64,000 nt of DNA from Eledone cirrhosa (lineage: Eukaryota). Within the stretch, counting starts at the first letter, position 1. The number at the start of each line of letters is the position of its first letter. A program made the position numbers and the translations under genes. The stretch is from the NCBI GenBank assembly GCA_964016885.1, contig OZ024745.1, forward strand, positions 103,416,001 through 103,480,000, written 5' to 3'. Positions 1 through 64,000 of this stretch are shown here, piece by piece. Below the pieces are notes generated by a model. The model was not told the DNA's origin. It ran no database searches and saw nothing but the letters and a program-made list of their open reading frames with translations.

Positions 1-254
1 TATGTTATTATATAAACTCAGTCAACTGTACTTGAAGAGAGTAATTTTATAGAGGTAACTGATTGATTGAAGTGTTTGATTGACATTTGAAGTTGTGGGC
101 ATCTCATCTGTGTGTGAATATGTGTGGAATATATTGTCTTAAGATTTAACATTGTGAATATATAATCTCACTTTGATGTGAAGTTTGTTGATCTAGATTG
201 AGTAAGTCAAGTGACTATATAAGACCTCACTAGTTACATATATATATATATATC

Positions 255-1110
255 ATTCCCCAGATCCCTCTCTTCACTCTTACTCCCAAACCTGCTGCCA
301 CACCTGCAACTTCATCACCAATGCCATTAAGCTCTGTGGGACCAACAACCTATCATTCCAACTCAGGGACTCCTACTGCACTTCCTCCAGCCTTGTGTAT
401 AGGCTTAATTGCATGTGATGCGAGGCCGTCTACATAGGACAAACTGGTCATTGACTAGCAAACAGGTTTGCTGAACATCTCCAAGGCATCCAGCTCAGCA
501 ACCAGTCCCTTCGTATTTCTGCTCTGCTGGACACTCCACCCACCACCTCACTGTTTTGGGATTCGTTGCACATCTGATAAAAGAACAGTAGATTATTTTT
601 TCTCTCCAGATCTGGAGTGGAAATGGCTTTAACTCACCACTCTCAATTTTTAGTCTTTCTTACGATCCACTCTTGCACAAAAACGCGTACTACTACTTCA
701 CCAACAAACCCACACAACTAATTAATTAGTTACATCTATATGACCTGGATACACATTTAATCCCATTAATGGTATTAATTAACTATTCAATTATACTAAC
801 TGACCACTCTTACGTCAACAACTAACCACTACTAATTAGCTAACTCACGATACTACTTTCACCTGATGCTCCTTTACCACCAACACCAACACACTTAAAA
901 ACACACTGCCACCACAGCTCCTATCGCATACCACTTCCATTATTCATGTGCTACACCCAGCCCCCCTCCCCCATCACTTCTTCCTCTGGCCCCTTCCTGA
1001 AATAGCCCAGCTGAACACTTATGCATGATAGACCAGGACATTTATGAAACACCTGTCCCATACACAGACCCACACTCACTAAAATATATACACATGCATG
1101 TACAGGTGTA
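255..1110 (+). mobile_element. Degenerate Penelope-like element 3' fragment (GIY-YIG remnant plus CA-rich 3' region)
   Basis: Hand translation around 290-500 gives TCCHTCNFIT...YCTSSSLVYRLNCM*CEAVYIGQTGH*LANRFAEHL, homologous to the GIY-YIG region at 36737-37050, with in-frame stops. Confidence 0.8.
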
Positions 1111-1112
1111 TT

Positions 1113-1113
1113 T

Positions 1114-1146
<33 letters not shown>

Positions 1147-1248
1147 GTTTAGCATCTATCTTCCATGCTAACATGGGTTTAGATGGGAATTGTCCCACTT
1201 GAGTCAAGATTGGTCGTCTCACTCGTATAGAACTGTCTGGCAGGTTTT
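1113..1248 (-). mobile_element. RTE LINE 3'-terminal fragment with (GAT)n tail
   Basis: (CAT)n followed by cgtttagcatctatcttccatgctaacatggg, similar to RTE 3' ends at 48085 and 59440. Confidence 0.7.
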
Positions 1249-1271
1249 ATATATATATATATATATATATA

Positions 1272-1560
1272 TGGTGGCTGCCAACTCGTTTTCGAGTACG
1301 GCCACTACTTTATATCCATGTAGGAGAACGCCTACCAATGCGCTGACGAGTGTGACTTTTTAGTCCAGCCAGCGACTTGAAAACTCTGGTACAAACACTA
1401 CACTTGTGACAATTATTGACACATAGTGCAGGGCCCATGGTACCATGTGATGACAAGTGCAGAGAGATCTCCAGATATAAAGCAATGCCTGTGCCGTGAA
1501 GCTTTTATAGTGAGCAAAGGCACTGCACAAAGCCAGTCCCACTCTCTTAACCAAGATGAT
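1272..1560 (-). mobile_element. (TA)n-inserted non-autonomous retroposon 'family A', shortest copy
   Basis: Near-identical to 11509-12062 and 31945-32551; same left end (ggtggctgccaactcg), flanked by TA repeats. Confidence 0.7.
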
Positions 1561-1693
1561 ATATATATATATATATATATAAAGAATTAATATATCTACC
1601 GACATATGTATACAGATGCATACCTACGCTAGCAGATATATATGTTTTGTCTTAGTAACTTTGTAGTTCTATGCAGGGGAATGCAGAACAATT

Positions 1694-1815
1694 ATATGAA
1701 AGACGTAAATAAGAAAGTTATGAAAATTGACTTACTTACTAAAATTTCACTCCAACTAATTAGTTTTGGAGTGAAATTTTAGTAAGTCAATTTTCATAAC
1801 TTTCTTATTTACGTC

Positions 1816-1820
<5 letters not shown>
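1694..1820. repeat. About 60-bp-arm palindrome abutting a (TA)n tract
   Basis: tatgaaagacgtaaataagaaagttatg...cactcca, short spacer, then tggagtg...cttatttacgtctttcata. Confidence 0.85.
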
Positions 1821-1868
<48 letters not shown>

Positions 1869-2167
1869 TATATGTGTGTGTGTGTGTACATATATATGTG
1901 CCTGTAGAATACACAGAAACATGTGCATATGGATATACATGTAGTAAGACGCCTCACACCTCTTGATAGAACAACCCTAGTTATCTCCCGCTGGTTGAGA
2001 ACGCGAAAAAAGAAACAGACAGCCACTGGAAAGCCGACTGATCACACGCCAGAAACCAGCCTCTGTACCACACCATTGTTTGTGCTACATCAAAAATAAA
2101 CATATATTTCATCTCTAATTTCTGCTGTTGAAATCATTATTATGTCACTCGTGTCTCAATAACATCT

Positions 2168-2978
<811 letters not shown>

Positions 2979-3416
2979 GAGCTGTAATTCCTGATGGAGG
3001 AATAGAGTGCCATAGTGTTATACAGTGTGTCATGGGCATTTTTTAAACCTGGTGGAACCCAAGTCTGAACATAACTTGTTTCTTTCAGAGAAAGACAGTG
3101 AGTGAGAAAGAGATATAGAGGAAGAATCGACCCCCCTTCCCCAGTATTAGACTGGTACTATTTTATCAACCTCGAATGGATGAAAGATAAAATTCATCTT
3201 GACAGGTATTGAACTCAGAGTGCAGTGAGCTGGAGACAAATACTTCAAATTATATGTATCCAATGTTTGTACAACTCTGCTAATTGTGGAAGATAAAGTC
3301 GATTATATTGACCTGAGTAGTTAACTGGTTCTTTATTTTATTGACCCTGGAAGCATGAAAGGTAAAGTTGACTTCATTGGGATTTAAGATCAGAATGTAG
3401 AAAAATATAACTAAAT

Positions 3417-3608
3417 AATTGTTTCTATTTTTGGCACAAGGCCAGAAATGACCTCAGTGCATTACTGGTACTTTATTTTATTGACCCCGTAAGGATGAAA
3501 GGCAAAGTTAGCCTCGGAGGGATTTTTAACTTAGACTGTAAAGGGCCGTAACTCTATGATGAAAGGCATGGTGTCCGACCCTCTACCAATACTGCCAATC
3601 CAACGCCT
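3417..3608 (-). mobile_element. tRNA-derived SINE family 1 (Meta-domain-like core)
   Basis: Reverse complement of the 40050-40235 type copy; weaker remnants also at about 3140-3240 and 3300-3400. Confidence 0.8.
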
Positions 3609-3719
3609 TGAGTAACTATCTAATATAACAGCTGTCTTGTTTTATTTCATCGCTCAATAGGAACAGAAAGGACAGCAACCATAATTTTTTACTCGGTCTC
3701 CAAAATCGATGAGAGAAAG

Positions 3720-3875
3720 TAGATTTCCTTGTATGTCAGTGGAAACTTCTGGTGTCCTTGGCCCTAGGGCCACTGCCCTGCTCACCACCATCGGCAAAGA
3801 GTTGGCGACCCGCAGGTGTGAGCGTCGTGAGCTGGATTGGCTCTTCCAGTACATCTCCCTCCCCATAGGAAACAT
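3720..3875 (+). mobile_element. Restriction-like-endonuclease LINE (CRE-like) C-terminal fragment
   Basis: FPCMSVETSGVLGPRATALLTTIGKELA...RELDWLFQYISL..GN resembles the conserved FxPxxxETxGxxG...WLFQRxS...GN tail of CRE-clade ORFs. Confidence 0.7.
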
Positions 3876-4281
3876 GGCTATGGGGCAGCCAGTGTGTGGG
3901 TCCCCATTTGCTTATAATAGTGAGAGACAGGGAGAGCAGGAGAGGCAGTGACAGTGGGAGTTTAGTTCTTTTGTGTTCAGATCTGATGTATTTGTATGTT
4001 TTACAGACACACACTCATGTATGATCTAGCCACTAGTAAAAATAACTATACTTATAAAAGACATACATCTGCCTATCATTCTGATTTCAAATTATGTCAG
4101 GGTTAATTTTACCTTTTATTTTATTTAAGGGTCATTAAAATAAGTACCAGTAATAGACGTGAGTCAGTTCAGATGATTATAACACCTCCTCCATATTCTA
4201 TTACCAGCAATAGTGTATTGTAACATTATCAAGATTTCATGTTTGACTGCTATTTAGGTGACTTCATTATTAATGAAAATA

Positions 4282-4860
4282 GCGGTGGATTAGCAGTATC
4301 GGTAGAGAGTCGGACACCATGCTTTGTAGCATAGAGTTACGGGCCTTTATGATCTGAATTCAAATCCCGCCGAGGTTAACTTTTCCTTTCATCCTTACGG
4401 GGGTCGATAAAATAAAGTACCAGTAATGCACTGGGTTAATTGCTGGCCTTGTGTCAAAAGTAGAAACACTTATTGCGGTGGATTGGCAGTATCGGGAAAG
4501 AGTCGGACACCATGCTTTGTAGCATAGAGTTACGGGCCTTTATGATCTGAATTCAAATCCCGCCGAGGTTAACTTTTCCTTTCATCCTTACGGGGGTCGA
4601 TAAAATAAAGTACCAGTAATGCACTGGGTTAATTGCTGGCCTTGTGTCAAAAGTAGAAACACTTATTGCGGTGGATTGGCAGTATCGGGAAAGAGTCGGA
4701 CACCATGCTTTGTAGCATAGAGTTACGGGCCTTTATGATCTGAATTCAAATCCCGCCGAGGTTAACTTTTCCTTTCATCCTTACGGGGTCGATAAAATAA
4801 AGCACCAGTCACGCACTAGGGTCGATTTAATTGCTGGCCTTGTGCCTATATAAGAAATCA
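4282..4860 (+). mobile_element. Head-to-tail trimer of SINE family 1 (193-bp period)
   Basis: gcggtggatt at 4282, 4475 and 4668; B-box-like gaattcaaatccc; core ctttcatccttacggggtcgataaaataaagtaccag; direct repeat tcattattaatgaaaatagc at 4264 and 4858. Confidence 0.9.
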
Positions 4861-5579
4861 TTATTAATGAAAATAGCTGTTGTAAGGGTAGAGTAAATAG
4901 AGCATAAAGGAAACAGCATAGAGAGTTGTTGTTACTCTCTTTCTTTGTACAAAAGGCAAATTGCATGAGCATATATAAAAAAGATATGGGGTTGTGTGAC
5001 AGTGTGACATGGATATTGGATATGAATAGTTTGTAGATGCTAGAGAAGAATAAACTTGGTTTAAAGGAAACCATTTGAGCTAAACAGGATCTTTCAGTGC
5101 ATCTCCCTAGCTATCTTTTGAAGTTATGCATTTGGTATTCTGTTAACCAGGACCATGAAACCACATCTATTTGATGTTTTGCAAAGAATATGAGAGTCTA
5201 TTAGATTAAAAATATATTTAGCAGAATATTTCTTAGTCTCAAATTATGTCACTAGTTACACAAGTGCAACCTTTAAATAGCACTGTTGGATATGCATCAT
5301 TAATTTACATGATGTTTTGTGCTTACAAAACACCAGTAAAATACCATTATAGTGTATGTTATGAATAATTAAATATACAGGCTCATACTCATATGCCTCT
5401 CTGAAAAATTAGGTCATATGATAGCCTTTATTGTATCTTGAGAATTGAACTTGCTGGTTACGTTATTGTTTGAAAATTCATCAAGATTCACACACCACTC
5501 CCAAACTGATGATGATAGTAGTTGAAGGTTACTTATTAAAATGTAAACAAAACTTATTGCTAACACAAACTCATTTGAA

Positions 5580-5768
5580 TAATTGTTTCTACTTTTGGCA
5601 CAAGGCCATCAATTATCCAGTACATTACTGGTACTTTATTTTATCGACCCCGTAAGGATGAAAGGCAAAGTTAACCTCGGCGGGATTTGAACTCAGACCG
5701 TAAAGGGACGTAACTATGCTGGAAAGCATGGTGTCCGACTCTCTACCGATACTGCCAATCCCCCAATG
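5580..5768 (-). mobile_element. SINE family 1 copy
   Basis: Reverse complement of the family consensus. Confidence 0.85.
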
Positions 5769-5824
5769 CTACAAAACTAGTGACTTGACAGTTATTATTA
5801 CTATCACTGTACCAATATAGTAGA

Positions 5825-6290
5825 GGCAGTGAATTAGCAGAATTGTTAGAACATCAGATGGAATGCATTGTGGTATTCATTCCAGTTCTTTGTACTCTGA
5901 GTACAAATCCTGCTAAAGTCAACTTTGCCTTTCATCCTTTGATGATTGATAAAAAAACTATAAGTCCAATAGTGGAGTTGATTCTTCTTCTATATCTCTT
6001 TCTCATCTCCTTTTTATCACTCTTTTTCTCTGTAAGAAATCAGACACGTTTTGACCTGAAGTCAACTTTCATGGTCAATTAAAAAAGTATGAGTCAAGTA
6101 CTGGAGTTGATTCTTCCTCTATATCTCTTTCTCATCTCCTTTCTCTCTCTCTCTCTCTCTCTCTTCATGGTCAATTAAAAAAGTATGAGTCAAGTACTGG
6201 AGTTGATTCTTCCTCTATATCTCTTTCTCATCTCCTCTCTCTCTCTCTCTCTCCCTCCCTCTCTCTCTCTCTCTCTCTCTCTGGAAGACA
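5825..6290 (+). repeat. Degenerate SINE family 1 remnant with local tandem re-duplication and (CT)n
   Basis: tggagttgattcttc...tatatctctttctcatctcc occurs three times (about 5973, 6102, 6198). Confidence 0.6.
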
Positions 6291-6838
6291 TGTTTCGACC
6301 TGGAAAGATGAGTTCCACCAGGTTTTAAAATTGTCCAAGAAATGCCATATATGGTACTCCTCTGACTCCATTAGGATTTATAACTACATACACATACATA
6401 CAAACCAATACAGTGCCAGTTATCCACAAATATGTATATTCAGACCACATATCCATATGTATTTAGCCTTAGTGTCAAAGAGGTAAGTGAATCCTGATAA
6501 ATTATTAAATAAGAATGAAACCAAGCAGTCCAATTCTGCTGTTGGTGATGATGATGATTGTCTTCAGCAGTATCATCATCATCATAATCATCATAATCAT
6601 CATCATCTGTCCACTTTCTATGCTGGCAAGGGGTTAGATGGGTCATCACAATCAAAGTCAGTCCTTATTCGAAATTACTACCATCAGAGATCCACATCTC
6701 ATTTGTGCCTTCCATATTTTGGCATGGTTTCTAAAGCTGGATGCCCTTCCGAACACACACCACTTTTAAGAGTGTACTGGGTACATTTTACTTTTCAAAA
6801 TGTATGCCAAAGTGAGATTAAATAAATACAAATTCAAC

Positions 6839-7056
6839 TTAACCCTTTAGAATTTACATTACTCTATATATACTAATATATTTTCATGGTAAAGGCTTTA
6901 TCTTACATATAATATCAAATCTATGAGATTTTTATATTATTTATTTTGAGAACACTACCATAATATCAGTATGAGTGGCCAGTTACAACCGGTTTGAGCA
7001 GGAAAAGGTGAGAGAGTTCTGGCTGGATGCAGCCGGTTTAAATGCTAAAGGATTAA
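6839..7056. mobile_element. piggyBac-like MITE (TTAA target)
   Basis: TTAA-ccctttagaattta ... taaatgctaaagga-TTAA; same family at 7757-7980 and 49209-49434. Confidence 0.75.
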
Positions 7057-7756
7057 AGGTATTATCAGGTGATGTGTGATATGAACATGATGGATGACAC
7101 CTGCTGGTTGAAAAACCTACATGTGTTATCAGTGGATAGTAAATCTGTTAAAGAAAAATAGATCAAATTTTTGAAGCTGATAAAATACAAACTCCCCTTT
7201 TTTATTTTTCTATGAAATATGTAATAGACAACATATATAAAACATGTCAACCATTTCAATAAACTGACATTTATTTTCTACTTACATTTAAGTGGAATAT
7301 CAATGCCGTTATTTATTATATTATAAACAATATTTATGCTGCATTTATATAAACTTCTCACATTTTTGTGTTCCATAATGTTATGATCCATTGTTCTGGA
7401 AAGTCAGAAAAAATGTATTTGAAATGTTCAGCTAAATCGAGCTTTTTTTTCCTGGGGATGATACAAATAGTTTTAAAATATCTGTAAAACTAACCTATAA
7501 AGAATAATATTTATTTCATTTTTTTTTTTTTTCAATTTATTTGGAATTATTTTTTTTTTTTAGTAAATGCTATCGAAAAAGTTCAATTTATGATGGGGTT
7601 AATGAGTTCTCTTCACAACCACATCCTTTTGGGAATCTTCTAATATAGTCTCAGATCAATCAATGCTTGATGAATGAAACATGCATACATACATTCTGTG
7701 TATAATGCATATATCCATACTGCTTTAGAAACATGTGTAAGGTATTAAAAATGCTT

Positions 7757-7980
7757 TAAGCCTTTAGCATTTACATTACTCTATATATACTATTGTATTT
7801 TCATGGTAAAGCCTTTCTTACATAATTATCTCACATAATATTGAGTCTATGAGATTTTGATATTATTCATTTTGAGAACACTACCTTAACATAAGTAAGA
7901 GTGACCAGTTATGGCCAGTTTGAACAGAAGAGGTGAGAGAATTCTGGCCAGATATGGCTGGTTTGAATGCTAAAGGGATA
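7757..7980. mobile_element. piggyBac-like MITE copy
   Basis: ttaagcctttagcatttac ... gaatgctaaagggataa; internal similarity to 6839-7056. Confidence 0.7.
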
Positions 7981-8067
7981 AAACTAAATTTTCCATCCAT
8001 ATTTTTGATTATGTGTGTGTGTGTATTTACGTTCGCTGTTTATGTCCTATAATTTTGTGTTTCAGTA

Positions 8068-8407
8068 GAGGCACATGGCTTAGTGGTTAGAGCATTGGCC
8101 TTGCAATCGAAAGGTTGTGAGTATATTCTCAGACTGGGTGATGTGTTGTTTCCTTGAGCAAGATACTTTATTTCACATTGCTCCAGTTTACTCAGCTGTA
8201 GAAATGAGATGATAGGGATTGGGGTCCATATCATTCCACTGCAAAGTGGTTGTGGAGGTGCCACGGCAAAAAAGCACCCAGCACTCACTGTAAATGAGGT
8301 TGGTGTTAGGAAGGGCATACAGCTGTAGAAATCAAGCCAGAATCAGTTCTCGTCCCACCCTTGCAAGCAGGGAAAAGCGGACGTAAAATGATGATGATGA
8401 TGATGAT
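8068..8407 (+). mobile_element. tRNA-derived SINE family 2 with RTE-derived 3' tail
   Basis: A-box tggcttagtggttagagc; tail cccacccttgcaagcagggaaaagcggacgtaaaa(tga)n matches the RTE 3' end at 61890-61955. Confidence 0.9.
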
Positions 8408-9269
8408 AGATCGTTGAAATAAGCTTTTGACTTGAAAAATAAGTACTGGGGCCGATAAGATCATCAAGATCCCCTAGCATGGCCCATGTCTAATGACTGA
8501 AAACAGTAAAAGAATAAATGTTTTTATGTGTTCAGACCAATTATTTATATATTTTTAATGACCATATTTCTAATGAAATACACTTTAATTAAGAATTTTG
8601 AGGGATTTACCAAAATTATTAGTTATTTCATTTCAAAGATAGTAACTTAACATATGATTCTTATATAAAATTATTTTGGAAGATTTTAATTAAAATAGAA
8701 TCCATTTAAATGGGTGGTTTCTTTCAAAGAAGCAGAGGAAATTTTGGCCAATTCCATATCAAAGAGGTTAATAAATTGATTAAAACATCAGGCAACTATG
8801 ACTAATCATCCTCATACTATATTTTTATTATTAGTAAGTTAATTAATGAAAATTGGATGTTTTTATAAAGATTTCTGAATGAAGAATATTTTAGTGCATA
8901 ACATTTTTGTACTCATATTTATGAATAAACAACATCTGCTGAATGAGTTAGCTGAAAATATAAAACATTCATTCAGTTATTCTGGTGGACAATCGATAGA
9001 CTAGTTTCAAAAAGCTGAATGAAACCTACTTATATTTATATATTGATTCATTATGTAAATTATGTTACCACAAAGGTATGCCGCTTTCATTGGTGATATG
9101 TGTAAAGTGTATTTTTTTCTGTAATGTGTGTTTCTGTGTGTTTGTTAGTGTGATATAGATCAGTATTTTTATAAATAAATGTAAATTTGAGGAGAAATGA
9201 AATAAAAAAAATATTGAATAAGCCATTTTTGGGAAGCATGTGTGTGTGAGTAATTGTTTATTTTGCTTG

Positions 9270-9704
9270 ATATCATCATCATCATTATCATCATTTTTAC
9301 ATCTGCTTTTCCCTGCTTGCAAGGGTGGGGCGGGTCCTATTCAGCACAGCATCTCTCCACTTGTCACGGTCCTTCATCATCTCCTCCGGGAGCTTCAGCG
9401 ATCTGAGGTCTGCTCTCACCACCTCTGCTCATGTTTTTCGTGATCTTCCTTCTACTGGGATTTCTTGGCATTTCTTTACTTAGCGGTCATCCTCCATGTG
9501 TATCACATGCCCATACTATCGCAGTCGTCTCTCCCGCACACTACAACTTATCCCTCTATACACAGTTTCTCTCTCAACTCATCCCTGCTTGGTCGCTCAT
9601 GCACATTGACATTACACATCCAACGGAGCATGCTTGCTTCATTTCTATCCAGCCGTCGCATATCCTCTGCAGTTGCAGCCCATGTCTCTCTACCATGCAG
9701 CATC

Positions 9705-9706
<2 letters not shown>
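9270..9706 (-). mobile_element. RTE LINE 3' fragment (family A), internally deleted
   Basis: MLHGRETWAATAEDMRRLDRNEASMLRWMC matches the 61918-63999 ORF; ends at a TA tract. Confidence 0.9.
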
Positions 9707-9734
<28 letters not shown>

Positions 9735-9737
<3 letters not shown>

Positions 9738-9895
9738 ATCCTTCCTTGTTTGGGACTCTTTCTGCTGCACCTCCTCCAGCCTTTTCTATGAGCTCCGTTG
9801 CACACTATGCAGAGCTGTCTACATAGAACAGACTGGGCATCAACTGCCAGATTCACTGAGCACCTCCAGGACATCCAGCTCAGATGTTCTTCACA
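9735..9895 (+). mobile_element. PLE GIY-YIG remnant
   Basis: CTSSSLFYELRCTLCRAVYIEQTGHQLP.RFTEHLQDI-like translation. Confidence 0.65.
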
Positions 9896-10128
9896 CTTAT
9901 AATTTTATATATATATATTCCAAGTCCACACTGTAAAGTGGTCGTTTTGGTGCCATGACAAAAATCACCCAGCCCACACTGTATTTGGATTTTACCTTCA
10001 ATTCCAATGGTTCCAGGTTAGTTATATATATATGTATATGTATAGTAATAATAATAAAATTGAAGACTAAAATCCAAAGAGGGCTCGATAAGTAAAATAT
10101 ATATTAAATATATAAGAACTGTAGAGCA

Positions 10129-11489
10129 AATATTTATTAAAATAACAGATTAAAGTTTAAGCAAAGAATCGCTGCTTTCACCCTTAACGGGATCTTCTGA
10201 AACTAACAAAGTCAATCTGTAAACGCAGAACTGGATATTTCAAAAAACGTTGCAACCGGAGGAAGGCAGGAAGACGATACTTTGGTTCGTGGTAACGTTC
10301 GCTGGCAAAGAACGGGAAAAAACGAATAATACGTCATTAATAGGAGCGGTGAAAAACAATTACGCGCAAAGACAAAACCACGTTTATGGTATAAAAGAGG
10401 TCGTAGACTAATGTTCTCTTAGGTGGTGCATAGAGACGTTCTCTGGCAATGAACGAAAAAACGAAGATAATAAGTCATATGTGGAGCGTGGAGAACAATA
10501 GCACGCAAAGACAAAACCACGTAAATGGTATAGCAGAAATCGTAGACTAAAATTCTAACTAGGAGACCAAATGAATCTCCGCTACAGAGTTAAGAACAAA
10601 GTAAATAAATTTTTGATATAAATATTTGACTGATATAGCGTATAATTTTTACATATTCTGGTATTTAGGGTTTGGCTATGTGTATACGGGAGTTTTGCGT
10701 CCGCGTGAGTGTGCAGGTTATAACGTATGGTGGGTGTGTGTATATGTGTACTTCTTGTTTTAGTTGACTTACGTCTCCGAACATTCGTGTATTTATATGT
10801 AGGTATGCATGTGCGCTTGTTATATACGTATTTATTTACTTATATACGTTTATATAATTATTTATTTATTTGTACACAAGCATACACACACACACATATT
10901 TATATGTGCGTGGTTTTGTATACCCATGGTAAGGTTTTGCGTATGCTTGTGTATGTACGTATCTGTTTGCGTGTATGTATTTATTTGTTTCTATTACTTC
11001 TGTATTGTATTTATTTACTTTGTTCTTAACTCTGTAGCGGAGATTCATTTGGTCTCCTAGTTAGAATTTTAGTCTACGATTTCTGCTATACCATTTACGT
11101 GGTTTTGTCTTTGCGTGCTATTGTTCTCCACGCTCCACATATGACTTATTATCTTCGTTTTTTCGTTCATTGCCAGAGAACGTCTCTATGCACCACCTAA
11201 GAGAACATTAGTCTACGACCTCTTTTATACCATAAACGTGGTTTTGTCTTTGCGCGTAATTGTTTTTCACCGCTCCTATTAATGACGTATTATTCGTTTT
11301 TTCCCGTTCTTTGCCAGCGAACGTTACCACGAACCAAAGTATCGTCTTCCTGCCTCCCTCCGGTTGCAACGTTTTTTGAAATATCCAGTTCTGCGTTTAC
11401 AGATTAACTTTGTTAGTTTCAGAAGATCCCGTTAAGGGTGAAAGCAGCGATTCTTTGCTTAAACTTTAATCTGTTATTTTAATAAATAT
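10129..11489. repeat. Large inverted repeat (about 480-bp arms, about 400-bp spacer); probable PLE-derived terminal structure
   Basis: 10129-10610 is the reverse complement of 11009-11489 with only about 2 differences seen; variant HHR-like motif cagaagatcccgttaagggtgaaag near the outer ends. Confidence 0.9.
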
Positions 11490-11508
11490 GTATATGTATA
11501 TATATATA

Positions 11509-12062
11509 TGGTGGCTGCCAACTCGTTTTCGAGTATGGCCACTACTTCATATCCATGTAGGAGAACCCCTACTGATGCGCTGAACGAGTGTGACTTTTTA
11601 GTCCAGCCAGCGACTTAAAAACTCTGGTACAAACACTACACTTGTGACAATTATTGACACATAGTGCCAGGCCCATGGTACCATGTGACGACAAGTGCAG
11701 AGAGATCTCCAGATATAAAGCAATGCCTGAGCCGTGAAGCTTTTATAGTGAGCAAAGGCACTGCACAAAGCCAGTCCCACTCTCTTAACCAAGATGATAT
11801 TTACCAAAAAGAAGAACAAGTCAACATCATTGGATACCATCAGGTTGCAGGTGTTATATCAGAGTTTTCCTTCTCCTAGAATTCTGCCTTGACAAAGGCT
11901 AAGGGGTCATCTCTCCTGGTGATTTTGGATGGCCATTGACTCTTAAGAGCTCCTTTGCCCTTTGACAGGTTTTGTTTTTAGTCCTGCAGGATGTCCAAAG
12001 TCACCCTCCTCACCAAGAAACCTTGGTGGGGTTGCCAGTTTAGTCGCCAATGACCCAACCCG
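11509..12062 (-). mobile_element. 'Family A' (TA)n-inserted retroposon copy
   Basis: Matches 31945-32551 and 1272-1560. Confidence 0.75.
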
Positions 12063-12077
12063 ATATATATATATATA

Positions 12078-12715
12078 TAAGTATGTATACGTACATATAT
12101 ATATATATGTATACAGACGTACAGTAGTATGTATATACATACATACATGCACACATACATATATGTACGTATGGGTGTACCAAACATTTATTATAGTGTT
12201 CGGTTTGTTTGTAAACAAACAGCCTGAATTAAGCCGTACAGTGTGCGACAACCATCGTTGCCCTTCTGTTCAACAATGACAAAGGAACGATGAACTAGTT
12301 TCTAGCTTATTAGCTGTCATCAGCACCGTATACCTTCCTGTCAGTTGATTGAACGTTTGAAAGTATATACTTTCCTTATGCATATTAACGGCTGAGCAGC
12401 CTAATTTGCATATCAAGTGAGTTAGTCGGCCGGACGTACCGAAAACGATAAATGGAAAAAATGAAATTTCATTTCTCACTTTTAGTATGGCTGATACTTA
12501 AATATAAGTATGTATACGTACATACATATATGTATACAGACGTACAGTAGCATGTATATACATATATACATGCACACATATATATATGTATGTATGGATT
12601 TTCCGAACATTTATTATAATGTTCGGTTTGTTTGTAAACAAACAGCCCGAATTAAGCCGTACAGTGTTCGGCAACCATCATTGCCCTTTTGTTCAACACT
12701 GACAAAGGAACTGAC
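12078..12715 (-). mobile_element. HHR-bearing 420-430-bp tandem element, about 1.5 units
   Basis: aagtatgtatacgtacata recurs at about 12079 and 12506; reverse complement of the 14670-15575 family. Confidence 0.85.
12287..12329 (-). ncRNA. Type I hammerhead ribozyme (family F1)
   Basis: Minus strand: acggtg CTGATGA c-agct-aata-agct-a GAAA ctag TT catcgt; stem I pairs and stem III ACTAGT is palindromic. Confidence 0.8.
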
Positions 12716-14590
12716 AAAGCTACTTGTTGTGAATCTTGGACTCAGTGATGGCTATCACATCTATACAATGTGACCTGAGATCATTTAAAAGCTGGCCCTG
12801 CTTCCAGGGCATGCCCAGGCCACATACATTCAAACATTCAACTTGTATAGTCGCCTTGTTGGTGAAGAAGAGTTAAGGAGAGAAAAGGCAGGAACACTTA
12901 CCTTTTCGTTTCCTGGAAGTCGGGTTGTTCGATCTCCATGTCCAGATTGGGGGTGTTTGGAGGGAATCCTTTTAGCAGGACACGGTTAAGGGGTTTTTGA
13001 CAAGGGGGGGGGGGGCACATCATGTGGGAAGTTCCCTTTTAAAGTTTCGTACTGTAGGGTTGTTACCCCAATAGGTTTGAGGTTTGGGGGTGGGTCGTTG
13101 GGTGGGAAGGTTTTCCCTTCCGTTTGTATTGTGGGGTCCTTTTGGACAGTTTCCACCAGTTCTTTGTTTCTTGTTTTTATAAATGTGTAATGTGTTTTGT
13201 TTTTTATGTGTACTGTTTCTGTTTGTAGTTTTCTTTTTATGGTTAGGGTTTGTATTGTTGTGGTGTGGGTGTTTGTTTTGTTGGTGAAGTGTCTGGATGT
13301 GTTGTTGATGTGGTTGTCATTTGTGGCAGTATGTTTATGTCAGTGTTGTGTGTGTGCGTGTTTTCAGTTGATGTTTTTGTTGTATTTTTTCTGTGTCTTT
13401 TTTGCTTCTTGGATTTTGGGGGTTCCTCTTCATCCTCACTTGGAGATGTTGAGGTTCCCGTGTCTGAGATTTTATCATTGTGGGTAGGTAGGAGGGGTAT
13501 GTTGTGTGGTGGTGGAGTGTTTATGTGTGTGTTTGTGGGAGTGTCGGACAGAGGGGGAAGGGGTGGGACAGAGTCCTACAGGGGAATATTTGGTGTGGTG
13601 TCTTTTGTGGTTTGTGATGGTTGGGTGAATGTTGATGGTTTGGGGGTTGTGTTTTTTTGTTTTCAGGTGTGTCTGTTGTAGTTTTGGCTTTGGCAACAGC
13701 GCCTTCTTTTGTTTTTCCACATCCATCATTGGGCAAAATGCTTTTAAATGTGTTTATTCCACATTGGAAACATTGTGGTCTTTTGCCCTCCACTGCGATG
13801 AGGACAACATGGTTATCATCCACCGGCACCCTTTCCGGTATTTTTTCAATCCTCTTCGGTTTCATTTGAACCAAAAGCTCCATTAAGGTCCTGCTCCAGT
13901 TCTGTCGGATTGATTTTTTTACAGAGAGGAGGTTGTCTTCACCCTCCTCCAAAAAACCACCCAGGATCCACCAAATGTTGGTGTTCAGTGGGATCTGGGA
14001 GATCCTTATTTTATGGGTTCTTCTTCCCATGTATGTTGGTAAGATGTGTTGGCTCGTTCTAAATGGAGCCACAGAATATTTCTGGGCAAGGGCCTCGCTT
14101 TTAAAGAGCACCTATATGCTCCCGTACTGCTTGGACCTCTGGAGGTAAGCAATGTCTGGCATTGCCTCCTTTAGTGCGGTTTCCACCGTGCTATTGCTTA
14201 AAGCCATAGGTTTCTTGGTTTGTGAGCAGATCGTCCCGAAGAAAATTGTTTTTCTTAAGGTCGCGGCCCTAATTTCTGGTGGGGTACTTATTTGACAGCC
14301 GTTACCCTCGAAAGTTATATGTTGCACAGCGGCCTTTAGGTTTTGTTATATGTTGCACAGCATCCTTTAGGTTTGGTTTGACAGATTTATTTCTATAAAC
14401 TCTGTCTCTTTGGCAAGGCTTTCTGCAAACGTTTTTTTTTTTTGTGGTGTTTGGTTGTTTTCGTTTGTGCTGTAGTTGTTGTTTTATATTTATATATACG
14501 TATATATATTTATATATACGTATAAATAAATAGTTGCTGAAATGCTGAAAGCATCTGGAAGGGTGGGACACACTATCGTCACTCGGATAG
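12716..14590 (-). mobile_element. L1/Tx1-like LINE 5' half (5' UTR, disrupted ORF1, start of ORF2 APE domain)
   Basis: ORFs 14112-14327 and 13521-14111 end in VEGKRPQCFQCG (zinc-knuckle start); 12720-12854 translates to ATIQVECLNVCGL...KQGQLLNDLRSHCIDVIAITESK, the APE N-terminal LNVxGL/DVIxxxE motif. Confidence 0.75.
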
Positions 14591-14899
14591 TAAACGTACA
14601 TGCATATATGTATACAGACGTACAGTAGTATGTATACATATATACATACATGCACACATATATATGTACGTATGTATACATACTACTGTACGTCTGTATA
14701 CATATATGTATGTACGTGTACATACTTATATTTAAGTAACAGCCGTACTAAGAGTGGGAAATGAAATTTCGTTTCATTTTTTCCGTTTATCGTTTTCGGT
14801 GCACCCGGCCGATTAACCCACTCGGTATGCAAATTGGGCTACTCAGCCGTTAATATGCATAAGGTAAGTATATACGTTCAAAATCTGGCAGAAAGGTAT

Positions 14900-14942
14900 A
14901 CGTTGCTGACGATAGCTAATAAGCTTGAAACTAGTACAGCGT
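14900..14942 (+). ncRNA. Type I hammerhead ribozyme (F1)
   Basis: acgttg CTGACGA t-agct-aata-agct-t GAAA ctag TA cagcgt; predicted cleavage after 14936. Confidence 0.85.
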
Positions 14943-15319
14943 TCCTTTGTCAGTGTTGAACAAACGAGCAACGATGGTTGCTAGACACTACGGCCTAATA
15001 CGGGATGTTTGTTTACAAACACACCGAGCATTATAATAAATGTTCGGTGAATCCATACGTACATATATATATGTGTGCATGTAAGTAGATATATAAACAT
15101 ACTACTGTACGTCTGTATACATATATGTATGTACGTGTACATACTTATATTTAAGTAACAGCCGCACTAAGAGTGGGAAATGAAATTTCGTTTCATTTTT
15201 TCCGTTTATCGTTTTTGGCGCCCCCGGCCGATTAACCCAGTTGATATGCAAATTGGGCTACTCAGCCGTTAATATGCATAAGGTAAGTATATACGTTCAA
15301 CAATCTGGCAGGAAGGTAT

Positions 15320-15362
15320 ACGTTGCTGACGATAGCTAATCAGCTTGAAACTAGTACAGCGT
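15320..15362 (+). ncRNA. Type I hammerhead ribozyme (F1)
   Basis: Same motif 420 bp downstream; predicted cleavage after 15356. Confidence 0.85.
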
Positions 15363-15585
15363 TCCTTTGTCAGTGTTGAACAAAGGAGCAACGATGGTTG
15401 CTAGACACTACGGCTTAATACGGGATGTTTGTTTACAAACACACCGACCATTATAATAAATGTTCGGTGAATCCATACGTACATATATATATGTGTGCAT
15501 GTATGTAGATATATATACATACTACTGTACGTCTGTATACATACATGTATGTACGTGTACATACTTATATGTATATATATATATA

Positions 15586-15635
<50 letters not shown>

Positions 15636-16030
15636 GAAAATTTGGCATTGGGAGCTGGACCAACCGTCGAACAGGACGTCACTGTGTGGTGCCAAAGGTC
15701 CAGTCTTCAACATCTAGAATAAGGAGCAGATATTGCAATAGCCCGAGGTTCAAGGGCCCTCAACTCTTCAACAAGCTGCCGAGGGATCTGAGAGATCTGC
15801 ATGGTGTGGATGTGGATGTCTTCAAGAAACATCTCAACATCTTGCTATCCAGGTTCCCGGATGAGCCCACAGCAAGGCACGAGGGAAACCTAAGGGCAGC
15901 AGCAACAAACTCCCTCTTGCACCAGTGGCCAACCAATACAGGCTGGAGATGAAATGACTAGCAACAAGGGCGGTGGCCCAGCGTGGCCTCAGCCGGATGG
16001 CTAGAACAGGTAAAAGAGTAAAAGAGTAAT
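15636..16030 (+). mobile_element. CR1-group LINE 3' fragment
   Basis: GPQLFNKLPRDLR...FKKHLNILLSRFPDEP...RAAATNSL C-terminal motif; (gtaaaaga)n tail; TA tracts on both sides. Confidence 0.75.
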
Positions 16031-16215
16031 ATATATATATATCTGTATATATATATATATATATAAATGTTGAGTATATGTTGGTTGTATACCAACACCT
16101 CAGTATGCAGATTGGAGCACTCGACGAAGTGTGCAGGTTGGTTTGGTTACTCCTGTGTAATGTAAAATAAAATAAAATAAATAAGTCAAATGTTTTTAAT
16201 TTGGCCTCGTTTATT

Positions 16216-16270
16216 ACTGGTATATATATTTCGGTGACAGCCATTTTTGGCTGTGACCTCTTCAGGCAGT
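16216..16270 (-). ncRNA. Type I hammerhead ribozyme (F2)
   Basis: Minus strand: actgc CTGAAGA ggtcacagcc-aaaaat-ggctgtcacc GAAA tatata TA ccagt. Confidence 0.8.
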
Positions 16271-16889
16271 CCGAATTAATGTGGTAGAGACGAGTACACA
16301 TGTTGTTGAGATGTATAACTTTGTCAATACTCTGATATGCCCAGTTCCTGGTTGGGTTGTTATTTCACTGAGGAACTGGAATCATATGAATTCAAACAAA
16401 CGAATTTCAGCGTCAAAGGGCCTCTTCTCCTCTCATTGGTCAGTTGTTAGAACATTCCTCAGTCAAAAGTCTATAGAAATGTTGGTAGTGGTGTTGTTGT
16501 TGGAGTCAGCTAAAAAAATGATAAAGTGGTAGAAGGAATAAGATGGTAAAGGAACAAAATAAAATAAAATAATTGAATAAAATGTGTGTGTGTGTTATAC
16601 CCATCTCAATGTTATAAAGATTTGTAAGGTCACTCTTCCCATTGGTCAGTTTTGAGAGCATTCCTCAGTCCAAAGTCTATAGAAATTCTTTCTGGGGTGA
16701 GGCTCCCTGTAGTGTTTGTGTTTGCTATTGTTAAGTACATCTGACCTCTACCCTTATTTTGGTAGTGTTGTTGGTGTTGTGGTCAGCTTATGTCTTGCTG
16801 CTGCTGACAATTTAGAATTATCTGTGTGTGTGTTTCTTTATCCCTCCTGCCACCATCTCCCGTGGTGGTGTGGGGGGGGTCTACCATGT

Positions 16890-17303
16890 ATATGAAGAAA
16901 TAGAAGGCAATAAAATGAAGAAAATAGATAAAGGTGAGCTTGCCCTCACAAGTGCTGAGAAGAAAGATGCATGGAAGAGCCATTATGATAGATTACTAAA
17001 TGAGGATAATGCATGGGAAGAAGAGACCCTACCCCAAGTAGATCCTATAGAGGGGCCGGCAGTACAAGTCAGCAGCAGCTTAGTAAATAAGGCAATCAAA
17101 ATATGAAGACGAGGAAGGCAGCCGGTCCATCGGGTATAGCATGTTGGTGTTAGGAAGGGCATCCAGCAGTAGAAAACCTGCCAGACAGTCCTATATGAGC
17201 GAGACACGGTCACCCGACCAACCTTGCCTCAAGTGGGACAACTCCCGTCTAATCCATGCTAGCATGGAAGATGGACGTTAAACAAAGATTATGATGATGA
17301 TGA
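16890..17303 (+). mobile_element. Internally deleted RTE LINE (pre-RT segment fused to 3' UTR and tail)
   Basis: KKDAWKSHYDRLLNEDNAWE...DPIEGP..KAAGPSGIA joined directly to tgttggtgttaggaagggcatccag...gacgttaaac(gat)n. Confidence 0.8.
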
Positions 17304-17396
17304 TATATATATCTGTATATATATAAATATATATATATATATATAAAATAAAATAAAATAAATAAGTCAAATGTTTAAAATTTGGCTTCGTTTATT

Positions 17397-17451
17397 ACTG
17401 CTATATCTATTTCGGTGAGAGCCATCTTTGGCTGTGACCTCTTCAGGCAGT
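17397..17451 (-). ncRNA. Type I hammerhead ribozyme (F2)
   Basis: Minus strand: actgc CTGAAGA ggtcacagcc-aaagat-ggctctcacc GAAA tagata TA gcagt; perfect 5-bp stem I. Confidence 0.8.
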
Positions 17452-17456
17452 CCGAA

Positions 17457-17900
17457 TTGTATGACGCCTGTATACAAACAGCAATGCTACATGGCAGTGA
17501 GACATGAGCATTACATGCAGAAGACCTGCGCAGGTGGAAACGAATGAAGCATGCATGCTCCATTGGATGTGTAATAGTAATATACGTGAACGGCAAAGCA
17601 TAAATGAACTAAGTGAGAAATTAGGAATAAGAGGGATCAGATGCTGTTTACTTGTGAGAAGACTACGTTGGTATGGCCACGTGATGCACATGAAAGACGA
17701 CAGCTGTATAAAAAAGTGCAGGGCGATCAAAATTGATGGAAGTTACGGAGTAGGTAGACCCAGACAAACCTGGGACGATCTGATAAATTCCGACCTTACA
17801 CACTTACACCTCTCTAAGACAATGTCACTGGACTGAGATGTTTGGCGCTATGCAGTAATACAGAAGACCCGCCTTGCCTATGTACAAAGCAAAACCTACA
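17457..17900 (+). mobile_element. RTE LINE C-terminal fragment
   Basis: NEACMLHWMCNS...RRLRWYGHVMHMKDD...GRPRQTW. Confidence 0.9.
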
Positions 17901-17959
17901 GATCTAATTATCTCCTGTGATTATTCATGTATTTTTATATGTTAATCTATCTCTAGTTA

Positions 17960-18375
<416 letters not shown>

Positions 18376-18418
18376 TATATATACAGATAAAAAATCTAAA
18401 TATACAGATAGGAAATAT

Positions 18419-20705
18419 ATGTATGATTTCATTACTTACAAGAATCCACCACACAACTCTCTACTTGAAGACTTTGAGAAAGACCTTTTTAATTTAATTA
18501 AACACCTCAAATTTAAGAAGTATAAATCTATCTTTCAAAAGGACCTTGATTCTACCCTATTGGACCTAAAAAAGTCTAAAAAAATCCATGTCCACTCGGA
18601 CAAAACTGGAAACTTATATCACATGGATATTGAAAATTACAATGAGTTCATATATAAAGAACTCAGGAAAAATTATAGAAAAACTAATAATGCGTCACTC
18701 ACCAACATCAACAACAAAACACACAACATAGTGAATAAACTAAATATTGAAGATAGAACTGAACCTTTGGCATTGAAAAAACCACACTTCAACCTGAAAA
18801 ATCAAACTTTAACTCAAATCCTTCTATAAGACTTATATGTCCCTCCAAATCTGATATTGGAATAATTAGCAAAAACATTTTGGATAGAGTCATCCCACAA
18901 ATAAGAAAACATGTTAATTTACCACTCTGGGAAAACACTTCCCAGGTAATTAACTGGTTTAAAAATATTAGATGTAAATCTTCTGCTTCATTTCTACAAT
19001 TTGATATAGATAATTACTATTCTTCTATATCACCTATACTCCTGAACAAAGCTTTGATATTTGCAAAAAATAGATCTAACTTAACTTTGGATGACATTAA
19101 TATTATTACACATGCTAGACTAACACTTATTGAATTTCAGAATGAATACTGGACCAGAAACACATATAGTAATCTATTTGATATTACTATGGGTTCAAGC
19201 GATTCTGCCCAAATTACTGATCTTGTGGGCCTCTTTCTTCTTTTTAACATAAATGCTTCCTTTCCCCACCTTAAAGGTGGTTTATATCGTGATGACTGTC
19301 TTCTTCTTTCCAACAACCTTAGCCTCTCAGAAATAGAAAAAAACAAAAAGCTTATTAGAACTTTCCTTAAAGACTATTATAGTCTTCATATTACTTTTGA
19401 AAACACAAGTAAAGTAGTTAATTTCCTAGATATAACTTTAGACTTAGCTACGGGTATCTACCAACCTTACCATAAACCCAACCAAAACTTACACTACATA
19501 CACTCACAATCTAATCACCCTAAATCTATCCTTAAAAACCTTGCATATAATATATCACTTAGAATTTCTAACCTTTCGTCTAACCAAGATGTATTTGATA
19601 AAAATGCGACCTTCTATAACGAAGCTCTAGATAGAAGTGGCCACAAAAATAGATTGGAATATATACCTTCTACTAATAACACTATAAACATACAACCTAA
19701 TATTACCAACAAACACCAAATGAAAAGTACACACCTAAATGCCACTCACACTATACCCCAAAATGCCAACATAAAACCAAATTTCTCTAACTCCTCTAAT
19801 ATAAAGTATAGTAACTCTCAAAAAACTACTCATCATACAACTCTAATAAATGTTAATAATAAAACTCCTAATAAACAAGCTAAAACACCTAAATCAATAA
19901 ATCTAACTAAAAATGTGCGTGGTGAGGTCATTAACATTAATCCTCCTAGTAAACATCACGATGCATCCTATAAAAACAATAAACAACATAGAAACCGTAA
20001 TAGACGAGTTACTTGGTATAATGCTCCATTTAATTTACAAATTAAGGATAATATAGCTAAAAAAATGTTTAATATTCTAGAGAAAAACTTCCCGCCAAAC
20101 CACAAATACCATCAAATCTTAAATAGATCAACAGTTAAATTCTCATACTCAACAACCAAAAACATAAAACAAAATATAAGTGCCTATAATGCATATAAAT
20201 GTAAAAAAAAACCATAAGTATACTACCAATACATCAAACTAACCATAATATCTCCTCAAATACAGAATTAACGAAAGGTTGTAACTGTAGAAACAAAGCA
20301 AACTGCCCATTAAAAGGAAATTGTCTTGTTAACAACATAGTTTATAAATGTAAAGTTAAAACTAAAGATTCTATTTGCTCATATATAGGAGCTACTTCTA
20401 ACAATTTTAAGGTAAGGTTTAATACCCACAAACATAGTTTTAAAAATGCCGCACTGGCTAATACAACATCTCTAGCAGAAAAAATTAATAGTTATAGAAA
20501 TAAGAATATAGAATATGATATGACCTGGAGTGTGCTCAAAAGAGCCACCCCTTATCAAAATAATAGAAATGAATGTAGATTGTGTTCCCAAGAACTATTT
20601 GAAATAATGAAATCTAAGGATATCCTATTAAATAAGCGACAGGAATTAATTATATCGTGTAATCATAAACTGAGAAAAACATTTAAATATTATAAACCTA
20701 ATTAA
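18419..20705 (+). pseudogene. PLE RT/GIY-YIG polyprotein broken by frameshifts (about 18800 and 20210)
   Basis: ORFs 18419-18829, 18880-20217 and 20520-20705 are collinear pieces of one PLE ORF. Confidence 0.88.
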
Positions 20706-21600
20706 TAATATATATTTTAGAAATTAATATATAAATTAATTTAAATGTAGTTAACCTATAATTTTAATTTAATTAAAATTCTACTACAGATGAAATTTAA
20801 AAAATATCGTGTAATCATAAACTGTGAAAAACTTTTAAATATTATTAACATAATTAATATATACTTTGGAAATTAATATATAGATTAATTTTAGTTTATT
20901 TAACCTTTTATTAAAATTCCTTTACAGATGAAATATAACAAAATATCGTGTAATCAATAACAGAGAAATACTTTTTAATATTATAAACCTAATTAATATA
21001 CAATTTAGAAATTAATTTATAAATTAATTTTAATTTAGTTAACCTATAATTTTAATGTAGTTAGCTTAAAATTAAAATTCTAATACAGATGGATTGCAGA
21101 ATATCGTGTAATCATAAACTGAGAAAAACTTTTAAATATATACCTAATTAATATATTCTTTACAAATAAATATATAGATTAATTTTAATTGAGTTAACCT
21201 ATAATTATATTCTACTATAGATAAAATACAAAATTTTGCTCTAATCATTATAAACCTAATTAACATATACTATAGAAATTAATATATAATTTTTAATTTA
21301 GTTAACCTATAATTAATATTCTACTACCGATGTAATACTTAATTTGGCTTTCCCTATTACAAAATTCATTTCCTAAAATAAATTGATACCATCATGTTAA
21401 TATCTTTAATTTAGTTATGCTATAATTAATACTCTACTACTGTTTAACTTCAAAATTCCGCTTTAAATATTATAAACCTAAGTAGTATACACCTTAGAAA
21501 TTAATATATTAACTATTTTTACTTTAATTAACCTATAATTAATAGTCTACTTATATTAAAATGCATAATTTAGCCTTCTTTCTTACAAATACCATTTCCT
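20650..21600 (+). repeat. Degenerating 140-155-bp tandem repeat seeded by the PLE stop-codon region
   Basis: atatcgtgtaatca at about 20652, 20804, 20943 and 21100; tataaacctaattaa and ttaacctataatt recur further downstream. Confidence 0.8.
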
Positions 21601-21798
21601 AATACTGACACTACTATGTAAACACATATTATGATTTAAATGCAGATTAATATTCTATGTTCCTTGAAACCTATATTTACTATTTCCCACTAATAATTTT
21701 AATCCCCCCCCCCCATAATTATTCGTATTTGTAAGCGTGGATATATGTATGTGTATGTAAGTATGTATGTATGTTTGTGTGTAAATAAGTGTGTATGA

Positions 21799-21840
<42 letters not shown>

Positions 21841-21932
21841 GTGTATGTATGTATGTGTATGTATATGTATTTGTAGAGATGTGTGTATGTATGTGTATAT
21901 ATGTGCATAATTGTCTGACTGTGTGTAGTTAT

Positions 21933-21978
<46 letters not shown>

Positions 21979-22121
21979 ATGTATGTCTCTATATTTATGT
22001 ATGTCTGAGTGTGTGTGTGTGTATGTGTGGTTGTGTGTATATATACATGGGTAAGTGTGTGTATGTATATATATGTATATGTATGTGTGTGTGTATATAT
22101 ATGTGTGTATATATATGTGTG

Positions 22122-22176
<55 letters not shown>

Positions 22177-22240
22177 ATGTATGTGTGTATGTGTGTGTAC
22201 ATATATGTATATATGTATATATGTGTGTTGTGTGTATGTG

Positions 22241-22316
<76 letters not shown>

Positions 22317-22329
22317 CATATATATATAC

Positions 22330-22414
<85 letters not shown>

Positions 22415-22437
22415 TATATATATATATATATATATAT

Positions 22438-23301
22438 AATGGAAAATTTGAACAGGAACAAGACAGAGAGGCAGTACAACGAATGTTTATTAATTTCACG
22501 CTCTTGAGAGTGGGGTGGTGATGGGGAACGACGTTTCGGGCATAAGCCCTTCTTCAGATGAAAAGTGTGTGGGAAGAGAGTTCAAAGGGTGTGTAGGGGA
22601 GTGGTGGAGAGACATATAGCAAAAGGGGGGTGGGAGGAAACGGTGCATATGAAATTAAAAATAAAAGCATGATCAAATTAAAATTAAAATGGGGTAAAAC
22701 AGGTGGTGGAAGGGTGTGGGGCGTGTAGGGGTGGTGGCGGGTGGAGTGGGGAGAGGGAGACGGGGTGTCCGAGCGGGGAGGGCTGAAGGTGGTGTGTGTG
22801 TGTAGATGTACGTGTGTGTGTGTGTGTATGTGAAAGCAAGGGTTGGGGGGAAAATGGGGTTGCATGTTCAGGAAGAGGTGTGTGTGGGGTGGGGTGTAGG
22901 TCGGAGTGTGTGTGCGTGTGGATAGAGGGTGGGGGAGAGGAATTCGGAGGCTGAATGTGTAAATATGTGGTGGAGCGCACGTGTGTGTGTGATGTTTAAG
23001 CGTGTTGTGGGTGTAGGTGGCGTGTAGGAAAAAAAATTTGTTTGGGTGTGTGTGTGGATGAGTCATAAAGGTGATTTGGGTGTGTGCGTGTGATAAGGGG
23101 GGGAGGAGAAGAAGGGAGGGATGTTAGTATGTTAGTTGGGGAAGGGTGGTCGGATGTGGGGTGGAGTGGAGGTGTTAGTATTGTTAGTTGTGGGGTTGGC
23201 GGTGAAAAGGAGGGGTGTGTTAGTGGTGTTAGTGGGGGATATGTGTGGGGGGAGGGGGGCGGTCGAAGGCTAAAGGAATAAGGGTGGGGAGTTCAGGCCG
23301 G
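22438..23301 (-). mobile_element. PLE 3' terminal fragment of the 34982-37790 family, internally deleted, with HHR core
   Basis: 22440-23060 matches 34985-35650 and 23080-23301 matches 36450-36662; HHR core ctgaagaagggcttatgcccgaaacgtc on the minus strand at 22530-22557; TA tracts on both sides. Confidence 0.88.
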
Positions 23302-23316
23302 TATATATATATATAC

Positions 23317-23404
<88 letters not shown>

Positions 23405-23407
23405 TAT

Positions 23408-25262
23408 TGTAACAAGAATATTTATATTTATATATGTTTGATATAACTATAAATATGTGGGGTAGTACTATGTATTAGCCGGTTACCAGTATGAAAAAAG
23501 GCTGAATGCGAATTTTCAAGTGTTTTACAGAGCCGAGATACAAAGTGTTAAAACGATCATATTTTAGTTTAGAACATTTATTTGCTGACAATTGTTTCTT
23601 CCAGAGAGAAGTCTGGTTTCATCGGAGCATAATTAATGTCGAAACATGTTACTAAAATCCTAGTCATTCAGAACATTTAGGGTACATAATTGTTATTAGG
23701 GTCAAAGGCATCATGTGGAGAGTCAGGAGTTAAAAAGATGTTCTGCTTGAAAGAACACAATTACAGGCAGCACTGGTTGAAGGTGTAATAGGTATAAGTA
23801 AAAAGCACAAGCAAAAAAAACACAAGCAAAAAAACACAAGCAAAAAAGTTATAAGCAAGGAAAATTGGTGTACAATGCAGGAGCCAATACAGTCAATGAA
23901 GAAAGAGTTATAATGCAGTTGAAATAAACATATTTTGTGTGGGGTGTTATAGAATACTATATCATCATCATCATCATCATCATCATCATTTTACCTCCGC
24001 TTTTCCCTGCTTGCAAGGGTGGGACGGGTCTTATTCAGCACTGCATCTCTCCACTCGTCACGGTCCTTCGTCATCTCCGCCGTGAGCTTCAATGATCTGA
24101 GGTCTGTTCTCACCACCTCCGCCCATGTTTTTTGTGGTCTACCTCTACCACGTCTTCCTTCAACTGGCATTTCCTGGCACTTCTTCACCGATCGGTCATC
24201 CTCCATGCGCATCACATGTCCATACCACCTCAGTCTCCTCTCCCGTACACTACATTCTATCCCTCTCAGACACAGTTTCTCTCTCAACACATTTATGCTG
24301 GGTCGTTCACGCACATTTACACTGCACATCCAACGGAGCATGCTTGCCTCATTTCTCTCCAGCCGGCGCATATCCTCTGCAGTTGCTGCCCATGTCTCAC
24401 TACCATGCAGCATCGCGCTCCTCACAAAGGCATCATACAACCGGCCTTTCGAACGCAGGGAGAAACCCTTCTTCGTCAACAGAGGAAGCAGCTCCTAAAC
24501 TTCTTCCAACCCGTCCTTATTCTAGATACTATGGCCTCGGAACACCCTCCTCCCATGCTAATCTGATCTCCTAGATACCGGAAGCTATCCACCACTTCTA
24601 TAGCGCCCTCTTGCATTTGAAAAATGTCTCTATCAGTGCGACTTCTACTGTCTAATTTCCTTGTACATCGACTGCATACATATTTCTCCCTACCTGTTAG
24701 TTTGCCTGCTATCGCGCTATATCTCTTGTGTGCATTTTATAGAATTTATGCCAGTTCCTTTTCTGCATATCGAACATGGCCATTTCCCTGACGGAATCAG
24801 GGTTTTGTCCTCTTTTCTACTCATCAACACTTTTGTTATAATTGTTATAAATGTTTAAGATTGTGTGCAATTTGTTAGAGAGGCATGTGGTGATAATGTA
24901 GGTATTTTTTACGTAAGGTGTAATGCAAAGCATGTGATAGAGTTGGATATGTGATTTTCATTTAAGTGTTTTTGTGTTGTAGTTCGTATATATGTGTATG
25001 TGTCTTTTGTTACTCACAGCTATTAACCGTGGGATTATTTTGAGTCGTTTATAGTCAATAGGTGTTTGTTTGTTAAATGTAAATTCCGCCGAATTACTGG
25101 CCATGTTGTTATTTTAGGTATATTATATAAAATTACTAGGATTTTAGTAACATGTTTCGATATTCCTTATGCTCTGGTGATTCCAGACTTCCCTCTGGAA
25201 GAAAGAATTGTTAACAAATAAATGTTCTAAACTAAAATTAGAGAGTTGTAAAACTTTTTATG
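23408..25262. mobile_element. PLE-like non-coding element with diverged inverted ends, interrupted by an RTE fragment
   Basis: 23560-23665 is an imperfect inverted copy of 25135-25240; contains gaaacatgttactaaaat (HHR 3' half with palindromic stem III). Confidence 0.5.
23962..24835 (-). mobile_element. RTE LINE family A, 5'-truncated copy
   Basis: ORF 23991-24479 is nearly identical to the C-terminus of the 61918 ORF; (GAT)n tail. Confidence 0.95.
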
Positions 25263-25301
25263 TTTATATATATATAAAGATATATATATATGTATATATT
25301 C

Positions 25302-28626
<3,325 letters not shown>

Positions 28627-28708
28627 AAGTGTTAAAACGATCAAATTTTAGTATATATATATATCTGTATATATATATATATATATATATACGTACATAT
28701 ATATATAC

Positions 28709-28881
<173 letters not shown>

Positions 28882-28896
28882 TATATATATATAATA

Positions 28897-28928
<32 letters not shown>

Positions 28929-28944
28929 CGTGTGTGTATATATG

Positions 28945-29002
<58 letters not shown>

Positions 29003-29008
<6 letters not shown>

Positions 29009-31023
29009 TAAAAATAATGAATAAAAACAAAGAAACAGTTCCTTATTTTAAAAATTCATCATTTTACGATCGTTTCTAGGATATATATGTTTGTGTTGGT
29101 ATGTATATCATATAGATCTATGTAAAATTTTTACAAACTATCAGAGGGAATATACATACCTACACATATATATGCTGTCTTCAGAAATAATGATATTTGT
29201 TTATTGAAAAAAACCAACAAAGATTTAATATAATATGTCTGTTTGGGAACAGCTTTTGAATTGACCAATAGAAAGGTAGTAAATGGTCAAGATGGTAAAA
29301 TAGTAGTAATAGAACTTTAATTTAGGGGTAGAGGAAGGCAGATTTCAGTTTTGAATGGAAAGAGTATGATGAATGAAAAGATTATTTTAGGGATGAAAAT
29401 AGGTCAAGTCGGTAAAAGGTATACGAAAAATTGATGTTATAAAAGAATAATGCCAATGTAAATATCCAAGGAGAATAAAATTTTACGATAAATGTGTTAG
29501 TGAAAAATATCAATCTTATTTAAAATATAGGGAATTTACATATATAAAAAGAAAATAAATTAATTAAATTGATAGGTATATTTATATTGATAAATTTATA
29601 TTAATGCATATAAATATGATAAATAAGAGTTAGATGTAATTGAAGAGTGCTATTAAAAACGAAGGGAAAATAAAAAAATAAAAAAATAATAATTATTATT
29701 ATTGGGGGGGGGGGGGGGGTTAAATTTATTAGTGAGAAATAACAAATTTATATAGATTATAAGGAACATAGAATCATAACCTGAAATTAAAATAGTTTAT
29801 ATGTATACTTAATGGTATAAATTTTAGGAAAAGATAGTTGTAAACTTTTTGAAATAATGAAATCTAAGGATATCCTATTAAATAAGCGACAGGAATTAAG
29901 TATATCATGTAATCATAAACTAAGAAGAACTTTTAAATATTATAAACCTAATTAATATACACTTTAGAAATTATTATAATAACACTTTTTTTAAATTAGT
30001 TATCCTATAATTAATATTCTACTACTAATGAATTACATAATTTTATTTCCCTTTTACAGCTATCTTTTCCTAAAATTTATACCATTAAGTATACATATAA
30101 ACTATTTTAATTTCAGGTTATGATTCTATGTTCCTTATAATCTATATAAATTTGTTATTTCTCACTAATAAATTTACCCCCCCCCCCCCCTCCCCCAATA
30201 ATTTTTTTTTTTTTTTTTTTTTTCCCTTCGTTTTTAATAGCACTCTTCAATTACATCTAACTCTTATTTATCATATCTATATGCATTAATATAAATTTAT
30301 CAATATAAATATACTTATCAATTTAATTAATTTATTTTCTTTTTATAGATGTAAATTCCCTATATTTTAAATAAGATTGATATTTTTCACTAACACATTT
30401 ATCGTAAAATTTTATTCTCCTTAGATATTTACATTGGCATTATTCTTTTATAACATCAATTTTTCGTATACCTTTTACCGACTTGACCTATTTTCATCCC
30501 TAAAATAATCTTTTCATTCATCATACTCTTTCCATTCAAAATTGAAATCTGCCTTCCTCTACCCCTAAATTAAAGTTCTATTACTACTATTTTACCATCT
30601 TGACCATTTACTACCTTTCTATTGGTCAATTCAAAACCTGTTCCCAAACAGACCTATTATATTAAATCTTTGTTGGTTTTTTTTCAATAAACAAATATCA
30701 TTATTTCTGAAGACAGCATATATATGTGTAGGTATGTATATTCCCTCTGATAGTTTGTAAAAATTTTACATAGATCTATATGATATACATACCAACACAA
30801 ACATATATATCCTAGAAACGATCGTAAAATGATGAATTTTTTAATATAAGGAACTGTTTCTTTGTTTTTATTCATTATTTTTATTAATTTATCTTGACTC
30901 TGTTTTCCTGTATTTTTCATCGGAAAAAAATGTTTGAATACATCTCTTTTCATGATATTCGGATTACATTGAGTTCTTCATACGGATTGGACACTACCGT
31001 ACATTTTGGTAGATTTATCTACA
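29003..31023 (+). mobile_element. PLE 3' end with about 840-bp inverted duplication (relative of the 18376 family)
   Basis: 29003-29844 is the reverse complement of 30052-30888; spacer 29845-29955 matches the last codons of the PLE ORF at 20595-20705; TA tracts on both sides. Confidence 0.9.
30697..30833 (+). ncRNA. Hammerhead ribozyme with about 100-nt stem II (F6); mirror copy about 29058-29195 (-)
   Basis: attt CTGAAGA (30707), long hairpin (ggtatgtatat/atatacatacc and atatatatgt/acatatatat), GAAA cgatcg TA aaatgat; stem III ACGATCGT is palindromic. Confidence 0.7.
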
Positions 31024-31053
31024 TATATATATATATATATATACAGATATATA

Positions 31054-31088
<35 letters not shown>

Positions 31089-31154
31089 GTTATTCCGGGT
31101 TGAATCGGAGGTAACCACAGTAAGTAAGGTACTCAATACATAGCAGAGTATAAC

Positions 31155-31277
31155 AGTTTTAATATAGATGAGATTCTACAGGACTAGAACTGTTTCATTC
31201 ATTAGAAATCATCAGGAATCCTGATGATTTCTAATGAATGAAACAGTTCTAGTCCTGTAGAATCTCATCTATATTAA

Positions 31278-31281
<4 letters not shown>
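31155..31281. repeat. Perfect 63-bp-arm palindrome with back-to-back HHR cores (F7)
   Basis: Centre atcagga-a-tcctgat at 31218; ctgatga-tttctaatgaat-gaaac on each strand. Confidence 0.85.
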
Positions 31282-31331
<50 letters not shown>

Positions 31332-31334
<3 letters not shown>

Positions 31335-31545
31335 AAGGTATACATTGCTGACGATAGCTAATAAGCTTGAAACTAGTACAGTGTTCCTTTGTCAGTGTTG
31401 AACAAACGAGCAACGATGGTTGCTAGACACTACGGCTTAATACGGGATGTTTGTTTACAAACACACCGAGCATTATAATAAATGTTCGGTGAATCCATAT
31501 GTACATATATATATGTGTGCATGTATGTATATATATACACATACT
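31332..31545 (+). mobile_element. Partial unit of the 420-bp HHR element (F1 HHR at 31342-31384)
   Basis: acattg CTGACGA tagctaataagctt GAAA ctag TA cagtgt; matches 14890-15100. Confidence 0.85.
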
Positions 31546-31888
31546 TACAACCAAGAGAAAAATACCACAAATGGCGGAGGGGGTATTAATATCTCGGCTA
31601 CAGACGTGGTGGCTAAGGAGGGCTAGAAGTGTAAATAGTGTAAGCTTGAGAGCAGTCACTATATTTCTGTGGTTACTCTACCGTAGGGAGTTATAAAAGA
31701 AAGAAGAAACATTAGACATAAATAAAAAAAATATATATACCCAATATTCTTCAACATCCTCGACTGCGCTGTTTCGTGGCTACTATGCAAAAACATTACA
31801 TCATAGAGATGCAATATTTTTGTGGGGTTTGCCAACTTATCAAGAGAATACCTCGTATAAAGTTTCTTCATTTTTCTTTATAATGTAT

Positions 31889-31890
<2 letters not shown>
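31545..31890 (-). mobile_element. Short element with variant long-stem-II HHR (F8); relative at 43640-43810
   Basis: Minus strand: ctc TTGATAA gttggc...gccac GAAA cagcgcag TC gag. Confidence 0.5.
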
Positions 31891-31944
<54 letters not shown>

Positions 31945-31947
<3 letters not shown>

Positions 31948-32551
31948 TGGCTGCCAACTCGTTTTCGAGTACGACCACTACTTTATATCCATGTAGGAGA
32001 AGCCCTACCGATGCGCTGACGAGTGTGACTTTTTAGTCCAGCCAGAGCCTTGAAAACTCTGGTACAAACACTACACTTCTGACAATTATTGACACATAGT
32101 GCTGGGCCCATGGTACCATGTGATGAAAAGTGCAGAGAGATCTCCAGATATAAAGCAATGCCTGTGCCGTGAAGCTTTTATAGTGAGCAAAGGCACTGCA
32201 CAAAGCCAGTCCCACTCTCTTAACCAAGATGATATTTACCAAAAAGAAGTACAAGTCAACATCATTGGATACCATCAGAGTTGCAGGTGTTATATCAGAG
32301 TTTTCCTTTTCCTAGAATTCTGCCTTGACAAAGGCTAAGGGGTCATCTATCCCAGTGATTTTGTATGGCCATTGACTCTTAAGAGCTCCTTTGCCCTTTG
32401 ATAGGTTTTGTTTTTAGTCCTGCAGGATGTCCAAGTCACCCTCCTCCCCAAGAAACCTTGGTGAGGTTGCCAGTTTAGTCGCCAACGACCCGACTATGAG
32501 ACAGGTTGTACTGGGATACATGTTACCAGTAGCACCAACTGGTGACCTGAC
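31945..32551 (-). mobile_element. 'Family A' retroposon, longest copy
   Basis: Flanked by (TA)n on both sides; extends furthest at the right end. Confidence 0.75.
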
Positions 32552-32574
32552 ATATATATATATACATATATATA

Positions 32575-32942
32575 ATTGTGTATAGTGGTAGCTATGGTGC
32601 TTCCATAGGCGGTATGCCAAAATTAGCACTCGATATTCGTCAGAGTAGAGTGTAGATATTATAAAGAAAACGAAAAATCAGTGATGCATCTGGACTTAGT
32701 TTATTTTGTGTTACAAATGTTTCGCCGGTATGTAGCTCGAGTCATTGTCCTTGTATAGATCTGGCAGATTCTACTTCTGCGGGTTCTTTCAGACACGGGT
32801 GTTACGTCCGAGCAAATTTTATCACTGGGGTGTTATCATAAAAAAAACACCCTCAAAAAACCCTATTTCCACCCTTGTCATGCCATTGGCTGTTTTTACT
32901 CCACGTCATCACAAGTTCTGGTCAGTATCTGCTGCCACACGC
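32575..32942 (-). mobile_element. Short PLE-like terminal element (F9); relative at 44340-44645 (+)
   Basis: aaagaaaacgaaaaatcagtgatgcatctggact is shared in inverted orientation with 44605-44640; HHR-like gtgt CTGAAAGA...GAAA catttg TA acac. Confidence 0.55.
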
Positions 32943-33066
32943 ATATATATATATATAGATATATATATATATACATATATATACAGATGTATATATATAT
33001 AAATATAGATATATATATATATATACAGATATATATATATACAAATATATATATATATAGATATAG

Positions 33067-33099
<33 letters not shown>

Positions 33100-33240
33100 C
33101 ATATATATCTATAGATATATATATACAGATATATATATATATATAAAACTGGTATATATTGTATCATGGTAACATGGTATCCTTGAAATATGTATAATAA
33201 AATAAATATGGTTTTATAAATATAGTTTCCATTTGTTAAT

Positions 33241-33292
<52 letters not shown>

Positions 33293-33317
33293 TGTACAGA
33301 TATATATATATATATAC

Positions 33318-33388
<71 letters not shown>

Positions 33389-33433
33389 TATATACAGATA
33401 TATATATATATATATACATACATATATATATAC

Positions 33434-33479
<46 letters not shown>

Positions 33480-33652
33480 ATAGATATAGATAGATAGATA
33501 GATAGATATGCACAGTCACATTATTTACACATAACCACTTAGGAAGGGCAAGATAAATAAAACCTGAAATGAAATATTTTATTGTGCTAGGTTTATTTAT
33601 TTAGCAATCATTTTCACATACTTTGAAGTAGGTTTCCTTCAAATATATATAA

Positions 33653-33705
<53 letters not shown>

Positions 33706-33769
33706 TGTTGTTTCATTGAACTATATATATATATATCAACCTTGAAATCAGCAGCACACTTTCTATGAA

Positions 33770-33805
33770 CTCAGTTAACTATTTGATATACTTGAAATAA
33801 AAAAG

Positions 33806-33839
<34 letters not shown>

Positions 33840-33948
33840 AAAAAGTATGACCCCGTCGACATTTCTATTCCCCACTCTACTACCCTAAGTATTGAGTACT
33901 CTGGTGCGTTATGGTCCATCTGGTTCCTTACCACAATTCCTTTGTTAT
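33770..33948 (+). mobile_element. Terminal fragment of a TA-associated family (also 34464-34580, 38175-38482, 46019-46212)
   Basis: Shared cactctactaccctaagtattgagtactctggtgcgttatggtcca...cctttgtta. Confidence 0.7.
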
Positions 33949-33959
33949 ATATATATATA

Positions 33960-34196
33960 GTGTAGGTGTCACGACAAAAAAACACACAGTCCACGCTGTA
34001 ATGTGGGCGTGTAGGTAACACGGTAAAAACCTCCTAGTCCACACTGTAAACGTGGTTGGTGTTAGGAAGGGCATCCAGCCGTAGAAAACCCGCCAGACAG
34101 TCCTGAGCAGGACAACCAATCTTGCCTCAAGTGGAAAAATTCCCGTCCAAACCCATGCTAGCGTGGAAGATGGACGTTAAACGATGATGATGATGA

Positions 34197-34200
<4 letters not shown>
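33960..34200 (+). mobile_element. RTE 3' UTR-only fragment
   Basis: Reverse complement of 59445-59695; (GAT)n tail; a further 3' stub lies at 34299-34376 (-). Confidence 0.85.
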
Positions 34201-34295
<95 letters not shown>

Positions 34296-34373
34296 CCTAT
34301 CATCATCATCATCATCATCATCAGGTTTAGCGTCCGTGTTCCACGCTTGCATGGGTTTGGACGGGGGTTTTCC

Positions 34374-34411
<38 letters not shown>

Positions 34412-34413
34412 CC

Positions 34414-34463
<50 letters not shown>

Positions 34464-34465
<2 letters not shown>

Positions 34466-34580
34466 GGAAAATGTGTAACCCCGACAGCAGAGCTCAAGCC
34501 GTTTCGACGGCTATTTCTAGACTCTAGAAATAGCCGTTGAAACGGCTTGAGCTCTGCCGTCGGGGTTACACATTTTCCTA
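34464..34580. repeat. About 57-bp-arm palindrome containing HHR 3' halves (F10)
   Basis: taggaaaatgtgtaaccccgac...tctag-act-ctaga...gtcggggttacacattttccta; GAAA cggc-ttgagctct-gccg TC. Confidence 0.8.
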
Positions 34581-34616
34581 TATATATATATATATATACA
34601 GATATATATATATATA

Positions 34617-34961
34617 ATCATCATCATCATCATTTCATTTTACGTCCACTTTTTCCCTGCTTGCAAGGGTGGGACGGGAAGTGATTCTGGCTTGATTTCT
34701 ACAGCTGGATGCCCTTCCTAACACCAACCTTATTTACAGTGAGTGCTGGGTGCTTTTTTGCCGTGGCACCTCCACGACCACTTTGCAGTGGAATGATAGG
34801 GACCCCAGTCCCAATCATCTCATTTCTACAGCTGAGTAAACTGGAACAATGTGAAATAAAGTGTCTTGCTCAAGGAAACAACACATCACCCGGTCTGAGA
34901 ATTGAACTCACAACCTTTCGATTGCAAGGCCAATGCTCTAACCACTAAGCCATGTGCCTCC
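34617..34961 (-). mobile_element. SINE family 2 copy
   Basis: Reverse complement of 8068-8407 with intact B-box gagttcaattctc. Confidence 0.9.
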
Positions 34962-34981
34962 ACATATATATATATATATAT

Positions 34982-37901
<2,920 letters not shown>

Positions 37902-38116
37902 AAAGAATAGAGGTGTAACACACGAGTTGTGATAAATTAGTAAAAGGAAAAGAAAATGCTGACAAATTTTTCCCAGTGAAAAATAGTTTAATTAGAAATA
38001 AGTAAAAATTAGTAATAAGTATTGGTTAGTATTAAGTTTTAGTTTTAAGTTTTTACCGGTTGCGCATTTCTAATGCTTTTCCAAATAATTTTGAGATAGA
38101 GCACCCATGATGTTTG

Positions 38117-38174
<58 letters not shown>

Positions 38175-38272
38175 ACAATTGTAGTAAGGAACCAGATGGA
38201 CCATAACGCACCAGAGTACTCAATACTTAGGGTAGTAGAATGGGAAATAGAAATGTCGTCGGGGTCATACTT

Positions 38273-38303
<31 letters not shown>

Positions 38304-38479
38304 CATTTACTTTTTTATTTCAAGTATATCAAATAGACTAGAGTTTAGAAATAGCCGTTGAAACAGCTTGAGCTCTGCCGTCGGGGTTACACATTTTCCT
38401 ATTACCCACTCTACTTCCCTAAGTATTTAGTACTCTGATGCGTTATGGTCCAACTGGTTCTTTACCACACTTCCTTTGT

Positions 38480-38482
<3 letters not shown>
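38175..38482. mobile_element. Inverted pair of F10-family termini around a TA tract
   Basis: 38175-38250 is an imperfect reverse complement of 38400-38482. Confidence 0.7.
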
Positions 38483-38541
<59 letters not shown>

Positions 38542-39789
38542 CGTGCATATATATACATAATATATATATACATACATATATATATAAATATATATATATG
38601 TATACCCAAGCTGCTACATTATCAATACACATACAACATAGAGAGGCCAAACATTTGTTTTCTGAGCGTTTTCCATCTGTTTCTTATTCTTAAGTTGATT
38701 TTTATTTCATTTTATTTTCTTATTTTCTTTTCTTATTTTATTTTTTTATTTTATTTTTTATTTTAATTTGTATTTTACATTATTTGATATTGACATATTA
38801 AAACAAGGTACAACAGCTGAAAAGCTAAAATTATCCTTGTAGATTCACATTTGTGAGATCACATTTCTTTAAGTGTACCTAAATGAAAAATACATGTCAC
38901 TGATGATCTAACAAAAGAACCTTTGATCACTCAACCTATTACAAATAACAATCAAATATGTCTAAGATCACATCCTGAAAAAAAAAAGAATATATTGGCT
39001 GAATGAAAGGGTGTGATGTTCATATCTGGAAGGCTTTTGATTGATTATGTCTGCTTGATCAAGGAAGACCTGACCATAAAGAACAATAACAACAACACTA
39101 ACAGTAGATATCATTGATGAACCAACATTTATGCTTCTACTTAGTTCTTCAACATGTCAGAAATAGCAGCCAAATGTCCCTCAGCCAATTTGTAAAAAAA
39201 AAAAAATCAAAGACATCCAACTCCAGGATTGAAACCCTATATCAAACCTCATTCCCACCCATATTCCTCTTACAAATATTGGCTGGAACTAATCTTCATT
39301 TGTTTTCCCTGCTAGCAACAGTTGGACTCAGGTGAATTAGTAAAAGTGTAAAATAGTGTAAATTGAAAATATTTACTGAGAGCAAAGAAGAAAGTGCTAC
39401 ATGACTTTTACATGTCCTTCCTGCTCTAGTTAGGTCAATAACCTTATAGTTTATATACATGTCTTCTGTACTCATAAGATCAATAGCCTCAATTTGGGGC
39501 TCTATTGGCTGATGTTTGTTGTAAAAATCATAGTTAGGGGTGAATCAATGGAGTAAGTTCTATGAATTTGCTCCAACTGCTACAAATAATAGTCAAATCC
39601 TACCATATTAAAAAAGGAAGAGCACATTGGATAATGTTTTGGTAAATATGTATGTGTGTATGTTCCTGTAACTCCTGAGAGGGTCATAGGGGTGCCGTAT
39701 TGACATACAGTGTTTCTTGGGTATTTTGAGCCTGGCAGAGCCCATCCCTCTCCAGGCCAGAGTACAGCAGATTTCTTCCAGAAAGAAGA

Positions 39790-39941
39790 ATCGACCTCAG
39801 TACTAGACTGGTACTTTTTTTTATCGACCTCGAAAGGATAAAAGACAAAGTTGACCTCAGCATGATTTGAACTCAGAGAGCAGGAACAAAAACCATAAAG
39901 CATTCTATCTGATGTGCCATAACTCTGCCAATTCGCCACCT
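39790..39941 (-). mobile_element. SINE family 1, diverged copy
   Basis: ttatcgacctcgaaaggataaaagacaaagttgacctc...gatttgaactc. Confidence 0.7.
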
Positions 39942-40049
39942 ATTGCTAAATATACAATGTCATAAAGAAAAGCAGAATTGTAATAGCTGGATTGCCTTAG
40001 AACCTAGCTATGATTACAGATAACCTGGGGCTAAACAAACAAGAACATT

Positions 40050-40236
40050 ATGGTGGATTGGCAGTATCGGTAGAGGGTCGGACGCCATGCTTTCCAGCAT
40101 AGTTACGTCCCTTTACGATCTGAGTTCAAATCCCGCCGAGGTTGACTTTGCCTTTCATCCTTACGGGGTTGATAAAATAAAGTACCAGTAATGCACTGGG
40201 TGATTGCTGGCCTTGTGCCTAAAGTAGAAACAATTA
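40050..40236 (+). mobile_element. SINE family 1 copy
   Basis: ggtggattggcagtatcggtagag, gagttcaaatccc B-box, conserved core. Confidence 0.9.
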
Positions 40237-40363
40237 TGGCTAGGAAGAAAACTGAAGAAGGTTGTAGTTCTTAAGGAGTAAAATATTTAGTGCAAGGAGT
40301 TGGTTACAGATTGAGGCATAGTAGGGTTAACAAGGGACAATGAAGTGAGGTATATATGATAGG

Positions 40364-40453
40364 CTTACATTACTGTGGTTTCAGCTCCACTGAATTAGGA
40401 AGCTATTTAAATAGCTTCCTAATTCAGTGGAGCTGAAACCACAGTAATGTAAG
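40364..40453. repeat. Perfect 90-bp palindrome without spacer
   Basis: cttacattactgtggtttcagctccactgaattaggaagctattt|aaatagcttcc...gtaatgtaag. Confidence 0.9.
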
Positions 40454-40869
40454 TAGAAGAGGTACAGGAAGGAGAAATTTTATCTGTGAACCAATCGTAA
40501 TATATATTTTATATTGCAATTTATGAACAGCTAAGAGAAATATCATTCTCCAGGTGGTTCTCTGCTGTTGTAAGTATATTTGTGTGTGTGCATGTGTGTG
40601 CTTTTCATAATGTATTTATCAATGTATCCAAATGTATAAAAAGGAGAAACTTTGTGACATGAAGATGATATAAATTCACACGATTGTATTTAGTCTTCTG
40701 GTTTATTTAATTTAATACATTTGTTCTCTACAAAATGGTGAGCCCCAGCATAATGAGATATGAACCAATAATAATCAGAGTACTTTTAATGATTCTGAGA
40801 GTACACAGAGAAACTCCAGAGTAGGAAGATTTCAGATTGGCCTTAATAAAGAATATTTATATATATATA

Positions 40870-41153
40870 TAATATATAAGAACAAAAGATGGTTAAAAGA
40901 GTTCCATGTATTTTATTATGCGCATTTCAAAAACAAATATCATCATGCAATAATATTTGTGTTTTCATCAGATAAAACAGGAAGACATGATATGAAGGTT
41001 AAAAAACACTTGTGGATAGTGCAGTTTTAAATCAACATATCATAAATATATTATAAATATATTATGTATACTCCAGTCCTACAAACCGTAGAGTGCTTCT
41101 TATCCGATATCTGCATTGCTTTATTGTACTACAATAAAACTCACCTCCTACAT
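40870..41153 (-). mobile_element. Non-inverted copy of the F4 HHR element (HHR 40909-40979)
   Basis: Near-identical to segments of 25385-25800; TA tracts on both sides. Confidence 0.85.
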
Positions 41154-41343
41154 TTATATATATATATATATACACCATTGCTAGCATGGAAAATAGATGT
41201 TAAACGATGATGTTAAATCCCACTATCAGACTAAAATTTCTTTAGTAAAAAAATACGGCAAAAGCTTCTATTTCTAATTTTCAAACTCACTCGCTGTTTC
41301 AAAACATACTTAGTTGTCATATATATATATATACGAAAAAGAT

Positions 41344-41465
41344 ATATAAGGAAAAGAAATAGAAAATGCAACTGGAGTCTTTTTAAGAATATTTATTCAT
41401 AAGGAAATAAATAAATATTCTCTTAAAAAGACTCCAGTAGCATTTTCAATTTCTTTTTCTTATAT
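41344..41465. repeat. Imperfect palindrome between TA tracts
   Basis: gaaaatgcaactggagtctttttaag pairs with cttaaaaagactccagtagcattttc. Confidence 0.7.
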
Positions 41466-41689
41466 TTTTCACCTGTGTAGGACATCTGGTTTTTTTTATT
41501 TAAAAAAAACACATTTTGTTATATATATATATATTGGAAAATGTTGCCAAGCCAACAGTATATTAATGTATAATATGATAGGTTAGGTATAATAATTTAT
41601 TTTTTAATTATGTCAATGCCAAATGCACAATATTCAAATTAGACCAGTCATTTCAGTTAATTTCTTGTTTATCTTTAATACTAAGGGCA

Positions 41690-42175
41690 TCTATGCTGTG
41701 TCACTGAAGCTTCCCAGTTCGATTGTGTGCCATCCTAGACCCGCAGTGCCATGGTACGGCACCCTAGCTCTAAAGTGCCATATTTTCTCACACTATCTCC
41801 CATTGCCATAGGAAAGTCACCCTAACTCCATATTTCCATACTCTGTCACTGAAGCTCCCCAGTTCCATAGTGTGCCATCCTAGGTCTACAGTGCTATAGT
41901 GTGCCACCCTAGCTCTGCAGTGCCATAGTGCAGCACCCTAGCTTGAAAGTGCCATATTTTCTCACCCTATCTACCCATTACCTTAGCGGGGGGGGGGGGT
42001 CACCCTAGCTCCATATTTCCATACTGTTTCATTGAAGCTACCCTGTTCCATAGTGTGCCAGCCTACTTCTGCAGTGCCATAGTCCAGCACCCTAGCTCCA
42101 AAGTGCCGTATTTTTCCAACCTATCTCCCCATTGCCATATTTTACCATCCTATGTTCCCAGTGCCATACTCTCCC
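41690..42175. repeat. Degenerate hierarchical tandem repeat (gtgccata / caccctagctc subunits)
   Basis: ctgtcactgaagct-like starts at about 41697, 41843 and 42024; many caccctagctc and agtgccata motifs. Confidence 0.7.
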
Positions 42176-42523
42176 ATAACAGAATCTTAAAACGATACAC
42201 GCACCTTCTCCTATACCTCCCCCCCCCCCCCCCGTGTTTTATTTACCCCCTTTTTTATGTATCTATTTGTGAAGTTACATACAGATTTTAATGTATTCCA
42301 AAATATTGTAAATTTATTTATTTTATTTTATTATCCTATTGTGTTTATATGTGGGTGTTTTTATGTGTGGACCTGTGCGTAGGTATATGTATGTGTGTGT
42401 GTATGTAGATATATATATATACGTGGGTGTATATGGGCATGTGTACGTATATACTTGTGCTTATGAGCGCGTGTGTGTGCATGCATGTACATGTATGTAC
42501 GTATGTGGCTGAGTGTGTGTGTG

Positions 42524-42558
<35 letters not shown>

Positions 42559-43147
42559 GTGAGTGTATGTACGTATAGCTACGTATGAGTATGTGTGTGT
42601 ATGTGGGTGCGTATGTGTATATATATATGTGTGTGTGGGGGTGCGGGTGTATGAATATGTGGGCCTCTATATATGTGTATGTGTATTTGTGTATACATGT
42701 ATATGTTTATGTACATTTCACAGGAATGAGTACGGATTATTATATATGGATTATATATACATTTGATTACTATTATTTTTATTATTTTATCATGTATCCA
42801 TTGTATATATCGGTATATGTATGTATGAATGTGTGTGCATGTGTTTATATAGAGATATAGAGATATTATATTGTATACTATATTGATATTTTATGTTATG
42901 TTATTTTACCGTTATTTTATGGTATATTGTTTTTTATTATATAATGTATTTTTAATTTACGGTTTTGTTTATATATGTATATGTGGAAACGTGTGTGTAA
43001 GCAAATATGCATATGTGCAGGTGTCTGCATGTGGCAGTCCGTGTGCATATGTATATGTAGATGTATATATGTCTGCATGTATATATGTATGTATGTGTGT
43101 GGGTGCGTGTATGTATGTAGTGTTTTTATATATATATATATATATGT

Positions 43148-43610
43148 AAGTATGTATGTATACGTACATACACATATGTATACAGACGTACAGTAGCATG
43201 CATATATATATATATATACATATATATACATACAGGTACACATACATATATGTACGTATCAGTTTAGCGGACGCTTATTATAACGCCCGCTTTGTTCGTT
43301 TGTAAACAAACTGAACAGCCTGAATTTATGCCGTACGGTGTTAAGGCAACCACGTCACCTTTTTGTTCAACACTGACACAGGAACGATGTACTAGTTTCA
43401 AGCTTGTTAGCTATCATCAACACCGTATACCCTTCTACCAGATGGTTGAACGTTCGAAAGTATATACTTTCCTTATGAAAATTAACGGCTGAGCAGCCTG
43501 TTTTGCATATCGAGTGCATATGTGCATATGTGTATGTACGTATACATACATACTTACATTTAAGTAAGTGCCGTACTAAGAGTGAGAAATGAAATTTCGT
43601 TTTCATTTTA
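43148..43610 (-). mobile_element. Single unit of the 420-bp HHR element (HHR 43384-43426, core C>T)
   Basis: Collinear with 12078-12500. Confidence 0.8.
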
Positions 43611-43892
43611 TTACAACTTATATATATATATATATATACATTATGAAGAGAGAAGAAACATTTAGATATAATTAATAATAAAATGTATCATACCTAAACT
43701 GCTCCTATATTCCTCGACTACGTAGTTTCGTGGCATAAACAAAAACAATACATCATAAAGATATAGAGTCCTTGCGAGGTCTGCCGACTTATCAAGAGGT
43801 TACCTCATTTATATATATATATATGTGTGTGTGTCTGTATGTGTGTATGTAATTTTGTGTACGTATGTATATTTTGTATGTATGTGTGTGCA

Positions 43893-43933
<41 letters not shown>

Positions 43934-44154
43934 ATGTGTGTATGTATATATGTGTGTGTATGAGTGTATATATATATATATGCATATAAGTTGTGCGTAG
44001 GTATGTGTGCGCGTGTATGTGTGTGTACATGTGTATGTTTACGTGGGCCGTGCCTGTCGGACCAGATATATGGCGCGACTTAAGCTGGCATTAACAGGCT
44101 TGTGGCAGTCTGTATCTAGAAGTGGGTGTGCCTGGGTCTGTGGAAGTGAGGGAA

Positions 44155-44203
<49 letters not shown>

Positions 44204-45338
44204 GGGTGTGTGTGTCTAATCATGTATGCGTACATATGTGTAAGCACGCATGTGTCTGTGTCTGCCTGTGTGTGTATATGTGTGTGTGTATTTGTATGTG
44301 TGGGTGCATGCTCTGGAGTGTGAATAGACGTGTGAGATACCGATCCCAGCATGACTCCATTGAAGTGTGTCGGACGGAAAATGGCTGATGACCCATGTAG
44401 CAGTAAATAGTGACCAGAACTTAAGATGACGTGGAGCAACAACAGCCAATGGCATGACAAGAGTGGAAGAGGTCTTTTTAGGGTGTTTTTTGACACCCCA
44501 GTGATAAAATTTGCTCTGAACGAACTACCCATGGCTGAAGGAACCTGCAGGGACCATGTCTCGAGCTACCTGCCGGCAAAACAATTGTAACACGCAATAA
44601 ATTGAGTCCAGATGCATCACTGATTTTTCGTTTTCTTTATACTATATATATATATATATAAACACATACACTATGGGTGTCCTCACAATTTAAGGTACTG
44701 GCCAAGCCTGTTATGATATGACATTTGCCTAAGGTGCAGCCCAATTGGATCAAACCCTGAGTAACATGGTAGTGAAGCAAACTTCCTAACCATATAGTCA
44801 TACCTATGCTGCAATGAACTACATATATGTTGCAGCTTATGGTGACACATGTGTTAAATGCATGTTAAACAGGTGTTGATCATGATCTTGATAACTACAA
44901 ACAGCAGTGATAGATATGACAACAATAAGAGCAGTGTTTATATTTCTCTTTTTGTCAACAATTGCTGTTGTTGTCACAACTCTTTCCACACTTGCTTACA
45001 ATATTTCTATCATCCATATATTCCTACAAGTCAACAGAATCTCCATTCTCTTTCAGTGACCACCATTCTATATTTTTAAACACATATCAGGCAGTTATAG
45101 CAATCTTATGACTATTGACTATAATACACAAATTACTGGCGGGGAAGGGAGGAATCAATAAATGCATAAGAACCAATAGCTAGCAGCATTTGATGACTAA
45201 TATACCTCATGGTGGAAGTAACAAAGGTTTTCATTTCTTGGAATTTGCACATGAAGATAATTCCTGGAGTAGCAACTTTCGTTTTCCACTTAATACAGGT
45301 GCTAATAAAAGGAACTACCCATATAAGAAGTAGTAATA

Positions 45339-45521
45339 AGGTGGATTGGCAGTATCGGTAGAGGGTCGGACGACATGCTTTCAAGCATAGTTACGTCCCT
45401 TTACGATCTGAGTTCAAATCCCGCCGAGGTTGACTTTGCCTTTCATCCTTACGGGGTCGATAAAATAAAGTATCAGTAATGCACTGGGTAATTGCTGGCC
45501 TTGTGCCTAAAGTAGAAACAA
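45339..45521 (+). mobile_element. SINE family 1 copy with TSD agtaataaggt; another diverged copy at 45725-45911
   Basis: Family consensus; direct repeat at about 45332 and 45521. Confidence 0.9.
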
Positions 45522-46018
45522 GTAATAAGGTATAATAATGGGTTACATTTTCAAATTCCTCTTAACCAGAAATAGTTTTAAAATATATGATAGTCATCAT
45601 CATAATCATTTTTACATCCACTTTCCATGTTGGATTTGATGAGATTTTTTGAGGCAGTGTTTTATAATCCCAGCTTAAAATACCCACAGCATGTCTTATA
45701 TATGTATATAATACATAAATATGAGGTGGATTTGCATAATTAGTAGAGCGTCAGACACCATGCTTTGCAGCATGGAGTTATGGCCCTTTACGTTCTGAGT
45801 TCAAATCCTGCCACGGTTAACTTTGCCTTTCATTCTTACGGGGTCAATAGAATAAAGCACCAGTAATGCACTGGGGTAATTGCTGACCTTGTGCCAAAAG
45901 TAGAAACAATTATACATAAACATACATTCTTTCATATATGCCACTATTCCGAATGCCTCTGTTTTACTGCCATTGCTAATATACATATATATCATTACCA
46001 TCATCATCATATATATAT

Positions 46019-46212
46019 ATATGAAAAGATTCAGGACCCCAATGGATGAGCTCTGGCCGTTTTGACAACTAGATCCAAACTAGCTTTCAAAATGACCAGA
46101 GCTCAGCTGTCGGGGTCCTGAATTTTTTCATATTATACACTCTACTACCCCAACTATTGAGTACTCTGGTGTGTTATGGTCCACCTAGTATCTTACCACA
46201 CCCTCTTTGTTA
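46019..46212. mobile_element. Old F10-family terminus with decayed palindrome
   Basis: atgaaaagattcaggacccc ... ggggtcctgaattttttcat, followed by the family tail. Confidence 0.65.
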
Positions 46213-46842
46213 TATATATATATATATAGATATATATATATACATGTGTGTGTGTGTGTGTGATACCTGATCACCTTATATGATAAAAGGATATGACGAA
46301 CAGCCTATCCCTCAGACATCAACATTTCTATGAAAGGTACAGCCATGAAGTTATTGTAATTATGTTGCATTTCTCTTCTCCTCTCAAAGAAATCTGTGCA
46401 ACAACAGAAACAGCCAGTCAAAGACCTTTAGTGGCCAACAAATTGCAAGAAATTGTCAACACTTGCTATCAGAGGAAGTAAACGTTAAATGATGTTAGAT
46501 GCCCAAGACACAGGTACCTATGACTCCATCAGGAGTTTAGGGCTCGAAAAAGAAAGTAACATGCAGTGCAAAATGTAGGTGCTGTTGTTGTTTAGCCTGA
46601 AGTCAGCACTGAATAGACAGACCTATGTTCAAATAAGTTCAAACAATGACCATCCAGTCTTTTTATAAACTGGGTATTGTATCATCAAAGGTATCCTTGT
46701 TTATTTAAGACAACAGTGTGTTATTTAAAGGAAATCTGACTGTTATTTCTAGCATGTCAAATGACCATATAGTAACACCCTTGTTCGCTTATGTAAAATG
46801 CTAGAATACTTTACAATGGATATACTTTACTAAACTAAAGTA

Positions 46843-46944
46843 CAGGGTGTCCCTGAAAAATATATACACACTTCAACAGCATTCTAATAAATACTGCCTG
46901 TACAGGTAATGAAAGTGTGTATATATTTTTTGTGGACACCCCTT
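46843..46944. mobile_element. Tc1/mariner-type MITE
   Basis: TA-cagggtgtccctgaaaaatatatacacactt ... aagtgtgtatatattttttgtggacaccc..-TA terminal inverted repeats. Confidence 0.65.
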
Positions 46945-47297
46945 ATATCCATTAATAAATCTTATTCCTTTTGTTAACACCTAAGTAAAACTATTTGTTT
47001 AGGTTGCATAATAATATATTATTACCATTAATTACTTATTCTTTTCATTGCTGTTTTATTAATTTACGTCAATGTCTTCCTCACTATCCCATTACTGAAG
47101 TCAGTTGCATTCTCCAGTGATGTTTAGGTAATTTCTAGTTTCACATATGATTGATTATATATACAGTTGGAAAGATGTTTGGTACCATGTAGTAGGGGTT
47201 GTATGTAAAATAAACATGTTTCTGGTCATGTAAAGTTTTAAGTTTAGTAACAAATATCTTAATAGCAAAAATTTATTTAACAAACGAATGACGGAAC

Positions 47298-47626
47298 ATC
47301 ATTTCATCATCATCATCATTTCATTTTACATCCGCTTTTCCTTGCTTGCAAGGGTAGGACGGGAACTGATTTGGGTTTGATTTCTACAGCTGGATGCCCT
47401 TCCTAACACCAACCTCATTTACAGTGAGTGCTGGGTGCTTTTTTGCCATGGCACCTCCATGACCACTTTGCAGTGGAATGATATGGACCCCAGTTCCTAT
47501 CATCTCATTTCTACAGCTGAGTAAACTGGAGCAATGTGAAATAAAGTGTCTTGCTCAAGGAAACAACACATCACCCGGTCTGAGAATTGAACTCACACCC
47601 TTTCGATTGCAAGGCCAATGCTCTAC
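47298..47626 (-). mobile_element. SINE family 2 copy (5' slightly truncated)
   Basis: Matches 34617-34961. Confidence 0.9.
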
Positions 47627-48084
47627 ATGAATATTAGAATTGTTTGAAATAGCAGCTAAATTCCCCTTAAATCACACCCTATCACCTTTAAAAGATCATA
47701 TTGGATAATATATGTAACCTTGTATTTGATAAAGTAATAGGATGATTATGGCTGAAACACATTTCACCTTACATAGGTTTGTTTGATCAGAACTAACCCA
47801 GAACTAAACAACATTTAACCTTATATAGGTTTGCTTGATCACGACTTACTTGCAGCTAAACAACATTTCTTTTGAAAACTGCACCAATATTCATTGACTT
47901 CAAATGTATCTATATCTGGCTCATGTTTTTGTATATTTTTGTATTGTTGAGGTTATTTAGTCCTTGGTCAATCCTGATCAAACTGACCTATAATGAAAGA
48001 CATTCTGGTCTTGACTATCCTATTTTTTTATTTTTTTTATTGACACATATCAAACATAATGTATTTAGGATTACAATATCTACT

Positions 48085-49205
48085 GTCATCATCATCATCA
48101 TCATCACCGTTTTACGTCCGTTCTTCCACGCTAGCATGGGTTAGACGAGTTGTCCTGTTGTGGGCAGTGTCTGGTCGGCTGACCATGCCTTGCTCATACA
48201 GTAACTGATTTGGCTTGATTTCTACAGCTGGATGCCCTTCCTAACACCAACCTCATTTACAGTGAGTGCTGGGTGCTTTTTCGTGGCGCCTACACGTCCA
48301 CTTTACAGTGTGGGCTGGGTGCTTTTTTGCCATGGCACCTCCACGACCACCTTGCGGTGGGGGGTGTGGGGGCATATTGTCTATATGCTTCAGCATGTAC
48401 CCATGGGAGGTCGGGTACTCTGTATTACTGCGTGACGCCAGAGGTCACGGTCGTGTGTCATCGCCTTTGAGAGGTGTAATTGGGTACGGTCGGCTTTTAT
48501 CACCTCATCCCAGGTCATCTTGGGTCTCCCCACTCCGCGGTTTCCATCGACTTCTAGTGTTCTGCACCTTTTTATGCAGCTGTCATCCTTCATACGCATC
48601 ACATGTCCATACCAGCGCAACCACCTCTCCTGCACACAGCATTTGATTCCTCTTAGGCTCAGTCTCTCTCTCAATTCATTTATGCTTTGTCGTTCGCGTA
48701 TATTACTGTTACACATCCCATTGGAGCATGCAGGCTTCGTTTCTCTCTAATCTACGTAAGTCTTCCACCTTCAGCGCCCAGGTCTCACTACCATGCAACA
48801 TCGCTGTTCGGATACACGCATCATACAGTCTGCCTTTCATTTTGAGGGAGAAGCCTTTTGCAGCTAGCAGTGGTAGTAGTTCCCTAAACTTCTTCCATCC
48901 CGTTCTTACCCTAGTTATTGTACTTTCTGAACACCCACCTCCGCTGCTAATTCGGTCACCTAGGTAGCAGAAGCTGTCTACTGTTTCTACAGAGCCCTCC
49001 CAGAGATTGGTGGTACTTGTTTCCTGTGGCTGTTTGCTGTTTGCTGTCCCAGCACAGCTGCTGCATGTGAAGCCTACATTCTTAATTAAGCTTCCTGAGA
49101 TCCCGCTACATCTCTTGTGTACCCATTGTTTGCATTTGGGGCAGAGAATGGAGTTCCTACCTACACCTTTCCTACATACTGAGCCAGGCCATTTCCCTGT
49201 ATCCT
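48085..49205 (-). mobile_element. RTE LINE family B 3' portion
   Basis: KWPGSVCRKGVGRNSILCPKCKQWVHKRCSG...FCYLGD...GRLYDACIRTAMLHGSETW...RWYGHV; about 300-bp 3' UTR and (GAT)n tail. Confidence 0.92.
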
Positions 49206-49208
49206 TTT

Positions 49209-49434
49209 TTAACCCTTTAGCATTTAAACCGGCGATATCCGGCCAGAATTCTCTCACCCCTTTCTGTTCAAACCAATTGTAACTGGCTGCTCATATTGAT
49301 GTTAAGGTATTGTTCTCAAAATAAATATCAAAATCTCATAGATTTGATATTACGTGAGATAATTATGTGAGGTAAATCCTTTACTATGAAAATATAATAG
49401 TAAATATAGAGTAATTTAAATACTAAAGGGTTAA
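49209..49434. mobile_element. piggyBac-like MITE
   Basis: TTAA-ccctttagcatttaaa ... tttaaatactaaaggg-TTAA. Confidence 0.85.
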
Positions 49435-50794
49435 TGATGTAGAGAGATTTGGCTGGTATTTCTAGCAGGTTGAATAACTACATAGCAACTCCATTGTTGC
49501 CTTATTTTGTGTGACTACATCAGAAGTATGTTATGTATTCTTAATGTTCTTGGTGGAAATTTTAATGTGCTTGACATCATTGTGGTTACAATCATTTTTC
49601 TTTTTGTGTTGCTTTGTCATGTAGTATTAATGGCATATATTTCTAGGTGGATGTGTAACAAGTGCATTTTATATTTTGTATTCTCTACCTTTTCACATAG
49701 AGAAAGGGAAATTATATTGAGAGTTTATGTATCTCAACTTAGTTGTTTGATATTAATCAAACATGGATGGGCACTGGGAAAATAATAGAAAATTGATGCT
49801 ATTGCAATGGTTCCCCATGGAAGCCATTTCATTATACTTACACTGAAGAATAAAACTTTATTTTCCAAAAAGAATTACTTTATCTTAGAGTGGGGACTAT
49901 CTTAATAACTAAAGACTAATCGCTATGCTTGATCACCATTTGACAATACATGTAAATTTGAAAGGTCTAATACTTCCCACGTGCAAATTAGGTCCTTTTC
50001 CTTCCAAAACCCAAATCTAAGAAAAGTTAAAATGATATGCTGTGCTGCAGGACTGTATAAATAATGTTAGCATGGAAAAATGGATGTTGCAAATTAACAA
50101 GAGAGTTTCTCTGTAGTTGCTTAACTTCATGGTAATGATAGTGGAATCTTTGTCAATGATAGTGGAATCTTTGTCAAATCACAAGCTAGTCTCTCAAGCA
50201 ATTCTTTGAGATATAAATAAAATATAGTGAATTGATAGAGTTTTTAAAGTGTAGGATATATTGATGCAGTATTTGTGCCACTGTTTACGTTGAGTTGAAA
50301 TATCAATGAATTCAACTTTGCCTTTCATCTTTTTGTGGTCAATAAAATAAAGTATCAGTACTAGATAGTGTAGGACAAGATGCCTTGTGGCATTTGTTCT
50401 GCCTCTGGTATTTGTTGCATTCTTGGTTCAAATCCCACTGGGGCCTATTGGATAGTAGACTTAGTCTGTCACCTGGTTTAACATTACCACCTGGCTCTTA
50501 GATACTTTCATCAGAGCCTATTTTGTTGGAAGTACTCAGACTAGGTCTCCAGATTGGGGATTTCTACCTGCCTCCCACTTGTCATGAGGATCTTGAAAAA
50601 GGATCATGTACACTGCCTTTCCTTCCTTGGTTAGATAGTAGCCACACACACACACGCACTCATGGTTAACATATAAACTCTTGGTAACATTAACACACCA
50701 ACAGAACACTGGTCAGACTTGTTGCAATACTGTATAGAAAATGTCCAAGAAAGTATGATACACCATTCTCTTTATCGCATACCCTCTCACCCCC

Positions 50795-50884
<90 letters not shown>

Positions 50885-50887
<3 letters not shown>

Positions 50888-51218
50888 TCATCATCATCAT
50901 CATTTTAGTCCACTTTTCCCTGCTAGCAAGGGTTGGACGGGAACTGATTCTGGCTTGATTTCTACAGCTGGATGCCCTTCCTAACACCAACCTCATTTAC
51001 AGTGAGTGCTTTTTCGCCGTGGCCCCTACACGACCACTTTGCAGTGGAATGATAGGGACCCCAGTCCCTATCATCTCATTTCTACAGCTGAGTAAACTGG
51101 AGCAATGTGAAATAAAGTGTCTTGCTCAAGGAAACAACACATCACCCGGTCTGAGAATTGAACTCCACAACCTTTCGATTGCAAGCCCAATGCTCTAACC
51201 ACTAAGCCATGTGCTTCC
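50885..51218 (-). mobile_element. SINE family 2 copy
   Basis: Matches 34617-34961. Confidence 0.9.
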
Positions 51219-51423
51219 ATATATATATGATTTTCTCTATTTATCTATCTATGTATATCATTCTCTCTCACTCTCTTGCCCACACACACATATATGGTTA
51301 AAATATAAACTATTGCTAATTTAATGTGACAACATTAACAACAAAACTTGTTAGACTTATTGGCAATACTGCTTAGGTTGTCTACAAGATATTACACACC
51401 ATTCTCTTACATTCTCTCCCTCC

Positions 51424-51463
<40 letters not shown>

Positions 51464-51705
51464 TTTCTCTCTCTCTCCTTCTTTTCCACACACATTCATG
51501 CATATTATCTTTATTTTTCATTCCTCATTTCTATCATTAGAATATGCCATACTCCAGGGAAGAATCGATATTTTGCAATTGTTTCATATAACATGGCAAG
51601 TATTACAGAAAATGTCATATTTCACATTTCATGGACAATGCTTTTTTTTTTTCATTTTTTCATTCTATTATTATTATCGGTGTCATCATCGTCATTGTTG
51701 TTGTT

Positions 51706-51770
<65 letters not shown>

Positions 51771-51916
51771 GCATCCCCAAACTTCAGCTTCTTCAAAAAT
51801 GTTGTCTTTGCAAAGAAGAACCCAATTTCTTAAAGAATAAAACTATTATTTCAATGAAAGAAATTTAAAACAATATTCGTCATAGCACGGATTTTTGTTG
51901 TTTTTTCCTTTGTTGG

Positions 51917-51953
<37 letters not shown>

Positions 51954-52280
51954 TTTTCAATTTTTATTTTATTTTGTTGTTTTTGCTTATTTTTTCCTCC
52001 AGAATACAGAAATGAAATAAATAAATAAATAAATACAATAAAAATAAAAATTAAGACAGGAATTTTGAATTTGGTCATATTTTGATTTTTTTTTTTTTTT
52101 CACAGTTTAGTCTTGGTATCATATTTTTCATTCTTTAAAAATGGATCTCTGCAGTGAAAAATGGCTGACATGAAAGGAAAAGTCTAGAGAAACTAATTAG
52201 GACAATGTTTTGCAATGATGATGAACATATAATAACCATGATGACAACAACAAATTGTCATGATAATCAGTGGTGGTGGT

Positions 52281-55200
52281 AGTGACAATTATGATGGTGA
52301 TGGGAGTTATGATGACAATTATGATGGTGATGGGAGTTATGATGACAGTTATGATGGTGATGGGAGTTATGATGACAGTTATGATGGTGATGGGAGTTAT
52401 GATGACAGTTATGATGGTGATGGGAGTTATGATGACAGTTATGATTGCAGTTATGATGGTGATGGGAGTTATGATGACAGTTATGATGGTGATGGGAGTT
52501 ATGATTACAGTTATGATGGTGATGGGAGTTATCATTACAGTTATGATGGTGATGGGAGTTTTGATGACAGTTATGATGGTGATGGGAGTTATGATGACAG
52601 GTATGATGGTGATGGGAGTTATGATTACAGTTATGATGGTGATGGGAGTTATGATTGCAGTTATGATGGTGATGGGAGTTATGATGACAGTTATGATGGT
52701 GATGGGAGTTATGATGACAGTTATGATGGTGATGGGAGTTATGATGACAGTTATGATGGTGATGGGAGTTATGATGACAGTTATGATTGCAGTTATGATG
52801 GTGATGGGAGTTATGATGACAGTTATGATGGTGATGGGAGTTATGATTACAGTTATGATGGTGATGGGAGTTATGATTACAGTTATGATGGTGATGGGAG
52901 TTATGATGACAGTTATGATTACAGTTATGATGGTGATGGGAGTTATGATTACAGTTATGATGGTGAAGGGAGTTATGATGACAGTTATGATGGTGATGGG
53001 AGTTATGATTACAGTTATGATGGTGATGGGAGTTATGATGACAGTTATGATGGTGAAGGGAGTTATGATGACAGTTATGATGGTGATGGGAGTTATGATG
53101 ACAGTTATGATGGTGATGGGAGTTATGATGACAGTTATGATGGTGATGGGAGTTATGATGACAGTTATGATTGCAGTTATGATGGTGATGGGAGTTATGA
53201 TGACAGTTATGATGGTGATGGGAGTTATGATTACAGTTATGATGGTGATGGGAGTTATGATTACAGTTATGATGGTGATGGGAGTTATGATGACAGTTAT
53301 GATTACAGTTATGATGGTGATGGGAGTTATGATTACAGTTATGATGGTGAAGGGAGTTATGATGACAGTTATGATGGTGATGGGAGTTATGATTACAGTT
53401 ATGATGGTGATGGGAGTTATGATGACAGTTATGATGGTGAAGGGAGTTATGATGACAGTTATGATGGTGATGGGAGTTATGATTACAGTTATGATGGTGA
53501 TGGGAGTTATGATGACAGTTATGATGGTGAAGGGAGTTATGATGACAGTTATGATGGTGATGGGAGTTATGATGAGAGTTATGATGGTGATGGGAGTTAT
53601 GATGACAGTTATGATGGTGATGGGAGTTATGATGACAGTTATGATGGTGATGGGAGTTATGATGAGAGTTATGATGGTGATGGGAGTTATGATGACAGTT
53701 ATGATGGTGAAGGGAGTTATGATGACAGTTATGATGGTGATGGGAGTTATGATGACAGTTATGATGGTGATGGGAGTTATGATGACAGTTATGATGGTGA
53801 TGGGAGTTATGATGACAGTTATGATTGCAGTTATGATGGTGATGGGAGTTATGATGACAGTTATGATGGTGATGGGAGTTATGATGACAGTTGTGATGGT
53901 GATGGGAGTTATGATGACAGTTATGATGGTGATGGGAGTTATGATGACAGTTATGATGGTGATGGGAGTTATGATGACAGTTATGATTGCAGTTATGATG
54001 GTGATGGGAGTTATGATGACAGTTATGATGGTGATGGGAGTTATGATTACAGTTATGATGGTGATGGGAGTTATGATTACAGTTATGATGGTGATGGGAG
54101 TTATGATGACAGTTATGATTACAGTTATGATGGTGATGGGAGTTATGATTACAGTTATGATGGTGAAGGGAGTTATGATGACAGTTATGATGGTGATGGG
54201 AGTTATGATTACAGTTATGATGGTGATGGGAGTTATGATGACAGTTATGATGGTGATGGGAGTTATGATGACAGTTATGATGGTGATGGGAGTTATGATT
54301 ACAGTTATGATGGTGAAGGGAGTTATGATGACAGTTATGATGGTGATGGGAGTTATGATTACAGTTATGATGGTGATGGGAGTTATGATGACAGTTATGA
54401 TGGTGATGGGAGTTATGATGACAGTTATGATGGTGATGGGAGTTATGATGACAGTTATGATGGTGATGGGAGTTATGATGACAGTTATGATGGTGATGGG
54501 AGTTATGATGACAGTTATGATTGCAGTTATGATGGTGATGGGAGTTATGATGACAGTTATGATGGTGATGGGAGTTATGATTACAGTTATGATGGTGATG
54601 GGAGTTATCATTACAGTTATGATGGTGATGGGAGTTTTGATGACAGTTATGATGGTGATGGGAGTTATGATGACAGGTATGATGGTGATGGGAGTTATGA
54701 TTACAGTTATGATGGTGATGGGAGTTATGATTGCAGTTATGATGGTGATGGGAGTTATGATGACAGTTATGATGGTGATGGGAGTTATGATGACAGTTAT
54801 GATGGTGATGGGAGTTATGATGACAGTTATGATGGTGATGGGAGTTATGATGACAGTTATGATGGTGATGGGAGTTATGATTACAGTTATGATGGTGATG
54901 GGAGTTATGATTACAGTTATGATGGTGATGGGAGTTATGATTACAGTTATGATGGTGATGGGAGTTATGATGACAGTTATGATGGGAGTTATGATGACAG
55001 TTATGATGGTGATGGGAGTTATGATGACAGTTATGATGGTGATGGGAGTTATGATGACAGTTATGATTACAGTTATGATGGTGATGGGAGTTATGATTAC
55101 AGTTATGATGGTGATGGGAGTTATGATTACAGTTATGATGGTGATGGGAGTTATGATTACAGTTATGATGGTGATGGGAGTTATGATGACAGTTATGATT

Positions 55201-56570
55201 ACAGTTATGATGGTGATGGGAGTTATGATTACAGTTATGATGGTGATGGGAGTTATGATTACAGTTATGATGGTGATGGGAGTTAGGATTACAGTTATGA
55301 TGATGATGGGAGTTATGATGACAGTTATGATTACAGTTATGATGGTGATGGGAGTTATGATGACAGTTATGATTACAGTTATGATGGTGATGGGAGTTAT
55401 GATTACAGTTATGATGGTGATGGGAGTTATGATTACAGTTATGATGGTGATGGGAGTTATGATTACAGTTATGATGGTGATGGGAGTTATGATTGCAGTT
55501 ATGATGGTGATGGGAGTTATGATTACAGTTATGATGGTGATGGGAGTTATGATGACAGTTATGATGGTGATGGGAGTTATGATGACAGTTATGATGGTGA
55601 TGGGAGTTATGATTACAGTTATGATGGTGATGGGAGTTATGATTGCAGTTATGATGGTGATGGGAGTTATGATGACAGTTATGATGGTGATGGGAGTTAT
55701 GATTACAGTTATGATGGTGATGGGAGTTATGATTACAGTTATGATGGGAGTTATGATAACAATTATGATGGTGATGGGAGTTATGATGACAGTTATGATG
55801 GTGATGGGAGTTATGATTACAGTTATGATGGTGATGGGAGTTATGATTACAGTTATGATGGTGATGGGAGTTATGATTGCAGTTATGATGGTGAAGGGAG
55901 TTATGATGACAGTTATGATGGTGATGGGAGTTATGATTGCAGTTATGATGGTGATGGGAGTTATGATGACGGTTATGATGGTGATGGGAGTTATGATGAC
56001 AGTTATGATGACAGTTATGATGGTGATGGGAGTTATGATTGCAGTTATGATGGTGAAGGGAGTTATGATGACAGTTATGATGGTGATGGGAGTTATGATG
56101 AGAGTTATGATGGTGATGGGAGTTATGATAACAATTATGATGGTGATGGGAGTTATGATGACAGTTATGATGGTGATGGGAGTTATGATAACAGTTATGA
56201 TGGCGATGGGAGTTATGATAACAGTTATGATGGCGATGGGAGTTATGATGACAGTTATGATGGTGATGGGAGTTATGATTACAGTTATGATGGTGATGGG
56301 AGTTATGATTACAGTTATGATGGTGATGGGAGTTATGATAACAGTTATGATGGCGATGGGAGTTATGATGACAGTTATGATGGTGATGGGAGTTATGATT
56401 ACAGTTATGATGGTGATGGGAGTTATGATTGCAGTTATGACAGCGATGGGAGTTATGATTACAGTTATGATGAGAATTATGATGGTGATGGGAGTTATGA
56501 TGAGAATTATGATGGTGATGGGAGTTATGATGAGAATTATGATGGGAGTTATGATGGGAGTTATAATCAC
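52281..56570. repeat. About 4.3-kb minisatellite, 30-bp unit gttatgatggtgatgggagttatgatgaca (about 140 units)
   Basis: Direct reading; 12-bp insertion and 6-bp deletion variants; four long low-complexity ORFs result from the unit. Confidence 0.97.
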
Positions 56571-56804
56571 AATTATGCAGATACATATTATGCCAAAATA
56601 TGGAACATATGGGCAGGACGGTGGTAATTATGATGCTGATGACAGGGGAGGTGTTTTGGTGATAACATGTTGATGGTGATGGTGATAATCACACATAGAT
56701 ATCTAATGCTAAAATATGGAATGTAAGAGCAAGACAGGGTTCTCTGAACTGTTTGGTCTTGAACCATGAAGACCAATCCAAAACATGCCAGCATCATGAT
56801 GATT

Positions 56805-56844
<40 letters not shown>

Positions 56845-56877
56845 GATACACATATTAACCATCACTATATTAGAAAG

Positions 56878-57245
56878 GGCGGTGGATTGGCAGTACCGGT
56901 AGAGGGTCGGACGCCATGCTTTCCAGCATAGTTACGTCCCTTTACGATCTGAGTTCAAATCCCGCCGAGGTTGACTTTGCCTTTCATCCTTACGGGGTCG
57001 ATAAAATAAAGTACCAGTAATGCTCTGGATAATTGCAGGCCTTGTGCCTAAAGTAGAAACAACTATATTAGAAAGTATCGGTAGAGGGCCGGACGCCATG
57101 CTTTGCAGCACAGTTACGTCCCTTTACCGACTGAGTTCAAATCCCGCCGAGGTTAACTTTGCCTTTCATCCTTACGGGGTCGATAAAATAAAGTACCAGT
57201 AATACACTGGGATAATTGCTGGCCTTGTGCCAAATGTAGAAACAA
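56878..57245 (+). mobile_element. Two adjacent SINE family 1 copies sharing a triplicated 13-bp target
   Basis: actatattagaaa at 56864, 57062 and 57245. Confidence 0.88.
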
Positions 57246-57279
57246 CTATATTAGAAATGTTATGCTATAAGATAATTTA

Positions 57280-57540
57280 TGTGACTTAGTGGTTAAAGAG
57301 TTGGATTTACAATTGTAAGGTTGTGAGTTCAATTCCCAAATGAGGCGATGTGTTGCGTCCTTCAACAAGACATGTTATTTCACATTGCTCCAGGTCACTC
57401 ACCTGCAAAAATGAGTTGTGACATCACTGATGCCAATCTGTATTGTCCTTTGCCATTACTTAGATAACATTGGTGGTGTGGAAAGAGGAGAGTAGTATAC
57501 ATGGGTGATTGCTGGTCTTTCACAAAAACACCTTGTCCAG
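57280..57540 (+). mobile_element. Diverged tRNA-headed SINE related to the family 2 head
   Basis: gtgacttagtggttaaagag...gagttcaattccc...tttcacattgctccag. Confidence 0.65.
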
Positions 57541-58050
57541 TTTTGTGTCTCAAAGGATAGCTTTCTAGGTGCAAAACCCTGGCCTTGTGCCTTGAAGGGT
57601 AGCTTTCCAGGTACAAACCCCAATCTTGTGTCTCAAAGAGTAGCTTTCTAGATACAAAACTCTGGTCTTGTGCCTCGAAGGGTAGCGTTCTAGGTACAAA
57701 ACCCCAGTCTTGTGTCTCAAAGGGTAGCTTCCTAGGTGCAAAACCCCAGTCTTGTGTCTCAAAGAGTAGCTTTCTAGATACAAAACCCTGGGATTGTGTC
57801 TCAAAGGGTAGCTTCCTAGGTGCAAAACCCCAGGCTTGTGTCTCAAAGGGTAGCTTCCTAGGTGCAAAACCCCAGGCTTGTGTCTCAAAGGGTAGCTTCC
57901 TAGGTGCAAAACCCCGAGCTTGTGTCTCAAAGGGTAACTTCCTAGGTGCAAAACCCCGGACTTGTGTCTCAAAGGGTATCTTCCTAGGTGCAAAACCCCA
58001 GTCTTGTGCTTTGAAGGGTAGCTTTCTAGGTACAAAACCCTGGTTATTTG
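57538..58050. repeat. 42-bp minisatellite, about 12 copies
   Basis: Unit gtcttgtgtctcaaagggtagcttcctaggtgcaaaacccca; gives the 14-aa periodic ORFs. Confidence 0.92.
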
Positions 58051-59067
58051 TGACTCTCTCCACATTAAAAATGTTGTTTTAAGATAACCAGCTAGAAATA
58101 GCAGCGAGGGCAACCTTAAATCTCACTCTGTCATCTTAAAATAAAAGAGGTCACATTGCATAATATAGTTTTATATACAATATGTTTGAAATAAAAGACT
58201 AGATTTTGATTAGTAGAATGTCTTACATCATAGGTTTATTTGATCTGTGCTGATTTCGTGCTAAACATCAACAACAAAGAGTTATTCTTAGAAGAAAGTC
58301 TGTTATAATACTTAACCCTTTTTCATACTAAACTGCCTGAAACTGATCCTGGTTTTAAGATACCAGTTTGTTTATATTTATCTGATACTTCATGTAGCAA
58401 CTTCCTCTGTGTAGTTGTAGTCAGGCCCATTGGCAAGCTTTTGTGCTGGGTAGTTGGGTTCAGAACATTTTGGTTGGGCAGTTTAATTCCTTAGGAAATG
58501 TTTTTATCATTTTCTTTGGTTAACATTCTTGTTTATTTGTGAAATTTTTTGTTCTTTGTTCTTGATTTTTTAGACGAAAAGTTAATAGTCAAAACTTCAA
58601 AAAACTTATTTCAGGACAATTTTTATAAACTCTAGGTTTTAAATCTGAGGGTGCACCATTGAAAAGTAGGAGAGGAGGCAGCACCATCCAATGCCTCCTC
58701 GCCACTACCGACATTAGTGATGGGCCCATCTTCATCAATCACTGATAGACTAACTCAAAAGAATATAAAAAAATCATCAACATCATCATCTGACAGAATG
58801 GCTTATTTGTTAGGAATTAGGAGACATTCTAGGATACATCTCCAAAATACTGGATGGCTCAGTTGGAATGTCTTTTATCACATGTCTGATTTTATCACAT
58901 GTATGATCTAGGACTAAACAATATAAATAACAGCAACAGCAACCTGGAATCTTTGCGATACTTGATTCCATATTTTTTCATTTGAGTCATACCTGTTTTA
59001 GGGAATGATTTTTAACATAAGATAATAGATATATTTTGGTATTCAATGTTGCTATTATTGTTGTTGA

Positions 59068-59215
59068 GTCTTGAGTTCAAATCCCGCTGAGGTTAACTTT
59101 GCCTTTCGTCCTTGTGGGGTCGATAAAATAAAGTACCAGTCACGCACTGGGGTCGATTTAATCAACTTCACATCCCCCAAAATTGCCTACATGAGCCTAT
59201 ATGAGAAACCATTAT
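59068..59215 (+). mobile_element. SINE family 1, 5'-truncated
   Basis: gagttcaaatcccgctgagg...ggggtcgataaaataaagtaccag. Confidence 0.8.
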
Positions 59216-59439
59216 TGTTGTTGAGTTTCATGTCAGTCTTAATTAAACAGATATCCATTCAAAGGCATTCCATCCATGGCCATTCTGTCTATATTAAGAA
59301 CACCATTATCCAATGTCTTTTTTCTGTAATGTGATAGAGTATGATTTGAGGGGGATTTGGCTCCTATTTCTAGCAGGATGAGTGACTGAATAGATATTCT
59401 TTCATTGGCTTGTCCAGTGTATACCTTATTGAATATGCA

Positions 59440-60085
59440 ATCATCATCATCATCATCATCATCATCGTTTAACGTCCCTGTTCCACGCTTGCATGGGTTT
59501 GGACGGGGGTTTTCCCACTTGAGGCAAGAGTGGTTGTCTTGCTCGCATAGGACTGTCTGGCGGGTTTTCTACAGCTGGATGCCCTTCCTAACACCAACCA
59601 CATTTACAGTGTGGGGCTGGGAGGTTTTTACCGTGTTGCCTACATGGCCACATTACAGCGTGGACTGTGTGTTTTTTTGTCGTGACACCTACACAACCTC
59701 ATTTGTTTCGGCCTGGATGTTGTGGCACCAACATAACTTTGCATTGAAGGGGGCGGTGTGGATGGGGTGGGACGGGGGTGTATTTTGTTAGAGATGCCTA
59801 CTGACTAGTAGGTTTTACTTTGTATTTAGGTGAGGCGGGTCTTCTCTGTTACTGAGTACCGCCAAAGGTCTCGGTCCAGTGACATTGTCTTGGAGAGGTG
59901 TAAGTGTGTGAGGTCGGAATTTATCAGCTCGTCCCAGGTTTTCCTGGGTCTGCCTACTCCGTGGCTACCATCTATCTTTATTGCCCTGCACTTTGTTATA
60001 CAGCTGTCGTCTTTCATGCGCATCACGTGACCATACCAACGTAGCCTTCTCTCGAGTAAACAACATCTGATCCCTCTTATTTCTA
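59440..60085 (-). mobile_element. RTE LINE family C 3' portion
   Basis: IRGIRCCLLERRLRWYGHVMRMKDD...GRPRKTW; same family as 17457-17900; long 3' UTR and (GAT)n tail. Confidence 0.92.
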
Positions 60086-60807
60086 ATGTTGGAATTTTAA
60101 AATAAAAAGATATCCAGTATAACATTAGAAAATTAATAAATAAATAGAACCAATACTAAGAATCAAAACTTAGTGACTATACTTTTTATGAAATATATAT
60201 TTTTTATTTAAACACTTTAAAGCAGTTAATTTTATATCCTAGTTTGTATAGAAAGGGTTAAATAAATCTATCTTGTATTTTCTAGAAAATATTACTGTAG
60301 ATTTTAGAGTGGTGAGTTTATATGAGTACCTCTACAAAAGTAACTATTTGCCTAGATTTAAATAACTGCTAAAAATTTTAAGACAATAATAATATGTATA
60401 TTTTTAATATATTAGTGATAATTTTGATGGTTAATCCTTACATTAACACAGTGTATAGTATTCAGCTTGGTGAGTGTCATATTTGAGTTAGCTTTCAGTT
60501 TTTGTGATGTTACAAATATCAGCATTCATCTTTTCTGTTTTTATGAAGTTATATTATTTAGCATTCAGTTTTTGTGATAATGTATTGTTTGGGATTCAGC
60601 TTTTTAAATGTTATATTATTTTGTCTTATCTGATTTCAAATAGATATAATGTATCCTTGCTTATCAAAAAGAGTTAGTGTCAGTAAGGGTGTTTGGTCTT
60701 AAAACATTGTCCAAAAAAGAACTCCACATTGAATATGAAGCTTGTCATGTGACCTATAAGACTAACCTCATTTAGTAGGGGGAAATGGCCTTAAATAGCT
60801 TATGGTT

Positions 60808-61200
60808 ATAATAATAATAATAATGAAATTATTGTGTACAGTGCTCAGGTGCACTACAACTCATCAAAGGTGTATGTATAGTACATAGAATAATATACAA
60901 ATGTCAGGGAAGTGAATAGTGTATGAGTCATGATATACATGTGTGCGTGTGTATGGAGGAGGAATATTAGGTGTAGTGTTGGCGAATCTCAGGAAGCATG
61001 GAGGTTTTAAAGGATGCAGTGTCTCGACAGCTAACAACTGATGTAGGTAGTTTGTGCCATGCTTCAGCAACTCTGAGCGTGAAAGAATGTTTCTGAAAGT
61101 CATGGGAGCTGTGCTGTTTTTTTACTTTGTTGGCATGCCCATGTGTGTTAGACACAGGGAAATCAAAATGGTACTCAGGGTTGTTGTTGGCAAGATTCAT
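60808..61200 (-). mobile_element. CR1 LINE 3' fragment with (TTA)n tail
   Basis: SNTHGHANKV...KHSFTLRVAEAWHKLPTSVV....ASFK matches the CR1 TRGH...F..RV...WN.LP..VV motif. Confidence 0.85.
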
Positions 61201-61600
61201 ATTATTCATTTATATTATTAAGCTATCTGTTTTAAATGTTATATTGCTAGGCATTCAGTTTTTTTTTTTATGTTACACAGTTTCAAATTCAGATTTGTTT
61301 TGTGGTTCATTGTTTAACATTCAATTTTTCTGGTGTTATATTCTTCAGCATTTAGTTTGTGTGATGTTATATTGTTTGCATTCAGTCATTGAAATTCCTC
61401 ATTGAAATTCTTCATTGAAGTTTTAATAAGCCTTTCTGAAATCTTATCTTAATAATTTTATCAGAATTTTAAATGGATTTAATGCTCATTTACTCCTTTT
61501 TTTTCCTTTCTTCCATATTTGATCCTTCAATGGAATCATTTTAAACATTGGAATTGTCTTTTTAGCAATTATGTTTTAATGAATTTTTTATAACAAAAAC

Positions 61601-61868
61601 CTTAACCCTTTTGATACTAAACTGCCTAAAACAGCACCTAATTCTACAATACAAAGCTCTTTATTCTAAAGTGTTTACATTTATCAAAAAATCTTCCATC
61701 ATAATTTCATGTAAAAACATTTGTAAATTTATGCTTCAAACATCAGCTTAAAAATATGAGAAAGATAGTGATATTATTAAATCCATCCAAATCTTTTATT
61801 ATTTTCAAAATTAATTGAAGATCATAGGTAGTATCATTTATTAGAAGTATGGTAACAAAAGAGTTAAA
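61601..61868. mobile_element. Diverged TTAA-type MITE (related left end at 58312)
   Basis: ttaacccttttgatac ... aacaaaagagttaa. Confidence 0.5.
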
Positions 61869-61888
61869 TATATGCGCAAAAGACTGAA

Positions 61889-64000
61889 TCATCATCATCA
61901 TCACCATCATCATCATTTTACGTCCGCTTTTCCCTGCTTGCAAGGGTAGGACGGGTCTTATTCAGCACAGCATCTCTCCACTCATCACGGTCCCTCGTCA
62001 TCTCCACCGTGAGCTTCAATGATCTGAGGTCTGTTCTCACCACCTCCGCCCATGTTTTTCGTGGTCTACCTCTACCACGTCTTCCTTCAACTGGCAATTC
62101 CTGGCACTTCTTCACCCATCGGTCATCCTCCATGCGCATTACATGTCCATACCACCTCAGTCTCCTCTCCCATACACTACATTCAATCCCTCTCAGACAC
62201 AGTTTCTCTCTCAACACATTTATGCTGGGTCGTTCACGCACATTTACACTGCACATCCAATGGAGCATGCTTGCCTCATTTCTCTCCAGCCGTTGCATAT
62301 CCTCTGCAGTTGCTGCCCATGTCTCACTACCGTGCAGCATCGCGCTCCTCACACAGGCATCATACAACCGGCCTTTCGTACGCAGAGAGAAACACTTCTT
62401 CGTCAGCAGAGGAAGCAGCTCCCTAAACTTCTTCCAACCTGTCCTTATTCTAGATACTATGACCTCGGAACACCCTCCTCCTATGCTAATCTGATCTCCT
62501 AGGTACCGGAAGCTATCCACCACTTCTATAGCACCCTCTTGCATTTGAAAAATGTGTCTATCAATGCGACTTCTACTGTCTAATTTCCCTGTACATCTAC
62601 TGCATACATATTTCTCCCTACCTGTTAGTTTGCCTGCTATCCCGCTACATCTCTTGTGTACCCAGGATCTGCATTGTGTGCATTTTATAGAATTTATGCC
62701 AGTTCTTTTTCTGCATATCGAACATGGCCATTTCCCTGACGGAATCAGTGTTTTGTCCTCTTTTCTACTCATCAACACTTTTGCCTTAGCTAGATTCACT
62801 CTCAGTCCTCTTGCTTCCAACTGTTGTTTCCATAGCCAGAATTTATTCTCTAGCTCCTCTACTGATTCTGCTATAAGAACCAGATCGTCAGCATAGAGAA
62901 GTTCCCATGGACGGCCAGTCTTAAACTCCTCTGTTATGGCTTGGAGGACTATAATGAACAAGAGCGGGCTGAGGACCGAACCTTGATGTACTCCTACTTG
63001 TATCTCGAATTCCTCACTAAACTCCATTCCTACCCTGACTTTACTGAGAGTACCTCTGTACAAAGTTTGCACTGTCCTCACAAGCCATTCCTCAACACCT
63101 AGCTTCCTTAGGGACCACCAGATGACAGATCGGGGTACCCTATCAAAGGCCTTCTCTAGGTCAACAAAGGCTAAGTATAATGGCTTATTCTTCTCTAAGA
63201 ACCTCTCTTGCAATTGTCTCACCAAGAAGAGGGCATCTGTTGTACTCTTCCCAGGCACAAAACTAAACTGCATCTCATCTAGTTTGACCCTTTCTCTAAT
63301 TAGTTGCGCTAAAATCCTTTCTGCCACTTTCATAACCTGATCTATCAGTTTTATACCCCTATAATTGCTCCTCTCCAAAGCATCCCCTTTACCTTTGTAG
63401 CAATTTATGAGAATACTGCTGCACCAGTCTTTGGGTATGACACCACCATATATAGCCTGATTGATGATGCGTGCAACCAGTTTAGTGCCTATGTCCCCTG
63501 ATGCCTTCAGCATCTCAGCAACTATTCCCGATGGTCCGGCAGCCTTACCATTTTTCATTTCCCTAATCGCCTCTTGGACCCTATATTCATCAATCTCAAT
63601 AGCTGGTCCTTCTGTCGGATCTACCAAGGGTAATTTCTCTCTCTCCCATTCATTCTCCACATTCATCAGTCTCTCATAATGACATTTCCAGGCCTCCTTT
63701 TTCTGATCATTCATGACACTAAGTACACTGGCATCATCCCGGACACATTTATCTCCAACAACATCCTGATTTGCATTGACACACTGCCTTGCAATGTGGA
63801 ACACCGCACGCCTCTGATCTTCCCATCGCAGAACATTGGCAAACCTCCTACTCTCTGCCTCCCTGCGTGCTAAGTACACCTGACGTCTAGCTTCTCTCTT
63901 AGTGGCTGTATATTCTTCCCTACTCCCACTCTTTTTCCAAGCCTTCCATGCTAGTCTTTTGTCTCTAATAGCCTTATCTACTGTGCTGTTCCACCACCAG
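61889..64000 (-). mobile_element. RTE LINE family A, continuing beyond the window
   Basis: Uninterrupted RT ORF; stop codon directly before the (GAT)n tail. Confidence 0.96.
61918..63999 (-). CDS. RTE-clade LINE polyprotein (RT and C-terminal Cys-rich domain), N-terminally incomplete
   Basis: KAAGPSG, NYRGIKL, FVDLEKAFDRV, GVHQGSVLSPLLF, LLYADD, FRYLG, RWYGHV; frame stays open upstream of the listed start (WWWNSTVDKAIRDK...). Confidence 0.93.
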   Translation of the reverse strand, partial: WWWNSTVDKAIRDKRLAWKAWKKSGSREEYTATKREARRQVYLARREAESRRFANVLRWEDQRRAVFHIARQCVNANQDVVGDKCVRDDASVLSVMNDQKKEAWKCHYERLMNVENEWEREKLPLVDPTEGPAIEIDEYRVQEAIREMKNGKAAGPSGIVAEMLKASGDIGTKLVARIINQAIYGGVIPKDWCSSILINCYKGKGDALERSNYRGIKLIDQVMKVAERILAQLIRERVKLDEMQFSFVPGKSTTDALFLVRQLQERFLEKNKPLYLAFVDLEKAFDRVPRSVIWWSLRKLGVEEWLVRTVQTLYRGTLSKVRVGMEFSEEFEIQVGVHQGSVLSPLLFIIVLQAITEEFKTGRPWELLYADDLVLIAESVEELENKFWLWKQQLEARGLRVNLAKAKVLMSRKEDKTLIPSGKWPCSICRKRTGINSIKCTQCRSWVHKRCSGIAGKLTGREKYVCSRCTGKLDSRSRIDRHIFQMQEGAIEVVDSFRYLGDQISIGGGCSEVIVSRIRTGWKKFRELLPLLTKKCFSLRTKGRLYDACVRSAMLHGSETWAATAEDMQRLERNEASMLHWMCSVNVRERPSINVLREKLCLRGIECSVWERRLRWYGHVMRMEDDRWVKKCQELPVEGRRGRGRPRKTWAEVVRTDLRSLKLTVEMTRDRDEWRDAVLNKTRPTLASREKRT

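Follow-up and report, generated by a model that had tools for sequence, protein, structure and literature searches.

A very abundant hammerhead-bearing repeat family in Eledone cirrhosa, likely a non-LTR retrozyme mobilised by PLEs

Introduction

The genome of Eledone cirrhosa contains a family of short tandem repeats with type I hammerhead motifs that, judged from its sequence, is likely to be a new and very abundant family of animal non-LTR retrozymes with unusually direct genomic evidence for mobilisation by PLEs. It is described here from a window of 64,000 nucleotides (the whole stretch of DNA that was analysed, positions 103,416,001 to 103,480,000 of contig OZ024745.1, assembly GCA_964016885.1) and from searches of the 3.0-Gb genome in its 1,796 contigs. 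A sequence-only reading of the window had proposed a retrozyme, and this proposal has gained support from non-coding tandem units, covarying hammerheads, tens of thousands of copies and a PLE-type insertion footprint.

Animal non-LTR retrozymes and their proposed origin from PLEs have already been published (PMC7229834; bioRxiv 10.64898/2026.07.22.740005), and retrozyme circles have been reported from coral, mussel and axolotl (PMC7229834). Among molluscs, 235 hammerhead matches have been counted in the giant squid (PMC6962438) and Hydra-type PLEs with a (TA)n preference are listed for Octopus (PMC8557442); the recent Xenopus retrozyme study sampled no mollusc (bioRxiv 10.64898/2026.07.22.740005). 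Our searches of the literature on octopus and cephalopod hammerheads, retrozymes and Penelope found no description of the present family, which may be listed in the supplements of PMC7229834 or the Xenopus preprint or in repeat databases, and a search on retrozyme insertion footprints (inverted arms, target site, tail, pLTR) returned no title on that subject.

The footprint of PLEs themselves has been described, with a tail on one inverted pLTR and target duplications of 8-10 bp (PMC3846280, PMC8557442). In vitro, the tail is as long as the interval that separates two internal start sites of the RT, the two target strands are both nicked and extended, and the PLE hammerhead is dispensable for insertion (PMC11167929).

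Results

The repeat in the window is a head-to-tail tandem, as had been proposed, which TRF places at 14671-15570 with a period of 420, 2.1 copies and 96% matches. Its two units, aligned over 421 columns, show 16 differences and have in common a rare variant at 15088/15508. They were also correctly taken to be non-coding: among the window ORFs, no frame of at least 120 aa lies within the 420-bp unit. The GC content of the 420-nt monomer is 38.6%, below the 50% retrozyme criterion. A long TA-rich hairpin forms part of the unit, and at the loci inspected no LTR pair flanks an internal region around 420-bp units.

The tandem stands, and the insertion as a whole begins earlier than its proposed start, with a short inverted arm at about 14590..14634 on the minus strand (BLAST of the unit, unit positions 1-41). 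This arm lies head to head with the tandem in the same insertion and stops before the usual 3' end. The main arm (14635..15570, plus strand; TRF, self-BLAST and end context) consists of a 5'-truncated partial unit followed by two 420-bp units and runs to the short 3' end, beside which a (TA)n tract at 15566..15618 (TRF) is the likely target site. Between the two fixed 3' ends of the family lies a tail of ~59 nt, at 14732..14790 on the plus strand (end calling, fold and genome-wide junctions), that holds a bulged hairpin; in the predicted fold of the window unit the long end falls ~3 nt beyond the hairpin base. A second copy of the tail is at about 15152-15209 on the plus strand (end calling and fold).

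Three dispersed copies beside TA tracts had been pointed out, and all were recovered. The first (12063..12711, minus strand) is older, 84-89% alike, with a single hammerhead at 12323 that has C·A at the stem II base and a GUU triplet. The second (31332..31545, plus strand) is 5'-truncated, follows (TA)26 and retains an intact core at 31348. The third is an old two-armed copy (43127-43516 on the minus strand and 43525-43609 on the plus strand) whose core is mutated by a C-to-U change at its first position. Two dispersed copies of the family are adjoined by a separate hammerhead-like family with the core UUGAUAA (U3-A8 replacing C3-G8) and a long stem II, which is present at 43795 (-) and 31843 (-) in the window, at locus L236 and in three 200-kb blocks, with 9 matches in the sequence scanned.

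The window holds further repeats of other kinds. A 4.3-kb array at 52283-56545, with a 30-bp unit that leaves several frames on both strands open for 1,000-1,470 codons, is probably a minisatellite. A perfect 88-bp palindrome occupies 40365-40452, and a SINE-like unit of 193 bp is present in 2.8 tandem copies (TRF) at 4282-4822, which we take to resemble octopus SINEs.

Each 420-bp unit carries a type I hammerhead, the first at 14885..14953 (plus strand; motif scan, alignment and fold), with stem I from 14900, core at 14906-14912 and GAAA at 14927-14930, and the second at 15305..15373 (plus strand), with stem I from 15320 and core at 15326. Both have a 6-bp stem I, extended and bulged in the first, the core CUGACGA, a stem II with a 6-nt loop, and GAAA; the second has a private A-to-C change in loop 2. 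The predicted cuts, after 14936 and 15356, agree with the earlier reading, since the GUA triplets end at these positions, 420 nt apart, and they delimit a predicted cut-to-cut monomer at 14937..15356 (plus strand; triplet spacing and fold). Stem III is palindromic as claimed, a 2-bp stem within ACUAGU in both units. The type I assignment holds, and the description as minimal does not: with a stem II of 3-4 bp, a conserved 6-nt loop 2 and a stem I bulge this is a full-size hammerhead in which only stem III is minimal. In the window hammerhead the basal pair of stem II is U·U, a feature absent from the earlier reading. The motif scan also found cores of this kind at 31348 (+) and 12323 (-).

The genome-wide copy count proposed earlier was carried out with a 31-letter hammerhead pattern, which gave 13,152 + 12,456 = 25,608 exact matches and none with the reversed-pattern control, so that the motif is not there by chance. 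The first 100 matches listed group into 59 clusters, of which 38 consist of a single match, 14 include a same-strand tandem pair and 11 have matches on both arms. With a purine required at the stem II base, a second pattern gave 9,814 matches (control, 17), and the 100 of these that were listed all belong to one sister family with units of 461-470 bp. The sister family has a canonical stem II, is colinear with the 420-bp family over the whole monomer, and is outnumbered by the U·U-bearing family 25,608 to 9,814 (2.6 to 1). In three 200-kb blocks taken blind from large chromosomes, the two families cover 13,076 of 600,000 bases (2.2%), and in 664 kb no other hammerhead class is as common as the 420-bp family. 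Units range from 416 to 538 bp, and arrays reach 8-9 units in the 420-bp family and 31-32 in the sister family.

Comparison with Rfam profiles, another check that had been suggested, separated the two families. The window unit (14780-15040) gave no hammerhead match at E<=10; for the window as a whole, 150 of the 165 rows were listed and include none. The sister family matched HH9, one of the models suggested, with 36.5 bits and E 6.4e-8, below the gathering score of 52, in an alignment that takes in the stem I bulge and loop 2. Matches of the unit to Rfam miRNA families were rejected as merely the TA-rich hairpin.

Covariation was assessed in an alignment of 20 copies from both families (15 pairs, 300 cells), in which 94.3% of cells are paired and 6 of the 15 pairs have changed on both sides. 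The covariation score is 0.358, against 0.135 in shuffled and at most 0.10 in slid alignments; the number of doubly changed pairs is not above that of shuffles (246 of 500). The rows were picked for diversity and are related, coming from few subfamilies, and because they are not independent the covariation amounts to only a few events. Between the families, stem I pairs change from C-G to U-A, G-C to A-U, and U-G to G-U or U-A, stem II pairs from C-G to G-C and A-U to U-A, and the core is invariant. At the base of stem II all 5 sister rows have G-C; the remaining 15 rows form no pair there, 14 having U·U and one C·A. The variant acattg/cagtgt, cited earlier as a sign of either covariation or CpG decay, occurs in just 1 of 130 contexts and may indeed be CpG decay; the covariation itself stands, the question being settled by the non-CpG compensatory changes between families.

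In folding models, closing stem III in the monomer is predicted to cost ~5 kcal/mol, and the best predicted fold mispairs the core. Given this cost, the 2-bp palindromic stem III and the U·U at the stem II base, the window hammerhead is probably weak and dimer-dependent. As a circle, the window monomer is predicted to be 69% paired (z -7.6), within the range of 66-71% and z -6.8 to -10.4 for all five monomers folded (40 shuffles each; the TA run of one was shortened); antisense values of z are -4.9 to -7.5.

Copies have variable 5' ends, but their 3' ends fall at one of two constant positions, which correspond to ~14731 and ~14790 in the window, and (TA)n follows. The proposed junction analysis found 2,657 exact matches to the junction of long end and (TA)n and 2,833 to the head-to-tail read-through junction, and contigs of run X1, possibly from the same sample, have loose TA ends at 14790 and 15209. 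The tail between the sites measures ~59 nt in the 420-bp family and ~70 nt in the sister family; the hairpin, too, differs in length between the families, and in each of them the long end falls a few bases past it. Opposite-strand neighbours are arranged head to head in 11 of 12 cases.

Once overlapping loci had been dropped, 34 of 35 two-armed insertions had one short and one long arm end, an outcome whose probability, by our own arithmetic, is ~1e-9 if ends were independent and 50:50. The sole exception is the window insertion, which is short/short with its left arm cut off. A TA tract adjoins at least one side of 79 of 91 insertions. Target duplications, which are not discernible within TA tracts, were found at 2 of 12 TA-free insertions, with lengths of 9 and 10 bp, where non-LTR retrozymes are expected to exceed 4 bp. 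One insertion (L259), checked as a possible chimera with the opposite-strand endonuclease next to it, proved to lie in a Hydra-type frame with a 9-bp duplication; a second locus with such a neighbour (L125) is ambiguous and was left out of the count. One-end tail, inverted truncated arm, partial tandems, AT-rich target and duplications together make up the full PLE footprint, and because the insertions are shaped like those of PLEs the element likely uses a PLE enzyme.

The predicted cut site is the starting point of 6 arms at most out of 109, so insertions are not usually templated by a cut linear monomer. The largest tandems belong to the sister family (loci L244-L248), with 31-32, 20 and 15 hammerhead units at C1:5.737-5.753 Mb, C1:30.83 Mb and C1:14.04 Mb, respectively. 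The C1:30.83 Mb array has 7 and 13 hammerheads on opposite arms, and all 18 of its full monomers are identical; the nearest other array tested is 2.8% away, and two smaller arrays are likewise uniform. Rolling copying of a single circle would give identical monomers of this kind. Another array (L242) alternates in an ABAB pattern with ~14 differences, and the 31- and 15-unit sister arrays are mosaics typical of unequal exchange.

The window contains a Hydra-type PLE at 18221-20705, typed by its DKT and CxCX5C motifs as defined in PMC8557442. It forms part of a frameshifted copy (18221-21700) of a very young element with 64,044 first-look candidates genome-wide; all 150 scored matches are 98-100% identical, with open frames of up to 866 aa. 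Its 3' end consists of AT-rich repeats of 113-155 bp that include the end of the reading frame, and the window copy has no canonical hammerhead there. A fragment at 36737-37788, which we assign to Neptune from motifs presumed diagnostic of that clade, carries its own, different hammerhead. Motifs are the basis of both assignments; Pfam named none of 22 window frames as PLE and returned one PHD finger only.

Another PLE family, with hammerheads (cores at 26183, 26947 and 28270), is represented at 25916-28474 by two nearly identical 3' fragments, both two-armed, with the long end on the left, the short end on the right and a tail of ~60 nt; the end of this family also follows an endonuclease in copies at L264 and in the C1 block. 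A long inverted pair at 29005-30890 represents 3' fragments of a related Hydra-type subfamily. The short fragment at 31090-31282 is two-armed; its hammerhead, at 31215 (-), has U·U at the stem II base, and this hammerhead motif also follows a Hydra-type endonuclease in the C1 block.

The PLEs of the window had been proposed as helpers. They are not the parent, since the Hydra-type 3' end is unlike the unit and the Neptune-type element has a hammerhead of its own; with no sequence in common with the unit, they are possible helpers in trans only. The 3' ends of two Hydra-type families (60 loci) show no likeness to the 420-bp unit, and no PLE end matching the unit was found in 30 GIY-YIG loci, in 664 kb of unbiased sequence (including three 200-kb blocks) or among 20 loci with the same loop 2, a sample that is a small part of 3 Gb. 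Loci L264 and L267 were rejected as parent; the tandem family that they hold is older, is related to the unit in the part upstream of the hammerhead, and differs from it in stem III.

Among the 109 arms, the start lies at an inverted arm in 67 and within a TA tract in 16; the remaining 26 include at least 4 missed inversions, and within 600 bp upstream of these 26 there is no same-strand match to a PLE endonuclease or RT. A same-strand endonuclease lies within 1.5 kb upstream of a unit at 4 loci, with a TA tract between the two at all 4. The RT and GIY-YIG reading frame of an autonomous PLE is absent from the unit and from the copies sampled. With no PLE reading frame joined to any copy examined, the whole of the sample shows a non-autonomous element, and the finding that had been named in advance as fatal to a retrozyme, that most copies are attached to a PLE ORF, was not made.

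Discussion

That this is a non-autonomous element moved by PLE machinery seems to us highly probable. The full mechanism that we favour, and hold to be probable with less assurance, is that of a non-LTR retrozyme which cuts itself as a dimer, forms an RNA circle and is copied into (TA)n by a PLE RT-endonuclease acting in trans. Tandem transcripts would be cut as dimers by the type I hammerhead, and the released monomer would close into a circle. The helper, supplied in trans, would nick both strands of a (TA)n tract, and each nick would prime reverse transcription at a separate fixed internal site, the short one in one case and the long one in the other. Both cDNAs would continue past the ribozyme site, in some cases over many rounds, and the two truncated products would be joined head to head; long arrays would later be reshaped by unequal exchange.

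The metazoan non-LTR retrozymes of Cervera and de la Pena (2020; PMC7229834), such as the mussel elements of 350-390 bp and axolotl Rtz_331 and Rtz_353, are likewise short non-coding tandems of low GC content and very high copy number, with a type I hammerhead in each unit and a circle predicted to be self-paired. They differ from the present family in that its units are 416-538 bp long and mostly dispersed as insertions of one or a few units (38 of 59 clusters with one match, among the matches listed). The U·U pair at the stem II base recurs in axolotl HHR_Amex2 and the palindromic, near-absent stem III in HHR_Amex1 (PMC7229834), whereas here both weakening features occur within one ribozyme. 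Axolotl ribozymes with either defect are reported to cleave poorly alone and better as dimers, and to form circles (PMC7229834).

The element also falls within the putatively active class of Xenopus retrozymes as defined by Li, Clavereau and Pollet, having two consecutive units with complete hammerheads, and it coexists with many PLEs as those retrozymes do (bioRxiv 10.64898/2026.07.22.740005). In Xenopus the PLE link consists of co-occurrence and pLTR homology, whereas here it comes from insertion geometry, no pLTR homologue having been found in the sample. One of nine predicted Xenopus retrozyme dimers was reported to cleave in vitro (bioRxiv 10.64898/2026.07.22.740005).

The closest parallels in insertion structure are the endonuclease-bearing PLEs (Penelope/Poseidon, Neptune, Nematis and Hydra; PMC8557442, PMC3846280, PMC11167929), with which the family has in common partial tandems, an inverted 5'-truncated arm, a tail at one end, an AT-rich or (TA)n target, 8-10-bp duplications and a type I hammerhead with a short palindromic stem III. 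Unlike them it has no reading frame, and its tail is ~60-70 nt rather than 30-40 nt, a tail of ~60 nt being found also in another PLE family of the same genome. The minimal PLE hammerhead, with a short stem II and no elements for loop-loop contact, is not the form seen here. The non-autonomous Chlamys elements such as MRC1 (PMC8557442) are also non-coding PLE passengers with head-to-tail multicopy insertions; as described there, their 3' ends usually match that of an autonomous family and a canonical hammerhead is missing from most Chlamys, the reverse of what we find.

We can entertain a bolder version of the retrozyme reading, although the odds are somewhat against it, in which it is a parentless lineage, long independent and spread over about 2% of the sampled chromosomes, that uses coordinated twin priming. 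One PLE protein dimer would nick both strands of a TA tract and start two cDNAs at two hairpin-defined sites on one RNA circle, one site per strand, for up to 20 rounds, and a ribozyme weakened by U·U would be out-multiplying its canonical relative 2.6 to 1.

The foremost rival keeps PLE mobilisation and omits the circle: the template would be uncut linear multimers, the hammerhead would be weak, slow or used in some other step, and arrays would arise by unequal exchange. We regard this as unlikely, though it deserves serious attention, as it would fit the U·U pair plus 2-bp stem III, the numerical lead of the weakened family (25,608 to 9,814), the ABAB and mosaic arrays, the in vitro finding that uncut RNA is the main PLE substrate (PMC11167929) and the eight of nine Xenopus dimers that remained uncleaved (bioRxiv 10.64898/2026.07.22.740005). 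It accounts less well for an invariant core and compensated stems across families, or for an array in which 18 monomers, spread over its two arms, are identical, and an axolotl ribozyme with the same U·U both cleaves and yields circles (PMC7229834).

The units could instead have come from an autonomous PLE outside the sample, as its solo terminal repeats (pLTRs). Autonomous PLEs leave the same insertion signature, the unbiased sample is ~0.66 Mb of a genome that holds many PLE families, and Xenopus retrozymes often match pLTRs (bioRxiv 10.64898/2026.07.22.740005). The 2,833 exact head-to-tail read-through junctions, the arrays of up to 31 units, the TA tract that intervenes at all 4 loci with a same-strand endonuclease within 1.5 kb upstream, and the two colinear families that leave no place for a frame nevertheless make this improbable. 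A TA microsatellite expanded into a DNA-level repeat of the minisatellite, MITE or Helitron-like kind, with a vestigial hammerhead look-alike, would suit the long TA-rich hairpin within the unit and the satellite-like turnover of long arrays, but is hardly credible given fixed 3' and random 5' ends, short and long arms, 9-10-bp duplications and stem covariation, which indicate retrotransposition rather than DNA transposition.

Published support for the movement of animal retrozymes by PLEs consists of co-occurrence and terminal-repeat homology. In the retrozyme-like family of E. cirrhosa, thousands of young copies add the complete insertion footprint of PLEs, with the start sites mapped, and the rule of one short and one long end in 34 of 35 insertions, together with a two-armed array of identical units, bears on the second half of PLE integration. 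With this footprint in hand, the questions of the helper and of twin priming become directly testable, and resident Hydra-type PLEs with frames of up to 866 aa make a helper test in vitro possible. The two families also form a natural pair of ribozymes, canonical and U·U, that asks whether the rate of cleavage helps or hinders spread. With more than 35,000 motifs, they constitute a sizeable and apparently unannotated part of this genome.
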